A model generated the notes under the pieces. That model saw only the letters and a program-made list of their open reading frames with translations. It did no database searches and was not told the DNA's origin. A stretch of 64,000 bases of DNA. Origin: Planctomycetota bacterium. Its GTDB lineage: Bacteria; Planctomycetota; UBA1135; UBA2386. A program made the translations under genes and the position numbers. Below, piece by piece: positions 1-64,000 of this stretch (position 1 is its first letter; the number at the start of each line of letters is the position of its first letter). The stretch is from NCBI GenBank assembly GCA_965228735.1, contig OZ245838.1:5568001-5632000 (forward strand). The letters are read 5' to 3'.

Positions 1-375
1 GATGCCGCTGCAGTTGCTGACGCGGACCGTGGTGTCGCTCGGGGTTCCGGAGTTGCGCGTGACGAAACCGGTCATCGAGAAGGTCTCGCCGGCAGGCACG
101 TCGTGGATTCGGTGCGGGAACAGCGCCCAGGCGAGCTGTGGCCCGCCGCGGCCGACGATGCGGATGCCCTTGTCGATGTCGAGCTGCAGCTGATGCACGC
201 CGCCGAGTACGAGGACGGTGTCCCCGGCGTTCGCGGCCTGGACCGCCGCCGGGATCGTCGGGAAACCGCCGGTGCCGACGACGAGAGTCTGCTGGGCGTG
301 GCCGCGGGCGGCGAGCGTGAAGAGCGCGACGGCGACGAGCGTCGCTGCGCGAAGACTTGGTCGAATCGGGTGCAT
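1..375 (-). CDS. Secreted protein with beta-helix/pectin-lyase-like N-terminus (partial, runs off the window)
   Basis: Not in the ORF track because it has no stop in the window. ATG at 375 with AGGAG upstream. Translates MHPIRPSLRAATLVAVALFTLAARGHAQQTLVVGTGGFPTIPAAVQAANAGDTVLV..., a signal peptide followed by the 'TIxxAVxAAxxGDTVLV' start typical of right-handed beta-helix proteins. Confidence 0.75.
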   Translation of the reverse strand, partial: MHPIRPSLRAATLVAVALFTLAARGHAQQTLVVGTGGFPTIPAAVQAANAGDTVLVLGGVHQLQLDIDKGIRIVGRGGPQLAWALFPHRIHDVPAGETFSMTGFVTRNSGTPSDTTVRVSNCSGI

Positions 376-539
376 TCCGTGCTCCTGGTCAGGGGCGAGG
401 GACTCGCCGTCCTCGGTAGGACGTCGCGTCACGGCGTCTGCCACGGAAAGTCCGTGCCGTTCGGTCGAAAAGCGTCAGACGCCGAGCTGTAGAAGCAGGC
501 CACGCAGCGCCCAGGATTGCGCGGCCGCCACCGACCGGA

Positions 540-2276
540 TCAGTTCACGTCGAGCGTCAATTCGACGCCGTTCGACGTGATCGCGCCGACCGAGTTGCCG
601 AACGGCCAGGCGCTGATGACCGCCGGGTTGTAGGCGGCGCCCTGGACCACGATGTTCGTGCCCACGAGCCCCGTGTTGTTGGGGATGCCGAACGGGCTCG
701 TCACGGTCATGCCCGGGGCGATGGCCAGGATCACGACCGCGTTCGAGCCGTAGTCCACGCAGCCCGGCATGCCGATCGGATCGAGCGGGGTGCCGGCGTT
801 CGCGGTGCCGAGCGAATAGAGCACGCCGGCGATCGGGCTGCCCGCCGGGATGTGGTCGATCACGGTGTTGATCGTCGTTCCGATCACGGGCCGGGCGTCG
901 GTGTCGGCGCTGAGCGCCGTGGTGCCGATGCCGGTCGAGGCGCCGGACAACGCCGACCAGTCGACTTCCGAAGGCGGCGCGAGCGGCTCGGCGGCGCCGG
1001 TCGTCGTGCCGGTGCTGAAACCGACGATCGCGGTGTTGGGGTTGGTCGGAGGCACGCTGCCGCCATTCCCGATGCTCGACCCGTAGGCCAGGTTGATGTT
1101 GCCGCCGGGCAACAGCTCGAGCTGGATGAAGTTCGGGATCGGCGTGATGCCCGCCGGGTCCGCCCAGTTGGGGATGTTGTCCCAGGTGATGCGGACGCCG
1201 CCGCCCGGGCTCGGGTCCTCGTACCACAGGTTGCCACCCGCGGTCGGGTCGAGATCGCACATGAACGCGGCGAGCATCGGCAGGCCGTCACCGGTCGTGC
1301 CCGCGAACGAGGTCGGGGTGAAGCCCGTGTTGGCGCCGTTGTTCGCGAACGTGTTGGAAGTCGTCAGGCCGAGCGCGACGCGCCCGTTCGAGTTGACCAT
1401 GATGTCGGTCGTGCTGCCGCCCGGTGCGGGCCCGGGGAACGGGAACGAGAACGGCAGCGTCATGTGAGCCGAGGCGTCGTCCCAAGTGCCCGTGACGGAG
1501 GTCGACGGTGTCTGCTGCGCGAGGTCGATGCCGTTCGCCGCCGCCGTCGCACCATCGTAGGGTGGGCCGCCCGGCACGACGATGTAGTTGCCGCCCGTGT
1601 TCGGGTCGGGCTGGTAGATCAGCAGCCACGACGTGTTGATGAGGTCGATCGGGCCCGTCGGTGGGCTCGGGAACTCTTCGTAGATCATGCGCCGGCTCTC
1701 GTAGCAGCCGCTGCCGAACGGGGCCTTGAGCGCGAAGCCCGCGCCGCCGGAGGTGTAGTGCAGGTTGACGTTGGCGACGCGCGGGTTGAACGGCGAGGTG
1801 TATTCGACGTTCTGCGCGGAGCCGGCGTTGAGGGTCAGCTCGGTCGTCGCGTAGACGTTGCCGTTGCCGGGGCTGACGCCGTTCGTGTAACGATGCGCCC
1901 AGGTGTCGGCCTTGAGCATGATGCCGTGGCTGCCGGGCGGCAGGACGATCGGCGAAGCGAGTAGGCAGATCGACGGTTGGTCCTGCCCCGCGAACGTGAC
2001 GGCATCACCGCTCGACACGGTCGTCCACGACGCGGGCGTGAGCTCGTTGCCGAGGAACGTTGTCGCGCAGGTGCGGACCTCGAGCGTGCCCGCGGTGCCG
2101 GTGCCGGCGCTCGAGTTGACGTCGATCTGGTGGATGGTCGTGGGCACGGTGACGGTCAGGTCGAACATCACGGTGCCGCCGGCCGACCCGCCGTTGTTCG
2201 AGGCGAAGACGGTCGTCAGGGGGGACTGCGCCGAGACCGCGGTGAGGGTCATGGCGATGGCTGCCAGGATTCGCAT
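540..2276 (-). CDS. Secreted modular protein (N-terminal beta domain, nidogen-like insert, conserved C-terminal module)
   Basis: 578 aa ORF with an AAGGAAGGA RBS and signal peptide MRILAAIAMTLTAVSAQ. N-terminal domain is paralogous to 12625..13560. Ends ...SNGVELTLDVN. Confidence 0.85.
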   Translation of the reverse strand: MRILAAIAMTLTAVSAQSPLTTVFASNNGGSAGGTVMFDLTVTVPTTIHQIDVNSSAGTGTAGTLEVRTCATTFLGNELTPASWTTVSSGDAVTFAGQDQPSICLLASPIVLPPGSHGIMLKADTWAHRYTNGVSPGNGNVYATTELTLNAGSAQNVEYTSPFNPRVANVNLHYTSGGAGFALKAPFGSGCYESRRMIYEEFPSPPTGPIDLINTSWLLIYQPDPNTGGNYIVVPGGPPYDGATAAANGIDLAQQTPSTSVTGTWDDASAHMTLPFSFPFPGPAPGGSTTDIMVNSNGRVALGLTTSNTFANNGANTGFTPTSFAGTTGDGLPMLAAFMCDLDPTAGGNLWYEDPSPGGGVRITWDNIPNWADPAGITPIPNFIQLELLPGGNINLAYGSSIGNGGSVPPTNPNTAIVGFSTGTTTGAAEPLAPPSEVDWSALSGASTGIGTTALSADTDARPVIGTTINTVIDHIPAGSPIAGVLYSLGTANAGTPLDPIGMPGCVDYGSNAVVILAIAPGMTVTSPFGIPNNTGLVGTNIVVQGAAYNPAVISAWPFGNSVGAITSNGVELTLDVN

Positions 2277-2304
2277 GGATTCCTTCCTTTGGGAGAGAGG
2301 GTGA

Positions 2305-2342
2305 GAGGTTCCCGACTGGGAACCTCCCGCCCGGGCATTCTA
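2305..2342 (-). promoter_or_regulatory. Putative -10 box (TAGAAT) followed by a 9-bp 5'-UTR hairpin
   Basis: Minus-strand TAGAAT at 2342-2337. Perfect inverted repeat GAGGTTCCC-N4-GGGAACCTC at 2305-2326, upstream of the RBS of 540..2276. Confidence 0.45.
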
Positions 2343-2506
2343 CCGGTCCGCGGAATCCCGGTTCGGCCTGGCGGGCGAAACCGTCTGGCTGGCTGCGCGG
2401 TCCGGGGGCTTTCGCCCGAATCCGAGCGCGCGCGCGACGCCTCGGGCGCTACTTCGCGATCGGCACGGTCATGCGGTGCGAACTTTCGAACAGCGACCCG
2501 GTGAAG

Positions 2507-3829
2507 TCAGTCGTCCTTGGTCCCGAACCCGTGTTTCCGCGGGTCGTACTTCACGTTCTTCCAGAGCTTCGAGTCGTCGGGCCAGCTCGCGAGGATCGCC
2601 TCCGCGCGGCGGATCAGGGTGTCGCGTTCGGCGGCGAGGTCCTCGGGGTCGAACTCGACGACCTCGTGGGGGTGCACACCGCGGCCCTCGATGCCCTTGC
2701 CGCCCGCGAAGCGCGCCTTGTTGGATCGCACGGAGACGTAGAGCGAGAACAGCTTCGACGGCAACTCGATCGTCGTCTTGCTCGACGACATGCCGGCGGT
2801 CGGGCTCTCGCCGATGCCGTAGGCGCGGCCGTCCTCGGTGAATTGGCCAGCACCCGTCTCGCCCGCGCTGCGACACGTTGCGTCGACGATGACGACGAGC
2901 GGACCGCCGAACGGGTTCTTGCCCGCACTCTGGTAGCCGCTGCCGACGTTCCACTTCACGCCCGGCGGCAGGAAGCGCCCGAACAACGCGCGGTGATCGA
3001 ACCCGCCGCCGCTGTTGCCGCGGAAGTCGAGGATCATGCCGGGCACGTTACCGATGCTCTGCAGCGCGTGGTCGACCTGCTCCGGCAACGTGCCCTTGCC
3101 GCGCCGCACGTGGATGTAGCCGAAGCCGTCCGGCGTCTTGCCGAAGTAGAGGTCCCGGTGGCGCGTCGTGCCCGCGGGGTGGAACGCGGGGCCGAGCGCG
3201 GTCTGGTTGAGCTTCTCGTAGCTGACCTTGCGTTTGCGCTTGCGCTTGCCGTCCTTGATCTCGAACGCGACCCGCGTGCCGGCGACGTCGCTGAGCCCCC
3301 AGTGTCGCGTGTAGAAATCGGCCTGGTGATCCGTCGAGAACGACCAGAGGTCACGCAGGTCCTCCGTGCGCGCGGCGAGCCACGCGTCGGCGGGCTGGCC
3401 GTCGATCTTCGTCACCTGCATGCCGGGCGTGAGCCCCGCGCTCTTGCTCGGACCCCACGCGTTCTTCACGTAGATCGCGTTCCCGATCCGGCAGAGGAAC
3501 AGTCCGGGACCGTGGTCGCGTTGCGGCCAGTCGACCTCGACGCCCTTGCCGGCCGGCAGCGGCCGCACGCTCGCGTGGCCGTCCTCGAGTCGCGCGAGCA
3601 GCCGCCAGAGCAGCAGCAGATGCTCCTCGTGCGTCTTGGTCTTCTTGCTCGCATCGAGCAGCGGCTTCGTCACCTTCTGCCAGCGGATCCCTTTGCTGTC
3701 GAGCAACGTCTTGCACTGCTTGCCGATCGCCGTGATCGCGAACTTCACGTCCGCCCGGTAGTCGACCTTCTGCGCGGCGAGCGGCGTCAGGACGGATACG
3801 GCGATCACGAGACTCGTTGTCGGGTTCAT
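2507..3829 (-). CDS. S41 family peptidase with PDZ-like domain, secreted
   Basis: Start moved to ATG 3829 (MNPTTSLVIAVSVLTPLAAQ signal). Motifs: L..LEDGHA, GLTPGMQVTKIDG (PDZ), ILDFRGNSGG, CRSAGE (catalytic Ser), IEGRGVHP. Confidence 0.85.
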   Translation of the reverse strand: MNPTTSLVIAVSVLTPLAAQKVDYRADVKFAITAIGKQCKTLLDSKGIRWQKVTKPLLDASKKTKTHEEHLLLLWRLLARLEDGHASVRPLPAGKGVEVDWPQRDHGPGLFLCRIGNAIYVKNAWGPSKSAGLTPGMQVTKIDGQPADAWLAARTEDLRDLWSFSTDHQADFYTRHWGLSDVAGTRVAFEIKDGKRKRKRKVSYEKLNQTALGPAFHPAGTTRHRDLYFGKTPDGFGYIHVRRGKGTLPEQVDHALQSIGNVPGMILDFRGNSGGGFDHRALFGRFLPPGVKWNVGSGYQSAGKNPFGGPLVVIVDATCRSAGETGAGQFTEDGRAYGIGESPTAGMSSSKTTIELPSKLFSLYVSVRSNKARFAGGKGIEGRGVHPHEVVEFDPEDLAAERDTLIRRAEAILASWPDDSKLWKNVKYDPRKHGFGTKDD

Positions 3830-3909
3830 GGTGGCCCTCGGAATGCGCGGCGATTCGGTTCCGGCAACGAGGATAGCGGCGCGCGGCGGTATCGTCGCGG
3901 CCGCGCGCC

Positions 3910-4998
3910 ATGAACTCGAACCCGACGCCACTCTCGTTCCTCGCCCGCCTCGCCGTGACCGTCGTCGCCGGTCTCGCGAGCGGCTGCTCGATGCTGCCGG
4001 TCGATGTCACGACGATCAAACCGGCGCCGCTCGAACCCGGCGACACGATCATGTTCGTCGCGCCGGCTGGCGAGCTCGATCGCGAACGCATGATGCGGGC
4101 GAAGGAGCGGCTCGAAGCGATGGGCTTTCGGGTCAAGCATCGCGACGACCTGTTTCGGCAGTTCGGCTACCTCGCCGGCACGGACGACCAGCGCGCCGCC
4201 GAGTTGATGGCGGCCTTCGAGGATCCGGAGGTCGACGCGGTCTTTCCCGGCACGGGTGGCTATGGCGTGACCCGCATCCTCGACCGGCTCGACTACGACG
4301 TGATCCGGCGCAATCCCAAGATCCTGATCGGCTTCAGCGACATCACGGGCCTGCATCTCGCGATCGGGCGGCGGGCCGGGCTCGTCACGTTCCACTCGCC
4401 GAATCCGATGTGGGGGCTCGGGAGCGAGGGCGACCTCACCGAGTTCAGCGCGCGCTACTTCTGGCGCGCGTTGCTCGCGAAACGCTACGTCGACCGCGAC
4501 GGGGAACGCCTCCCGTCGGGCTGGACCTACGAGGTGCCGCCGGACATCGAGCAGCCGCAGGTGCTGGTCGCCGGAACGGGGCGTGGGCGGCTCGTCGGCG
4601 GCAACTTCTCGCTCATCGCCGCGACGATGGGCACGCCGTACGAGGTCGACACGCGCGGCGCGATCCTGTTCCTCGAAGACGTGAGCGAGGCGCCGTATCG
4701 CATCGACCGCTACCTCTCGACGCTGAAGCTGGCCGGCAAGCTCGACGAGCTCCAGGGTGTGATCCTCGGCAAGTTCACGCGCACGCGACGGCGCGGCGAG
4801 GGACCGTCGAAGTTCACGATCGAGCGCGTGTTCGACATGTATTTCGGCGACGCGGACTACCCGGTGATCTCCGAGTTCCCGGCCGGGCACTTCGAGCACA
4901 ACGCGACGCTGCCGCTCGGGGCGATGTTCGAGCTCGAAGCCGACGCCGCGGGTTGCCGCGTGACGCTCCTCGAGGACCCCGTGGACCTGGGTCGTTGA
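3910..4998 (+). CDS. ldcA: LD-carboxypeptidase (peptidase S66) with lipoprotein signal
   Basis: Motifs YLAGTDDQRA, GGYG, KILIGFSDIT (Ser), ILFLEDVSE (Glu), PAGH (His). N-terminal hydrophobic stretch ends in LASG-C. Confidence 0.9.
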   Translation: MNSNPTPLSFLARLAVTVVAGLASGCSMLPVDVTTIKPAPLEPGDTIMFVAPAGELDRERMMRAKERLEAMGFRVKHRDDLFRQFGYLAGTDDQRAAELMAAFEDPEVDAVFPGTGGYGVTRILDRLDYDVIRRNPKILIGFSDITGLHLAIGRRAGLVTFHSPNPMWGLGSEGDLTEFSARYFWRALLAKRYVDRDGERLPSGWTYEVPPDIEQPQVLVAGTGRGRLVGGNFSLIAATMGTPYEVDTRGAILFLEDVSEAPYRIDRYLSTLKLAGKLDELQGVILGKFTRTRRRGEGPSKFTIERVFDMYFGDADYPVISEFPAGHFEHNATLPLGAMFELEADAAGCRVTLLEDPVDLGR

Positions 4999-5002
4999 GG
5001 TC

Positions 5003-7276
5003 GTGCGTTACCTGACTTCGACGTTGTCCGTTCTCGCGTTCCCGCTCGCCCCTGCCGCGCTCTGCGGTCTCGTCGCGACCGCTGCCGCGCAGGAGCCGCG
5101 GATCGGCGGCCAGGCGCGGCTCGACGCGTGGGAGCTGCACCGCGCGCTCGCGCAGGAGTCGCCGTTCGGTCATCTACGTTGGCGGGCGATGGGGCCGAAG
5201 TTCGCGGGCGGTCGCATCGAGTCGATCGACGTGCCGCGAGGTGATCTGGCGACGATCTACGCGTGTGCCGGCGCCGGCGGCATCTTCAAGTCGACGAATG
5301 GCGGGCTCACGTTCGCGTCGATCTTCGACGAGCAGTCGACGTTCGCGATCGGCGACCTCGCGATCGCGCCGAGCGACCCGAACGTGCTCTGGGTCGGCAC
5401 CGGCGAGTGTCACCTGTCGCGGTCGTCGTACGCGGGCAACGGCGTCTATCGGTCGACGGATGCGGGCGCGACGTGGACGCACATGGGGCTGCCCGAGAGC
5501 GCGCACATCGGCAAGGTCGTGATCGACCCGCGCGACCCCGACGTCGTGTTCGTGGCCGCGATGGGGCGTAAGAACGGCGGCGGCGAACGGGGCATCTACA
5601 AGACGACGGATGGTGGGGCGACGTTCCGCCGCGTGCTGTTCGAGGACGACCACACGGCGTTCGTCGACCTCGTGCAGGATCCGCACGACCCGGACCGGCT
5701 CTACTGCTCGTCGTGGGATCGGCGGCGCGGCCCGGGCAGCGGCGTCCATCGCAGTGACGACGGCGGTGAGACGTGGCGGCGGCTCGCCGGCGGACTGCTC
5801 GAGAAGACCGCGGATCGCGTCGCGATCGACGTGGCCGCGTCCGCGCCCGGCGTCGTCTACGCGCTCATGGCGGATCGATCGTCGCCGCAGCTGCAGAAGC
5901 GTCGGAACGCGGCGCTGCTCTACCGGTCGGGCGACCACGGCGACAGCTGGACGCAGGTGCACGACGGGCCGGTGCCGACCTACGTCGGCTGGGATTTCTG
6001 CGATCTGCGTGTCGCCCCGGACGACGCCGATCGCGTCTACGTCGGCGGGCTGCGGCTCATCGTGTCGCGCGATGGTGGGAAGTCGTTCGAGGGCGAGTGC
6101 GGCTTCGCCGTGAACACGAAGAAGGACGAGGTCTTCCGGCTGCATCGGCATCGCGGCGTCGGGATGCATCTCGACGTGCACGAGATCACGATCGATCCGG
6201 AGCATCCCGAGCGCGTGCTGCTCGGCAACGACGGCGGGCTCTACGTGTCGTGGGATCGCGGCGCGACGTGGCTGCATCTCAACAACCTGCCGATTCCCGA
6301 GCTCTACAAGCTGCACCTCGACGACGCGGAGCCGTTCCGGATCTGGACCGGCAGTCAGGACAACGCGTCGTTCGTGGGGCCAGCGACGGCGCGGCTGCGG
6401 GACGGGGTCGACGACGATTGGCAGCAGGTCTTCCTCGATCCATGGACCGGCGGCGACGGGTTCGCGACGTTCCCGGATCCGCACGACCCGGAGATCACGT
6501 ACTACACGCAGCAGAACGGCGCGCTGATGCGCAGCCGTCTCGGTCGACTGCGGCCCGAGAAGAGCATTCGCCCGCGCGGCGAACGTGGCGAGCTGCGTTT
6601 TGCCTGGGACACGCCGTTCTTCGCGTCGGTGCACGAGGGGCCGCCCGAGGAGAAGACCGTGCTCTACTGCGCCGCGCAGCGCGTCTTCCGGTCCACGGAC
6701 CGCGGCGATTCATGGCAGGCGATCAGCGGCGACCTCGTGCCCGGCGGGATCCTGTCGATGCACGAGTCACCGCTGGACGAGAAGCGCCTCGCCGTCGGCG
6801 GGGGCCGCGGGCAGGTGCACCTCACGGCGGACGGCGGCGCGACGTGGCAGGCGGCCGGGGTCGGGCTGCCGCGGAAGCGGCTCCGTGACGTGCTGCTGTC
6901 GGCGCACGCGAAGGAGCGGGTGTTCGCCGTCTTGTCCGGCAAGGGCGATTCGGACTGCGCGAGCTACGTGTATCGGTCGGACGACTTCGGCAGGACGTGG
7001 CGGGCCATCGCGGCCAACCTGCCGCACGAGTCGCTCAACGCGATCGCCGAGGATCCGCGCACCGCGGACCTGCTGTTCGTCGGCAGCGACCTCGGGGCCT
7101 ACGTGTCGCTCGATGGTGGCGAGCGCTGGGAGTCGTTGTGTCAGCGGCTGCCGACGACGCCCGTCGTGGACCTCGCGGTCCACGGGCGCGATGGCAAGCT
7201 CGTGATCGCGACGCACGGCCGCGGCGTGTTCTTGCTGGACATCACGCCGATCCGCGCGCTCCGGAAGCAGGACTGA
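5003..7276 (+). CDS. VPS10/sortilin-like BNR (Asp-box) repeat beta-propeller, putative glycosyl hydrolase
   Basis: Signal peptide; WRAMGP..GGRI; repeated S/TxDGGxTW boxes; GNDGG, GSQDN, GGDGF and ATHGRG motifs. Confidence 0.85.
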   Translation: MRYLTSTLSVLAFPLAPAALCGLVATAAAQEPRIGGQARLDAWELHRALAQESPFGHLRWRAMGPKFAGGRIESIDVPRGDLATIYACAGAGGIFKSTNGGLTFASIFDEQSTFAIGDLAIAPSDPNVLWVGTGECHLSRSSYAGNGVYRSTDAGATWTHMGLPESAHIGKVVIDPRDPDVVFVAAMGRKNGGGERGIYKTTDGGATFRRVLFEDDHTAFVDLVQDPHDPDRLYCSSWDRRRGPGSGVHRSDDGGETWRRLAGGLLEKTADRVAIDVAASAPGVVYALMADRSSPQLQKRRNAALLYRSGDHGDSWTQVHDGPVPTYVGWDFCDLRVAPDDADRVYVGGLRLIVSRDGGKSFEGECGFAVNTKKDEVFRLHRHRGVGMHLDVHEITIDPEHPERVLLGNDGGLYVSWDRGATWLHLNNLPIPELYKLHLDDAEPFRIWTGSQDNASFVGPATARLRDGVDDDWQQVFLDPWTGGDGFATFPDPHDPEITYYTQQNGALMRSRLGRLRPEKSIRPRGERGELRFAWDTPFFASVHEGPPEEKTVLYCAAQRVFRSTDRGDSWQAISGDLVPGGILSMHESPLDEKRLAVGGGRGQVHLTADGGATWQAAGVGLPRKRLRDVLLSAHAKERVFAVLSGKGDSDCASYVYRSDDFGRTWRAIAANLPHESLNAIAEDPRTADLLFVGSDLGAYVSLDGGERWESLCQRLPTTPVVDLAVHGRDGKLVIATHGRGVFLLDITPIRALRKQD

Positions 7277-7288
7277 ACGGTCGGTGCC

Positions 7289-9577
7289 TCAGCGGTCGCG
7301 GCACTCCGCGAGGATCCGGCGATAGGCGACGCGCGCTTCCTCGTAGGCGGCGGCAGCGGCCTCGCGGTCGGTCGCGCGGATGCCGTTGCGCTTGTTCTGC
7401 CAGCACCGGTCGACGGCCGCGAGGCACCACTCGGCGCTGCGCGCGTTGGCGCGCACCGGCTGACCGGCGACGATGACGAACACCGGGTTGCTGTGCGACG
7501 ACGGCAGGATGCGCAGCGTGACCCAGCTCGAGCGTTCGATCGCGACATCGAACCGGACGTCGCGCAGCTCGCCGTCCGCGACGATCTCCTGCCGCGCCAC
7601 GGGTTCGCCGTTCACGACGAGCTCGACCGGCACCTTGCGAGAGCCCGCGATGCGAGCGCGTTCGAGGTGCCAGTACGGCTTCTCGTTCCACGGCAGCGCG
7701 CGCAGCAGCTCGTCCGCTGCTGCCGGCAGTCGGGCTGCGACACGGGCCGTGACCGCGACCGTGCGGGGCGCTGTCAGGTCGAGCTGACTCACGGGTGCGT
7801 CGTCGTTCTTGCGGGTTCCGGCCACGAGGCCGTCCACCGCGAAGTCGAGCAGGTGGCTCATCCCGTCGGACACGTAGCAGCGGCCGTCCTTGATGCCTTC
7901 GGCCCAGGCGTCGAAGTCGACCGGGCCGGGCGGCAGCTTCACGTAGCTGCGGCCGAGGCCGACGCGCGAGTCGTAGATGCACGGGAAGTCGGTCTCGCCG
8001 CTGATCCGCGTGCGGTAGCCGCAGTTGATCACGTGGTACCAGATGTTGAGCTCCCAGATCGCAGGCGTGTCGACCGTCGAGATGAAGTCGACCGCGTCGT
8101 GGACGACGTCGACGACGAACTCGTTGGCGCCGATGCCGTCGAAGCGCGGCACGTTGTAGTTCGGCAGCTCGCGCCCCGGCACCTCGAGACCCCAGCCCGA
8201 GTGACTGAAGCCGGCGATGCCGCCCTGGCGCTTGGCCCACTGCAGCACCGGCAGATCCCAGCTCGGCCACTCCTCGATGCGCGTCGTGCCCGGGTAGTCG
8301 TCGTCCGCGAGCCGGATCAGCGACAGGTGGCCGGCATGCGACGACGGGAAGCCCGAGACCTCGACGTCGTAGCGCATGACGTAACGGTCGGTCGAGAGCT
8401 CGTGGTTCTGGCCCTGGAAGAACTGCTTCTGGTGGTACCAGCACGGACCCCACGACAGCACGCACCCGACGTTGAGATCCTCGCCGAGCATGTGACGCCA
8501 CATCGTCATCGGGTTGACGCCCTGCGCCGGGCTCTCGTAGTGCGAGCACCCGGCCGCGTGGATGTGGTGGTCGCCCGAGATCCAGCCGAGCTCCGCGAGG
8601 TGGATCCAGCGGCGCAGCCGGAACTCCTCCGTGTGCGTTTCCTGCGCCGGCACGGTGATGCGCCGGCGCTGGGTCGTGTACTCCGGGCCGCGCGTGATCA
8701 CGACGTCGTACTCGCCCGGCGGCAGCAGGACGACCTCACCGCTCTGGCGATAGATCTGGGGGTGAAAGAAGAAGTCGGGCGCGAGCCGGCGGCTCTGGGC
8801 CGGATACACGCGGCCGTGATCGTCGCGGATCTGGAAGCCGGCCGTCGTCGCCGAGCCGTCGATGTCGAGGACGGTGAGTTCGACCTTCACCGCGGGTGCG
8901 CAGCGGAACAGGATCGGCACCGCGTTGCGGAAGCCGATGTCCTGCGTGCCCTGGCCGACGTGGAACGAGAGGCGCGCCTCGCGCCGCCCCGCGTCGCGGG
9001 CGAGCAGCTGCACGATGCGATACTCGACGGCGAGGCCGGACAACCCGGGTCGCAGCGGTCGGCCGTCGAACATCAGCAGCTCGAGCCAGCGCTGCGTGAC
9101 ATCACTCGCGCTGATCGAGACCTCGGGCTCCGGGCTCGCGGTCGACCGCCGGTAGACGGGCCCCGCGTTGGGGCTCTCGCCGACGAGCTGCGCGGTCACA
9201 CCGGCGCCGTTGATGACCTTGACGAGGAACGTGCGGAAGCCGCCCTGCGCGAGGTTCGGCTCGGCCGGCCCTGCCGCGACCTTCACGCGGCTCTCGGCGT
9301 TGATGTCGACGACGGCGATCGCGTAGCGGTCGAGGACCTGCTGGATCCGTTCGATCGCGCTGCCGTGATCGCTCGAGCGCAGCGCGGTCTGCACGGTCGT
9401 GCGATCTGCCGCAGCGAGCGGCGCGCCGACCACGTCGAGGGCTTCGACGAGCCGCTCCGTCGCGGAGGCGAACGGTTGGAACTCGACGTCTCGCACGAGC
9501 GGCACGCTCTGGGCGCGCGCCGCGGTCAGCGCGAGGGCGAGGCCGACGATCGAGAACAGCAGAACGCGTGGCAGCAT
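7289..9577 (-). CDS. CehA/McbA family (PHP-like) metallohydrolase, secreted
   Basis: True start ATG 9577 with GGAGG RBS and signal MLPRVLLFSIVGLALALTAARAQ. Motifs GWISGDHHIH, EVSGFPSSHAGH, SHSGWG, WYH..NCG.R..ISGETDFPC, HSNP. Confidence 0.85.
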   Translation of the reverse strand: MLPRVLLFSIVGLALALTAARAQSVPLVRDVEFQPFASATERLVEALDVVGAPLAAADRTTVQTALRSSDHGSAIERIQQVLDRYAIAVVDINAESRVKVAAGPAEPNLAQGGFRTFLVKVINGAGVTAQLVGESPNAGPVYRRSTASPEPEVSISASDVTQRWLELLMFDGRPLRPGLSGLAVEYRIVQLLARDAGRREARLSFHVGQGTQDIGFRNAVPILFRCAPAVKVELTVLDIDGSATTAGFQIRDDHGRVYPAQSRRLAPDFFFHPQIYRQSGEVVLLPPGEYDVVITRGPEYTTQRRRITVPAQETHTEEFRLRRWIHLAELGWISGDHHIHAAGCSHYESPAQGVNPMTMWRHMLGEDLNVGCVLSWGPCWYHQKQFFQGQNHELSTDRYVMRYDVEVSGFPSSHAGHLSLIRLADDDYPGTTRIEEWPSWDLPVLQWAKRQGGIAGFSHSGWGLEVPGRELPNYNVPRFDGIGANEFVVDVVHDAVDFISTVDTPAIWELNIWYHVINCGYRTRISGETDFPCIYDSRVGLGRSYVKLPPGPVDFDAWAEGIKDGRCYVSDGMSHLLDFAVDGLVAGTRKNDDAPVSQLDLTAPRTVAVTARVAARLPAAADELLRALPWNEKPYWHLERARIAGSRKVPVELVVNGEPVARQEIVADGELRDVRFDVAIERSSWVTLRILPSSHSNPVFVIVAGQPVRANARSAEWCLAAVDRCWQNKRNGIRATDREAAAAAYEEARVAYRRILAECRDR

Positions 9578-9642
9578 GAGCGAACCTCCGTGAGCGGCCC
9601 GACCATACCGCCGCCGGCCGGCGGTCCGCATCACCGTCCGCG

Positions 9643-11283
<1,641 letters not shown>

Positions 11284-11388
11284 GTCGCGGTTCTAGCCGG
11301 TCGGTTCCGCGGCGCCGACTGCGAACCTGCGGACGAGCCGCTATCATCACGCGTCTCACCGCTCTCCGTTCACCTCGAGATTGCCCCC

Positions 11389-12552
11389 ATGAACCCCCTC
11401 ACGTGTTTCGCCACTTCCGCCCTCGCCATCGGTAGCTGCGCCGGCGCGCTCACGGCCCAGAGTCAGGGCATCCAGCTCACGACCGGCGTCGACGGCGGCG
11501 TCATCTACCAGTACGACGACCGATTCATTCCGAGCTCCGGCATCACGGTCGAAGCGTGGATCACGTTCGACGACGCGACGATCCCCAACACCGGTCAGTT
11601 CTACTGGCCGACGATCGCGCGCATGAACGTGACGCCCAATCAGGAGAGCTGGAACTTCCGCGTGCAGTCCGCCAACACCGGCAACCGCGCCCTCTCGTTC
11701 ATCATCCGTGCGCAGAACAACGCGCTCTACAACGCGACGTACAACTTCGCGCCGGGCGAGTTCCTGCAGTTCACCCACGTCGCGGGCACGTTCGACGGCC
11801 AGACGATCAAGATCTTCAAGGACGGCGTGCAGGTCGCCACGAGCACGATCCCGGCCGTCAGCGCGATCCTCAACAACCAGGGCGAGCTGCGCGTCGGCAA
11901 CGGCGATGCCGTCGCACCCGGCAACGAGGCGTGGAATGGCATCATTGACGAGCTGCGCATCTGGCCGATGGCCCGCGAGGCCGGCGAGATCGCGGCGGCG
12001 ATGCCGTACCAGACCTGGTTCATGCCGGGCGGCGTCCTCGAGTTCGACTACGACGGCACCTACAACGAGTTCTCGAACGGCATCGTCGGCACGGCGTTCG
12101 GCACGATCGGGTTCGCGCCCGGCAACACCAACCTCGCAATCGTCGCGCCCAACTCCGCGGTCGTCGGCATGCCGACGAGCACGTGCGCGACCACTTCGGA
12201 GATCGCGCTCGGCAGCCTGCCCGAGCTCGGCAACAACGACTTCCGGGTCTGGTCGGTGCGCGGTCCGGTGAACTCCGGGTTCGGCATCGTCGTCGCCGCG
12301 GTTGCGCCCGCGCCCGCATCGCAGCCGCCCGTCGTCGGCGTCGACCTCGCGTTCGACCTCAACGCGGTGCTCGCGCAGGTGCTGCTGATCCCGCCGACGA
12401 ACGTGCTCGGCAACAGCTTCTTCAACCTGCCGATCCCGAACAACCCGGGCCTCAGCGGTGTGACGCTGATCTTCCAGTTCGGATTCGACGACGTGCAGTG
12501 CGGCCCGCAGGGCTTCTCGGCCGGCAGCGGGCTGTCGTTCTCGTTCATGTAG
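11389..12552 (+). CDS. Secreted LamG-like jellyroll protein with conserved C-terminal module
   Basis: Start ATG 11389 with a signal peptide. ITVEAWI, HVAGTFDG..IKIFKDG and WNGIIDELRIW are LamG motifs. Confidence 0.85.
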   Translation: MNPLTCFATSALAIGSCAGALTAQSQGIQLTTGVDGGVIYQYDDRFIPSSGITVEAWITFDDATIPNTGQFYWPTIARMNVTPNQESWNFRVQSANTGNRALSFIIRAQNNALYNATYNFAPGEFLQFTHVAGTFDGQTIKIFKDGVQVATSTIPAVSAILNNQGELRVGNGDAVAPGNEAWNGIIDELRIWPMAREAGEIAAAMPYQTWFMPGGVLEFDYDGTYNEFSNGIVGTAFGTIGFAPGNTNLAIVAPNSAVVGMPTSTCATTSEIALGSLPELGNNDFRVWSVRGPVNSGFGIVVAAVAPAPASQPPVVGVDLAFDLNAVLAQVLLIPPTNVLGNSFFNLPIPNNPGLSGVTLIFQFGFDDVQCGPQGFSAGSGLSFSFM

Positions 12553-12624
12553 TCCGCGTCCGCGGGTCGATCGCGGTATCCTCGGGCGTGGCCGGGCAAG
12601 GCGCTCGGCCGAGGAGCTCGACCG

Positions 12625-13560
12625 ATGCGCACCGTTCCCGCGACCCTCGTCGCACTCGTCACGCTGGCCGCGACCGCGGTCGGCCAGTCGCCGCTCACCA
12701 CGACCTACGCGGCGAACGGCGGCGGTTCCCCGGGTGGTCAGGTCATGTTCGATCTGACCGTTTCGACGACGGTGACGCTCACGCGACTCGACGTGCACGT
12801 GAGTGACTCGGGCGGCGCTGTCGGCACGGTCGAGCTCTGGCTCACGCCCAACACTCACGTCGGCAACACGACGAGCCCTGGCCCGTGGTCGCTCGCTGGC
12901 AGCGGCACCGTCATGTCGCGCGGTTTCGGTCGGATCTCGTCGCTCGCGCTGCCGGCCGGCGTCGTGCTCACACCGGGCAGCTGCGGCGTGGCGGTGCGCT
13001 ACGTGGGCCTGTCGTTCCTGCGGACGAGCGGCAGCGCGACCTACTCGACGACCGAGCTCACGCTGACGACCGGCGGCGTGCAGAACGTGCCGTGGGGTGC
13101 GTTCTTCACCCCGCGGCAGTGGAACGGCGCGTTGCACTACGAGGTGGGCAATGTGACGGGGCCGTTCGCGCTCGCCGAGACGAACGAGTTCGGCGTCGGT
13201 TGCGACGGACTCACGCTCGCTTCGACCGGCGCGCCGCTGCTCGGTTCGGCCGTGACCCTGACGACGTCGCCCGTCACGCCGACCGCAACGATCGGAGCGA
13301 CGGTCTACGGCCTTGCGCGCTTTTCGCCCGGCAACTCGCTCGCTGCGCTCGGTGCGCCCAACTGCTTCGAGCACGTCGCCACCACGGGCGTGAAGCTCGC
13401 GTTCTCGCCGGGCGCCTCGTTCCAGGACACGCTCGCGATCCCCGCCACGCCCGGACTGCTCGGCGCGGCAGTGTGCGCGCAATCGGCAGTATTCGATCCG
13501 AGCCTGACCGCGGGCTTCGCTACGTCGAACGGCATCGAACTCGTGCTCGGCAACACCTGA
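12625..13560 (+). CDS. Secreted protein, short paralog of 540..2276
   Basis: GAGGAG RBS and signal peptide. QSPLTTTYAANGGGSPGGQVMFDLTV matches the 540..2276 N-terminus. Ends SNGIELVLGNT. Confidence 0.85.
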   Translation: MRTVPATLVALVTLAATAVGQSPLTTTYAANGGGSPGGQVMFDLTVSTTVTLTRLDVHVSDSGGAVGTVELWLTPNTHVGNTTSPGPWSLAGSGTVMSRGFGRISSLALPAGVVLTPGSCGVAVRYVGLSFLRTSGSATYSTTELTLTTGGVQNVPWGAFFTPRQWNGALHYEVGNVTGPFALAETNEFGVGCDGLTLASTGAPLLGSAVTLTTSPVTPTATIGATVYGLARFSPGNSLAALGAPNCFEHVATTGVKLAFSPGASFQDTLAIPATPGLLGAAVCAQSAVFDPSLTAGFATSNGIELVLGNT

Positions 13561-13570
13561 CCACCCCCGT

Positions 13571-16500
13571 TCAGCGTTGGCACTCGATCGTCGTGAACGT
13601 CTCGGTCGTGCCGACTTCGACTTCGGTCGTGCCGCGCTGGCCGCCGCCGTAGACCTGCACGCGGTAGCGGCCCGGGGCGAGGCCGCGCACCGTGAACTCA
13701 CCGTTCTCGAACTCGAGGTAGTCGGTCGTTCTCGCCTCGCCGAGGCTCTTCACCTGGGCGCCGCCCTCCTGCAGGCCGCGGACCTCGACGCGCAGTGAGC
13801 CCGACCCGTTCGTGAGTGGCAGGACGAAGTCGTCGATGTCGGTCGTGCCGACCTCGAGCCGGACGTTGCGGTTGCGGTCGCCGAGCGCGACGGCGAGCGA
13901 GTGCGGGCCTGCGCCGAGTTCATCGAACTCGAACGTCAGGTCCTCGCCGATCGTCGTCTTGCGGCTCGAGCCGGTGGGCAGCATCGCGTGCACGACGAGC
14001 CCCGCCGCGGCGCCGTCGCCCGTGACGCGACCGCGCAGCGTGACGCCGGGGGCGATCACGGGCGCGATCTCGAGTTCGCCGTCACCCGCGGGCACCTCGA
14101 CCGGCCCGTGCACCGCCAGCGGGTAGTCGTCGTGCCGGAAACTCAGCGAGCAGCGTCCGGCCTCGACGCCCGTGATCTCGAACCGGCCGTTGTCATCCGT
14201 GAACGCCGCGGCCTTCCGGCGCGGACTGAGGATGCGGTTGAAGCTGTGGTGCAGCATGACCGCGGCATTCGCCACCGGCGCGCCCGTTCTGTCGTCGCGC
14301 AGCGTGCCGTGCAGTCGGGTGCCGTGGAACATCCGAACGAGCAGTCGATCCGGCGCGGGGTCCACGACCGCGGAGCCCGTCATGCGCGTGCGCGCGTAGC
14401 CCGCCGCCTCGACCTCGACGAACAGCTCCTTGCCGGCCTGCATCTGCCACTGCTGGATCCGGAACGCGCCGCCCGGGTCGGTGAACTCCATCGGCCGGAG
14501 GTCCAGTCGCTGCACGTCGCTGTTGGCCGTCAGCGAGACGGTGAACGACTCGATCGGGTCACCCGTGACGCCGTCGACCACGCGACCGGCGACCGCGGGC
14601 GCGGGCTGCATCACGAGCCGGAGGCCGCGGGGTGAACCGCTCACACCCTCGAGGATCGTTCTACCGAGATCGGTTCGGTGGCCGATCACATCGCACGGCG
14701 CGAGCGGCAGGCCGTCGACCTCGAACCTGCCGTCGGGCCCGGTCGTCGCGCGCTCGCCGACGCTCGCGCGCTCGGGCGGCAGGTCACGGCGGCGGCAGCG
14801 CACCGTGACACCGGCGAGTGGTTCACCAGTCTCGTCGACGACGACCCCGGCGATCGCGCGACCGACCTGCAAGGTGATCGTGTGGTCTTTGCGGATCTCC
14901 GGTGGCGTGATCGGCGCGCGGTGGCGCACGTAACCCGGCTTCTCCACGATCACGTCGAGCGGCTTCGAGGCGAGATCCGCAAGGACCTTGCGGCCATCAG
15001 TGCCCGTGTTGCCGCGACTCAGCCAGCCGCGATGCGGTTCGGGCACGATGTGAATGCTGGCGCCGACGATCGGGTCACCGTTCGTGTCGACGACGCGGAT
15101 CGTGACATCGTGACCCGGAACGAGCGTGATCTCGACGTCGTCGTCGCCGGTCTCCGCGACCGTGGTGCCGCGTTGGAAGCCAGGCTTCGTCGCCGCGAGT
15201 TCGTGGCGCGATCCCGGACTGGCGCCGTCGAGCTCGAACGTGCCGTCCGCCGCCGTCCGCGTGCCGCGGCCGAACAGACCCGAGCCGCGGACGTTGGCAT
15301 CGACGATCGGCGCGCCGCTCTCGTCGACGACGCGACCGCGGAACGCGGCACCCGGCTCCAGCTCGATGTCGAGCTCGTGATGCGCGACACCTTCGGGCAT
15401 GAAGCTCTCGATGAGCCGCTGGCGGTAGCCGCTGGCGGTGACGAGCAGCGGATAGCCGTCGCTCGGCGCGCGCAGCTGATAGCGACCGTCCGTATCGGAC
15501 TCGGCCAGCGTCGCGGGGAAGCCGTTGATCGTGAGTTGCGCCCCCGTAACGGGCTGCTTGTCCTTGTCGAGCACGCGGCCTGCGAGCGTGCGGTCGAGTG
15601 GCAGGATCCGAACGGCCAGCCCGACCTCGAGCTGACCCGCATCGAGCACCGCTGGGTCACACCACACGACCGCGTTCTGCTCGGCGGCGACCGCGCGCAC
15701 CGTCGCTGCCGCAGCGCGAGGTTCGCCCGCCCACTCGAAGCGACCGTCGGCGTCGCTCACGAGACGATGGGTCGACGTCGGTTCGGCGGACGTATCCGGG
15801 CCTTCGAACCACTCGAGCATGATCGGAAACTCCGGCACCGGGGTGCCGTCGTGGGTGACGCTGCCGCGGACGGCGAGCGCGCCGGCCTGCGCTTCGACGC
15901 GCTCGACCGGGTCGGCTGCGTTCGCCGTCGCCTCGGGTTTCGAAGTGACCGTGGCCGAGGCGGGGCCGCCGCGGTCGATCGCCGCCATCGCAGCGCCCGG
16001 GTTCGCACCGTTTGGCGCGCCCGGCGTCGGCGTCGGCTCGGGGTCGTGCGTCAGCACGAGGATGGTGGCGATGGCCGCGAGTGCGCACCCGCCGGCGATC
16101 AGACTCGTCTTCAGCTTGGTCATGAGCAACGCTCCGGTTGTGGCCGTGGCCGCAGTCGGGGTCGAGGTGGCCGCTGCTGCCGCCACGGGCGCGAGCAGTT
16201 CGGTCGGATGCCCGCCGACGAACGGCAGCAGCGCGAGCTGCCAGCCGCGGCGGTCGCCGTAGTCTTCGTCGAGGCGCTGGCGCAGCATCGCGATGCCGCG
16301 ATGCAGCCGCGAGCGCACCGTCGCGGCTGGCAGGCCGAGCCGCTGTGCGATCGCGGCGAGCGGCAGCTCGTCCCAGAACCGCAGCAGCACCGTGCCGCGG
16401 TACGGTTCGGGGAGTGCCAGCACGGCGCGCACGACGCGGCCGCGGTCCTCTTCGCGCTGCAGCACCTCGCTCGGGGACGGCGCGGCGCCGGTCGCGGGCC

Positions 16501-16753
16501 GGTCGTTCTCCTGGCTTCGGGCTTCGCGCCGGCGGCGCCGCAGGTGATCGAACGTCAGGTTGCGCGCGACCGTGGCGAGCCAGGGTCGCAAACGTCCCGG
16601 ATCGCGCGGCCCGCTCTCCCAGGCGCGCACGAGCGTCTGCTGCACGAGATCGTCCTCGCTCGCGTCGCCGCGCAGCAATGACCGCACGATGCCGCGCACG
16701 AACGCGCCGTGGGCGAGCATCGTCTCGGGGCGTGGCGGGGGCGTGGTCGACAT
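13571..16753 (-). CDS. ECF sigma factor fused via a TM helix to tandem carboxypeptidase-regulatory-like (beta-sandwich) domains
   Basis: Start ATG 16753. Sigma2 (DDLVQQT, WLATVARN) and sigma4 (LPEPYR..VLLRF, IA..LG...ATVRSRLHRG), then a TM segment, a Pro/Ala linker and repeated GRVVD..G.P...A.V / T..DG.F units. Confidence 0.85.
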   Translation of the reverse strand: MSTTPPPRPETMLAHGAFVRGIVRSLLRGDASEDDLVQQTLVRAWESGPRDPGRLRPWLATVARNLTFDHLRRRRREARSQENDRPATGAAPSPSEVLQREEDRGRVVRAVLALPEPYRGTVLLRFWDELPLAAIAQRLGLPAATVRSRLHRGIAMLRQRLDEDYGDRRGWQLALLPFVGGHPTELLAPVAAAAATSTPTAATATTGALLMTKLKTSLIAGGCALAAIATILVLTHDPEPTPTPGAPNGANPGAAMAAIDRGGPASATVTSKPEATANAADPVERVEAQAGALAVRGSVTHDGTPVPEFPIMLEWFEGPDTSAEPTSTHRLVSDADGRFEWAGEPRAAAATVRAVAAEQNAVVWCDPAVLDAGQLEVGLAVRILPLDRTLAGRVLDKDKQPVTGAQLTINGFPATLAESDTDGRYQLRAPSDGYPLLVTASGYRQRLIESFMPEGVAHHELDIELEPGAAFRGRVVDESGAPIVDANVRGSGLFGRGTRTAADGTFELDGASPGSRHELAATKPGFQRGTTVAETGDDDVEITLVPGHDVTIRVVDTNGDPIVGASIHIVPEPHRGWLSRGNTGTDGRKVLADLASKPLDVIVEKPGYVRHRAPITPPEIRKDHTITLQVGRAIAGVVVDETGEPLAGVTVRCRRRDLPPERASVGERATTGPDGRFEVDGLPLAPCDVIGHRTDLGRTILEGVSGSPRGLRLVMQPAPAVAGRVVDGVTGDPIESFTVSLTANSDVQRLDLRPMEFTDPGGAFRIQQWQMQAGKELFVEVEAAGYARTRMTGSAVVDPAPDRLLVRMFHGTRLHGTLRDDRTGAPVANAAVMLHHSFNRILSPRRKAAAFTDDNGRFEITGVEAGRCSLSFRHDDYPLAVHGPVEVPAGDGELEIAPVIAPGVTLRGRVTGDGAAAGLVVHAMLPTGSSRKTTIGEDLTFEFDELGAGPHSLAVALGDRNRNVRLEVGTTDIDDFVLPLTNGSGSLRVEVRGLQEGGAQVKSLGEARTTDYLEFENGEFTVRGLAPGRYRVQVYGGGQRGTTEVEVGTTETFTTIECQR

Positions 16754-16818
16754 GACGGCGGGTCCATCATGCCCGACGTCAGCGGTCGCGAGAGCGTTGC
16801 CGAAAATCCGCCGCCGCC

Positions 16819-17658
16819 CTACTGCTTCGCCCGGACCGCATCCACGAACGCGGTGAGGCACGCGCGCAGGACCGGCCGCAGCGTCGCCGCGAGATCCTCG
16901 CGCCAGACGAACGGCGGCCCCTCCTCCATGTAGATCCGCTGGCTCATCTCGAGCTGCAGCGCGTGGACGCCGTTCTCCGGCTCGCCGAACGACCGCGTGA
17001 TGTAGCCGCCCTTGAACGGCGCGTTGGGCTGGAACGAGTACTCGCTCGCGCGCTGCACCTCGAGCACCTTCGCCGTGGCGGCCGGAGCGGCCGACTTGCC
17101 CTCGACGTCGCCGAGCATCAGCGCCGGCAGCTCACCCTCGAAGAACCGCGGCACGACGCTCGGGATGCTGTGCGCGTCCCACAGGCACGCGAACCCGAAG
17201 CGTTCACGCAGGGCGTCGAGCTCCCTGCGCAGGGCGTCGTGGTAGGGGCGCCAGTATCGCGACGTGCGGTCTCGAATCTCGCCTCTGTCGGGCTCGTCAC
17301 CGGACCGGTAGATCGACTCGTTGCCGAACGTCGACGTCGGCACGAGGCCGGTCTCGTTGCGCCCCGGATAGAGCGGCTGGCCGTCGGCCGGCCGGTTGAG
17401 GTCCACGACGTAGCGCGAGTAGCGCGCGTAGATCGTGCGCGCACCGAGCTGCGGGACGAAGTCGTAGAGCCGGTGCTGATGCCAGTCGGTGTCCGGCAGT
17501 TCTGCGACGGTCGGGCTCGCGAACCGCGCCGCGATGTCCGCGGGAACGTCGGTGCCCGTGTGCGGGATGCTGACGAGCAGCGGGATCGCCGCGGCTTCGG
17601 GTTCGCGCACGTAGAACGGCGCGTTGCCCGACGTCTCGGGGTCGTGTGATTCAGACAT
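16819..17658 (-). CDS. hutG: N-formylglutamate deformylase/amidohydrolase
   Basis: PLLVSIPHTG, DTDWH, SRYVVDLNRP, YWRPYH, WDAHSI, PFKGGYITR, HALQLEM. Overlaps the hutF stop. Confidence 0.92.
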   Translation of the reverse strand: MSESHDPETSGNAPFYVREPEAAAIPLLVSIPHTGTDVPADIAARFASPTVAELPDTDWHQHRLYDFVPQLGARTIYARYSRYVVDLNRPADGQPLYPGRNETGLVPTSTFGNESIYRSGDEPDRGEIRDRTSRYWRPYHDALRRELDALRERFGFACLWDAHSIPSVVPRFFEGELPALMLGDVEGKSAAPAATAKVLEVQRASEYSFQPNAPFKGGYITRSFGEPENGVHALQLEMSQRIYMEEGPPFVWREDLAATLRPVLRACLTAFVDAVRAKQ

Positions 17659-19045
17659 GCGGGCTCTCCCAGAGCTGGCCCATGGCGTGGCGGAACTCCG
17701 CGAGCAGGCGGGCGCGATCTCGGTGGACGCCGCCGCGAACCTGCCACACGCCGCCGACCATGACGTCGCGAACGGCCGACTTGCCGGCGCTGAACACGAA
17801 CGCGTCGAGCGCGAGATCGGTCGTCATGCCCGTGAGTCGTTCGTGCTCGGTGTCGAGCACGACGAGATCGGCCGCGAGCCCCGGCGCGAGCACGCCCGTC
17901 GCCTGATCGAGCGCGCTCGCACCGCCGGCCGCGCAGCGCTCCCAGAGTCGCCGGCCGAGGTGCGGGATCGAGGGCGTGGTCAACACCGCGCGGCGCTGCC
18001 GCAGCAGGCGGTGCTCGTACTCGGCCCAACGCAGCTCCGCGCAGGGATCGATCTCGATCTGGCTGTCGCTGCCGATCGCGAGCGCGCCGTCCTTCGCCAG
18101 GTACTCGGGCAGCGGGAAGTGACCGTCCCCGAGGTTGGCCTCGGTCGTCGTGCACAGACCGACGGTCGCGCCGCTCGCGGCCAGCGCGGTCACCTCATCG
18201 GGCTCGACGTGCGTGGCGTGGACGAGGCACCACTGCGAATCGACGCGCACGTGGTCGAGCAGCCACCGCACCGGCCGGGCGCCGAGGTGTTCGATACAGG
18301 CCTCGACCTCCGCGGCCTGTTCGGCGACGTGCATGTGGATCGGCGCCGCCTTGTCGACGGCGCGGACGCGCGCGACGACCGCTTCGAGGTCATCGGCCGC
18401 GACGGCCCGCAGACTGTGCGGCGCGATGCCGACGCGGCGGAGGTGCGGGCCGCGTTCGCGCGCGACGCGGCGAACGAGTTCGAAGTAGGCGTCGGCGTCG
18501 TCGTGCACGAAGCGCAGCTGCTGCGATTCCGGAGGCCGACCGAACCCGCCGCGCGAATACAGCACCGGCAGGCACGTCATCGCGATGCCCGCGTCGTCTG
18601 CCGCGGCGACGGTCTGCAGCGCGAGCTCGGCCGGCTCGTCGTAGCGCGTGCCGTCGGGCTGGTGGTGCAGGTAATGGAACTCGCCGACGCTCGTCATCCC
18701 CGCCTCGAGCATCTCGACGTAGCACCACGTCGCGATGGCGCGCAGCTGCTCGGGCGTGACGCGCAGCGCACACGAATACATCGCCTGCCGCCAGCTCCAG
18801 AACGAGTCGTCGTCGCGGCCGCCGCGGAACTCGGTTCGCCCAGCGATCGCGCGCTGGAAGGCATGACTGTGCACGTTCGGCATGCCCGGGATCGCGATCC
18901 CGCCGATGTTCGTCGTCGCGATCCCCGCGCCCGGTGAAGTCGCGACGTCGCGAATCACGCCGTGCTCGTCCACCTGCACGTAGCCGGGGCTGAGCCAGCC
19001 CGCGGGCCCGAGCAGCGCGTCGAAGGCGTAACACTGATCGACCAC
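17651..19045 (-). CDS. hutF: Formimidoylglutamate deiminase
   Basis: PGMPNVHSHAFQRA, DSFWSWR..MY, EFHYLHH, APHSLRAV, HMHVAEQ, TTEANLGDG, IGSDS. GTG start at 19045 inferred from a TATGTG-type -10 (TATGGT) 6 nt upstream. Confidence 0.92.
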   Translation of the reverse strand: MVDQCYAFDALLGPAGWLSPGYVQVDEHGVIRDVATSPGAGIATTNIGGIAIPGMPNVHSHAFQRAIAGRTEFRGGRDDDSFWSWRQAMYSCALRVTPEQLRAIATWCYVEMLEAGMTSVGEFHYLHHQPDGTRYDEPAELALQTVAAADDAGIAMTCLPVLYSRGGFGRPPESQQLRFVHDDADAYFELVRRVARERGPHLRRVGIAPHSLRAVAADDLEAVVARVRAVDKAAPIHMHVAEQAAEVEACIEHLGARPVRWLLDHVRVDSQWCLVHATHVEPDEVTALAASGATVGLCTTTEANLGDGHFPLPEYLAKDGALAIGSDSQIEIDPCAELRWAEYEHRLLRQRRAVLTTPSIPHLGRRLWERCAAGGASALDQATGVLAPGLAADLVVLDTEHERLTGMTTDLALDAFVFSAGKSAVRDVMVGGVWQVRGGVHRDRARLLAEFRHAMGQLWESPHV

Positions 19046-19136
19046 GCCTGGACCATAGGCGGGGCGGACCTGGAGTGCACCGATTCTGCTACCTGGTCGG
19101 GTGCCCCCGCCCGCAGGCTCGTTCCCGGAAAGATCC

Positions 19137-19545
19137 ATGCTGCAGAGAACGTTCACTCGCGTGATCTTGGTCGGTGTCGCGTCGTTGGCCGCCGGTGTCG
19201 CCGTTGGGCGTAGAGCGACTGGGCGCAGAGCGACTGGGCGCAGAGCGACTGGGCGCGCGCACCCAACTTCCAGCCCACTTCGCCGCGCATCGCGTACGAC
19301 TCGGCCGGTCGTTCGGTCTGCAGAAGACGCCGCTCGGCGGTGGCTGCGATCAGTTGCTCGGCGGAACGATCGCGACGCAGTTCTTCTTCACCAACGCGGT
19401 CGGTCAGGCGCGCTCGTCGGTCGCGTTGCCGGCGCTGCCCGGACTTCGCGGCGTGATGATCCACGGGCAGGGCGCGGTGCTCGATCCGGCGTCGCCGATC
19501 GGCGTTGCGGTCACGGGCGCGATCACGCTCGTCGTCGGCGACTGA
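19137..19545 (+). pseudogene. Internally deleted, frameshifted remnant of a secreted (Kelch-like) protein with the conserved C-terminal module
   Basis: Three pieces in three frames: signal peptide MLQRTFTRVILVGVASLAAGVA; mature start AQSDWARAPNFQPTSPRIAYDSAGR; C-terminal module ...LPALPGLRGVMIHGQGAVLDPASPIGVAVTGAITLVVGD*. Confidence 0.6.
19205..19256 (+). repeat. 15-bp tandem repeat, about 3.4 copies (TGGGCG[T/C]AGAGCGAC)
   Basis: Directly visible; copies start at 19205, 19220 and 19235, with a partial copy at 19250. Confidence 0.9.
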
Positions 19546-19561
19546 CCCGACGGCGCGCCCG

Positions 19562-21091
19562 CTACGCGCCGTCGACCTTGGCCTTCACCGTGCGGCGGTC
19601 GAGCCGCAGGCGCCGTGCTGCGGCCGTGAGGCTGCCGGCGTCGCGGTAGACCAGTTCGCAGTAGCGGCGCAGCAGCTCGTCGGCCGTGAGGTTGCCGCCG
19701 CGCAGGGCGTCGCCGAGGTGGCTCCAGCCGTCGCCGTCCGCACCGGCGGCGCCGCTTCGCGTGGCGGGGTGATACTCGCCGCGGATCATCACGTTGCGCA
19801 CGCACTGTTCGAGCTCGCGGACGTTCCCCGGCCAGCGGTAGTCGCGCCCGAGGTTGCCGTCGATCCAGTCCTCGACCTCGGACGCGAGGCAATCGGCGTC
19901 GTCACCGACGAGACGGCGGGCGAGGAAGCGCAGCAGCACGGCGCGTTCGCCGTCGTCGTCGAGGAAGCGCTCGTGCAGCGACGGCGTCGTGATCGTGTCG
20001 GCGCAGAGGCGGTAGTAGAGGTCCGTGCGAAACCGGCCGCTCGCCATCTCGGCCGCGAGGTCGCGGTTGGTCGCGGCGACGAGCTTGCCGTGGAAGCGCC
20101 GGTCCTCGGTCTCGCCGACGCGATTGAACGTGCGCTCCTCGAGCACGCGCAGCAGCTTGACCTGGATCGCGGGGTCGATCTCGCCGATCTCGTCGAGGAA
20201 CACGCAGCCGCAGGGCGGGCACGTCTCGAGCCAGCCCTTGCGGTCGCTGACCGCGCCCGTGAACGCGCCGCGCTTGTGGCCGAACAGCTCGGCCTCGACG
20301 AGCTGCGGCCCGAGCGCCGACAGGTTGAGCGCGTGCAACGACGCGTCGCCATCGCCGCCTCCGGCGAGGCGTCCCGTGCGCGGATCGAACGGCACGAAAC
20401 GCGACAGTCCGATCGCGCGCGCGACGAGCTCCTTGCCCGTGCCCGACGGGCCCGTGATCAGCGTCGCGTGATCGCCCATGCGCTCGAACAGCACGTGGCG
20501 ATAGCGCCGCAGGTCGTGCGTGAAGATCGACTGCCAGACCTGACCGCGCAGTCGAACCGCGGGACGCGACGTGCCGATGATGCAGTCGAACACGCGGTGG
20601 AATGCGCGGCAGATCTGCACGAAGAACGCGAACACCTGCGCGAGTTCCGCGGTCTTCGGCGCCGGCTGCAGCACGCCGACGAAGTGGCGGGCGCGCGCCG
20701 AGAACTCGCGCCACTCGGGGCCGAGGTCGTGCGCGCCGTTCTGCGCGAGTTCGACGGCGAGCTGGTCGAGCTGGGGGCGGCGTTCGTAGTAGAGGCCGAG
20801 CAGGACGATGTCCTCGTAGAGCGCGAGCTCGGTCGCGGTCGCGTCGTGACCGTCGACGAGCTGCGCGCGCGCCGCCTCGGCGACCGCGATGCTCACGACC
20901 GCGAGGCGCTCGATGTTGGGCAGCGGCGTCTGCCAGTCCGCGTGCACGTTCCAGTCGGCCGTCGCTTCGTCGAAGCCTTTGCCGAGCACCGCGCGCTCGT
21001 GATCGATCCGCTCGCTGAGGAACGGGTTGCAGTAGACCAGCTGCGAGAGTCGGCGGGCACGCGGCAGGGCCTCCGGGTCGAACAGCGGCAT
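19562..21091 (-). CDS. Sigma54-dependent enhancer-binding protein with unrecognised N-terminal domain
   Basis: Walker A GPSGTGKE, EAELFGHKRGAFTGA, FLDEIGE, RTDLYYRL, WPGNVRELEQ and a C-terminal HTH (LTAAARRLRLDRRTV). Confidence 0.92.
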   Translation of the reverse strand: MPLFDPEALPRARRLSQLVYCNPFLSERIDHERAVLGKGFDEATADWNVHADWQTPLPNIERLAVVSIAVAEAARAQLVDGHDATATELALYEDIVLLGLYYERRPQLDQLAVELAQNGAHDLGPEWREFSARARHFVGVLQPAPKTAELAQVFAFFVQICRAFHRVFDCIIGTSRPAVRLRGQVWQSIFTHDLRRYRHVLFERMGDHATLITGPSGTGKELVARAIGLSRFVPFDPRTGRLAGGGDGDASLHALNLSALGPQLVEAELFGHKRGAFTGAVSDRKGWLETCPPCGCVFLDEIGEIDPAIQVKLLRVLEERTFNRVGETEDRRFHGKLVAATNRDLAAEMASGRFRTDLYYRLCADTITTPSLHERFLDDDGERAVLLRFLARRLVGDDADCLASEVEDWIDGNLGRDYRWPGNVRELEQCVRNVMIRGEYHPATRSGAAGADGDGWSHLGDALRGGNLTADELLRRYCELVYRDAGSLTAAARRLRLDRRTVKAKVDGA

Positions 21092-21170
21092 GGTCAGGAA
21101 CTGTACGAGGTGAGCGCATTCTGTGCTCGCGCGCGTTCCCGTGGCGATGTCAGAAGATTCTTAAAGCGCG

Positions 21171-21190
21171 TCCGTCAAATGGTTTACGGA
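21171..21190. promoter_or_regulatory. Imperfect palindrome TCCGTnAA-N4-TTnACGGA, candidate regulator-binding site
   Basis: TCCGTCAAATGGTTTACGGA has 14 of 20 positions self-complementary. It lies in the AT-richer divergent intergenic region. Confidence 0.4.
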
Positions 21191-21202
21191 TTCTGCATCC
21201 GC

Positions 21203-21218
21203 CGGCACACGGCTTGGA
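21203..21218 (+). promoter_or_regulatory. Putative sigma54 -24/-12 promoter of the VIT-rhombosortase operon
   Basis: CGGCACACGGCTTGGA versus consensus TGGCAC-N5-TTGC; the -12 is GG instead of GC. It is adjacent to a divergent sigma54 activator. Confidence 0.5.
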
Positions 21219-21275
21219 AAGGGAAGTCCGCGCAGGACTCGCCTGCGCAGAAGTAGCCAAGTCCAAGGAGACCAC

Positions 21276-23468
21276 ATGCTCACCTTCCTCCTCCGCACCT
21301 GTCTCGTCGCCGGCTGTTCGTTCAGTCTGGCCGCGACCGCTCTCTTCGCCGCCGACCCGCCGGCTCGACCTGCGCCCGGTGGTCTGCTGATCGCCGACGG
21401 CGGTTTCGGCGGCGTGCTCGAGATCATGAGCCACGACGTGCGCGTCACGATCAACAACGGCATCGCGGTGACGCGGGTCGACCAGGTGTTCCACAACACC
21501 GAAGGGCGCACGGTCGAGGCGCTCTACACGTTCCCCGTGCCGAAGAACGCGAGCGTCGCCAACTTCAGCATGTGGATCGGCGGCAAGGAGATGATCGGCG
21601 AGGTCGTCGAGAAGCAGCGCGCCCGCGAGATCTACGACAGCTACAAGCGCGTCAACCGCGACCCCGGGCTGCTCGAACAGGTCGACTACTCGACGTTCGA
21701 GATGCGCATCTTCCCGATCGCCGCGGACGCCGAGCAGCGCGTGCGTGTCGAGTACTATCAGGAGCTCGACGTCGACGACGACTGGTGCTCCTACACCTAC
21801 CCGCTCGCGACGACGACGCGTCCCGGGATCGACTCGCAGGTGAAGGGTCGATTCTCGCTCACGCTCGAGGCCAAGAGCCGCGTCCCGATGCGATCGATGC
21901 AGAGCACGTCGCACCCTGACGAGTTCATCGTCGCAGCCCACGCGGACCGCTACCACGAGGCCAGCATGGAGCTGTCGGGCGGCGACCTGTCGCGCGACGT
22001 GGTGCTGAGCTGGCAGCTGCAGCGGGCGCGCACGGGCCTCGACTTCCTCGCCTCCAAGCAGGGTCTCGAGGACGGCTTCCTGCAGGTCACGTTGACGGCC
22101 GGCAAGGAGCTCGAAGAGAACGACGTCGGAATGGACTACGTGTTCGTCAGCGACGTGTCCGGCAGCATGGCCAACTCCGGCAAGCTCGGGCTCTCGCAGA
22201 ACCAGGTGCGGGCGTTCATCGACGCGCTCGGTTCGAAGGACCGCTTCGAGCTGCTGTCGTTCAACGTGCAGTCCGCGACTCTGTTCGGCGACCTCGTGAC
22301 CGTCGACGACAGCAGTCGCGAAGCGGCCGCGAAGTTCCTCGCGGGTCAGCGCGCACGCGGCGGCACGCGCCTGCGCCCGGCACTCGAGGCCGCGTTTCGC
22401 TACCTCGACGAGGACCGCCCGCTCAACGTCGTGATCCTGTCCGACGGGATGACGGAGCAGAACGAGAACCGCGAGCTGCTCGGGCTCATCCGCTCGCGGC
22501 CGGCCGGGGCGCGCATGTTCTGCATCGGCGTCGGCAACGAGGTCAACCGGCCGCTGCTGCGCCAGGTCGCGGAGTCGACCGGCGGGCTCGCCGCGTTCCT
22601 CAGCCGCGGCGACGATTTCGAGCGGCAGGCCGCTGCGTTCCGCCGCAAGCTCACGCGGCCCGCGATCGCGGACGTGATGGTGTCGGTCGACGGCGTCGCG
22701 GTCCACGACTTCGAACCGCAGCAGATCCCGAGTCTCTACCATGGGTCGCCGGTGCGGATGTACGCGCGCTACCGCGGCAGCGGCAAGGCGACGGTCAAGC
22801 TCACGGGCACGATCGAGGGCGCACCGTTCGCCGAGGTCTATGACATCGAGCTGCCCGACAACGAGGCGAGCAACCCGGAGATCGAGCGCATGTGGGCGTG
22901 GCACCGCGTCCAGGCACTGCTCGACCAGGAGCGCGAGGAGGGCGAGACCGGACGTCACGTCCCGGAGATCGTGCGGCTGTGCGAAGGGTTCTCGATCCCG
23001 AGCGAGTACGCGTCGTTCCTCGTGCTCGAGAACGATCAGGAGTACCAGCGGTGGAAGATCGAGCGCCGCAACGCGACGCGGCTGGCTCGCGACCGGCAGG
23101 CGCAGCAGCAGCTGCGACAGCGGTTGGATCGGTTGCGCGGTGAGGCCGAGCGCCTCGTCGGCCCGCAGCCCGAGAGCAAGCGTGATCGCGTCGCGGACAC
23201 CGGTGGCGTCCCGACCAACTCGAACGACCCTAGCAGCCGCCCGGCGCGTCGGACGCCGATCAATCGCAACCCGGGCAATCGCAACCCGCAGCCGCAGAGC
23301 CGGCCGCCGCAGCGTTCGCAGCCGCGCTTCGGTGACCACGGCGGCAGTTCCGGTGGCGGCGCATTCGATCCGTTGACGGGTGCGTTGCTGCTCGGTGGCC
23401 TCGGCGCCGCGGGCCTCGCGCGGCGGCGCCGCGACCGGGGCGTCGAGGTCGACTCGGAGGAGCGGTAG
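21276..23468 (+). CDS. VIT + vWA domain protein with C-terminal GlyGly-CTERM sorting signal
   Basis: AAGGAG RBS and signal peptide. VIT (V.Q.F.N...R.VEA.Y.FP.P, QRAREIY, DPGLLE), MIDAS DVSGSM, ILSDG. Low-complexity linker, then GGSSGGGAFDPLTGALLLGGLGAAGLARRRR. Confidence 0.9.
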   Translation: MLTFLLRTCLVAGCSFSLAATALFAADPPARPAPGGLLIADGGFGGVLEIMSHDVRVTINNGIAVTRVDQVFHNTEGRTVEALYTFPVPKNASVANFSMWIGGKEMIGEVVEKQRAREIYDSYKRVNRDPGLLEQVDYSTFEMRIFPIAADAEQRVRVEYYQELDVDDDWCSYTYPLATTTRPGIDSQVKGRFSLTLEAKSRVPMRSMQSTSHPDEFIVAAHADRYHEASMELSGGDLSRDVVLSWQLQRARTGLDFLASKQGLEDGFLQVTLTAGKELEENDVGMDYVFVSDVSGSMANSGKLGLSQNQVRAFIDALGSKDRFELLSFNVQSATLFGDLVTVDDSSREAAAKFLAGQRARGGTRLRPALEAAFRYLDEDRPLNVVILSDGMTEQNENRELLGLIRSRPAGARMFCIGVGNEVNRPLLRQVAESTGGLAAFLSRGDDFERQAAAFRRKLTRPAIADVMVSVDGVAVHDFEPQQIPSLYHGSPVRMYARYRGSGKATVKLTGTIEGAPFAEVYDIELPDNEASNPEIERMWAWHRVQALLDQEREEGETGRHVPEIVRLCEGFSIPSEYASFLVLENDQEYQRWKIERRNATRLARDRQAQQQLRQRLDRLRGEAERLVGPQPESKRDRVADTGGVPTNSNDPSSRPARRTPINRNPGNRNPQPQSRPPQRSQPRFGDHGGSSGGGAFDPLTGALLLGGLGAAGLARRRRDRGVEVDSEER

Positions 23469-23470
23469 CC

Positions 23471-24139
23471 GTGACCGGCGCGACCGTGACGGCAGCCAGG
23501 CCTGCGGCCGTGAGGTGGAGCTGGTCCGCGTTCGTGGTTTGGCTGGTCGTCGCGTCGGCGGCGTGGGTCGCTGCGCAGCCGTCGGTCGCGCCGATGCTGG
23601 AACTCGACCGCAGCGAGCCTTGGCAACTGTGGCGCTGGGTCACGTGCCACTTCACCCACTTCGGTGGCGAGCACCTGTTCTGGAGCGGGGCGGTCTGCCT
23701 CGGACTCGTGCTGTGGCTCGGACTGACCCGCCGCGTCGTCGCGGTGCTCGCGGGCGCGATCGTGTCGATCCCGGCCGCGGTGCTGGCGCTGCAGCCCGAG
23801 ATCGCGATCTATCGCGGGCTCAGCGGGCTCGACTCCGCGCTGTTCGTGCTCGTCGTCGCGGATGTCGTGACGGCCACGCGTGACCGGCGCGTCCGCGCGC
23901 TCGCGGTTCTCGCCGGCCTGCTTTTCGTCGCCAAGCTCGGCTACGAGCTCGCCCTTCAGCAGACCGTGTTCGTGCGCGGGGACGCGTTCGTGCCCGTCCC
24001 GCTCGCGCACTTCGTCGGCGCGGGCGTCGGCCTGCTGGCCGCCGCCCGCGCGGCGCTCAGCGGCCGAGCTGCGTCATCGATGCGAGATCGAACCGCACGT
24101 CGATCCGCAGCTTGTTGCCGGTCCGGCCGGCGCTCATGA
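23471..24139 (+). CDS. rrtA: Rhombosortase (rhomboid-family intramembrane serine protease)
   Basis: WQLWRWVTCHFTH...HL.W, YRGLSG (catalytic Ser), PVPLAHFVG (His) and multiple TM helices. Starts 2 nt after the stop of the GlyGly-CTERM gene. Confidence 0.85.
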   Translation: MTGATVTAARPAAVRWSWSAFVVWLVVASAAWVAAQPSVAPMLELDRSEPWQLWRWVTCHFTHFGGEHLFWSGAVCLGLVLWLGLTRRVVAVLAGAIVSIPAAVLALQPEIAIYRGLSGLDSALFVLVVADVVTATRDRRVRALAVLAGLLFVAKLGYELALQQTVFVRGDAFVPVPLAHFVGAGVGLLAAARAALSGRAASSMRDRTARRSAACCRSGRRS

Positions 24140-25700
24140 GCATCGGCGACTTGCCGTCCGGAATCTCGGGCGGCCCGCCCGGCAGGTTCTCGAGCGCTGC
24201 CATCTTGTCGACCATGGATCGCATCAGTCCGAGGAAGTCCATGTGCATGAAGAACACGACCTCGTCGCCCGGCACCGCGGCGAGCGCGCGCGCGGCGTCG
24301 CCATGGTTCTGCGAGCCGCCCTTCAGGGTCGCGATCGCGCCCTCGAGCTCGGTCTTGCTCTGCCCGAACGACGTGACCAGCAAGTCGTCGACCTGGCCGA
24401 TCGCGCCCTGCAGACGTTCGCCGTAGATCGACTTGATCATCGTCGTCGCGTCGGCCATCTCGCCGCCGCCGGCACTCGGCATCTCGAGCATCTTGGCGAA
24501 GCCCGCCACGTCCCAGTCGCAGGCGACGTAGTCGAACGCGGCGCCGCCGATCGACAGCTCCTCGTACTCGGGCTCGCCGGTCATGCCGAGCTTGCCGAGG
24601 GCCCGCGCCATGTCCCGCACCGCGGCGCTCGCCGCGCCGGGATCGGATACCGACATCGCCCAGACGCCGTTCATGCCGTTCTCGCCGAACGCGAACGAGC
24701 CCGCGCCGGGACCGTCCATGTACTGGTAGATCGCCATCGCCGCGCGCGCGTATTCCTGCATCGCGGCAGTGAACTGTTCGGGCGCGTCCGGGTTTCCCTC
24801 GAACATCTGGCCCATCAGCTGCTCGAAATCGAACCAGTCCGCCATCTTGCTCATCGCGGGACCCATCGCGAAGACCATCGCGCCGTCCTCGCCGACCGGG
24901 ATCCGCGCGAGCAGTTCCGCGACGTTCGGGGCGCCGGGGCTCGCCTGTGGCATCGCGCTGCTGAGTTCGATCACGGTAGCCAAGTTCACGTCGCCGTCAT
25001 CGAGATCGAGCATGACGTCGATGGTGCCGCCCTGCTTCGCCCAGTCGAAGATCGGCTGATAGACCGCGAAGACCGCTTCGCCGCCCGGCTCGCTCGCCAT
25101 CAGGTCCTTGAACATCGCCTCACCCTGCTCGATCTGCGCGCGGAAGGCGCCGAGGTCGACGCGGATCGTCACATCGGCGGCCGGCAGGTTCTGCACCAGC
25201 GGCGATGCGGTGCCAACAGTGGGCTTGCTCACGCCGGGCATCGGCATCGCGAGCGCGATGTGCTTGCCGGATGTCGCGGTGTTGTCGTCCTCGAGGTCGC
25301 TCGGGTCCGGCGCGCCGACGATGGCCTGCGTCGGGCCGTTCTCGTTCACGAGCAACGCCATCGGCTGGGCGAGGTCGAGATCGCGTTCCCGCAGGTCGAA
25401 CGGCGTCTGGCTCAGCAGCGTATCGACGTTGACCATGGCCTCGGAGCCCGGGCGAATGGATTTCGCGATCGCGCGCACCTCGGCGAGGAGCTCGCCCGGG
25501 TTGTTCACATACACCGCGACCGGGGTACCTGCCGGCACGAGCTTCGCCACGTCGTCGGGCACCGACGCTGCGGTGAAGAGCGGGTTGCCGCCGGCTTTGC
25601 CGACGTTGGCGCCGCCGCCGGACTCGCCGCCGCAGCTCGAGAGCAGCGCCGTGCAGGAGAGCGCGAGGACCGCGCCAGAGTGGATTCGAAGTTCAGCCAT
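24057..25700 (-). CDS. Hypothetical lipoprotein
   Basis: Start ATG 25700; lipobox LLSS-C-GG; 547 aa with typical codon usage. Confidence 0.75.
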   Translation of the reverse strand: MAELRIHSGAVLALSCTALLSSCGGESGGGANVGKAGGNPLFTAASVPDDVAKLVPAGTPVAVYVNNPGELLAEVRAIAKSIRPGSEAMVNVDTLLSQTPFDLRERDLDLAQPMALLVNENGPTQAIVGAPDPSDLEDDNTATSGKHIALAMPMPGVSKPTVGTASPLVQNLPAADVTIRVDLGAFRAQIEQGEAMFKDLMASEPGGEAVFAVYQPIFDWAKQGGTIDVMLDLDDGDVNLATVIELSSAMPQASPGAPNVAELLARIPVGEDGAMVFAMGPAMSKMADWFDFEQLMGQMFEGNPDAPEQFTAAMQEYARAAMAIYQYMDGPGAGSFAFGENGMNGVWAMSVSDPGAASAAVRDMARALGKLGMTGEPEYEELSIGGAAFDYVACDWDVAGFAKMLEMPSAGGGEMADATTMIKSIYGERLQGAIGQVDDLLVTSFGQSKTELEGAIATLKGGSQNHGDAARALAAVPGDEVVFFMHMDFLGLMRSMVDKMAALENLPGGPPEIPDGKSPMLMSAGRTGNKLRIDVRFDLASMTQLGR

Positions 25701-25907
25701 GACGTTTCGGAGGTCGGGATCCAATCGGATCGGGAAGCCGGGGAGCATTGGGGTGGCGCGCGATGGAGTCCAGTCGCACGGCCCGGGAACGGGGACATTT
25801 CGCGAGCTCCGTTGGCGCGGGTTTCTCCGAAAATCGTCGTCCGACGGCCTGCGCGCGGGACACTGGCAAGCGGGCGGACGATCCTCGCCCGCCGATTCGA
25901 TCCCGTC

Positions 25908-28622
25908 GTGACCACTTCCGGAGACTCGAAGTCCACGGCCGTCGCCGTGCAGTTCCTGCAGCGCTTCCTGCAGGATCGCGAGGACGGCGTCGAGCGCTCA
26001 CTCGCGGACTACCAGGCCATGTTCTCGTCGGCGCCCGAGGTGGTGGCCGAGGAGTTCGAGGCGCTGACGAACGTTTCCGACCCGGACCCGGACGGCGCAT
26101 CGGGGGGCGACGACGCGGCCGCCGGAGCGCTGTCGCATCCGGCCGACGGCGCCCGCTACCGCGACGCGCAGCTGCTCGGTCGCGGCGGCATGGGCACGGT
26201 GTCCCGCGTGTTCGACCCCGCGCTCGAGCGCGAGGTCGCGATCAAACGCCTCACGAAGGCCGCGGACGGCGTGCCGGACGTGCGTCGACTCGGCCGCTTC
26301 CTCGACGAGGCCAAGGTCACGGGTCAGCTGCAGCACCCGGGCATCGTCAGCGTGCACGAGATCGGCCTCGACGAGCACAAGACGCCGTACTTCACGATGC
26401 CGGTGATCGAGGGCCGGAGCCTGCACGAGATCCTGCGCGAGCTGCACGACCCGGAGGCGGAGGCCGAGTGGACGCAGGTGCGCGTGTTGTCGGTGCTGCA
26501 GCGCGTGTGCGAGGCGATGGCCTACGCACACGAGCGCGGCGTCGTCCACCGTGACCTCAAGCCCGCGAACGTGATGGTCGGCCGCTTCGGCGAGACCTAC
26601 GTCGTCGACTGGGGGCTCGCGCGCGCGGCCGACCGACCCGACCGCCGCGACATCCGCGTGGGCCACGGCGACGATGGCCACGACTCCGCGTTGCGAACCG
26701 TCGAGGGTGACGTGATCGGCACGCCCGCGTACATGGCGCCGGAGCAGGCCCGCGGTGAGATCGAGGGCGTGGGCGAACGGAGCGACGTCTACGCGATCGG
26801 CGCGATGCTCTATCATGTGCTCGCCGGGACCGCGCCGCACGTCGAGCCGGGCACCGAGCCGAAGAGCCGCGACACGCTGGCACGCGTGATCGCGGGGCCG
26901 CCGACCGATCTGCGCCGGATCGCGCCGGCCACGCGCCCGGAGCTCGTCGCGATCTGCGAGCGCGCGATGGCGCGGTCGCCGGACGATCGCTACCCGAGCG
27001 CTGCGGCGCTCGGCGAAGATCTGCGTGCGTTCCTCGAGAACCGCGTCGTGACCGCGTATTCGACGGGGCCGTTCGCGGAGCTCGGCAAGTGGGTCGCGCG
27101 CAACCGCGCGCTGGCGGCGGCGAGCGTGCTCGCGCTGCTGTCGCTGGTCTCAGGTCTGACCTGGAGCGAGATTCAGCGCAGCCGCGCCGAGCGCAACGCC
27201 GAGCGCGCGGCCAACAACTCGCTGCTCGCGGCCGAGAACCTCGACATCGCGTTCGAAGCCGGTCGGGACCTGTTGGGCTCCTTCGGGCTGTACGGGGTCT
27301 GGAGCGAGCCCGGAGCGGATCCGATCCGCGAGGCGGCGCTCGAGCGCGGGCTCGAGTACTTCGAGCGGCTGCGGGACCTGCGCGGTGACGATCCACGGGT
27401 GGATCGGCAGGTCGCGGAGGCGCGGTATCGCATCGCGACGCTGCTCACCGAGCTCGGTCGCGCCACCGAGGCGTCCGCGGCATGGGACGCGGCGCGCGTC
27501 AGCATCGAGCGGGTGATCGCGCGACATGGTTCCAATCCCGAACTGCGGTTGCGACTCCTGCAGATCGAGGGCGAGGAGCATGTCCGTGTGATGCAGACCA
27601 GGGTGAGATCCGCGATCGATGAACTGCAGCGGATCGTCGAGGCGCTGGCCGACCTGCGGTCGGAGGGCTTCGAATCGAGCGAGGTGGTTCGAGCGCAGCT
27701 CGGATTCCACTACAACCTCACGCTCGCGATGTTCGACGCGCGCAACAAGGAAGGGGCGCTGCATCACAGCGAGAAGACCCTCGAGCATGCGCGTGAGCTG
27801 GCTGCCCGGCAAGGTGGCATCCGGGTGCCGTCGACGATTTCGTTGCTCGGCAGTTCGACGACGTTGCGCGGCAAGCTGATGTGGCAGACGGGGCAACCGG
27901 AGCGAGCCGCGGCCTACTACGAGGAGTCGATCGAGCTGCTCGAGAACGGGCTCGTCGAGGCTCCAGGGCACCGAGGCCTGCGTTCGCGGCTCGGCGAAGC
28001 GCTCAACCTCCAGGCCATCCTGCAGAGCCAGACGGGCCAGCGTGCCGCCGCGCTCGCCACCCTGGAGCGCGCGATCGAGGTCTACACCGAGCTCACGGCT
28101 GCGTTCCCCGGGGCACGCGACTATCACGGCGCGTTCGGCGGCGTGCTGTGCAATCGCGGGATCTTCCACAGCCAGGACGGCGAGCTGGAGAAGGCGATCG
28201 AACGGCTCGAAGCGGCCGTCGTTCAGATTCGCCGCGCGCTCGCGATCGACGCCGGGGCGTCGGACTACCGGGACTATCGCCGCATCGCGGGCAAGGAACT
28301 CGCGCTGGCGTTCGCCAAGGCCGACCGGCACGCGGATGCCGCGCGGAGCATCGAGGAGTGGTTCGCGGACGTGCCCGAGACGCCGCCGTTCGATGGCGCT
28401 CGGATGTGGGCGGTCTGTGCGAAGGTCGCGTTGGCGGACGCCGGGCTGTCGGCGTCCGAGCGGGCGGCGACCCTGGCTGCTTACGGGGACGAATCGGTCG
28501 CGTTGCTGCGTCGGGCTGCCGCCGCGGACCGCGTGCCGGCGGAGCGGTTGCGAGCGGCGCCCTTCGATGCACTCGCGGACCACGCCGGGTTCCGCGCGTT
28601 CGTCGCCGAACTCGGTCGCTGA
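25908..28622 (+). CDS. Ser/Thr protein kinase with TM segment and TPR-like C-terminus
   Basis: GRGGMG.V, VAIK, HRDLKPAN, VVDWGLAR, GTPAYMAPEQ, SDVYAIG. GTG start at 25908 is inferred. Confidence 0.9.
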   Translation: MTTSGDSKSTAVAVQFLQRFLQDREDGVERSLADYQAMFSSAPEVVAEEFEALTNVSDPDPDGASGGDDAAAGALSHPADGARYRDAQLLGRGGMGTVSRVFDPALEREVAIKRLTKAADGVPDVRRLGRFLDEAKVTGQLQHPGIVSVHEIGLDEHKTPYFTMPVIEGRSLHEILRELHDPEAEAEWTQVRVLSVLQRVCEAMAYAHERGVVHRDLKPANVMVGRFGETYVVDWGLARAADRPDRRDIRVGHGDDGHDSALRTVEGDVIGTPAYMAPEQARGEIEGVGERSDVYAIGAMLYHVLAGTAPHVEPGTEPKSRDTLARVIAGPPTDLRRIAPATRPELVAICERAMARSPDDRYPSAAALGEDLRAFLENRVVTAYSTGPFAELGKWVARNRALAAASVLALLSLVSGLTWSEIQRSRAERNAERAANNSLLAAENLDIAFEAGRDLLGSFGLYGVWSEPGADPIREAALERGLEYFERLRDLRGDDPRVDRQVAEARYRIATLLTELGRATEASAAWDAARVSIERVIARHGSNPELRLRLLQIEGEEHVRVMQTRVRSAIDELQRIVEALADLRSEGFESSEVVRAQLGFHYNLTLAMFDARNKEGALHHSEKTLEHARELAARQGGIRVPSTISLLGSSTTLRGKLMWQTGQPERAAAYYEESIELLENGLVEAPGHRGLRSRLGEALNLQAILQSQTGQRAAALATLERAIEVYTELTAAFPGARDYHGAFGGVLCNRGIFHSQDGELEKAIERLEAAVVQIRRALAIDAGASDYRDYRRIAGKELALAFAKADRHADAARSIEEWFADVPETPPFDGARMWAVCAKVALADAGLSASERAATLAAYGDESVALLRRAAAADRVPAERLRAAPFDALADHAGFRAFVAELGR

Positions 28623-28661
28623 CGTTCGTCGGGCACGCCTTCGGTTCGGTAAGATCTCGGC

Positions 28662-29306
28662 ATGCCTCCGGACGCGAATTCCGCGTTGCCGCCCGATCCC
28701 GGGCAACTGACGAGCCTGCACGTGCACCGGGCCGTGGCCGGAGACGAGGACAGCACCTCGTGGCTCGTCGAACGGCTCAACCCGCTGCTCGTGGCGCAGG
28801 CCCGCTGGCGACTCGGGCCCGACCTGATGCGGGTGTGCGATCCGGCGGACCTCGTGCACGAGGCCTGGCTGGTGCTGCTCCCGCGACTCGACTCCTTGCC
28901 GCCGCGTGATGGCAGGATGACGCCGGTGCTGCTGAGCTTTCTGAGCACGACGATCCTGCGCAAGGCGCAGAACCTGCTGCGGCGCGAGGCGCGGCGACGC
29001 ATGCAGACCGGCGTCGGGGCGGCGAGCAACGACGTGCCGTTCGATCTCGCGGGGCCCGCGAGCGAAGTGGTCGGCAGCGTCGTGCGGCGGGAAGCCGCGG
29101 GCAGCGTGCACGAGGCGCTCGAAGAGCTCGACGAGAAGGACCGCGAGATCCTGCTCCTGCGCGGCATCGAGCAGCACGACATGGACCACCTCGTGGCCAC
29201 GCTCGGACTCGGTCGCGAGGCGATCTACAAGCGCTACTCCCGCGCGCTTGCGCGGCTGCGCGAACGCCTGCCGGACTCGGTCTTCGACGAGCTGGCCGAC
29301 GAGTAG
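28662..29306 (+). CDS. ECF sigma-70 factor (kinase-associated type)
   Basis: DPADLVHEAW (sigma2) and LDEKDREILLLR...LG....IYKRYSRALARLR (sigma4). Directly downstream of the kinase. Confidence 0.85.
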   Translation: MPPDANSALPPDPGQLTSLHVHRAVAGDEDSTSWLVERLNPLLVAQARWRLGPDLMRVCDPADLVHEAWLVLLPRLDSLPPRDGRMTPVLLSFLSTTILRKAQNLLRREARRRMQTGVGAASNDVPFDLAGPASEVVGSVVRREAAGSVHEALEELDEKDREILLLRGIEQHDMDHLVATLGLGREAIYKRYSRALARLRERLPDSVFDELADE

Positions 29307-29330
29307 CCGCGTCGGCGGCAGCCGGCTGAG

Positions 29331-29648
29331 TCAGACCTGGGTCACGACTTCGCCGGCGCGCTCTTTCGCGAGTCCGGCGATCCGGTGCGCGAGATCGACG
29401 TCGAGTTGCGTGAGGCCCCCCGCGTCGTGCGTCGTCGTGAGCAGCGCGACCTCGCGATACGCCACGGTCCACTCGGGATGGTGGTCGAGCTCTTCGGCGA
29501 CGGTCGCGATCGCGGTCGTCAGCTCGACCGCGGCGGCGAACGTCGGCAGGCGGTAGCGCGCACGCAGCTCGTTGCCGTCGCGGCGCCAGCCCGAAAGTCC
29601 GGTCAGCGCGCGCGCGATCGCCGTGTCGTCGAGCAGGGCAGCCGTCAT
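29331..29648 (-). CDS. phhB: Pterin-4-alpha-carbinolamine dehydratase
   Basis: AEELDHHPEW and LTTHDAGGLTQLDVDLA signatures. Confidence 0.92.
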   Translation of the reverse strand: MTAALLDDTAIARALTGLSGWRRDGNELRARYRLPTFAAAVELTTAIATVAEELDHHPEWTVAYREVALLTTTHDAGGLTQLDVDLAHRIAGLAKERAGEVVTQV

Positions 29649-29810
29649 GGTCCGCCAGTCTGCGCCGCGCCGAACCGTCCGTCCAGCGCGAGCGCCGAGG
29701 TTTCACGGTCGGGATCGCTTCCGTCGTTCCTGGGGGGCTTCGCGGGCCGCGGGGTCGCGACTACGCTGGCGTTGCCGCGCCCCGGTCGCCACCCGCAACC
29801 ACGTCGTCCC

Positions 29811-32675
29811 ATGTCGAACGCCCAGCTCCTGCGTGCGCTCACCTCGTGCGCCGTCCTGTTCGCCGTTTCGGTTGCCGCTCAGGAACGCGCTGCGTCGGGT
29901 CTCCTTCGGCTGCGGTTTGCGACGTTCGATCCCGTCGCCGCGATGCCGGCGATCCCGGCGGACCTGCGATCCGACGCGAGCGATCGCCTGTTCGTCGTGC
30001 AGTTCGCCGGTGTGCCGACGGCCTCGAGTTGCGCGGTGCTCGTGGAGTCCATGGCCGAGGTGCACGGCTACCTGCCCGACAACGCCTACGTCGTGCGCAT
30101 GGCCCCGGCGCAGCGGGCGAGCGTGGCGACGCTGCCCGGCGTGCGCTGGGTCGGGGCCTACCATCCCGCGTATCGCATCGACCCGGCGATCGTCACGGAG
30201 TTGCGCCGTGGCGATCTGGAGACGCGGCGCTACGACCTGGTCGTCGTCGACAAGCACACCGACAAGCCGGCGCTCGGGGCGAACATCCGGGCGCTCGGAG
30301 GCCAGGTGGCGCACGAACACGCGGGCTCGCTGCTCTACTCCGCGACGCTGACACCCGCGCAGCTCCTGCAGGTCGCCGGTCTCGATGAGGTGCTGTGGAT
30401 CGACGCGTGGGGGCCGGCCGAACTCGACATGGACAACGCCCGCATCCAGGGCGGCGCCGATTACGTCGAGAACCAGACGGGCTACACCGGCGCCGGCGTC
30501 AACGCGCACGTCTACGAGGGCATCGAGGCGTCGCACCCCGACTTCACGGGCCCGGTGGTCAACGTCAGCGGCAGCGGCGCGGCGACGACCCACGGCCACG
30601 CGACCGCCGGCATCGTGTTCGGCAACGGCACGAGCAACCCCGCCGTGCGCGGGATGGCGCCCGACTGCGGCAAGTTCTACACCAACTTCAGCACCCCGAC
30701 GTCGCGCTACCAGGTCGTCAGTGACCTCGTCAACGTGCACGACGTGAGCCACACGACGGCGTCGTGGGGCGGGCCGCGCACCCGGTTCTACACGTCGACG
30801 TCGGCGGCCACGGACGACATCATCTTCGACCACGACATCGCGTGGACGCAGAGCCAGAGCAACTCGGGGAACCAGGACAGCCGACCGGAGGCGTGGGCGA
30901 AGAACATCTTCTCGATCGGCGGCGTCGATCACGGCGACAACGCCAACCCGCTCGACGACAGCTGGGCGCTCGGTGGCGGCAGCACCGGGCCCGCGGTCGA
31001 CTTCCGGATCAAGCCGACGCTCGCGGCCTACTACGACGACATCGGGACGTCGGACCTGACCGGTCCGGCGGGCTACTCGAGCGGCAACTGGACGGCGGGC
31101 TTTGGCGGCACCTCGGGCTCCACGCCGATCGTGGCGGGTCACAACGTGCTCGCGATCCAGATGTTCACCGATGACACGGGGACGCCGGGGATCGGCCGCT
31201 TCGGCAACCCGCTGCGCAACCCCGGAGGTTCGGCGCACGACAACCGGCCGCACTTCACGGCGCTGAAGTGCCTGCAGGTCGTGAGCGCGCGCCAGTACGC
31301 GTTCACGGCGACGAGCACCGACAATCGTCGGGAGCATGTCGGCTGGGGCTTCCCGGATCTGCAGACCATGTGGGACGACCGCGGCAAGACCTACATCGTC
31401 GACGAGACGGACGTGCTCGCCCCGGGCACGGCCAGCCGCTTCGACGTCGCCGTCGGCGCGGGCGAGCCGTCGCTGCGGATCGCGATGCACTACGCCGAGC
31501 CGGCCGCGAACCCGGCCGCCGCGAAGACCCTGATCAACGACCTCGACCTGCGTGTCGTCGGGCCGACCGGCACGGTCTACTGGGGCAACGCCGGGCTCGA
31601 GCAGGGCAACTGGTCCACTGTCGGCGGCAACCCCGACGACACCAACCCGATCGAGTGCGTGTTCGTGCAGAACCCGACGCCGGGTCAGTGGCACGTCGAC
31701 GTCGTCGCGCGCGCCGTCGTTGCCGACAACCACGTCGAGACGGCGGTGCTCGATGCGGACTACGGCCTCGTGATCGTCGGCGGTCAGACGACGCCGGGGA
31801 CGGCGCCGGCGCTCGCCGAGTTCGAGATCTATGGCCAGGGTTGCCCGGGTTCGGTGCAGCTGCCCAACCATTGCGCGCAGCTCAACGGCAACGGCGGTGC
31901 GCTGGTCGGCAGCACCAACCAATGGGAGTACACCTATGAGGTTACCGGCGTCGGCAGCGCCCAGGTCCTGAGCTTCGACCTCTACACCGCCTCGATCGCC
32001 GGACCGATCACGCGGCCGGCGCACATCTACGCGCAGTCCTTCAATGGACCGGCGAGCACGCCACTCGCGACGACGAGCATCACCGTCGGCCCGACGCCGG
32101 GCTTCTACACGGCGACGTTCGCAGCGCCGGTCGCGGTGAACGGCACGTTCTACATCGGCTACGACAACGCGCTTGGCGGCGTCGTCAGCAACCTCACGGG
32201 CGGCACGACGGGCCGCGGCTTCTTCCGCTCGCCGACGACCGGCGCGTGGGCGCAGAGCGGCCTCGTGCAGTTCCCGTCGTGGCGTGTCACCTGCGCGGGC
32301 GGGCCGTTGTTCGCGTCGCCTTTGCTCGGCAACGTCGGCCTGCCGATCCTCGGTGGCAGCTACGACGTCACCCTCGATGACGCGGCGCCGTCCACCGCGG
32401 CGTTCATGCTGGTTGGTCTGTCCGATCAGAGCTTCCAGGGCACCGCGTTGCCCGCGCCGATCCCGGGCGCGCCAGGCTGCGACGTCCAGGCGTCGCCGCA
32501 CAGCACGCAGCTGATCTTCACGAGCGCGGCCGGCACCGCATCGACGAACCTCGGTGTTCCCAACACGCTGTCGTTCGTCGGCCTCGAGCTCTTCCATCAG
32601 TGGGCCGTGCTCGATGCGGTGAACGCGATCGGCATCGTGGTCTCGGACGCGGGCAAGGCGACGGTCGGCGGCTGA
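29811..32675 (+). CDS. S8 subtilisin-like serine peptidase with propeptide and C-terminal extension
   Basis: Start ATG 29811; signal and propeptide (FVVQF, GYLPDNAY); YEGIE..HPDF, HGHATAG, SQSNSG, GTSGSTP; NDLDL domain; conserved C-terminal module. Confidence 0.9.
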   Translation: MSNAQLLRALTSCAVLFAVSVAAQERAASGLLRLRFATFDPVAAMPAIPADLRSDASDRLFVVQFAGVPTASSCAVLVESMAEVHGYLPDNAYVVRMAPAQRASVATLPGVRWVGAYHPAYRIDPAIVTELRRGDLETRRYDLVVVDKHTDKPALGANIRALGGQVAHEHAGSLLYSATLTPAQLLQVAGLDEVLWIDAWGPAELDMDNARIQGGADYVENQTGYTGAGVNAHVYEGIEASHPDFTGPVVNVSGSGAATTHGHATAGIVFGNGTSNPAVRGMAPDCGKFYTNFSTPTSRYQVVSDLVNVHDVSHTTASWGGPRTRFYTSTSAATDDIIFDHDIAWTQSQSNSGNQDSRPEAWAKNIFSIGGVDHGDNANPLDDSWALGGGSTGPAVDFRIKPTLAAYYDDIGTSDLTGPAGYSSGNWTAGFGGTSGSTPIVAGHNVLAIQMFTDDTGTPGIGRFGNPLRNPGGSAHDNRPHFTALKCLQVVSARQYAFTATSTDNRREHVGWGFPDLQTMWDDRGKTYIVDETDVLAPGTASRFDVAVGAGEPSLRIAMHYAEPAANPAAAKTLINDLDLRVVGPTGTVYWGNAGLEQGNWSTVGGNPDDTNPIECVFVQNPTPGQWHVDVVARAVVADNHVETAVLDADYGLVIVGGQTTPGTAPALAEFEIYGQGCPGSVQLPNHCAQLNGNGGALVGSTNQWEYTYEVTGVGSAQVLSFDLYTASIAGPITRPAHIYAQSFNGPASTPLATTSITVGPTPGFYTATFAAPVAVNGTFYIGYDNALGGVVSNLTGGTTGRGFFRSPTTGAWAQSGLVQFPSWRVTCAGGPLFASPLLGNVGLPILGGSYDVTLDDAAPSTAAFMLVGLSDQSFQGTALPAPIPGAPGCDVQASPHSTQLIFTSAAGTASTNLGVPNTLSFVGLELFHQWAVLDAVNAIGIVVSDAGKATVGG

Positions 32676-32715
32676 CGGGGTGGGGCCGGTACGGCGCCTC
32701 CGTTACGTTCGGCGC

Positions 32716-32928
32716 ATGCACGCAGCCTGCACCTTCGTGGCGCTGGGTGCGGTCGATCTGGAGCTCGATGGCGCGACGCGGCTGCCGGGCGGCTCGACGC
32801 GGTTCGGGGCGAAACGCGGTCAGGTCGCGGGCGAGGCCGTGGCGGGCGAGTTGCTCGTCGTCGAGTTCCCGATCCGCGCGCCGGCCGATCTCGGGGAGCG
32901 GGCGGATCGCGGCGGATCCGGGCGCTGA
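32716..32928 (+). CDS. Small hypothetical protein (70 aa)
   Basis: Fills an intergenic gap. TACGTT lies exactly 6 nt before ATG 32716, the same arrangement as several confident genes in this window. Confidence 0.35.
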   Translation: MHAACTFVALGAVDLELDGATRLPGGSTRFGAKRGQVAGEAVAGELLVVEFPIRAPADLGERADRGGSGR

Positions 32929-33006
32929 TCGGTCTGCCCGCCAATCTCCTGGGGCTGGCCGCCTCGCGCTTGCCTGTCGGTTGGGAGGTCGTAGGTTGCA
33001 GGCACC

Positions 33007-33246
33007 ATGACCGACCAGAAGAAGATCGTCGTCTACAGCGGTGCCGGTTGACCGGCGTGCACCATGGTGAAGGAGTTCCTCACCAAGAAGGGCCTGGAGT
33101 TCGAGGTCAAGGACGTCCACAACGACGCCGATGCGCAGAGCGACATGGTCGAGATGGGCATCATGTCGATCCCGGTGACGCGCATCGACGGCGGTGAGCC
33201 GATCGTCGGCGCGGACTACGCGAAGATCGAAGCCCAGCTGGCCTGA
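33007..33246 (+). CDS. Glutaredoxin/NrdH-like selenoprotein (UxxC), in-frame TGA read as Sec
   Basis: MTDQKKIVVYSGAG-U(TGA 33049-33051)-PAC-TMVKEFLTKKGLEFEVKDV...MSIPVTRIDG..IVG. The TGA sits exactly at the first Cys of the CxxC motif in a complete 79-aa Grx fold. Confidence 0.88.
33065..33085 (+). promoter_or_regulatory. Candidate bacterial SECIS hairpin
   Basis: TGGTG-A-AGG-[AGTT]-CCT-CACCA. The apical loop starts 22 nt after the UGA and has G in its second position. Confidence 0.55.
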
Positions 33247-33255
33247 TCGGCCGGT

Positions 33256-33903
33256 TCAGGCCATCGGTGAACGCCAGACGACCTGCGTGACGTCCTCGAG
33301 TCCGGCCGCCTTGAACTTCGGCGGCAGCTCGTCGACCACGCGCGTGGTTTCGACCCGCTCGAGGTCGGGCCAATAGCCGAGCACCTCGTCCGGATGCACG
33401 GCGAACGGCGGGCCGGCGGTCACCGACTGGTCGTACTCGAGCGTGACGACGACCCGCGCCGGATCGGCCGTGAGTCGCGCGTTGGTGTGCGCGACGTACT
33501 TCGGCCGCAGATCCGGCGGCAACGCGACGAGCGCAGCGCGGTCGTAGCACGCGTCGAAGTCGGTCGCCGAGAACGCGAAGTAGTCGCCCTGCAGGATCTG
33601 CAATCGGAGCGGCTCGTCTACGTCGACGGCGACGTGGGCGGTGAGTTCGCCGGCGCTCCGGCGCTCGCGCGCCAGCCCCTGTTCACGGAAGAACGCGTCG
33701 ATCGCGATCTCCGACAGCTCGACGCCGACGACGTCGTGGCCGCGGCGGGCCAGCCAGAGCAGGTCCGGCGTCTTGCCGCAGAGCGGCACGAGCACGCGGT
33801 TGCCTTCGCTGCGCCAGTGGCGCTGCAGCCCGTCGTTGCCCTGAGGCTGGTGCCAGCCCGTGCGGCCCGTCTGCCAGCGGTCGATCCAGTCACTGTGCGT
33901 CAT
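33256..33903 (-). CDS. tpm: Thiopurine S-methyltransferase
   Basis: W..RW..G.TGWH, RVLVPLCGK..DL.WLA..G..VVGVELSE.A, YDRAALVALP..R..Y, GPPF.V. Confidence 0.92.
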   Translation of the reverse strand: MTHSDWIDRWQTGRTGWHQPQGNDGLQRHWRSEGNRVLVPLCGKTPDLLWLARRGHDVVGVELSEIAIDAFFREQGLARERRSAGELTAHVAVDVDEPLRLQILQGDYFAFSATDFDACYDRAALVALPPDLRPKYVAHTNARLTADPARVVVTLEYDQSVTAGPPFAVHPDEVLGYWPDLERVETTRVVDELPPKFKAAGLEDVTQVVWRSPMA

Positions 33904-33955
33904 CGCCACGGGATAGCGCGCGGCGGGCCTGCTGCCAACGGTCTTTGCCCGCCAG

Positions 33956-34369
33956 TCAGCGCGCGAGCATGCGGGGCAGGATGTCGCTGAGGCTCAGGAT
34001 GCCGACGACCTCGGTGCCGCGCAGCACGGGCACGCGTCGCACGCCCGACATCCGCATCAGGTTGACACAGTCGAGCACGTTCGCCGTCGCCGGCACGCAG
34101 ATCGCCGGATGGGTCGCGGCGTCGGCGACCGCGAGCTGATCGAGGATCGCGGTGTCGTGCGCGGCGACGAGGTTGACGATGTCCTTGCTCGTGAGGATGC
34201 CGGGCAGGTCCGCAGCCGTGCGGCCGGGGACGAGCAGGGCGCGGACACCTTGCCGCACCATGTGGTCGCCGGCGGCGCGCAGCTCGTCGGTCGGCTGCGC
34301 CCACTGCAGGTCGGTCGTCATCAGCTCCTCGGCGCGGAGCTCCGTGAGGTCGAGTTGGGTCGTGGTCAT
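33956..34369 (-). CDS. CBS-domain pair protein
   Basis: Two CBS repeats (LPGILTSKDI; RRVPV...VVGILSLSDI). The start overlaps the upstream stop (ATGA). Confidence 0.85.
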   Translation of the reverse strand: MTTTQLDLTELRAEELMTTDLQWAQPTDELRAAGDHMVRQGVRALLVPGRTAADLPGILTSKDIVNLVAAHDTAILDQLAVADAATHPAICVPATANVLDCVNLMRMSGVRRVPVLRGTEVVGILSLSDILPRMLAR

Positions 34370-35667
34370 GGCAGCAGTCGCCGCACGATCGTGCGGCTCT
34401 CTTGGTCGAAGTGGAACGTGCACGGGCCGAGCTCGTGGTCGGGTCGCAGCTCAGCGCCGCCGAAGCGGATCACGACCCCCGGATGGCAGGCCGTGTGAAC
34501 CTGGATCTCGGCTTCCGCGAGCAGGACGGCGCGTTGTCGGCGAACGCGCAGGCGGGCGTCGCTCTCGCGGTCGGCCGCGCGAACGGCCGCGCGCAGGGTC
34601 TTGCCGCCGCGGTTGCCGGTCTTCCGAGCGTTGCGAGCGAGCCGCGATGCCTTCGCGGTCTCGCGGGCCGCGGCGACTCGTTCGGCCACGGGTTCACCGA
34701 CGGCGAGCAGGGTCGTGGTCCCGGACGGGCAGCCGGCCGTGCCGACGACGATGCGGCGCTGTGCCCGCAGCTCGCCACCACGCACCGACGCGCGGCCGCG
34801 CTCGACATGGATCGTGTCCGCCGTGATGCGAGCCTGATGAGCCTGGTCCGCGATCTCGACGTCGCCCCGAGCCGTGATGCGTGCCGCGGTCGCGTGGCGG
34901 CAGGCGACGTCCGCGCCGGCCTGCACGACGCTGTCGCCGAGGATCCCGTGCTGCACGTGCGCTGCGCCGCCGGCGCGGATCTGGCCGTTCTCGACGGAAC
35001 CGTGCACGACGACGTCGCCGCTCGCGTCGGCGAGGAAGCCGCGCACGATGTCGCCCGTCACGATGAGCGTGCCGTTGCTGTGCAGGTTGCCGCCCGCGTA
35101 GTCGACGTCGCCGCGGTGCACGTGCAGCGGGGTCACGTCGACGAGGTCGCTCGTCCACAGCACGACGCCGTCACGGGCCGCGACGAGCGTGTCACCCCGG
35201 CGTTCGAGCCCTTCGCCGATGTGGCGGCCATCGGGGCGGCCGGCGCGCGGCGGGAGGGGCTCGCCTCGCACCGTGTGACCCGGGGTGCCGGATGTCGGCG
35301 ACCGGACGATCGCGACGGTGTCGCCGACGGTCACCGGTCGCAGCGCGTTCCGCTCGCGGAAGTCGATCGTCTCGTCGTCGGCGGTCCGGCCGGCCTGCAG
35401 GTCCTTCTCGAGGCGGCTTTCGATGCAGCCGTCGGTCCCGTCGACGGGCGCGATGCCGTGGGCGATCGCGATCGCCGCGCCGGTCGCGGGCTCCTGCAGC
35501 CGTTCGGCCAGGGCCGTGAGGGCGTCCTCGTCGACGCCGCGTTCGACGCCGGCGGCCGTCAGCGCCGCCCGAACGTCGGTCAACGCAGCGACCGCGCCGC
35601 GGTCAACGCGCACCTGCGCCACGAGTCCGTCGTCGGAGATCGTGACGTGCAGGGCGGCGTTGGTCAT
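34366..35667 (-). CDS. DUF342 / FapA family protein
   Basis: V.IS.DGL.A, IA.G..PVDG.DG, IDFRE.N....V..GD, GDVDY..GN, bactofilin-like beta-helix repeats, HPGV.I. Confidence 0.85.
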   Translation of the reverse strand: MTNAALHVTISDDGLVAQVRVDRGAVAALTDVRAALTAAGVERGVDEDALTALAERLQEPATGAAIAIAHGIAPVDGTDGCIESRLEKDLQAGRTADDETIDFRERNALRPVTVGDTVAIVRSPTSGTPGHTVRGEPLPPRAGRPDGRHIGEGLERRGDTLVAARDGVVLWTSDLVDVTPLHVHRGDVDYAGGNLHSNGTLIVTGDIVRGFLADASGDVVVHGSVENGQIRAGGAAHVQHGILGDSVVQAGADVACRHATAARITARGDVEIADQAHQARITADTIHVERGRASVRGGELRAQRRIVVGTAGCPSGTTTLLAVGEPVAERVAAARETAKASRLARNARKTGNRGGKTLRAAVRAADRESDARLRVRRQRAVLLAEAEIQVHTACHPGVVIRFGGAELRPDHELGPCTFHFDQESRTIVRRLLP

Positions 35668-35742
35668 GGGCGGTGGATCCCGTCATTGAGACCATCGTCT
35701 GGCGCGAATCGTGGCTTGAGGCACTACCATGCGCGCCTCTCG

Positions 35743-36522
35743 ATGCTCCGAATCCTCGTTGTCGTGGCCGCGGCCGTGCTCTCGGGCTGTGCCGGTTTCT
35801 TCCCCCAGTCCGCGCAGGTGACGCCGCAGCGGCCGACGTTCTCCTCCAACACCGCCACCACGGCCGAGGGCACCCTCGAGCTCGAGGCCGGCGGTGCGAT
35901 CGATCCGGGTGATTCGATCGACACGCCGCTCGTCGCGAAGTGGGGCACAGGTCCCGGTACCGAGCTGTTCGCCGGTTGGTCGCCGCTGCAGTATCTCGAA
36001 CGCCCCGGGCCCGACGGGCTCGGCGTGTCGGACCTCGTGCTCGGCACGCGCCATCGCTTCATCGAGGCAGGCGATGGCACGCCGTCGATGGCCGTGCAGC
36101 TCGCGACCAAGCTGCCGTCGGGCGACAGTTCGGAGGGCCTGTCCACCGATCAGATCGACTTCAACCTCGCGGCGATCCTGACGCAGACGTTCGGCAGCCT
36201 CGAGGCGACGGTCTACTACAACGCGGGCTTCCTCGGCCAGGGCGTCGGCGACCCCAACCTGCAGCACACGCTCGCGCTCGCGGCCGGGCTGCCCATCAAC
36301 GATCGCATCGGCGTGTTCGGTGAACTCACCGGGATCATCGAGCACGAGCGCAGCCTCGAGGAGTACTACTTCATCGGCGGCGCGACCTACTCGAGCGAGC
36401 CCGGCGTGATGTTCGACCTCGGTGCGCGGATCGGTCTCAACGACGACGCGGCCGACTTCGCGCTGCTGTTCGGCTTCACGACGAACTTCGGGCCCGCGAG
36501 CTCTTGGGGCGGCGGCGAGTAG
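35743..36522 (+). CDS. Putative outer-membrane beta-barrel (MetA/phenol-degradation 'transporter' family)
   Basis: Signal/lipobox; P.RPTFS....T...G.LELE.G; G.SD..LG.R; KLPSG; C-terminal alternating beta strands (FDLG..IGLN..A.D..L.FG). Confidence 0.7.
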   Translation: MLRILVVVAAAVLSGCAGFFPQSAQVTPQRPTFSSNTATTAEGTLELEAGGAIDPGDSIDTPLVAKWGTGPGTELFAGWSPLQYLERPGPDGLGVSDLVLGTRHRFIEAGDGTPSMAVQLATKLPSGDSSEGLSTDQIDFNLAAILTQTFGSLEATVYYNAGFLGQGVGDPNLQHTLALAAGLPINDRIGVFGELTGIIEHERSLEEYYFIGGATYSSEPGVMFDLGARIGLNDDAADFALLFGFTTNFGPASSWGGGE

Positions 36523-36531
36523 TCGCCGAGG

Positions 36532-37431
36532 TCACGCGAGACGGTCGACGGCGAGCTGCATCGTCTGCGTGTGGACGGTGACGACGTCGCCGAGGTCGCG
36601 GCCGTACCCGCCGGCGATCGTGATGGCGACCGGCAGACCGCGCGAGCGACACGCGTCGAGCACCATCTCGTCGCGGGCGCGCAGGCCGGCGAACGTGAGC
36701 TTCATCTTGCCGATGCGGTCGCGTTCGTGCGGATCGGCGCCCGCGAGGTAGATCGCGAGGTCGGCGTCGGCGCGGTCGATCGCGGTGCGCAGGCCGTCCT
36801 CGAGCTCCGCGAGGTAGATCACGTCGCCCGTGCCGTTCGGCAGCTGGATGTCGAGGTCCGAGCGCTTCGAGAACTTGGGGTAGCCCGACATGCCGTGGAT
36901 CGAGAACGCGAAAATCGAGGCGTCGTCCTGCACGAGCTCGGCCGTCCCGTCGCCCTGGTGGACGTCGCAGTCGATGATGATCGCGCGCCGGATCGCACCT
37001 TCCCGTTGGAGTGTGCGCACCGCGACGACCGCGTCGTTGAACACGCAATAGCCCGCGCCGCGATCGGCGGCCGCGTGGTGGGTGCCGCCGCCGAGATAGG
37101 CCGCGATCCCGTCCGTCAGCGCGGCTCGCGTCGTGGCGAGCGTCGCGCCGACCGAACGGCGGCTCCGCTCGACGAGCTCGGGCGACCACGGCAGGCCGAT
37201 GCGGCGTTGCTCGAGCGGCGTCAGGTCGCCGGTGAGCACGCGCTCGACGTAGTTGGCGGTGTGCGCCAGTCGCAGCTGATCCGGCGTCGCCGCCGGCGCT
37301 ACTTCGCAGTGGCCGTTCGCCGGCAGGCCGAGCTCTTCGACGCGTTCGCGCAGGCGGCGGTACTTCGAGAGCGGAAAGAAGTGGCCGTCCGGCAGCGGGA
37401 TCGGGAACGCGTCCGTCGTGAAGATCCGCAT
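36532..37431 (-). CDS. Histone deacetylase family (Zn-dependent amidohydrolase)
   Basis: H.FP..KY, GGGTHHA, GYCVFND, IDCDVHQGDGT, AGADP, AGGY. The start overlaps the tsaA stop (TGATG). Confidence 0.92.
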   Translation of the reverse strand: MRIFTTDAFPIPLPDGHFFPLSKYRRLRERVEELGLPANGHCEVAPAATPDQLRLAHTANYVERVLTGDLTPLEQRRIGLPWSPELVERSRRSVGATLATTRAALTDGIAAYLGGGTHHAAADRGAGYCVFNDAVVAVRTLQREGAIRRAIIIDCDVHQGDGTAELVQDDASIFAFSIHGMSGYPKFSKRSDLDIQLPNGTGDVIYLAELEDGLRTAIDRADADLAIYLAGADPHERDRIGKMKLTFAGLRARDEMVLDACRSRGLPVAITIAGGYGRDLGDVVTVHTQTMQLAVDRLA

Positions 37432-38009
37432 CACGACTCGTGGTCGCGCGCGTCGTCCAGACCGATGCGCTCGGCGCGGGCGCGATAGGTCGCCGGCGGT
37501 TGCACGGCCTTGTCCCGCCACCAGGCGCGATGGTCGGGTGCGCCCTCCGGCAGCCCGTTCACGTACCCGATGCGCGCGTCGGGAATGCTGTCGCAGTACG
37601 GCAGATACGGCTTGAGGTCGAGCACGGGCGTGCCGTCGAGCAGATCGTGATCCGCGATGTGCAGCACCCGCTTGTCGCGGCGCATCAACCGCACGGCGGA
37701 CAACCCGATCGGGTTGGGCCGCTGAGGCGCGCGCGTCGCGAACACGCCGCGCTTCTTGTCGTCGCGCGGCGGCTGCACCACGAGCGGCCGCCCGCGCGCG
37801 TGGTGGCACCAGAACACGACCCACAGATGGCTGAACCCGTCGAGGTCACCGAGTCCGTTCTGGTAGTCCTGGTGCACGACGATCTCACCCGTCGCACCGC
37901 GCCCGAGCCCGCTCTGCCGCGGCGCCTCGTGATGCACGGTGGCGTCGCAGCGGACGATCGCGATGGCGTCGAGCGGTGGGGTGGCGGGGCTGGGCGAACG
38001 GTCGGGCAC
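37431..38009 (-). CDS. tsaA: tRNA (N6-threonylcarbamoyladenosine(37)-N6)-methyltransferase TrmO
   Basis: APRQ, L.GFSHLWVVF..H, GVFATRAP.RPNPIGLS, DLLDGTPVLDLKPY.P..D. Confidence 0.92.
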   Translation of the reverse strand: MPDRSPSPATPPLDAIAIVRCDATVHHEAPRQSGLGRGATGEIVVHQDYQNGLGDLDGFSHLWVVFWCHHARGRPLVVQPPRDDKKRGVFATRAPQRPNPIGLSAVRLMRRDKRVLHIADHDLLDGTPVLDLKPYLPYCDSIPDARIGYVNGLPEGAPDHRAWWRDKAVQPPATYRARAERIGLDDARDHES

Positions 38010-38054
38010 GCCTGCATCGTGCCGGTTCGCCAGCAGCCGCGCAAAGACCGCCGC

Positions 38055-40727
38055 TCAGCGGGCCCACTCGGGCGGCAGCCGGATCGGGACCGTCGTGGTC
38101 TGACCGGCGGCGATGGCCGCGGTTCCGATGGTGACCCAGTGCGATCCGAGCGGATCCTCGAGGCCGCGGGCGCGGCCCTCCTGCCAGGCCGCGCGCCACG
38201 CCTCGTTCGACATCAAGCGCTTGGGGAGGGTGCGCAGGGTCACGTTCCTGGCGATCACTTCCTGCTCGGTCACGCCGGCCTCGTCGGTCGGTGGCAGTGA
38301 GTCGCCACCGGGTTCGAGCTGCACCGAGAGGCCGGCCACGGGTTTGCCGTCCGGGCCCGAGACTTCGAGTCGGAGGCTGCCGGTCGTGATCTCGAACGTC
38401 TGTCGCGTCGTCTGGCCGCGGACGATCGTGACCGTCGCCATGCTCTTGAAGCTGATCCAGCGGTCCCCGACCGACCTGCCGATCCGGAGGGGGTAGGTGC
38501 CGGGTCGGGTCTGCAGCGTGAACCGACCTTCGGCGTCGGTCTTGGCGACCTCCGATCCGCGGTCGCCGTCGAGCAGAACGCGGTCGTTGGCCCACGGCGC
38601 ACCGTTGAGGGTCACCACGCCTTCGAGAGTGCCCGGCAGGATCGCGGCCAGATCGAGATCGATCTCGGTGCGTTGGCCCGAGCGCAGCGTGACCGTACCG
38701 GCGGCGATGGGGTACGTGACGCGGGTCGACTCGCGCACTCCCACCGCGTTGACGACGACGTCCCACTCGCCGGGTGGGGCGCCCGACAGCACGAAGGTAT
38801 CGTCCTCGCGGATGCGGGTGCCCCGATCGGTGATCTGTCCGGTTTCCGGTGGCGGATAGGTCTCGTCGCCGCGCTTCAGCTGCAGCGTCGGTTTGCGGCG
38901 GTCCTCGAACGGTTGCCCGGCCGCGGTCTTCGCCAGCCGCCGGATCTCGTCGAGGACCTCGGTCGAGGTGACCCGGGCCAGGAGCTCCGCTCCCGGGTCC
39001 ACCGTCACGACGAAGTCAGTCGACTCGTCGAGCCGAACCGCCTCGAACTCCTGGGCGACGTGCCCCGGGCCAGGAAGCTGCACACCGACCGGTCGACTGC
39101 CGGGGCCGCGCAGAACGTACTCCCCCTTGCTGTCCGTCGTCCCGTTCGCGAGCACCATGATGTTGTCGTTCTGCGAGTTGATGAGCCAGTGCGAGCGCTC
39201 CATCACGTAGCGGCGCGGCCCGAAGCCGCCGCCGAACATCTCACAGAGGATCACGCGTGCGTCCGCGACCGGCTCACCGTTCGGGGTTCGGAGACGGAGC
39301 GTTCGCGCGATGGTGCGAGAGGCCCGCAGGTCGAGCCGCGTGTCGCGCGTCGCGTCGAGCGTGAACTCCTCGGTCAGCAACTCGAACTGCGCGGAGGCCG
39401 GGAAGTCGATGAAGAGCAGCCAGCTGCCGGCGGTCAGGCCAGCGACCTTGGCCGTGCCGTCCTCGTACGGACCGGTGGCCTTCACTTCGGCGTCCTGCGA
39501 GCTGAATCGATTCCGGCCGCGCGGGATGAGCCGCACGCTGTAGCGATCGATCGGCGCGTCGTCGGGATCCGTGATTCGGATCGTCAGGGTCGCGGCGGGA
39601 GAGAGCCGGAGTTCGATGCCCTGCTGGTTGACCTCGTATTCGGCTGCGGTCGTGAGGGGCTCGAACCCGTCGGCGTCGACGTTCAGCGTGATCTTGCCCG
39701 CGGTTCCGGAGTTCGTGCGGAGGCGCAGAGCGAAGGTGCCGTCACGCTTGGAGCTACCGTGCAACCAGGCGCCGTTGGTGCTGTGACCTTGGATCCTGGC
39801 GCGGGGAACCGGCTGACCGCGTTGGTCGACGACGCGGCCCGAGATCGTGTCGACCTCGGTCATCGGCTTCACGACGACACGCACGTCGGCTTCGGGCTCG
39901 CTCGCTTTGAGTTCGATCGGCGCCTCGTCCACGAGCTCCCGGTCCCGCACTCGGATCGTATACGTCCCAGGCGTCAGCCAGCCTCGCATCTCGAACGCAC
40001 CGTTCGGGCTCGTTCGGGTCTGCGAGCCCCAGCGCGGTCGGATCTCGCCGGTGATGGGGCTGGAGTCGCCAGTGTGGCTGAACGTCACGGTGGTCTCCGC
40101 GAGTGCCGCGCCGCTCGTCTCCACGACGTGACCGCGCACCCTGACCCCGGGTGTTACGGCGATGTCGCCGAGGTCGGTCGTCGAGCCCGGTTCGAGGCGG
40201 CCCCAGCGCGCCGACAACGCGCCGCAGCCCCGGCGTCGGACGTCGAGCGCGAACTGGAACGGCGGCGGCGGCCAGAAGCGGAACTCGAATCTGCCGTCGC
40301 TGGCGGTCGTGATCGCTGTCGGGTCCTCCCAAGCCGGCATCTCGTCGTGATCCCGGAGCCACTCGTCTTTCCGCCCCTGGTTGGCACCCCAACCATGCAG
40401 GTCGACGAGAGTGTCGGCCAGAGGTTGCCCGTCGGCATCGACGCAGCGACCCCGAACGATCGCGACGGGGCCGGTGAGCGCCGACGGGTCGGGCTCGGCA
40501 ACGGTGCGGTCCGGTGCGGGGGTCTCGTCGACCGCGGCCGGCTCGTCGTTCGCGACGCTCCTTGCCGCAGCCTTCGCCGCCGTCGGGCTGGGCGCAGCGT
40601 GATCGGTCGAGGTGTCGGTCGCGGCGTTGGCGGGGTGAGTGACGGCCTGGTCGGCAAACCACCAGATGCCGAGCGTGAACGCGATCGCGATGGCCAGCAG
40701 CGCGGTGAGGATCTGGCGTGGGTTCAT
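38055..40727 (-). CDS. Membrane-anchored protein with tandem carboxypeptidase-regulatory-like domains
   Basis: N-terminal TM, Pro/Ala linker and repeated GR.VD..G.P / T..DG.F units; GGAG RBS. Confidence 0.8.
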   Translation of the reverse strand: MNPRQILTALLAIAIAFTLGIWWFADQAVTHPANAATDTSTDHAAPSPTAAKAAARSVANDEPAAVDETPAPDRTVAEPDPSALTGPVAIVRGRCVDADGQPLADTLVDLHGWGANQGRKDEWLRDHDEMPAWEDPTAITTASDGRFEFRFWPPPPFQFALDVRRRGCGALSARWGRLEPGSTTDLGDIAVTPGVRVRGHVVETSGAALAETTVTFSHTGDSSPITGEIRPRWGSQTRTSPNGAFEMRGWLTPGTYTIRVRDRELVDEAPIELKASEPEADVRVVVKPMTEVDTISGRVVDQRGQPVPRARIQGHSTNGAWLHGSSKRDGTFALRLRTNSGTAGKITLNVDADGFEPLTTAAEYEVNQQGIELRLSPAATLTIRITDPDDAPIDRYSVRLIPRGRNRFSSQDAEVKATGPYEDGTAKVAGLTAGSWLLFIDFPASAQFELLTEEFTLDATRDTRLDLRASRTIARTLRLRTPNGEPVADARVILCEMFGGGFGPRRYVMERSHWLINSQNDNIMVLANGTTDSKGEYVLRGPGSRPVGVQLPGPGHVAQEFEAVRLDESTDFVVTVDPGAELLARVTSTEVLDEIRRLAKTAAGQPFEDRRKPTLQLKRGDETYPPPETGQITDRGTRIREDDTFVLSGAPPGEWDVVVNAVGVRESTRVTYPIAAGTVTLRSGQRTEIDLDLAAILPGTLEGVVTLNGAPWANDRVLLDGDRGSEVAKTDAEGRFTLQTRPGTYPLRIGRSVGDRWISFKSMATVTIVRGQTTRQTFEITTGSLRLEVSGPDGKPVAGLSVQLEPGGDSLPPTDEAGVTEQEVIARNVTLRTLPKRLMSNEAWRAAWQEGRARGLEDPLGSHWVTIGTAAIAAGQTTTVPIRLPPEWAR

Positions 40728-40884
40728 TTCGCAGCTCTCCGACCCGCATGGTAGCGCCGGGCGTCAGCTCCCGTGAAGGCCCGGCGCCAACGCGGCCACG
40801 GCGCTCCGGATCCCACCCTGGGATCCCGGGATCAAGCTCGACCCTTGCGGATCTCGAAAGGCGCTGCAACTGGAGAAGACCACC

Positions 40885-41055
40885 ATGAGCAAGAAGAAGG
40901 ACAACAAGAAGGGCAACAAGGGCAAAGGCGGGTTCGGCAAGTTCCTCGTCGTCGCCGTCGTCGTGATCGTCGGGGGCGGGGCCGCGGCCTGGTTCCTGGC
41001 GCCCGACCAGGTGCAGGCGCAGCTCGACAGCCTGAAGTCGATGCTCGGCATGTAG
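40885..41055 (+). CDS. Small Lys-rich single-pass membrane protein (56 aa)
   Basis: Below the ORF-track cutoff. GGAG RBS; MSKKKDNKKGNKGKGGFGKFLVVAVVVIVGGGAAAWFLAPDQVQAQLDSLKSMLGM*; strongly GC3-biased codons. Confidence 0.7.
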   Translation: MSKKKDNKKGNKGKGGFGKFLVVAVVVIVGGGAAAWFLAPDQVQAQLDSLKSMLGM

Positions 41056-41105
41056 CCGGCTCTGCTGCGCATGAGTTCGGGCGCCCGTTGTGGTATGCCC
41101 GGGGC

Positions 41106-41840
41106 ATGCGCGCGCTACTCGCAGCCTCGTTCCTCGTCACCGCCTGTGCGCCTTTGCCCGATGGGGCGGCCACGCTTCGGGACGCGTCGACGTACACGCT
41201 CGTTCTCCTGCGCACCGGACCGCGGGCAGAGCCGCTCTCGCGAGAGGAGAGCGCGCGCCACTTCGCCGGCCACTTCAGCAACATGGGGCGGCTCGCGGAG
41301 GCCGGCGACCTGCTGCTGGCCGGGCCGTATGGCCGGCAGAAGTCGGCCGACGATCTGCGCGGCATCTTCGTGCTCGCGACGGCGGACCGCGCGCGGGCGC
41401 GCGAGCTCGCGGAGACCGACCCGTGCTTCCAGGCGGGGATCTTCCGCTTCGAGTATCACGACCTGACGACCGCGTTTCCGCTGCGCGAGTGCGCCGAGTA
41501 CGACAAGCGTCGGCGCGCCGCGGCGGCAGCGTCGGGCAAGCCGATGCGGCCGGGCGATGGCGCGCGCAGCTACGTTCTCGTGACGGTCGCAGACCGGGCC
41601 CGCGCCGGCAAGCTGTTCGGGCACGAGAACGTCGTGCTGCGGGCCGATCTGGATGGCGGCGGCGGTCTCGTGCTGCTCGACAGTTCGGACCACGCGAGCG
41701 CGAGCGCGATGCTCGCGCCGTTCGCCGGCGAACTCGGCGAGCATGGCGTCGACGAGTGGTTCGGCACCGACGCGCTCGTCGGTGCCCGCCGCGCGCGCGC
41801 CGAGGTCGAAGCCGCTGCCGCCGCGGTCGGCGGTCAGTGA
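41106..41840 (+). CDS. YciI-like lipoprotein
   Basis: Lipobox LVTA-C; Y.LVLL..GP, GHFSNM.RLAE.G.L.LAGP, RGIF, ETDP..QAG. Confidence 0.7.
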   Translation: MRALLAASFLVTACAPLPDGAATLRDASTYTLVLLRTGPRAEPLSREESARHFAGHFSNMGRLAEAGDLLLAGPYGRQKSADDLRGIFVLATADRARARELAETDPCFQAGIFRFEYHDLTTAFPLRECAEYDKRRRAAAAASGKPMRPGDGARSYVLVTVADRARAGKLFGHENVVLRADLDGGGGLVLLDSSDHASASAMLAPFAGELGEHGVDEWFGTDALVGARRARAEVEAAAAAVGGQ

Positions 41841-41870
41841 CTCCGCGGACCCAGGGCTGTGGATTCCGGG

Positions 41871-43772
41871 CTAAGGCGTGATCGTGATCGCGACCGCGTT
41901 GGTCGCGCCCGCGAAGCCGGTCGCGTCGACGAGCACGGCCGCGAAGTGACCGTTCGATGGCCACAGCAGCCCGCCGGTCGGCAACGTGAACGTCGCGTGA
42001 CCGATTCCGGCCGAATCGAGCGTGCCGAAGAAGCCGCCGAACATCGCGCCGTTCAAGAGCGACAACCCGAGCTGGGTGTGGAAGTCCTGGTTGAGCGGCA
42101 CGGTCGTGCCCGGCGCGAGCGTCGTGCCAGGCGTCGTGCCGGAGCAGCCCCATGCGACCAGGTAGAGCGTGCCGGGTGCGGCGCACGGGGCGACGACCGT
42201 CGGATGCAGCGCGCCACCCGCGCCCGTCGAGATGCTCGCGGCATCGAACGGGTAGACCAGCGGGTCGTCGAACTCGAGCTTGCTGAAGCACGGCCCGCCC
42301 TGTTGGACGAGCGCGATCAAGCGCGTGTTGTCGTTCTCGTTGGTTTCGAGCACGGCGTTCGCCCGGTCGGCGACGGCGGTGATGAAGTGCACCCCGGGCG
42401 CGAGGCGCCACGGTGCGTCGGCGACGTGCGCCAGGGCCTGCTGCTGGTTGGCCTGCAGCCCGGTGATCGTCGCGCTGCCGAGATAGACGTCGTTCGGCGA
42501 CCAACTCTGCGTCGCCGAGAGGAAGAACTCGACGTCGAACGACGCTGTCGCGGGGCCGGCGTTGTCCACCGTGTAGTTCAACGTCATCGTCTCGCCGGGC
42601 GAGACGTAGACGTCCTGGATCGACATCATCGGGATCGACAGTTGGGCGGCGGTCGGGTCGACGATGTCGAGGGTCCAGCTGTGCTCGTGCACCATGACCG
42701 CGGCCGGATCGACGCGAACGATGCTGGTGTTGTCGAGCACGCGGCACGTCACCGTGTGCTGGCCGAGCGCGAGTCCCGTCGTGTCGACGTTGTGGCTCGT
42801 CGTCGTCGCGCCAGGGATGACCTGGCCGTCGAGTTCCCACTCGAGCGTCGGCGCGTTGGCGATCGGCACGAAGTGGGTGAACGAGAACGCCTGCATGGCG
42901 CCGACGTTGACCTGCACCACCTGGTTCGCCGGCGTCGTCGAGTCGATCGCCTGGCAGATCGAGTTGGTCACCCGAGCGATGTTCTCTTGACAGACCGCGC
43001 AGAGCGGCTGGCCGAGCGAGCGCATCAGGCAATTGATGCGCGGGCGGTAGAGCCCGAACTGGTTGTAGCCGGCACCCTGATAGGCGCTCGAGCTGATGCC
43101 GCCCGTGCCCCACCAGTGCGACCACTTCTGGCCGGACGGTGACTTCGTGATGTTGACCTGGTTGGGCTCGGGGCCGGTGTAGGTCTGGCCCGCGTACTCG
43201 TACTCGTCCGCGAGCTGCCCGAGGCTGTGCCCGAGTTCGTGGATCTGCACCTGCGACATCTGCGCGCCGGTGTAGCTCACCGCGAACTGACCCGCGCAGC
43301 CGCCGTAGCGCGTATCGTTGACCATGACGAGCACGCGGCCCTCGGTCGCGGGCGCGAGGGCCGCGTCGGCGAGCGCCTGGGACGCGTTGCCGATGTAGAG
43401 GCAGCGCGGGGTGCCGCCCGTGTTGTACGACGCGTCGTAGACGGTGTTGCGGTAGATCGGCGGGCTGGCGTCCGGATGGTCGGCGCCGCTCTCGGCGCTC
43501 GCGCGGAACACCGTGTGCACGTTGTAGTACGACGCGAACGTCGAGTACGGCGGCGTCGCGAACAACGCCGCGAGGAACGTGGTCACGTCGCTGTCGAACT
43601 TGTTCTGCTCGAACGACTGGTAGCCGTCACCGAGGATGACGATGTCGTAGCGGGTCGACGTCGAGCCGTTGCTCAAGACGGTGTTGACGGTCTGCGCGGG
43701 CAGCGCCGAGCCCAGAGGCAAGGCGGAGGCGAGCAAAACGCCGACGGAGCACAGCATGGTGCGCGCGTTCAT
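41871..43772 (-). CDS. M64 family metallopeptidase with Ig/CARDB-like domains and C-terminal module
   Basis: DIVILGDGY, PYS....YNV, S.ESG, HELGHSLGQLADEY zinc motif, YQGAGY, CLMR, C.VC; CARDB-type D..N.V.E.NE.DN. Confidence 0.9.
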   Translation of the reverse strand: MNARTMLCSVGVLLASALPLGSALPAQTVNTVLSNGSTSTRYDIVILGDGYQSFEQNKFDSDVTTFLAALFATPPYSTFASYYNVHTVFRASAESGADHPDASPPIYRNTVYDASYNTGGTPRCLYIGNASQALADAALAPATEGRVLVMVNDTRYGGCAGQFAVSYTGAQMSQVQIHELGHSLGQLADEYEYAGQTYTGPEPNQVNITKSPSGQKWSHWWGTGGISSSAYQGAGYNQFGLYRPRINCLMRSLGQPLCAVCQENIARVTNSICQAIDSTTPANQVVQVNVGAMQAFSFTHFVPIANAPTLEWELDGQVIPGATTTSHNVDTTGLALGQHTVTCRVLDNTSIVRVDPAAVMVHEHSWTLDIVDPTAAQLSIPMMSIQDVYVSPGETMTLNYTVDNAGPATASFDVEFFLSATQSWSPNDVYLGSATITGLQANQQQALAHVADAPWRLAPGVHFITAVADRANAVLETNENDNTRLIALVQQGGPCFSKLEFDDPLVYPFDAASISTGAGGALHPTVVAPCAAPGTLYLVAWGCSGTTPGTTLAPGTTVPLNQDFHTQLGLSLLNGAMFGGFFGTLDSAGIGHATFTLPTGGLLWPSNGHFAAVLVDATGFAGATNAVAITITP

Positions 43773-44320
43773 CGGCCACCTCCCGCGAGGTCGTGCACGC
43801 GCAGCGCGGTCGAGCTGCCGACGACGACGTCGCCGTGCAGCAGGACGTAGTTCGTCGCGCCTTCGACGCAGGGCACGCTGGCGAGCAGACCGACGCGCGC
43901 ATCCTTGACCATGCAGCCCTGCACCTGCACGCCCTTGCCCTGCCGCTCCGGTCGCAGGTCGAACGCGGACAGGTCGAGCGGCACCTGCTGCAGCTCGGTG
44001 CCCTTGCCGTCGCGGATCGACAGTCGCCAGTCGCTGCGCAGACCCTTCGGCACGCCGCCCCAACCGGCCTCCTTGTGGCTCGCGTGGGTGATCGCGAGCC
44101 CGGTGCGGTCGCCTTCGATCACCAGCACGTAATGGCCGGCCGCGGGCAGCGTGACCGGCGGCGTCACGGCCGGCTCTGCGATCGGCGTCGCGACCGCCGG
44201 GGTCGCGGTGGCGGCCGCCCGATCGTGAGTCCGCTCCGGACGGTTGCCGGCGTCGGCCACGAAGAAGGTCGCCACGACCGCGCAGAGCGCCGTGGCACCG
44301 ATCCAATGGAGTCGTTGCAT
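43769..44320 (-). CDS. Hypothetical exported protein translationally coupled to the M64 peptidase
   Basis: Start ATG 44320 with a hydrophobic N-terminus and Pro/Ala linker. Its stop overlaps the M64 start (ATGA). Confidence 0.7.
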   Translation of the reverse strand: MQRLHWIGATALCAVVATFFVADAGNRPERTHDRAAATATPAVATPIAEPAVTPPVTLPAAGHYVLVIEGDRTGLAITHASHKEAGWGGVPKGLRSDWRLSIRDGKGTELQQVPLDLSAFDLRPERQGKGVQVQGCMVKDARVGLLASVPCVEGATNYVLLHGDVVVGSSTALRVHDLAGGGR

Positions 44321-44390
44321 GGGGGTGGAGGGGCGGACCCGAGAAGTATAGCGAGTGGAAACGGCCGCGGCCTCACGCCAGCATGGCCGG

Positions 44391-45509
44391 ATGAACTTCA
44401 CGGGGGACTTCACCGGCCACGCCATCTTGGCTCCGCTGACCAAGGGCGGCAATCTGCCGTTTCGGCGGCTGTGTCTGGCCCATGGCGCCGTGGTCACGAT
44501 GGGGGAGATGGCGTATGCGCGTCAGATCGTGCGGCGCAGCCGCAGCGAGTTGCCGCTGCTGCGTAAGCATCAGGATGAGACGTGCTTCGGGGTGCAGCTC
44601 GCCGCCGTCAAGCCGGACGAGGCCGTCAAGGCCAGCCTGACGGCGGTCGAGCAGGGCGCGAGCTGGATCGACATCAACTGCGGCTGCCCGATCCGCGACG
44701 TCGTGCGGCGCGGCATGGGCGCCGTTCTCATGCGCAAGTCGGGCGCGCTCGGTCGGCTCGTCGAGGCGATGACCGCGGCGCTGCCCGTGCCGGTGACGGT
44801 CAAGCTGCGGCTCGGCTGGTCCGAGAGCTACACCGTGCACGAGGTCGCGCGCATCGCGGAGGAGGCCGGAGCCGCGGCGATCGGTGTGCACGGTCGCACG
44901 CGCGAGCAGCGTTATTCCAAGGCCGCCGACTGGGACGCGATCGCCGAGGTCGCGGCCGCCCGTTCGGTGCCGGTCATCGGCAACGGCGATCTGTTCACGT
45001 TCTACGAGGTCGAACGGCGGTGGCAGGAGAGCGGCGTCGCGTCGGTCATGCTCGGGCGCGGCGCGCTCATCAAGCCGTGGATCTTCCGCGAGATCGCCGA
45101 GGGGCGCGCGATCGAGCCGGACGCGCGCGAGCGGCTCGGCATCGCACTGGAGCTCGCGGGCTACATGAAGGCGCACTTCCGCGACGACGAGAAGGGGCGG
45201 GAGCGGGCCATGCGCTTCCTGCCCTGGCACCTCGGCTTCTTCTGCCGTTACCGCCCGTTCCCGCGTGACGAGTTCGAGGCGGAGTCACGCGAGCATCCGT
45301 TGATGCAGACACGGCAGAGCGACCCCGACGACCTGCCGGTGCTCGAGCGGCTGCTGCGCGATCCGCGCGACGAAGTGCACGAACGGCTGGCGGCGCTGCT
45401 GCTCGATGCGGTCGATCTCGACGGCGCGGTTGCGGGGGCCGAGGCGCTAGCGGTCGAGCTGCCGCCCGAGAGCGGCGAGGCGGGCGAGGTCGCGACCGCG
45501 CACGGGTGA
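44391..45509 (+). CDS. tRNA-dihydrouridine synthase, Dus3-like
   Basis: LAPL, GEMA, FGVQL, IDINCGCP, VTVKLRLG, HGRTREQRY, IGNGD, GRGALIKPWIF. Confidence 0.9.
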   Translation: MNFTGDFTGHAILAPLTKGGNLPFRRLCLAHGAVVTMGEMAYARQIVRRSRSELPLLRKHQDETCFGVQLAAVKPDEAVKASLTAVEQGASWIDINCGCPIRDVVRRGMGAVLMRKSGALGRLVEAMTAALPVPVTVKLRLGWSESYTVHEVARIAEEAGAAAIGVHGRTREQRYSKAADWDAIAEVAAARSVPVIGNGDLFTFYEVERRWQESGVASVMLGRGALIKPWIFREIAEGRAIEPDARERLGIALELAGYMKAHFRDDEKGRERAMRFLPWHLGFFCRYRPFPRDEFEAESREHPLMQTRQSDPDDLPVLERLLRDPRDEVHERLAALLLDAVDLDGAVAGAEALAVELPPESGEAGEVATAHG

Positions 45510-45530
45510 ATGATTGCCGGAGGATCGGTG

Positions 45531-45875
45531 ATGAGTACGAATCGCGAAGTGGATGAACGACCGAGCTACCGACCCGCGGCGCGCGGACTGCTGTTCGGAT
45601 TGGCCGCGACCGGTCTGCGACTCGGCGCGATCGGGACGATCTTCCTGTTCTTCCTCACGCAGGACGGTGGTTTTCGACCCGATGTCACGCGGATGGCCAT
45701 CGCGCTGCTCGTGCTCGATGCCCTCGCCGTCACATGCGCGCTGATCGGGGTCGGCTACAGCGCGATCGCGTGGCATCGCGGTGCGCGCGGCGCGCAGGTG
45801 TGGTTCGCCTGGGTATTCAGCGTCGTCGGCGTCGTCGGGCGGATCGAGACGTTCTCCTACGCGTCGCTCGGCTGA
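45531..45875 (+). CDS. Small membrane protein (3 predicted TM)
   Basis: GGAGG RBS before ATG 45531; three hydrophobic segments. Confidence 0.55.
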   Translation: MSTNREVDERPSYRPAARGLLFGLAATGLRLGAIGTIFLFFLTQDGGFRPDVTRMAIALLVLDALAVTCALIGVGYSAIAWHRGARGAQVWFAWVFSVVGVVGRIETFSYASLG

Positions 45876-45905
45876 GCGTCGGCAGGCCTCGGTCGCGACT
45901 GCCGG

Positions 45906-47303
45906 TCAGTCCACGAGGGTGAGCGCGAAGACGCCCGGGTCGCCCGTGCGGACCGCGGCCTGCAGCGCCATGGATCGATCGATCGCGCGCGCCGCGTAGC
46001 CGAACGGCAGCGTCGGGCCATCGAGATCGACCCAGCGCGGGCGCGCGGCCCGACGATCGACCTCGCAGCGGACCCGGCCGACGAGGTCGCGGTCATTGGT
46101 CGCGCTCGCGAGCGCGGCGAGGTTGGTCGCGGCGGGAACGTACGACGGCGACACCTCGAGCGCGCGGTGCAAGAGCCGCCAAGCGGTCTCGCCGCCCTCG
46201 TTGCCCTGCCATCGCAGCGTCGCGAGCGCGAGCAGGTTGAGCGTGCGCGGATCGTCGGGCGCGAGGTGGTTCGCCGCGAGTGCGGCAGCGGCGATGTTCT
46301 CGCCCGGGGCCCAGGTGAGCAGCATCGCGACCGCGCGACCGAGAACGCGATCCGCTTCGCTGCTCTGCGGTCGGCCGGGGCCGGGTCGTTGCAGCACGTT
46401 CTGAAGGTCGCCGATGCGGCGCCCGAGGCGGTGATCCTGCACGCGGCGATGGCCCGCGGCCGCGATCCGTTCCCGGCGGTCGTCGTCGCCGAGCAGATCG
46501 ATGACCACCTGCTCGAAGTCGTCGTCGTCGTAGAGCACGCACTCCTCGTCGGGCTCGAAGAAGTCGCGCACCTCGAGGTTGTCGCGCTCCATCATCAGCA
46601 CGGCGCCGCAGGCCGGCACCTCGAAGCCGCGCAGGTTCATCTCGCCGCGAATGCTGCGATTCCAGCCGATCTTGCAACGGTTGAGGAACTGGCCGTAGGC
46701 CCGGCCGAACTGACCCGACACGAGTTCCGCGCCAACGCCACGGTTGCCGAGGTCGCGCACGCGGTCGAGCCACGGCGCGCGTTCACGCTGCACCGCCGGG
46801 TTGAGGTTGCCCGCGAACCCGATGTCGATGTCGCGCGTTCGGATCTCCGGCATCCGGTGGTGGAACGGCCGTTTGTGGGCGTACTGGCACCAGTAGCGCA
46901 CGTCGGCGAACGACAGATTGGCGAACAGCTCCTGGCCTGCGCGGTCGCACAGGATCGTGTCGAAGAACGGCCACAGGCCCGCGATGTACGGCAGCGCGAG
47001 GTTGTAGTCGGAGATCACGCCGACGATCGGCACGGGGCAGTGTTCGAGGCCGGCCGGCAGCGGTTCCTGGTCCGGCCAGTAGATCAGGATGAGATCGGGG
47101 ACGAACCCCGCTGGCAGCTTCCGTTCGAGCTCGTCCCAGCTGCCCGCCGACGGGTCGAACTCGACGTCGTACGGGAAGTGCACACCGTCGACCATCATGC
47201 GATCGGCGGGGCCGTACGTGACGAGTTCGATGTCGGCGAGCGCCTCGCGTTCGTCGAAACACTCGAGCGGCAGGTTGCAGAGGATGCGCACCGCTCCGCT
47301 CAC
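45906..47303 (-). CDS. Glycosyltransferase (CgeB/Glyco_trans_1_2-like) with helical C-terminus
   Basis: RDIDIGFAG, KIGWNRSIRGEMNLRGFEVPACG, FFEP..E.VLY, R.RIA.AG..RV. The start overlaps the upstream stop. Confidence 0.85.
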   Translation of the reverse strand: MSGAVRILCNLPLECFDEREALADIELVTYGPADRMMVDGVHFPYDVEFDPSAGSWDELERKLPAGFVPDLILIYWPDQEPLPAGLEHCPVPIVGVISDYNLALPYIAGLWPFFDTILCDRAGQELFANLSFADVRYWCQYAHKRPFHHRMPEIRTRDIDIGFAGNLNPAVQRERAPWLDRVRDLGNRGVGAELVSGQFGRAYGQFLNRCKIGWNRSIRGEMNLRGFEVPACGAVLMMERDNLEVRDFFEPDEECVLYDDDDFEQVVIDLLGDDDRRERIAAAGHRRVQDHRLGRRIGDLQNVLQRPGPGRPQSSEADRVLGRAVAMLLTWAPGENIAAAALAANHLAPDDPRTLNLLALATLRWQGNEGGETAWRLLHRALEVSPSYVPAATNLAALASATNDRDLVGRVRCEVDRRAARPRWVDLDGPTLPFGYAARAIDRSMALQAAVRTGDPGVFALTLVD

Positions 47304-48793
47304 GCCGCCGTGAGGTCGGTCAGGTTGTTGCGGGCGTCGCCGTGGTCGGGGTCGAGCGCGAGCGCGCTCTCGAATGCCTTGCGCGCGCCGCGCCTGTCGC
47401 CGGCCTGATAGAGCACCATGCCGAGGCGGTTGAACGCGTCACCCGTGCGGCCGCCGACCGCGATCGCGGCCCGGAACGCCTGCGCGGCGTCGTGATAGCG
47501 CTGCAGCGCGTGCAGGGCAGTGCCGCGCAGCTCGTGCAGTTCTTCGTCGTCGCAGCCGGTGCGGGCGAGCGTGTCGAGCGCGGTGAGTGCGGTGTCGAAC
47601 TCGCCAGCCGCGAGCTGTTCGCGCGCCGCCCGGCAGATCGACGCCGGGTCGACGGTGTCGTTCGGGAGCAGTGCCGGGATCGGCGCGGGTGCGGGCGGTT
47701 CGTTCGAAGGCCGATCGCCCGGCATCGAAGCCGCGACGGCGACCGGCGCGTTGCGTTCCGCGATGATGGTCTGCAGGGCCCGCTCGAGTTCGCGGCCGTG
47801 GGCGTCCTTGTCGTAGCGTGAGGCGACCTCGAGGCCGGCCTCGCGCAGGCGCGCCCGCACGTCGGGCACGCGGCCCGCGACGACGATCGCCTCGGCCATC
47901 GCCGCGGGGTCGTTCGGCGGCACGAAGAGCGCGTAGTGGTCCCGGTCGCTGCCGATCTGCTTGCTGCCGTGACTGCGGAAGCACGGGATGTCGGTCAGCA
48001 CGGTCGGGACGCCGCACGCCATCGCCTCGATCGCCGGCAGGAAGAAGCCCTCCTCGGGGCCGACGCTCGTCGCGATGAACAGATCGAGCGAGCGGTAGTA
48101 GTCGCCCATCTTCGACGGCTCGACCTGCTCGTGCCACTCGATCGTGAGATCGCCGGTGTGCTCCGCGACGTCGGGCGTCGTATTGGTCGCGCGCACGAGC
48201 ACGAGGTCCTGACCGGCGGCCTGCGCGAGGCGGCAGGCGTCGTAGCCGGTCGGCAGTCCCTTCCAGCTGATCTGGTACGGCCCGACGAGACCGACGCGAA
48301 GCGGCGATCCGGGCGCCCGCTCCGGCGCCGGGTAGTGCACGCTGCTGTCGATCGCGTAGACGATCTGGCGACTCTCGATGCCGAAGCGTTCGCGGAGCAG
48401 CGCGGTCAGGTTGTCGCTGATCGTGATGTGCTCGACGCCGGGGAGTCGATACGCGGACTCGATCCGCTCCCGCAGCGCGGCGTTCTCCTTCTGGTCGCCC
48501 TCGTAGCCCTGGCAGTAGTGCACGGGGACGCCCTTCTCCGGCCCCGCGGCAGCGGCCCACGGCACGGTCGTCCAGAACGTGCCGATCACGACGTCCGCAT
48601 CCGGCAGGTTCTCCGCCTGGAAGTCGCTGACCTGCTGAAACTCGCACGAGAGCGGCAGCCAGCTCGGCGCTGCCGAGCGGGACACGACCGTGACCGTGTG
48701 GCCCTGCTCCTGCAGCCAGTTCGCGTCTTCGAGCGCGACCTTCACGCCGCCCCAGATCTGGGACGCGTCTTCGAGTAGCCAGGTGATTCGCAT
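47300..48793 (-). CDS. GT4-like glycosyltransferase with C-terminal TPRs
   Basis: GGVKV..E.AN.L...GH.V, PDADVVIGTFWTT, EGFFLPAIEAMACG.P, TPR (LG.VLY..G....A...FE.AL.LDP). Confidence 0.88.
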   Translation of the reverse strand: MRITWLLEDASQIWGGVKVALEDANWLQEQGHTVTVVSRSAAPSWLPLSCEFQQVSDFQAENLPDADVVIGTFWTTVPWAAAAGPEKGVPVHYCQGYEGDQKENAALRERIESAYRLPGVEHITISDNLTALLRERFGIESRQIVYAIDSSVHYPAPERAPGSPLRVGLVGPYQISWKGLPTGYDACRLAQAAGQDLVLVRATNTTPDVAEHTGDLTIEWHEQVEPSKMGDYYRSLDLFIATSVGPEEGFFLPAIEAMACGVPTVLTDIPCFRSHGSKQIGSDRDHYALFVPPNDPAAMAEAIVVAGRVPDVRARLREAGLEVASRYDKDAHGRELERALQTIIAERNAPVAVAASMPGDRPSNEPPAPAPIPALLPNDTVDPASICRAAREQLAAGEFDTALTALDTLARTGCDDEELHELRGTALHALQRYHDAAQAFRAAIAVGGRTGDAFNRLGMVLYQAGDRRGARKAFESALALDPDHGDARNNLTDLTAA

Positions 48794-48933
48794 GTTGCCT
48801 CTCCGGCTTCATCGGCCCGTTGGCATGGGCGGACTTGAGCCGATCGGCGCCAGAACGGCAGGCGAGCAACGGCCGGGGCGGCCGGGCGCGGGCGGGGTGC
48901 TACGATCCCAGCACCTTGAGCCGTTCCGCCGGC

Positions 48934-50337
48934 ATGCTCGCCCTGTTCGTTCTCGCTGCGGTGATCGCGGTGGCGGCCGGGTTCGCGGGGAGCGACCCGG
49001 ACCTCGCCGGTTCCGCGCCGTCGGCGGCGAGCGACGCCCGTGATCGGGCGGGGGCCGCGGCGCCCGATGTCGCCCGCGCGGACGGGGCGGTCGCCGAGCG
49101 GCCGGACCCGACCGGGTCGGTCGCGCGCGACATCCGGACCGACGGGGGCGGCGCGGACCAGGCCGGCGATCCCGCAGCGGCTCCGCCCGCGCCGGCGGGC
49201 GACGGCTACGAACTGCGCGGTCGCGTGTTCGCGTTCGACAACGAGCCCATCGCGGCGGCCCGCGTGCTGTTGTTACCGCCGCTCGTCGGGCGCTCGGTGC
49301 CGCCCGCGGCGGTCGGCGGCGCCACGCCGAACGTGACCACGACGGCGGACGGGCGCTTCGCGATCCGGTTTCGGGACGCGCGGGCCCGCGACGTCGTCGT
49401 CGCGGCGGCGGGATTCGCGCCGGTCGTCGTCGCCGGGTTCGATCCGGCCGCGGTGCGAGCACCCGGCTTCGAGCTCGCGGTGCGCCTGCCTCGCGGCGCG
49501 ACGGTTCACGGCTCGGTGCGCGATGAGGCGGGGCAGCAACGCGCTGGAGTCCGCGTCGAGGCGTGGCTCGAACGCACCGCGCCGGTCGTCGCGAGATCCG
49601 AGCTCGGCCCCCGGCCGCTGTGTCCCGGTGGGCAGTTCGTGGCCGCGGTCGACACGGCCTTGGACGGCAGCTTTCGGTTCGACTCGTTGCCGGGCGGCGC
49701 CGTCGTCGTCGGCGTCGCGCCGACCCATGGCGGCGAGCGGCAGCGGCTCACCCTCGGGGCCGGCGAGCGCCGGCACGTCGACCTGCGCTTGCGCGACCCC
49801 GGCGACATCCGCGGAACGGCGGATCCTGGCTCGCTCGTCGTGCTGTACTCCGCGGCCGTCAAACGGTTCGCGACACCCGACGCCGAGCGGGCGTTCGCGT
49901 TCGTCGGCGTGCCGCCGGGCGACTGGTTGTTGTGCGCGGTGTGCGAGCCGGTCGGCGACAACGTTCACGCCATCGTGCAGGAATTCCTCGTCACCGGCCG
50001 CTCGACGTTGGCCCGCGAAGTCACCGTCGTGAGCGGCGAGACGCAGCTCGTGGAGCTGCCGCCGGCGCGAGCGTGCACCGGGACCGTGCGCGGTTCGGCG
50101 TGGCACGACGGCCGTCCGGCGGCAGGCGGCGAGGTGATCCTGCGACCCGTGAACGAGGTCGGGGCGCACGTGCGGCGGGGGATCATCGCCGAAGACGGCA
50201 GCTTCGAAGTGCCGAACGTTCCGGGCGGATCCTACGACGCGGAGCTCGTGCCGGCCGGCCGCGAGTCGCCCGCGTCGCGCCAGGCCTGCCGCGTGCGGAT
50301 CGGGCTCGTGACCGAGCTCAAGCTGACCTCGCGGTGA
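48934..50337 (+). CDS. Membrane-anchored carboxypeptidase-regulatory-like domain protein
   Basis: N-terminal TM, Pro/Ala linker and repeated LRGRV / T.ADGRF / G.VRDEAG units. Start is uncertain (TTG 48916 is an alternative). Confidence 0.7.
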   Translation: MLALFVLAAVIAVAAGFAGSDPDLAGSAPSAASDARDRAGAAAPDVARADGAVAERPDPTGSVARDIRTDGGGADQAGDPAAAPPAPAGDGYELRGRVFAFDNEPIAAARVLLLPPLVGRSVPPAAVGGATPNVTTTADGRFAIRFRDARARDVVVAAAGFAPVVVAGFDPAAVRAPGFELAVRLPRGATVHGSVRDEAGQQRAGVRVEAWLERTAPVVARSELGPRPLCPGGQFVAAVDTALDGSFRFDSLPGGAVVVGVAPTHGGERQRLTLGAGERRHVDLRLRDPGDIRGTADPGSLVVLYSAAVKRFATPDAERAFAFVGVPPGDWLLCAVCEPVGDNVHAIVQEFLVTGRSTLAREVTVVSGETQLVELPPARACTGTVRGSAWHDGRPAAGGEVILRPVNEVGAHVRRGIIAEDGSFEVPNVPGGSYDAELVPAGRESPASRQACRVRIGLVTELKLTSR

Positions 50338-51250
50338 GGTCCGCGGTCAGGATCGCGTGGGCGTTGACGACGGTGACGGGCAGGTGCGCGTGCTGCACGA
50401 AGTGCTCGACGTGACGGCCGGGCCCGACGTTGACGAAGCGCGTGACCCCGTGACGTTCGTGCAGGGTCCGAATCGCGGCCGCGAAGTCGAAGGGCGCCGC
50501 GACGTTGTCGGCGAGCTCGCGGGCGAGTTCGGTTCGACCTCCGAGTTCGCACTGGGTCTGACTCGAATAGATGCGGACGCCGTCCGCGGGCAGGAGCGGC
50601 GCTCGGGCCAGCGATCGCAGCAGCTGGTCGGCCAGCGGTCGCCAGGCCGGGCCGTGCAACCCGCACGGCGCCAGGTCGAAGAGGCGCAGCCCGCGGGCGA
50701 TCAGGGCGCAACGCGTGGTCTTCTCGTTCGCCGGATCGACGGGCAGCGCGACCATGCGTTCGGACAGCCGACTGTGGTGCCGTGCGAGCGGGCCGAGGGC
50801 GGCAATTGCCCGGTCGGCCGCGGTCCGGTCCGCGGCGAACGCGACGATCGCGCGCCCCGTATCGCCGCGCGGGGCCTGCGGCGGCAGGTTCGCGAGGAAC
50901 GTGAGCAGGTCGTGGAAGTCGGCGGACCCGGCGGCCAGCGTGCGGGCCACGTTGCCGATCGAGTAGCCCGTGTGCCACGTCGCGGCGAGGCCACGCGCTT
51001 GCAGCGCGTGGGCCGTGCCGAGCTGCATCGCGGCAACGGCCAGCGCCGGCCACCGCCAGTCGCGCGCGTCTCGCAGCACGCGTCCGCCGGCGAGGAGCGC
51101 CGCGCTCGTTCTCGCGAACTCCGGATCGGCGCCGAACACGCGTTCCGCGCGGCCCCACAACGACCGGAACTCGGGTAACGCGAGGCTGCTGCCGAAGTCG
51201 ACGGCACGCTGCACGCCGTCGAGACCCGCGAACACGAACCCGGTCGTCAC
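50318..51250 (-). CDS. Divergent FabD/acyltransferase-like protein
   Basis: GTG 51250 overlaps the upstream stop. FVFAG, GYSIG nucleophile elbow, PCGLHG, P.DF..AI..L, FVNVGPG match the FabD/AT layout. Confidence 0.7.
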   Translation of the reverse strand: MTTGFVFAGLDGVQRAVDFGSSLALPEFRSLWGRAERVFGADPEFARTSAALLAGGRVLRDARDWRWPALAVAAMQLGTAHALQARGLAATWHTGYSIGNVARTLAAGSADFHDLLTFLANLPPQAPRGDTGRAIVAFAADRTAADRAIAALGPLARHHSRLSERMVALPVDPANEKTTRCALIARGLRLFDLAPCGLHGPAWRPLADQLLRSLARAPLLPADGVRIYSSQTQCELGGRTELARELADNVAAPFDFAAAIRTLHERHGVTRFVNVGPGRHVEHFVQHAHLPVTVVNAHAILTADLTARSA

Positions 51251-51762
51251 GTCTTGTTGAGTGTCGCGGTGCCGTTGGCAACCGACGCGTTGTCGAACGT
51301 GATCGTCACGTTGGCGGTGATCTGAGTCGCGTTCCAGGTGCCGGTGAGCGCGAAGCGATCGACCGCGCCGGGGATCCCGGTCCCATTCAGCGTCAGCGTT
51401 CCGTCGCTGGCGAGCGAACCGGTGACGGTGCCGTAGACCGTCGACGTGATGCTGACGAGGTTGGCGTCGGTCATGCTGATGTTCGCCGTGAAGTTTTCCA
51501 ACGCCGGATCGGTGCCGCCGAACACGTTGCCGTCCATGTCGAAATCGACGCTGAACGTCGAGCCGCTCTGGGTGACCGTCATCGTGACGTTGCCGGTGCT
51601 GGCGAACGTGGTGTTGGTCCAAGTTCCGGACCACGTCCCGAGGTAGGTCGAAGCGGTGAAGGTGCCGCCGCCTCCACCGCCGCTGCTGCCGCTGCAGCCG
51701 GCGAGGAAGAACGGGGTCAGCGCGAGCGCGCCGGCGAGAATACGGGTGGCTAGTCGTCCCAT
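51247..51762 (-). CDS. Ser/Thr-rich beta-barrel-like lipoprotein (paralog A)
   Basis: Lipobox FLAG-C and Gly linker; GTWSGTWTNTT..STGNVT, GNVFG..DP. Confidence 0.8.
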   Translation of the reverse strand: MGRLATRILAGALALTPFFLAGCSGSSGGGGGGTFTASTYLGTWSGTWTNTTFASTGNVTMTVTQSGSTFSVDFDMDGNVFGGTDPALENFTANISMTDANLVSITSTVYGTVTGSLASDGTLTLNGTGIPGAVDRFALTGTWNATQITANVTITFDNASVANGTATLNKT

Positions 51763-51811
51763 CGCCGCGTGCAGCGGCAGGAGCAGCCCGTCGACCGCCA
51801 ACGAATCGGAG

Positions 51812-51840
51812 AAAAAGAGCCGAGCGGACGCGGCGGCCCT
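51812..51840 (-). terminator. Possible intrinsic terminator between the two lipoprotein paralogs
   Basis: On the minus strand, a GGGCCG...CGGCTC stem is followed by TTTTT, immediately after the stop of 51841..52362. Confidence 0.35.
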
Positions 51841-52362
51841 CTACGGCGTCTTCATCAACGTCGCGTAGCCCGTCTGGACGGAGCCGTTCTCGCCGCGGAT
51901 CGTCGAGTTGATCGTGATCGTGTCCGCGAGGACCGAGCCGATGAGTTCGAAGCTCTCGGAGCTCGAGGGCACGTCCGTGCCGAGAACGGTGATGACGCCG
52001 AAGCCGTCGAGGCTGCCGGTCAACGTGCCGAACGAGTCGGATCTGACGCTGATCAGGTCCGCCGAACCGGCGCCAACAGCGAGTTCGAACGTCTCCTCTT
52101 CCGGGTCCAACGTGCCGAAGATGTTGCCGGTGATCTCGAAGTCGACGGTCATGGTCATCTCGTCGAACGTGACCATGAGGGTGATGTTGCCCGTCGCGCC
52201 CGACGTGGCGTTGGTCCACGTGCCGGTCCACTCGCCGACCCAGACCAGCGGGTTGAACGTGATCGAGACCGGGGTTTCGTCGGTGCTGCTGTTACTGCAG
52301 CCGCCGGTCGCGAACGCGAGAGCGAGCAGCGGCAAGGCGAGGGCGGAGGGGCGCGCAGACAT
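51841..52362 (-). CDS. Beta-barrel-like lipoprotein (paralog B)
   Basis: Lipobox TGG-C; GEWTGTWTNAT..TGNIT, GNIFG..DP; collinear with 51247..51762. Confidence 0.8.
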   Translation of the reverse strand: MSARPSALALPLLALAFATGGCSNSSTDETPVSITFNPLVWVGEWTGTWTNATSGATGNITLMVTFDEMTMTVDFEITGNIFGTLDPEEETFELAVGAGSADLISVRSDSFGTLTGSLDGFGVITVLGTDVPSSSESFELIGSVLADTITINSTIRGENGSVQTGYATLMKTP

Positions 52363-52421
52363 GGGACGGAAGGATGACCGCGCGTTCCGTCAAGAACAGT
52401 GAAGGCATTGTTAAGAAGGCG

Positions 52422-52976
52422 TCAGACGTCCCCGGGCGCCGTCGCCGGCCGGCGAGCCAACAGGTGTTGCCGGACCGCCCGGATCGGCACGCCCTCGGCG
52501 CCGTGGCCGTACTCGATGAGCCGGAGTTCGCCGCGGATCGCGTCGAGCAGTTCGCCCGGCCTCAGCAGGAAGTCCGGATTGCGCGGCCTGCCGTGGCGTT
52601 CGTGGCCCGCCGCGAAGGTCTCGTAGAGCAGCAGACCGCCCGGGGCGACGCTCCGGACGATCGTCTCGAGCAGCGGGCGCCAGAGGTAGTTGGTCACGAC
52701 GACGGCGTGGAACGTCCGGCCGGCGAGCGGCCACGGCGCGCCCTCGAGGTCGGCCTCGACGATCTCGAGCCCGGGGCGTCGCAACTCGCGGAGTCGCGTC
52801 ACGTCACGGTCGACCGCGACGACCGGATGACCGCGGTCGAGGAACAGCCCGGTGTGTCGACCGCCGCCGGCCGCGACGTCGAGCACGGGACCCTCGGGTG
52901 TGAGGTGCTCGGCCCAACGGCGAATCGCGGGTGCGGGCCGTTCGTTCGTCGTGCGCTCGTCGTGCATCTCAGCCAT
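52422..52976 (-). CDS. Class I SAM-dependent methyltransferase
   Basis: VLDVAAGGGRH, VAVDRD, ADLE..PWP, VVTNYLWRP, GG.L.YETF, P.NPDFLL.PGEL. Confidence 0.88.
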   Translation of the reverse strand: MAEMHDERTTNERPAPAIRRWAEHLTPEGPVLDVAAGGGRHTGLFLDRGHPVVAVDRDVTRLRELRRPGLEIVEADLEGAPWPLAGRTFHAVVVTNYLWRPLLETIVRSVAPGGLLLYETFAAGHERHGRPRNPDFLLRPGELLDAIRGELRLIEYGHGAEGVPIRAVRQHLLARRPATAPGDV

Positions 52977-53157
52977 CGTTTCGTACGGGAAGTCCCGTGC
53001 GGTTACTCCCGCAAGCAGACGATCGCCAGCTCGAAGCGGGCCGCTTCTCGATCATGGGCTTTGTACTTCGGGTTCTGGCATGCCGATACAACGCCGTTCG
53101 CACCCGGAGAGGAGGGGCGGACACCGGCGCACGGACTACGAGGAGGAGGCGCCCCGA

Positions 53158-54792
53158 ATGGCCCAGGGACAACCGCTTTCCGCGGCACACGAACTCAACG
53201 ACACGGCACTGCGCGTGCTGATGATCGACGACGATCCGACTGACGCGTATCTCGTGCGCGCGCGGCTGCTCGACGGGATCAAACAGGCCCGTGTTGCGGA
53301 CGAACTCGAGTTCACCAACGCCGAGACGCTGAGCGAGGGGCTCGAGATCGCGACGACCGCGACGTTCGACGTGATCCTGCTCGACCTCGGTCTGCCGGAC
53401 GGCCAGGGGATCGAGAACGTCGAACGCGTGCTCGCTCGGGTGGCTGGCGTGCCGACGATCGTGCTCACGGGGCTCGTCGACGAGAAGGTCGCGATCGAGG
53501 CCCTGCGCATCGGCGCGCAGGACTACGTCGTGAAGGCCGACCTCGGCGGTCGCACGCTCATTCGCGCGGTCGCGTACGCACTCGAGCGCCATCGGCTCGT
53601 GCAGGAGATCGAGCGGGCACGCTGCGAGGACAACGAGGTCAAGGATCGCTTCCTGTCGCACATCTCGCACGAACTGCGCACGCCGCTCACGGCAGTGATG
53701 TCGTTCGCGTCGATCATGCAGGAGGGCATCGCGGGGCCGCTGACCTCCGAGCAGGAGGAGTATCTCGGCATCATCCGCCGCAACGCTGAGCAGCTGAAGC
53801 ACGTGATCACGTCGCTCATGGACGTGACCCGGGCGGACGCGGGCAAGCTGCAGTGTGACCTTCGCATCTCCGACCCGGGGAGTATCGCGCGCGACGCTGC
53901 GGATGCGTTCCGGCAACCCGCGGCGGACGCCGGCATCGGGTTGACGACCATCGTGACTCCGGGGGTTGGGCCGATCGTTGCCGACTCCGACAAGCTCGCG
54001 CAGGTCCTGTCCAACCTGGTCGCGAACGCGATCGAGTCTACGCCCGAGGGCGGCAACATCGAGGTCGGGATCGCGCCCGACCCGGATCGCGGTGAACGGT
54101 TGCGCTTCTCGGTTCGCGATACCGGTTGCGGCATCCCCGAGGGTGAGGTCGAGATGGTCTTCGAGCGCATGCACCAGGTCGGCGAGCCGCGCGACGTGAG
54201 CCGCAACGGCCTCGGCCTCGGACTGCACGTCTGCAAGGAGATCGTGCGCTTGCATGGTGGCGAGATCGGGGTCGAGAGCGCGCTGGGAACGGGCAGCACG
54301 TTCTGGTTCTCGGTCCCGCTCTACTCGTTGAGCACGTTCGTGCAGCGCGTGATCGTCGCGAACGACCGCGTGCAGCCGGGGCTGTGCCTCGTGACCGCGA
54401 AGGTGCGGCCCGAGACCGCAGTCGCTCGGGCCAAGGGGCCCGGGACCGCGGTCGACGAGGTCGCCGGTCTCGCGCGGAAGTGTCTGATCGCGATCCACGA
54501 CGTCGTTCTGCCGATCGGCTCCGGCGCGGACGGTGCCAACGCGGTCTACATCCTCGCGCGCACCGACGAAGCCGGCGGCGGCGCGTTCGTCGACCGATTG
54601 CGCGGTGAGCTCGCGGATCACCCCCGGCTGCTGCGCAACGGATTCGAAGTGGACGTGAGTCTCGACTACCTCGAGTTCGGCGAGCCGCCGAGCGCGATCG
54701 ATCAGGGAGTGCTGGAGATGACGGGTTTCGTCAACGCCTGCATCACGGGCGACGTCGAACAGGAACAGGGGTGCCGCGGGAGTAAGCTCTGA
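53158..54792 (+). CDS. Hybrid REC-histidine kinase with degenerate GGDEF-like C-terminal domain
   Basis: AGGAGGAGG RBS; REC (IDDD, LLDLGLPD, GAQDYVVK); HisKA SHELRTPL; N, G1 and G2 boxes (NLVANA, DTGCGI, GLGLGL). Confidence 0.9.
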   Translation: MAQGQPLSAAHELNDTALRVLMIDDDPTDAYLVRARLLDGIKQARVADELEFTNAETLSEGLEIATTATFDVILLDLGLPDGQGIENVERVLARVAGVPTIVLTGLVDEKVAIEALRIGAQDYVVKADLGGRTLIRAVAYALERHRLVQEIERARCEDNEVKDRFLSHISHELRTPLTAVMSFASIMQEGIAGPLTSEQEEYLGIIRRNAEQLKHVITSLMDVTRADAGKLQCDLRISDPGSIARDAADAFRQPAADAGIGLTTIVTPGVGPIVADSDKLAQVLSNLVANAIESTPEGGNIEVGIAPDPDRGERLRFSVRDTGCGIPEGEVEMVFERMHQVGEPRDVSRNGLGLGLHVCKEIVRLHGGEIGVESALGTGSTFWFSVPLYSLSTFVQRVIVANDRVQPGLCLVTAKVRPETAVARAKGPGTAVDEVAGLARKCLIAIHDVVLPIGSGADGANAVYILARTDEAGGGAFVDRLRGELADHPRLLRNGFEVDVSLDYLEFGEPPSAIDQGVLEMTGFVNACITGDVEQEQGCRGSKL

Positions 54793-54817
54793 TCGTCGAG
54801 GGCGGCGTCGCCGCGGC

Positions 54818-56659
54818 TCACTGACGCAGACGCGCGAGCTGGTGGCGGACGCGCTCCGCGATCCCGGCCGCGCCCTCGCGATCGGCGCGGGCGGCGATGC
54901 GATCGCCGAGAGCGATCGCTTCTGCCCGCTCGTCCGTGAGCAGCAGCGCGCGGAACAGGGCGTACTCGTCGAGCAGTTCGGGCGCCGGCACCGCATTGAG
55001 GCGGCGCGCGAGTTCGACTGCGCGCGGGCCGTCGCGCACCGCCGCGTCGGGCGCCTGCCCGAGCACCTGCGCGAGGTTGCGCAGCAGTTCGCGGTTGTCC
55101 GGCGCGAGCGCGACGCCGCGTTCGAACCAGTCGCGGGCCGCAGCGAACTCGCCCGCGATGCCGGCCATGACGCCGAGGTTGTTGAACGTCAGAGGGTCGT
55201 CGGGTCGCGCGGTGAGCGCTCGGTCGAAGTGCGCACGCGCCGCCCTGAAGTCGCCGTTCCGGGCGAAGTGGTTGCCGACCGCGTTGTTCGATTCGAACGC
55301 GTCAGGGTAGATCGCGACCGCCCGGCGATGATGCTCGAGTCCGTCGCCGGGGGCGCCGCGGGTGTCGAGCAGGTTGCCGAGGCAGGTGTGCGCGAGCCAC
55401 GCCTCCGGTTCGGCTGCGATGGTCGCATGCCAGAGCTGATCGAGGTTGCTGAACAGATGGGCGCGGCGCCAGGTCAGTGCGCCGAGGACAGCGACGATGA
55501 TCAGGGCGACCGCGGTCGCGATCGTGCGGCTGCGGGCAGTGCGGCCGAACAGCGAGAGGCCGCCGCATACAACGAGCGCGATCGGGCCGAAGCTCGGCAG
55601 GTACTGGAAATGGTCCGCGGCGAACGCGTACCGCAGGTAATAGAAGTCGACGAGCCCGCTCACGGGCAGCAGGTTGCCGACGAATGTGAGTACGGCGAGG
55701 CCCGCTGCGAGCGTGGTGCGCGACCGCCCGCGCAGGATGGTGATAGCGCCGAAGGTGAGAACCGCGAGCAGCAGGATGGTCGGCAGCCAGCCGAGCGCCG
55801 TGCCCGCGCCGATCTCCCACTTCGCGTAGACGAACGCCAGGTCGGCTGGCCACAGCAGCTGTCCCGCATAGAACGCGACGTTCTGACCGAGCAGCGCCAA
55901 CCGCTCCGGCGGCGTGAGGGCCCAGTCGTGACCGACCGCGCCCTCGCCTCGTTCCATGACGATCGTGAGTGCCGCGAACCCGAGCGTCAGGGCGGCGAAC
56001 GGGAGCAGGCCGCGGCCCACCGATCGCGCCGCTTTGGTGGGGGAGCCGGCCGCGCGATGCCGCCAGATCGCGATCGCCGCGAGCGCGACGGGGAGCATCA
56101 GGGTCGCCGTCTTGGCGAGCAGCGCGAGCGCGAACGTCGTCGACGCGAGCACGAGCGTGCGGGGGCGCGGCTCGTCCAGCCACGAGAGCCACACGTGCGC
56201 GGTGAGCAGGTAGAGCACCGTCGAGAGCGTGTTCTTGCGTTCGACGAGCCAAGCGACCGACTCCACGTGGACGGGATGCAGCAGGAACACGAGCGCGGCC
56301 ACGAATCCGAATGGCAGGCCGAGCCGCTGCAGGAGGCGGCCGAACAGCAGCGCGGAAAGCGCGTGCAGCAGCACGTTCTCGACGTGCATGACCGTCAGGT
56401 CGAGCCCGAACAGCTGCGCGTCCAGCCACCAGGAGGTGTAGGTCAGCGGGTAGTACTGGATGACAGCACCTGGCTCGCACCAGATGCGGACCAGACCCGG
56501 AACGGAACGCAACGTTTCGTTGTCGCGGATCCAGTCCGTGTCGTCCCAGAGGAACTCACCCCCGAGGGCCGGTCCGTAGGCCGCGAGCGCGAGGCCCGCC
56601 AGCGCGAGGAACTGCACGGCGGGGTGGCTGAGGAGGCGACGTGGCACGATGGTCGGCAT
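54818..56659 (-). CDS. TMTC-like GT-C membrane glycosyltransferase with TPRs
   Basis: F.WDD, Y.PLT..S..LD, H..NVLLH, F.LHP.HVESVAW..ERK, L.P..L...Y, ADHFQYLP; many TM helices; C-terminal TPRs. Confidence 0.85.
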   Translation of the reverse strand: MPTIVPRRLLSHPAVQFLALAGLALAAYGPALGGEFLWDDTDWIRDNETLRSVPGLVRIWCEPGAVIQYYPLTYTSWWLDAQLFGLDLTVMHVENVLLHALSALLFGRLLQRLGLPFGFVAALVFLLHPVHVESVAWLVERKNTLSTVLYLLTAHVWLSWLDEPRPRTLVLASTTFALALLAKTATLMLPVALAAIAIWRHRAAGSPTKAARSVGRGLLPFAALTLGFAALTIVMERGEGAVGHDWALTPPERLALLGQNVAFYAGQLLWPADLAFVYAKWEIGAGTALGWLPTILLLAVLTFGAITILRGRSRTTLAAGLAVLTFVGNLLPVSGLVDFYYLRYAFAADHFQYLPSFGPIALVVCGGLSLFGRTARSRTIATAVALIIVAVLGALTWRRAHLFSNLDQLWHATIAAEPEAWLAHTCLGNLLDTRGAPGDGLEHHRRAVAIYPDAFESNNAVGNHFARNGDFRAARAHFDRALTARPDDPLTFNNLGVMAGIAGEFAAARDWFERGVALAPDNRELLRNLAQVLGQAPDAAVRDGPRAVELARRLNAVPAPELLDEYALFRALLLTDERAEAIALGDRIAARADREGAAGIAERVRHQLARLRQ

Positions 56660-56831
56660 CGCACGATACCGTCCCAACCGGTGTTCTCACAGGCGACTAC
56701 GTGAGTGTCCGGAGGGCCGGTGCCGGCGGGCCCGGAAATCCAGGGGAAACCCCTAAGGGTCCTCCCCGGCCGTTGCCGATGGCCCGGATCCGCCGCACTC
56801 GCCAAACCCCGCGGCGTCTCGTGAATCCCCC

Positions 56832-57518
56832 GTGCTCGAAACCCTCCCTCGCGCTCCCGTTCCGGCCACGCCGATCCCTCGCAGCACGCCGTTCGCGGCG
56901 TTGCGATACCACAACCACCTCGCGAAGGCAGCGGACTCGGCATTCGCGGGCATTGCGGAGCTCGCCGGTCGCGACTCGGGTGCAACGATCGCGATCGTCG
57001 TCCTCGATCGGAACGGCGAGGATCGCACCGCTGCGGTTCATGGTTGTGATCCCGACATGGTGCCGCCCGTCTGGTCCGACGGCGCTGCCGACGACTTCCG
57101 CGCGGCGATCACCGATGCGCAACCCGGCCGGGCGGTCCGGTTCCGCATCGCGATGCCGATCGTGGACGTCGATGGCGAGAGCCTCGGCACGCTGCGCCTC
57201 TACTGGGTGGTCGCCGACGAGTCGGTGCAGTTGAACGCGGACCAGGAACGGCGGCTGGAGCTGCTCGTCGCGCAAGCCTCGCACCTCGCGCAGCAGCAGC
57301 ACACTGCCGCGCTGCTCGCCGCCGGTCTCGAGCGCCTGCGCCGCGCCGACGACCTCGTGCCGATGTGCAGCCACTGCCACGACGTCCGCAACGACGACGA
57401 CCAGTGGGTGCGCGTCGAGCGCTATCTCGGTCAGATCAGCGGTGCCCGCGTTTCACACGGGATCTGCCCGGAGTGCTTTCTCGAGCACTATCCGACCGTC
57501 GCGGCCGACGGCGCCTGA
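56832..57518 (+). CDS. GAF-like protein with C-terminal Cys/His putative zinc-binding signalling domain
   Basis: Degenerate GAF (MPIVDVDGESLGTL), then PMCSHCHDVR.DD..W..VE.Y......VSHGICPEC, a motif often found at the end of signalling proteins. Start is uncertain. Confidence 0.7.
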   Translation: MLETLPRAPVPATPIPRSTPFAALRYHNHLAKAADSAFAGIAELAGRDSGATIAIVVLDRNGEDRTAAVHGCDPDMVPPVWSDGAADDFRAAITDAQPGRAVRFRIAMPIVDVDGESLGTLRLYWVVADESVQLNADQERRLELLVAQASHLAQQQHTAALLAAGLERLRRADDLVPMCSHCHDVRNDDDQWVRVERYLGQISGARVSHGICPECFLEHYPTVAADGA

Positions 57519-57561
57519 ATCCGGGATCAGCCCAACGCGGGGGGCAGCGCAGCAAGGGGGA

Positions 57562-58518
57562 TCAACGCAGCGAGAGCCAGAGGCGCTGCAGCTGGCGCAC
57601 GTTCCCCGGCGCGTCGACGTAGCTCGTGCGGTTGTGCGCGAGCGTGCGGTTGTTCACGAACATCGCATCGCCACGCTCGAGCCGGAAGCGGATCACGTTC
57701 TCCGGCCGCGCCAGCAGCTCGTCCAGCAGGTCGAACGCGCGGCGCTCGTCCACCGTCAGGGGGTTGCCGGCCTTCTCCTGACCGCGCTCGATCCAGTAGC
57801 GCATGTAGCGGAACAGCACGCCGCCCGTGCGATCACAGCGCGCGAAGACGGGGAAGCGGTTGCGCAGCAGCGCCGCGTGGGTCTTCTCGATGCCCGGCGT
57901 GACGACGTCGCGGATCCATGGGCGGGAGAGGATCTCGAGGGCCCACGGCGCTTCCTGCTGCAGCGTGTCGAACACGCGCAGCGCGTTGCTCACGAGGCTG
58001 TCGCCGCCGCTCGTGCTCGGCTGTTCGCAGAGCAGCCCGACGACGTCCGGGACGGCGTCGACCGAGCTGCTGTCCGTGTGATACGCGGTCTCCGCGTTCG
58101 TCATCGAGACCGGCACGGCCTCCTTCGTGTACGACTTGCCGCGATCGACGACCGGGTAGAGCCGGCCGTACTGCAGCATCGGGTCTCCGATCGCGCATCC
58201 GATCGCGAGGTAGAGACACCTTTGCTGTTCCGCGCTCAGGCCGAGGTTGCCGAGGCCGCGCAGCTGGCACAGCCCGTAGCCGTGCTCGAGCTGGTCGCGC
58301 AGCCGGTCGCCGAACGCGGCGAGGTGCGGCAAGACCGCTGCGTCCCATTCGAACGTGTCCGCCGTGAGTTCGGGGTGCTGCGCCAGGTAGGCGATGAACT
58401 CGTCCGCGACGATCACCGGCAGCTGCCGGCGCCAGCTGCCCAACGTCGACGTCGTCCATCGTCCGGGGGCGGTAGCGGGAGCCAGCGCGGGGGCACTGAC
58501 GGGGGTGATCGTCGTCAT
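57562..58518 (-). CDS. TauD/TfdA (clavaminate-synthase-like) Fe(II)/2-oxoglutarate dioxygenase
   Basis: HTD facial-triad start, D.VGLLC, GG.S.V, L..GD..FVNN...AHNR, R.L.RLW. Confidence 0.9.
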   Translation of the reverse strand: MTTITPVSAPALAPATAPGRWTTSTLGSWRRQLPVIVADEFIAYLAQHPELTADTFEWDAAVLPHLAAFGDRLRDQLEHGYGLCQLRGLGNLGLSAEQQRCLYLAIGCAIGDPMLQYGRLYPVVDRGKSYTKEAVPVSMTNAETAYHTDSSSVDAVPDVVGLLCEQPSTSGGDSLVSNALRVFDTLQQEAPWALEILSRPWIRDVVTPGIEKTHAALLRNRFPVFARCDRTGGVLFRYMRYWIERGQEKAGNPLTVDERRAFDLLDELLARPENVIRFRLERGDAMFVNNRTLAHNRTSYVDAPGNVRQLQRLWLSLR

Positions 58519-58563
58519 GGCGGCCTCGAAGGGAGAAGGGGAGAAGGGGGGCTGTTCCGGCGG

Positions 58564-59322
58564 TTACTTCGTCAGTTGGAACGCGAGGTGCAGGGGCTTG
58601 TCGCGCAGCGGCCCGAACCAGTCGGGATCGAGCTCCAGGTGCTCTTCCGTCACGTGCAGTTCCGCGACCAGCGGCATCCGGTCGAACCCGCCGTCGGCGA
58701 GCCCGGACATGTAGTCCTCGACCGTCTTGTGGACGCTGCGGACGCGCACGCTCTTGCCGTCGCGGCGCCAGATCTCGCCCTCGAACTGCACGTCGCGGCC
58801 GGAGTAGTAGCCGCGCTGCTGCGCGTCGAAGTAGAACGGCGCCGTCTTCTGCCCGAGGAAGGCGAGCGAGGGGTGCGGCACCGCGAACACGAAACGCCCG
58901 CCCGGCCGCAGCACGCGGTGGACCTCGGCCATCGTGTGGCGCGTCTGCTCGAGCGACAGGTAGTTGAACAGGAACACCGCGACGACGAGGTCGAACGATT
59001 CGGCGCCGAAGCTGTCGAGGTTGCTCGCGTCGCCGGCGACGTACTCGATGCCGAGCTGTTCGCGGCTCTCGCGCTGCTTGGCCGCTGCGATCATCTCGGT
59101 CGACACGTCGACACCGAGGATGGTGCGCGCGCCGCGCTGCTTGAGCTTGCGGGCGAAGTAGCCTTCACCGCAACCGAGGTCGAGCACGTCCTGACTCTCG
59201 ACCGGCGTGCACCAGTCGAGCAGGAACGGCCGCGCCGTGTAGTCCGACAGCAGCACCGGCTCGGTGCGCTGCCAGTCCCCGCTGGCGCCGTCGTAGATCT
59301 CCTTGGTCGTGGCCATGATCAT
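58564..59322 (-). CDS. Class I SAM-dependent methyltransferase (possibly DsyG/DSYE-like)
   Basis: ATG 59322 overlaps the upstream TGA; VLDLGCGEG, GVDVS.EMI, GDA, FDLVVAVFLFNYL, LRPGGRFVF. Confidence 0.88.
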   Translation of the reverse strand: MIMATTKEIYDGASGDWQRTEPVLLSDYTARPFLLDWCTPVESQDVLDLGCGEGYFARKLKQRGARTILGVDVSTEMIAAAKQRESREQLGIEYVAGDASNLDSFGAESFDLVVAVFLFNYLSLEQTRHTMAEVHRVLRPGGRFVFAVPHPSLAFLGQKTAPFYFDAQQRGYYSGRDVQFEGEIWRRDGKSVRVRSVHKTVEDYMSGLADGGFDRMPLVAELHVTEEHLELDPDWFGPLRDKPLHLAFQLTK

Positions 59323-60143
59323 GCGATCCGTGCCTTCCGCGGCATCGAGGAGCGCGCGCCATCGAGCTTGAAGTAGATGCGATCCCAGAACTCGCAGCGC
59401 AGCTCGAGCGCCTTGAGCATGCCGTTGCGCAGCTCGGCGAGGCCGCCCGGCTCCTTCGCCAGGTCCTTCGCGATCGCCAGCAGGTCCTGCTGGTGCTGAT
59501 CGTCGACGAGGCAGTGCAGCTCGAAGAACACGTAGTCCTCGCGGGCCAGCTCGCCGCACTGGCGAATGCCCTTCAGCAGCTGCTGGTAGACCGGCTTCAC
59601 GATGTGCTCGGTGCCGAGCCCGAGCGCGCCGACGGCTTCGGCGGGAGTCGCGGTGCTGAGGAACTCGAGGAACGAGCTGCGCCACTTCTTCGCCGCTTCC
59701 GTCGGTCGCGCCAGGGTCCGGTCCGTCACGCCGATCGCGTGGCAGAAGCGGCGGAAGAGCACGGGGTGCGGAATACCCATCACCGATTCCGGATCGATTC
59801 CGACCTCGCGCAGCTCCGCGCTCTCCTCCTCGTCGAGGTGACCCTTCTCCTCCTCGAGGTTCTTCAGCAGCAGCAGCCGGTGGTCCTTTCGATCCAGGCG
59901 ACGAATCACCATGCGGAGGTAGTTGGGGAACCACGCGGCGTAGCCGCTGTACTCGTGGGCGTACTGCTGGAGCACGCGAACCGGATCCATGAAGTCGACC
60001 TGGGCGAACGACTTCAGGTACGGATGATGAACGGCCGGGTGCTCGAGCGACTCGCGAACGAGGTCGTCGATCTGACGGTCGAGGTCGGCGGAACGGGCCG
60101 AGCGGGTCGTGGCTGCGGCGTTGAGGGGTTGCAGGCTGGTCAT
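59319..60143 (-). CDS. Heme-oxygenase-like diiron oxidase (PqqC/CADD/TenA superfamily, 'iron-containing redox enzyme')
   Basis: HP, F..YL, NLEEEKG...H, ALGLGTE and FFELHCLVDDQH supply an E,H,E,H,D,H diiron ligand set as in CADD; ends R..FWD. Confidence 0.85.
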   Translation of the reverse strand: MTSLQPLNAAATTRSARSADLDRQIDDLVRESLEHPAVHHPYLKSFAQVDFMDPVRVLQQYAHEYSGYAAWFPNYLRMVIRRLDRKDHRLLLLKNLEEEKGHLDEEESAELREVGIDPESVMGIPHPVLFRRFCHAIGVTDRTLARPTEAAKKWRSSFLEFLSTATPAEAVGALGLGTEHIVKPVYQQLLKGIRQCGELAREDYVFFELHCLVDDQHQQDLLAIAKDLAKEPGGLAELRNGMLKALELRCEFWDRIYFKLDGARSSMPRKARIA

Positions 60144-60333
60144 TGCGCTTCGGATGCGTGACGTGTGCTGGTTGGGAGGGCGGATCGAGGACTCGACCCG
60201 CGTCACGAAGAGCTACGTTCCCCCCTTAAGAGCGGGGCTTCGTCACGCCCCGATCCGGAGCCGCAAGTCGCTTGCTGGAAACGGTCTGCACCAATCTCAG
60301 ACTTTTTCCGATATTCGAAGAGGTGGACCCCGA

Positions 60334-62922
60334 ATGGACCTCGAACAGACCCCTTCCGTGACTCCGACGGACCGTCCGCCACGGCGCGCCGCGCTCGTCG
60401 GCGCGGCCGGGCTCGCGGTCGCGTTCGCGGCGATGCTCGTGGGGATTACGGCGGTGCCTCCGGTGTCGCCGGATCTGGCGCCGGGGCCCGATGAGCCGGC
60501 GGGTCCGGACGCGGCCGCGATCGAGCGGTCTGCCGTGCCGGGGGCGGTGGACCGGGTTGCCGCGGACCGGAGTCCGGCACGGCGGGTGACCGGGCGGTGC
60601 GTGGCATGGACGTCCGGCGAACCCCTCTCCGGATGCGCCGTGACCCTGTCCGTCGAAGGGGCCGACGCCGAAGTCCATGCCGCCGCGGACGGGCGGTTCG
60701 AGTTCGTGCTGCGCCGCGATCTGGGCGTGTCCGTCAGGGCGGGCGCGGCGCTGCGGGTCGAAGTGCGACGCCACGATCGGGTCATGGTCGCCCGTACCGT
60801 CGAACTCACGGCCGGGTCCGTCGGCGCGGGGCAGCGGGATGCTGTCGTCGCGCTCGGCGACGTCCGGCTGCGCCGCGGCACGCGCGTGGTCGGCGCGGTC
60901 GTCGACGCGAACGGCGTGCCACGAGACGGCGCCCTCGTGCACCTGCGCGGGCGGTCCATCGACCGCGCCGATGGCTGGCAGGAACGTCGCAGCGGGCGGG
61001 CGCGCTCCGGGTTCGATGGCGCATTCGAACTGCCGGCGGCGCTGCCCGCGGGCACCGCCGTGGTCACGGTCACGAACGCGGCGCCGCTCGTCAGCGGGGT
61101 GACCCAGGCACTGCACGGCAGCGTGCACCACTGCGAACTCGTCGTCGCCGCGAGCCGGTCCGTCGATCAGATCGAGGGAGTCGTGTTCGACGCGGTCGGT
61201 GCACCGGTTCCGGACGCGATCGTCGTCGCGCGAACCGCGCGGCCGGGTGCGGCGGGCGGAGCGGCGAGCGCGACGTCGACGACGGACGGTGCGGGCCGAT
61301 TCCGTCTCGTTCGCCCCCCGCTCGCGGATGTCGAGGGGGCAGTGCAGCTCGAGGTGCTCGGGCGCGACGCTTCGCAGCACAGTCGCGACGAGGTGACGAC
61401 CCGCTGGGGCGACCACGACGCCGTCGTGCGCCTCGCCGCCGGCCGCGGGCCCGGCAACGCGCTGCGGGTCGTCGATGCCGAAACCGGGTCGCCGATCGCC
61501 AACTACCGCGTGCAATGCGTGCCGCTCACGGGGCTGCGTTCGGCCGGAGCCGGCGCGATGCGCGACGTCGCACCGGCCGCCGGACGGGCCGGCCGCGCCG
61601 GCGGGAGCGTGGGCGATGGTTGGACCTGGCTCGCGCCGGTGCGCCGCGGGCCCAACGCGGTGATCGTGTGGCCCGACGATCCGCGGTGGCTGCCGAACCT
61701 GCCCGTCGTCTTCGAACACGACGTCGCCGCGGGGCCGTGGGTCGTCGCGCTCGAGCGCGCCGAAGCGTGCCGGGTACGGGTGCTCGCCGGCGGCTTGCCG
61801 GTCACGGGGGCCGAACTCACGCTCGTGCGGCCGGCCTCCGGCGCCCGGCTCGATCGCACGCACCGCGACCTGCTCGCGCAGGGTGGGATCCGCGGCGCGG
61901 TCAACGTCGAGCTCGCGACGGCGACGACCGACGAGGACGGGCTGGCGACGCTGCGCTGGTTTCACGACGAGGCGGCGCTCGAACTGCGCGTGGCCGGTGC
62001 GGGCATCACAGCACACGCCGTCTCGGGTGTGCGGCTCGGGCCGCGAGTGCTCACCGTCACGGTCGAGCGCGCAGCTCGGCTCGAGGTCCGGCAGGCGACC
62101 GTTGCAGCAGTGCGAGCCGTGCGCGTCGTGCTGCGTCGGAGCGATGGTGCGCTGGCCGCGCCGGAGCCATGGCAGCGCGCGTGGCGCGTCGAGCCGGGCA
62201 AGGCCGCGACGTTCGCCGCGCCGGCGGGCGAGTTCGACGTGCACGTCGCGGTCCCGATGCGCGGTGACGATCGCCGGGACGGCGCGTTCCACGAGGTGCC
62301 GGTTCCCGTTGCCCGCGTCGATCTCGCGGCCGGGGCGACGCGGTCGTTGACGCTCGATCTCGACGAACTGTTGCGACCGGCCGAACTCGTCGGGACCGCG
62401 TTCGTCGACGGTGAACCTGCCGACCACGTCGTACTCATGGCCGGCGCGCCGGACGGTCACGGCCGCGTGCGCGCGCAGCGTTCGCTCGACGGCGGCACGG
62501 ATGAGCGCGGCTGGTATCGCTTCGAGGGCCTGCCCCCGGGCCACTACGCGATCGAGTTGCGGGTCCTGATCGGCGGCCGGCAGGTCGCGGTGCCGATCGA
62601 GCGCGGGGTGTGGCGGTGGCTTCCGGGTGGCCGGACGCACCGGCACGCGCCGATCGACGTGCGGACCGCAGCGGTGGACGCCGTGGTGCGGGACCGTGCG
62701 GGCGAGCCCGTGCGGCGGCAGTTCGTGGAGCTGCGTTCGGCGAGCGGCGTCGCGATCCTCGGTGAGCTCGATGGCAACGGCCGTCTGCAGCTCGCCGGCG
62801 TGCCCGTCGGTCGCTACCGCGCGCGATTGCGATCGCTCGACCCGGACGCCCCGATCGTGCCGCTCACCGAGCTGGTCGTGCCCACCCAACCCGGGGCCGC
62901 GCTCGAGCTGCGAGCACGCTGA
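60334..62922 (+). CDS. Membrane-anchored protein with tandem carboxypeptidase-regulatory-like domains
   Basis: GAGG RBS before ATG 60334; TM, Pro/Ala linker and repeated G.V.D..G.P / TD..G.F units. Confidence 0.75.
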   Translation: MDLEQTPSVTPTDRPPRRAALVGAAGLAVAFAAMLVGITAVPPVSPDLAPGPDEPAGPDAAAIERSAVPGAVDRVAADRSPARRVTGRCVAWTSGEPLSGCAVTLSVEGADAEVHAAADGRFEFVLRRDLGVSVRAGAALRVEVRRHDRVMVARTVELTAGSVGAGQRDAVVALGDVRLRRGTRVVGAVVDANGVPRDGALVHLRGRSIDRADGWQERRSGRARSGFDGAFELPAALPAGTAVVTVTNAAPLVSGVTQALHGSVHHCELVVAASRSVDQIEGVVFDAVGAPVPDAIVVARTARPGAAGGAASATSTTDGAGRFRLVRPPLADVEGAVQLEVLGRDASQHSRDEVTTRWGDHDAVVRLAAGRGPGNALRVVDAETGSPIANYRVQCVPLTGLRSAGAGAMRDVAPAAGRAGRAGGSVGDGWTWLAPVRRGPNAVIVWPDDPRWLPNLPVVFEHDVAAGPWVVALERAEACRVRVLAGGLPVTGAELTLVRPASGARLDRTHRDLLAQGGIRGAVNVELATATTDEDGLATLRWFHDEAALELRVAGAGITAHAVSGVRLGPRVLTVTVERAARLEVRQATVAAVRAVRVVLRRSDGALAAPEPWQRAWRVEPGKAATFAAPAGEFDVHVAVPMRGDDRRDGAFHEVPVPVARVDLAAGATRSLTLDLDELLRPAELVGTAFVDGEPADHVVLMAGAPDGHGRVRAQRSLDGGTDERGWYRFEGLPPGHYAIELRVLIGGRQVAVPIERGVWRWLPGGRTHRHAPIDVRTAAVDAVVRDRAGEPVRRQFVELRSASGVAILGELDGNGRLQLAGVPVGRYRARLRSLDPDAPIVPLTELVVPTQPGAALELRAR

Positions 62923-63176
62923 AGACCGGCAGCGCTCTCCCGCCCGGGCGACTCGTCCGTCAGGGAGATTCCCGACCGGCTTGATCCCTGGTCGAAGAAT
63001 TCGACACCCGTGAGACAGCGGCGGACCGCCCCATGGGGTCGCGGGATCCGCACGCCGGTTCGTTGCCAGGGGCACCAGATCGAGCCTCGATCGGCCGGGT
63101 TCTCGGTCAACCGTTCGATATCGCAGCACATCGCGGGACGGGACCCGCGGGGAATCAGAACGGGAGACGAGTGCGC

Positions 63177-63533
63177 ATGGCGATCCAGACCTACCTGGCT
63201 ACGACGTTGGCTGCCGCGCTGCTGGTGGCAGCGCCGATCGATGACATGACGGGGGGGCCCGCGGGGAACCCGTCGATGGCGGTGAATCCGGACCCGCTGA
63301 CGGCCGGCGGTTCCGCGACGGTGACCTACTCGGACCCGAGCCAGGCGAACCAGTCGATCGTCGTCGACATCGATAACGGCATGCAGCGGGGCACGCAGAC
63401 ATCGACGCTAGTCATCGAACTCGATGAGCACGGTGAAGGCAGCGCAGTCTGGGAAGTGCCGACAACTTGGTTCCTGGCCAACTTCAACGCGCCCAACGTT
63501 GCGGAGATCGGTTGCATGATCTCGCACAACTAG
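63177..63533 (+). CDS. Small secreted hypothetical protein
   Basis: GGAG RBS; signal MAIQTYLATTLAAALLVAA; beta-rich mature part. Confidence 0.65.
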   Translation: MAIQTYLATTLAAALLVAAPIDDMTGGPAGNPSMAVNPDPLTAGGSATVTYSDPSQANQSIVVDIDNGMQRGTQTSTLVIELDEHGEGSAVWEVPTTWFLANFNAPNVAEIGCMISHN

Positions 63534-63549
63534 ACGCCGGCTGCTTGGC

Positions 63550-63999
63550 CTATTCGCCGAGCAGCTGCGTGATGTTGTCGAGCGCGATTACCGCGTTGCC
63601 GCGGATCGCGTCGCTCGCGTCGTCGGTGCGCGAAGCGTGCAGCGCTTGCACGCCGTGGTGCATCTGAGCCGAGAGTTGGCGCAACGCATCGAGTCGCGAT
63701 TCGGCGTCCAGCGCCTGGTCGAGCACCAGATCGCCGAGATACGAGTGCATGTCGGGGAAGTCCGTCGGGCTGAACGGTGACGGGCTCGCGACTTCGACCC
63801 GCAGTTCGTCGAGCGCGCGCTGCGCGGCACGCCCCACGCGGTTCGCCTCTGGCGCGACGGTACGCAGCGCCAAGATCGAGCCGATCAGATCGCCAGTGAT
63901 CCGGCGTTGTGCCGTGTTCCGGTCTACCTCAGGACTATCGGCGTCCATGAGGATGTCGACGGCATCCTGATACGGCAGCGTGAACGTCGAGTAGCGAAT
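63550..63999 (-). CDS. Hypothetical protein (3' part; frame is open to the window edge)
   Basis: The frame of ORF 63550..63948 continues without a stop to the window end (IRYSTFTLPYQDAVDILMDADSP...). Confidence 0.55.
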   Translation of the reverse strand: MRYSTFTLPYQDAVDILMDADSPEVDRNTAQRRITGDLIGSILALRTVAPEANRVGRAAQRALDELRVEVASPSPFSPTDFPDMHSYLGDLVLDQALDAESRLDALRQLSAQMHHGVQALHASRTDDASDAIRGNAVIALDNITQLLGE

Positions 64000-64000
64000 A

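What the first reader, a model, noticed from the sequence alone, without database searches (positions are those of the whole stretch)
57562..60143. Compact diiron oxidase + methyltransferase + 2OG-dioxygenase operon: candidate undescribed small-molecule (possibly sulfonium/DMSP-type) pathway
Seen: three co-oriented genes, the first two coupled by an ATGA overlap. They encode a heme-oxygenase-like diiron enzyme with a full E/H/E/H/D/H ligand set and a ~20-aa insert between the first E and H, a SAM methyltransferase, and a TauD/CAS-like dioxygenase. No NRPS, PKS, pqq or folate genes are nearby. Established: HDO enzymes (UndA, BesC, SznF, CADD) do oxidative decarboxylation, C-C cleavage or N-oxygenation. 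DMSP synthesis by the transamination route needs S-methylation of MTHB and then oxidative decarboxylation of DMSHB. Inference: the motif WxRxEPxxLSDYTARP...DLGCGEG recalls, from memory and unverified, DsyG/DSYE MTHB S-methyltransferases. If so, the HDO could supply the decarboxylation step and the dioxygenase could further tailor the onium product.
Basis: partly seen in the sequence, partly recalled or inferred. Interest (0 to 1): 0.8.

Follow-up and report, generated by a model that had tools for sequence, protein, structure and literature searches.

The report
Sensor-linked three-enzyme pathway, not DMSP
Three neighbouring bacterial genes encode a two-iron oxidase, a methyltransferase and an iron dioxygenase that recur together, often fused into one protein, from bacteria to algae; the methyltransferase is not of the DMSP-making DsyG family first suggested, and the trio likely makes an unidentified small N-methylated molecule whose production is probably tied to nitric-oxide-type haem sensing.

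Summary
The three genes, the ATGA overlap and the metal ligands are as described, and the module is real. Both partners flank the methyltransferase (MT) in 62 of 80 named loci, and 40 of 67 long family proteins fuse all three domains in this order, in cyanobacteria and eukaryotes.

The DsyG/DMSP idea fails. A DsyGD-type protein shares only the SAM-binding core with the MT (28% over 107 aa), lacks the recalled motif and is sarcosine/dimethylglycine-MT-like. The window MT is ToxA/XrdM-like and keeps their amide-N-methylation residues.

The recurring neighbour is an H-NOX haem sensor. All 13 cassette-bearing genomes among 121 relatives have one, 10 within 6 kb, including this genome. The link is partial: only 2 of 19 fully flanked TauD-type loci show it. 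In five loci the oxidase and MT sit with an ATP-grasp-like gene in glycan-type clusters, which hints at a stable acid product.

Best reading: an undescribed pathway to a small N-methylated, oxidised metabolite under signalling control (0.5). An NOS-independent NO source is the bold rival (0.2).

The parts
59319..60143 (-). Heme-oxygenase-like dimetal oxidase (HDO), 274 aa; ligand set E99/H126/E179/H210/D214/H217; CADD/BesC/HrmI-like fold; lacks the CADD donor residues
   Evidence: (pLDDT 94)
58564..59322 (-). Class I SAM methyltransferase, 252 aa, ToxA/XrdM-like; invariant Y10, F117, N120, Y121, H245; start overlaps the HDO stop (ATGA)
   Evidence: (TM 0.81 to ToxA)
57562..58518 (-). TauD/CAS-type Fe(II)/2-oxoglutarate dioxygenase, 318 aa; H147-x-D149, H295, R308; invariant R203/R237/R240/R297; nearest solved relatives FrbJ and PDB 7n7v
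60109..62922 (+). Divergent carboxypeptidase-regulatory-like (PF13620) gene, true start probably further downstream; first gene of the syntenic block between the cassette and the H-NOX/kinase genes beyond the window end; associated by synteny, not shown to be part of the pathway
63033..63533 (+). Small protein without a Pfam match, conserved in the same syntenic block
63550..63999 (-). 3' end of the gene downstream of a sigma-70 region-2 gene (anti-sigma-like by position, inferred); beyond it, outside the window, lie the sigma factor, the divergent H-NOX (G000:C1:5633244-5633708) and a histidine kinase

Best explanation
The three genes form a self-contained, widely conserved enzyme module that is fused into one protein in other organisms, and they likely convert a common primary metabolite, probably an amino acid or amide, into an unidentified small N-methylated and oxidised acid whose production is probably switched by signalling inputs. 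Shown: the gene set, its fusion, the intact metal sites, the ToxA-type methyltransferase site and the H-NOX neighbourhood. Inferred steps: (1) the HDO activates O2 at a dimetal site and oxidises an amino-acid side chain, by C-C cleavage as in BesC or N-oxygenation as in HrmI; (2) the MT puts a SAM methyl on a nitrogen next to a carbonyl, as ToxA and XrdM do; (3) the Fe/2OG enzyme hydroxylates or desaturates an anionic intermediate. The order of the steps is unknown. The H-NOX/kinase pair, and the EF-hand, globin and receiver domains on fused homologues, most likely couple the pathway to gas, redox or calcium signalling; whether the sensor controls the enzymes or reads their product is not resolved.
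For: Pathway. Of the best 80 of 504 GTDB loci, 70 have the HDO, 42 a TauD-type and 28 a second, Pfam-unmatched Fe/2OG-like enzyme; no locus has both dioxygenase types and 62 have all three activities. The second enzyme has an invariant H-x-D...H...R-x-S pattern and PhyH-like atlas neighbours. Among 149 session proteins of 430 aa or more, 67 carry the family MT and 40 of these are HDO-MT-TauD fusions, including Microseira, Brasilonema, Ca. Kentrum and Thalassiosira exigua. No shared transporter or extra enzyme emerged from clustering the 80 loci or from reading the neighbours of 34 selected loci. N-methylation. Best fold match is ToxA (TM 0.81), then XrdM. N120/Y121 and F117 align with ToxA N115/Y116 and XrdM F112/H115/Y116 and are invariant in 24 of 24 homologues; XrdM H115A and Y116F are inactive and the residues hold the carbonyl beside the target nitrogen (bioRxiv 10.1101/2024.01.12.575338, passages). 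HDO. HrmI (Z 24.0, rmsd 2.9, 224 aligned), CADD (23.7, 2.0, 211) and BesC (22.7, 2.1, 215) lead the list; characterised HDOs act mostly on amino or fatty acids (PMC13108848). Stable acid product. In L067, L069, L073, L079 and L179 the HDO and MT lie beside a conserved ATP-grasp-like ORF (35-73% identical among loci; Pfam E only 0.002-0.04), with DegT aminotransferase and glycosyltransferase genes in four of the five, and beside flagellar hook genes in L179. Signalling link. All 13 of 121 relatives with the MT have an H-NOX, 10 within 6 kb; EF-hand, globin, REC and REC-Hpt fusions exist.
Against: No substrate, product or activity was measured; fold and ligand set do not fix HDO chemistry (PMC13108848). 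The Y10 to ToxA Y7 equivalence is inferred from position, and the H245 to XrdM H238 match lies in a weak stretch of the alignment. The ATP-grasp assignment is below Pfam cut-offs, and that variant lacks the TauD enzyme, so its product may differ. The H-NOX link is absent from 17 of 19 fully flanked TauD-type loci, and 5 cassette-bearing genomes have no H-NOX match at all. This genome's H-NOX is five genes away and has a degenerate haem motif. Kin are not independent: the 80 loci are rich in Nostoc. No useful expression evidence.
Confidence: 0.5

Rival explanations
1. The trio is an NO-synthase-independent source of nitric oxide (or another haem-binding gas) for the neighbouring H-NOX sensor: N-methylation, diiron N-hydroxylation and an iron-dependent rearrangement give an unstable N-oxidised product that releases NO, as SznE/SznF chemistry does.
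For: H-NOX lies within 6 kb in 10 of 13 relatives, and two different H-NOX subfamilies (17-21% identical) occupy that place; 27 of 28 loci of the second-dioxygenase type have one; 6 of 9 cyanobacterial cassette genomes have one about 1 kb away. Fusions carry EF-hands and a globin, echoing Ca/calmodulin control of mammalian NOS (PMC4436077, passages). SznE plus SznF (MT, HDO, cupin) make an intermediate that decays to NO (PMC11705231, passages), and 5 of 80 loci add a cupin. This genome has no NOS match. The NO source for most bacterial H-NOX proteins was unclear in 2015.
Against: The HDO is far from SznF (profile E 0.04; Z 16.6 against 24.0). None of the 5 cupin-bearing loci has an H-NOX nearby. 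36 of 36 other H-NOX loci fetched have none of the enzymes. Many cassettes have no H-NOX nearby or in the genome. NOS and cassette are not exclusive: G287 has both. The glycan-type variant suggests a stable acid. REC-MT fusions suggest that the kinase may control the enzyme and not the reverse.
Confidence: 0.2
2. The pathway is real but its nearness to H-NOX in this genome is incidental synteny within a signalling-rich block, or the enzymes remove the sensor's signal; the product serves general physiology (stress protection, surface decoration).
For: Five genes and 5.9 kb separate MT and H-NOX, on opposite strands; the sigma/anti-sigma/PF13620 block also flanks the cassette in G018, where a canonical H-NOX sits on the other side; 34 of the 108 relatives without the MT also have H-NOX.
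Against: The link recurs in Planctomycetota, Cyanobacteriota, Myxococcota and a Burkholderiaceae genome, in different orders and on separate MT clades. One H-NOX within 6.2 kb of a given site in 7.19 Mb has a chance of about 0.002, though shared ancestry weakens this.
Confidence: 0.2
3. The pathway makes a sulfonium or other onium osmolyte: DMSP through a DsyG-like S-methyltransferase and an HDO decarboxylase, or a carnitine-like compound.
For: The best NCBIfam matches of the dioxygenase are the onium-substrate enzymes TmpA, gamma-butyrobetaine dioxygenase and trimethyllysine dioxygenase; near-identical DNA occurs in macroalgal and coral metagenomes; the DMSHB decarboxylase of most producers is unknown (PMC11306096).
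Against: The MT is not DsyG-like. The genome has no DsyG orthologue (best 30.7 bits). Even a planctomycete protein 39% identical to DsyG was inactive (PMC11306096). The onium-dioxygenase scores are 37-58 bits against cut-offs of 268-415; FrbJ and 7n7v are much closer (E 1e-32 and 6e-30 against 3e-18), and the conserved site residues are arginines. The family occurs in named freshwater and terrestrial lineages (Microcystis, Nostoc).
Confidence: 0.05
4. The HDO is a CADD-type self-sacrificial p-aminobenzoate synthase and the neighbours serve folate-related metabolism.
For: CADD is the best sequence match (E 1e-23) and among the best folds.
Against: CADD Tyr27 and Lys152, the donors of the product (PMC13108848), align with L43 and L189; TIGR04305 scores 52 against a cut-off of 200; no folate gene recurs in the 80 loci.
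Confidence: 0.02

Closest known systems
ToxA (toxoflavin N-methyltransferase) and XrdM (xenorhabdin amide N-methyltransferase)
   Same: Best sequence and fold matches of the MT (E 1e-22; TM 0.81 for ToxA); Asn/His-Tyr carbonyl-binding pair and stacking Phe conserved.
   Different: Only about 24% identical; no toxoflavin or NRPS cluster context; many invariant charged residues suggest a small polar substrate (inference); fused to oxidases.
BesC/BesD and HrmI/HrmJ (lysine-acting HDO with an Fe/2OG partner)
   Same: 3-His/3-carboxylate HDO of the same structural neighbourhood (Z 22.7-24.0). Pairing with an Fe/2OG enzyme: BesD as upstream enzyme is in the listing; that BesD and HrmJ are Fe/2OG enzymes is recalled.
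   Different: 17-20% identity, far below the BesC cut-off (22.5 of 500 bits); the partner is a TauD-type enzyme with HxD, not a halogenase; a methyltransferase is obligatory; no NRPS context.
SznE/SznF (streptozotocin N-nitrosourea, NO-releasing)
   Same: Same three kinds of activity: methyltransferase, HDO and mononuclear iron enzyme; HDO-cupin fusions occur in 2 of 80 loci.
   Different: HDO distant from SznF (Z 16.6); the third enzyme here is a 2OG-dependent TauD type, not a cupin; SznE was not compared; no NO shown.
CADD / CT610 p-aminobenzoate synthase
   Same: Nearest sequence relative of the HDO; same ligand set.
   Different: Donor Tyr27 and Lys152 absent; 20-residue insert; no folate context.
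FrbJ and PDB 7n7v (recalled as TtnM) Fe/2OG hydroxylases
   Same: Nearest solved relatives of the dioxygenase; the RY-x-R motif is shared with FrbJ.
   Different: No phosphonate or polyketide cluster context; substrate unknown.
DsyG/DsyGD/DSYE MTHB S-methyltransferases
   Same: Class I SAM-binding core only.
   Different: Different MT family (sarcosine/dimethylglycine-MT-like); no shared N- or C-terminal substrate region; no DsyD domain.
NOS + H-NOX + histidine kinase of Silicibacter sp. TrichCH4B
   Same: Precedent for one bacterium making and sensing NO (PMC4436077, passages).
   Different: No NOS match in this genome; gas production by the trio is untested.

Membership tests
DsyG/DsyGD/DSYE | Homology to DsyG over the whole methyltransferase domain (active bacterial members 46-50% identical to the Gynuella protein) | tested here: not met
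   28% over 107 aa, 31 bits, against a DsyGD-type protein; 16 bits on the family HMM; thresholds from PMC11306096. One comparator, recognised by architecture; DSYE not compared directly.
DsyG/DsyGD/DSYE | DsyD (PF04115) decarboxylase domain fused to the MT (DsyGD only) | tested here: not met
   P0002 is single-domain; no PF04115 among the 18 long hits or the top five families of 33 proteins, and seven of the 433-522-aa candidates were read by eye.
DsyG/DsyGD/DSYE | MTHB S-methyltransferase activity | not testable with these tools
   needs an assay
DsyB, MmtN, BurB, TpMMT | Homology to these S-methyltransferases | not tested
P0002 has no PF00891 or SET match among its 18 Pfam families; that DsyB is PF00891-type is recalled, BurB as SET is from the listing.
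HDO superfamily | Heme-oxygenase-like helical bundle | tested here: met
   Model pLDDT 94; Z 22-24 to HrmI, CADD, BesC
HDO superfamily | 3-His/3-carboxylate dimetal ligand set | tested here: met
   E99, H126, E179, H210, H217 invariant and D214 at least 90% in 45 sequences
HDO superfamily | O2 activation at a dimetal cofactor | not testable with these tools
   needs spectroscopy
CADD pABA synthase | Donor Tyr27 and Lys152 | tested here: not met
   L43 and L189 at the aligned places
CADD pABA synthase | TIGR04305 cut-off | tested here: not met
   52.2 of 200 bits
BesC | NF042919 cut-off | tested here: not met
   22.5 of 500 bits
SznE/SznF system | HDO fused to a C-terminal cupin | tested here: not met
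   P0001 is single-domain; fusion seen in L028 and L034, separate cupins in L037, L066, L080
SznE/SznF system | Extra (fourth) carboxylate ligand | tested here: inconclusive
   No further invariant Glu/Asp, but no structure-based alignment to SznF was printed
SznE/SznF system | Arginine guanidino-N-methyltransferase homologous to SznE | not tested
SznE/SznF system | N-nitroso product that releases NO | not testable with these tools
   needs an assay
ToxA/XrdM-type N-methyltransferases | Fold with flap domain | tested here: met
   TM 0.81, E 4e-18 to ToxA
ToxA/XrdM-type N-methyltransferases | Asn/His115-Tyr116 pair and Phe112 | tested here: met
   N120, Y121, F117 aligned, invariant; roles
ToxA/XrdM-type N-methyltransferases | N-terminal Tyr7 | tested here: inconclusive
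   Y10 invariant, but this stretch is outside the printed alignments
ToxA/XrdM-type N-methyltransferases | Methylation of an amide or ring nitrogen | not testable with these tools
   needs an assay
TauD/CAS Fe/2OG dioxygenases | HxD...H triad and 2OG-binding Arg, PF02668 above cut-off | tested here: met
BBOX/TmpA/TMLD onium hydroxylases | Equivalog cut-offs | tested here: not met
   37-58 bits against 268-415
H-NOX sensor (neighbour beyond the window) | Proximal His and YxSxR haem motif | tested here: inconclusive
   PF07700 59 bits, above cut-off; His, Tyr and Ser kept, Arg and the PPxF proline missing (motif names recalled)

The most novel reading that the evidence does not exclude
The HDO-methyltransferase-dioxygenase trio is a nitric-oxide-synthase-independent NO (or other gas) generator, wired to H-NOX sensors in bacteria and fused into a single calcium-regulated enzyme in cyanobacteria, diatoms and other eukaryotes: a second, convergent route to an endogenous gas signal.
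Probability: 0.2. Interest if true: 0.92.

Novelty: new variant of a known kind. Interest (0 to 1): 0.6.

Why it matters
Only about a dozen HDOs have a validated function (PMC13108848). This one comes with its whole pathway as a compact cassette and as natural single-chain fusions that reach eukaryotes, so the product can be found by one expression experiment. If the product is NO or an H-NOX ligand, it answers where many bacterial H-NOX sensors get their signal (stated as unclear in PMC4436077) and offers a candidate calcium-dependent NO source in algae. The negative result also matters: this widespread MT family (3,481 hits at E 0.001 or better including generic MTs; about 1,500 GTDB stretches with the motifs) should not be counted as DMSP synthesis genes.

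Tried and rejected
DsyG/DMSP: rejected by direct comparison. The exhaustive profile search listed all 147 clusters at E 1e-30 or better; none of the candidates that I scanned (33) or read (17) had the DsyGD layout. The paper's DsyG alignment is a picture and its FASTA supplement could not be read, so ratified DSYE, TpMMT, DsyB and MmtN sequences were not compared.

CADD/pABA and BesC orthology: rejected. SznF orthology: not supported.

NOS displacement (cassette in place of NOS beside H-NOX): no pattern. NOS is above cut-off in 12 of 301 cyanobacteria and 1 of 121 relatives; G287 has both systems; no NOS match lay on an H-NOX contig in those listings. The test is weak.

Homology of the two dioxygenase types: none detected (hhalign probability 0.07%), so they look like replacements, not orthologues; both alignments are shallow.

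Expression: X24 gave one partial read (about 6% of the run read), X20 one 193-base contig; uninformative. Promoter/terminator scan: nothing above chance. Viruses: 4 weak loci, none of this family. Plasmids: one record.

Literature: no paper held all terms; one search listed three papers, none describing the cassette in title or abstract start; one search listed seven on SznF/HDOs. The library lacks most subscription journals, so 'undescribed' is provisional. PMC149354 was not held. Source names for the proteins could not be obtained. The MT tree is the quick tree only, with 13 redundant Nostoc-type rows left out. No complex prediction was run, since no binding claim is made.
Full report
OBSERVATION. 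The three minus-strand ORFs are at the stated coordinates: an HDO (60143-59319), a class I methyltransferase (59322-58564) and a TauD-type dioxygenase (58518-57562). Pfam gives PF14518, PF08241 and PF02668 above cut-off. The ATGA overlap is in the DNA. Five of six HDO ligands are invariant and the sixth nearly so in 45 homologues. The E-to-H spacing is about 20 residues longer than in CADD. The dioxygenase triad and 2OG arginine are invariant in 33 homologues. GC content matches the rest of the window. The closest named records are Planctomycetota (80% MT identity), so the host is probably a planctomycete (inference). Near-identical DNA occurs in macroalgal and coral metagenomes.

THE PATHWAY IS REAL. 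The genome scan found 504 loci encoding a relative of the MT and kept the best 80. Among the 50 loci with at least 4 kb on both sides, 39 have all three. The second enzyme matches no Pfam or NCBIfam family, has an invariant H-x-D...H...R-x-S pattern and PhyH-like atlas neighbours (46% of one cluster), and shows no detectable homology to the TauD type. It looks like a replacement for the same step (inference). Fusions settle the link: of 149 session proteins of 430 aa or more, 67 carry the family MT, and 40 are HDO-MT-TauD in the window's order, 11 HDO-MT, 7 MT-TauD, 2 second-dioxygenase-MT and 7 MT with none of these. Named carriers include Microseira, Brasilonema, Ca. Kentrum and the diatom Thalassiosira exigua, plus EukProt entries. 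Many carry EF-hands and the Kentrum protein also a globin.

THE DMSP IDEA FAILS. PMC11306096 (main text parts 1-3 of 11 and supplement file 3 parts 1-2 of 4 read) defines DsyGD as a 490-499-aa protein with PF08241 at 76-175 and PF04115 at 320-469 in the Gynuella enzyme, and reports that a planctomycete protein 39% identical to DsyG was inactive. A PF04115 search of 401 cyanobacterial genomes (150 of 278 matches listed) gave one listed match in a long frame, L129. It encodes a 490-aa protein with PF08241 at 71-170 and PF04115 at 301-453, that is, DsyGD-type by architecture. P0002 aligns with it only over the SAM-binding core, 28% over 107 residues. Its nearest families are sarcosine/dimethylglycine N-methyltransferases. 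The window's genome has no orthologue of it. DSYE, TpMMT, DsyB and MmtN were not compared directly; the paper groups DSYE with DsyG at 38-39% identity. The paper's alignment figure and FASTA supplement could not be seen and bear on this point.

WHAT THE ENZYMES LOOK LIKE. MT: the best sequence and fold matches are the N-methyltransferases ToxA and XrdM (model pLDDT 94). In XrdM, His115 and Tyr116 hold the carbonyl beside the target nitrogen and are essential; ToxA has Asn115/Tyr116 (bioRxiv 10.1101/2024.01.12.575338, passages). P0002 has N120/Y121 at the aligned places, invariant in 24 of 24, with F117 and an invariant N-terminal Y10. N-methylation beside a carbonyl is thus the best guess. HDO: HrmI and CADD tie and BesC follows (Z 24.0, 23.7, 22.7); SznF is well below (16.6). 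The CADD donor residues are absent and family cut-offs are missed. HrmI N-oxygenates lysine and BesC cleaves chlorolysine (PMC13108848, parts 1-3 of 6 read), so an amino-acid substrate is plausible but the reaction type is open. Dioxygenase: FrbJ and 7n7v are far closer than the onium hydroxylases, and four invariant arginines besides the 2OG one suggest an anionic substrate (inference).

THE H-NOX LINK, FOR AND AGAINST. The genome's only H-NOX match lies 1.2 kb beyond the window end, 5.9 kb from the MT, beside a histidine kinase. The whole block (kinase, H-NOX, sigma, downstream gene, small protein, PF13620 gene, cassette) is syntenic in G006 and in G048 of another genus. Among 121 relatives, 13 carry the MT family and all 13 have an H-NOX: 10 within 6 kb, one at 16 kb, two unresolved on short contigs. 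Two H-NOX subfamilies fill this place; the window's type keeps the proximal His but not the whole haem motif. Among 301 cyanobacteria, 9 carry the MT (8 candidates scored per genome, so a lower bound) and 6 have an H-NOX about 1 kb away. Against: the other 3, and two further carriers, have no H-NOX match; only 2 of 19 fully flanked TauD-type loci have one nearby, against 27 of 28 of the second type, which are mostly Nostocales; 34 of the 108 relatives without the MT have H-NOX; and 36 of 36 other H-NOX loci fetched lack the enzymes. NOS and the cassette can coexist. So the cassette often keeps an H-NOX, in four phyla and on separate MT clades (quick tree), but neither needs the other. REC-MT and REC-Hpt-HDO-MT fusions show that the enzymes can be outputs of kinases.

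A THIRD CONTEXT. In L067, L069, L073 and L079 (Myxococcota, Spirochaetota, Prochlorococcus) and in L179 (Indioceanicola profundi plasmid) the HDO and MT have no TauD partner and are followed by a conserved ORF with weak ATP-grasp matches; DegT aminotransferase and glycosyltransferase genes lie beside them in four of the five, TylF-like genes in two, and flagellar hook genes in L179. ATP-grasp enzymes activate carboxylates (established knowledge), so the HDO plus MT product there is probably an acid ligated to an amino sugar (inference from a sub-threshold match). This argues for a stable product and against NO as the module's only output.

MECHANISM AND VERDICT. Most likely (0.5): oxidation of an amino-acid side chain, N-methylation beside a carbonyl and Fe/2OG hydroxylation give a small acid of unknown structure, with calcium, phosphorelay or H-NOX inputs setting when it is made. 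An SznE/SznF-like NO source for H-NOX (PMC11705231 and PMC4436077, passages) stays possible (0.2), as does an incidental or signal-removing link (0.2). DMSP or another onium product is unlikely (0.05). No paper in the held library joined the search terms, but subscription journals are mostly missing. I noted the H-NOX idea, before reading earlier scan notes, which report the same module and link on other DNA; they are not independent support. 'DsyG' was met in no earlier finding and a word search for the glycan variant returned none. Interest 0.6; new variant of a known kind.

Noticed in passing
G000:C1:5633244-5633708 (L081:1462-2061), just beyond the window end: Divergent H-NOX with the proximal His but a degenerate haem motif and a Cys/His-rich C-terminus (recalled as resembling the zinc site of gammaproteobacterial H-NOX proteins), followed by a 118-aa ORF that resembles the N-terminus of the next gene, a histidine kinase without an HNOBA match.
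   Followed up: partly
L067, L069, L073, L079, L179: HDO + MT + ATP-grasp-like gene in amino-sugar/glycan-type clusters; in Indioceanicola profundi beside flagellar hook genes, with a further 294-codon ORF that has no Pfam match.
   Followed up: partly
L012:4496-5494 and 27 other loci; fusions P0123, P0124, L018:6741-8417: A 330-aa Fe/2OG-like protein family with no Pfam or NCBIfam match that replaces the TauD enzyme and can fuse to either the HDO or the MT.
   Followed up: partly
L028:4445-5956, L034; L037, L066, L080: HDO fused to, or accompanied by, a cupin (weak match to gentisate/5-aminosalicylate dioxygenases), an SznF-like layout, in Microcystis, Dolichospermum, Bacteroidota and proteobacteria; none has an H-NOX nearby.
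   Followed up: partly
P0142; P0243, P0244; P0312: Regulatory fusions: EF-hand-globin-HDO-MT-TauD (Ca. Kentrum), receiver-MT, and receiver-Hpt-HDO-MT whose MT part looks degenerate at the SAM-binding motif.
   Followed up: no
L020:4237-5169: A second HDO-like gene (DUF3050) directly upstream of the cassette HDO in a Leptolyngbyaceae genome.
   Followed up: no
L114 (G277:C28) and L042: Apparently decayed copy: MT with truncated HDO, no H-NOX, and an HNOBA fragment.
   Followed up: no
window 56832-57518 (+): Small convergent gene downstream of the cassette with no Pfam match and a C-terminal Cys/His motif pair (CSHC...HGICPEC); true start probably near 57008.
   Followed up: no
window 52852-54996 (+) and 54818-56677 (-): Hybrid receiver-histidine kinase followed by a probable response regulator, and a membrane PMT_2/TPR protein; the cassette sits in a signalling-rich region.
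   Followed up: no
window 51247-52362 (-): Two tandem, similar lipoprotein-like genes of 173-184 aa with beta-rich, Thr/Ser-rich sequence.
   Followed up: no
G000:C1:351251-353365 and 1992297-1993547: Two other weak HDO-family matches elsewhere in the genome (57 and 30 bits).
   Followed up: no
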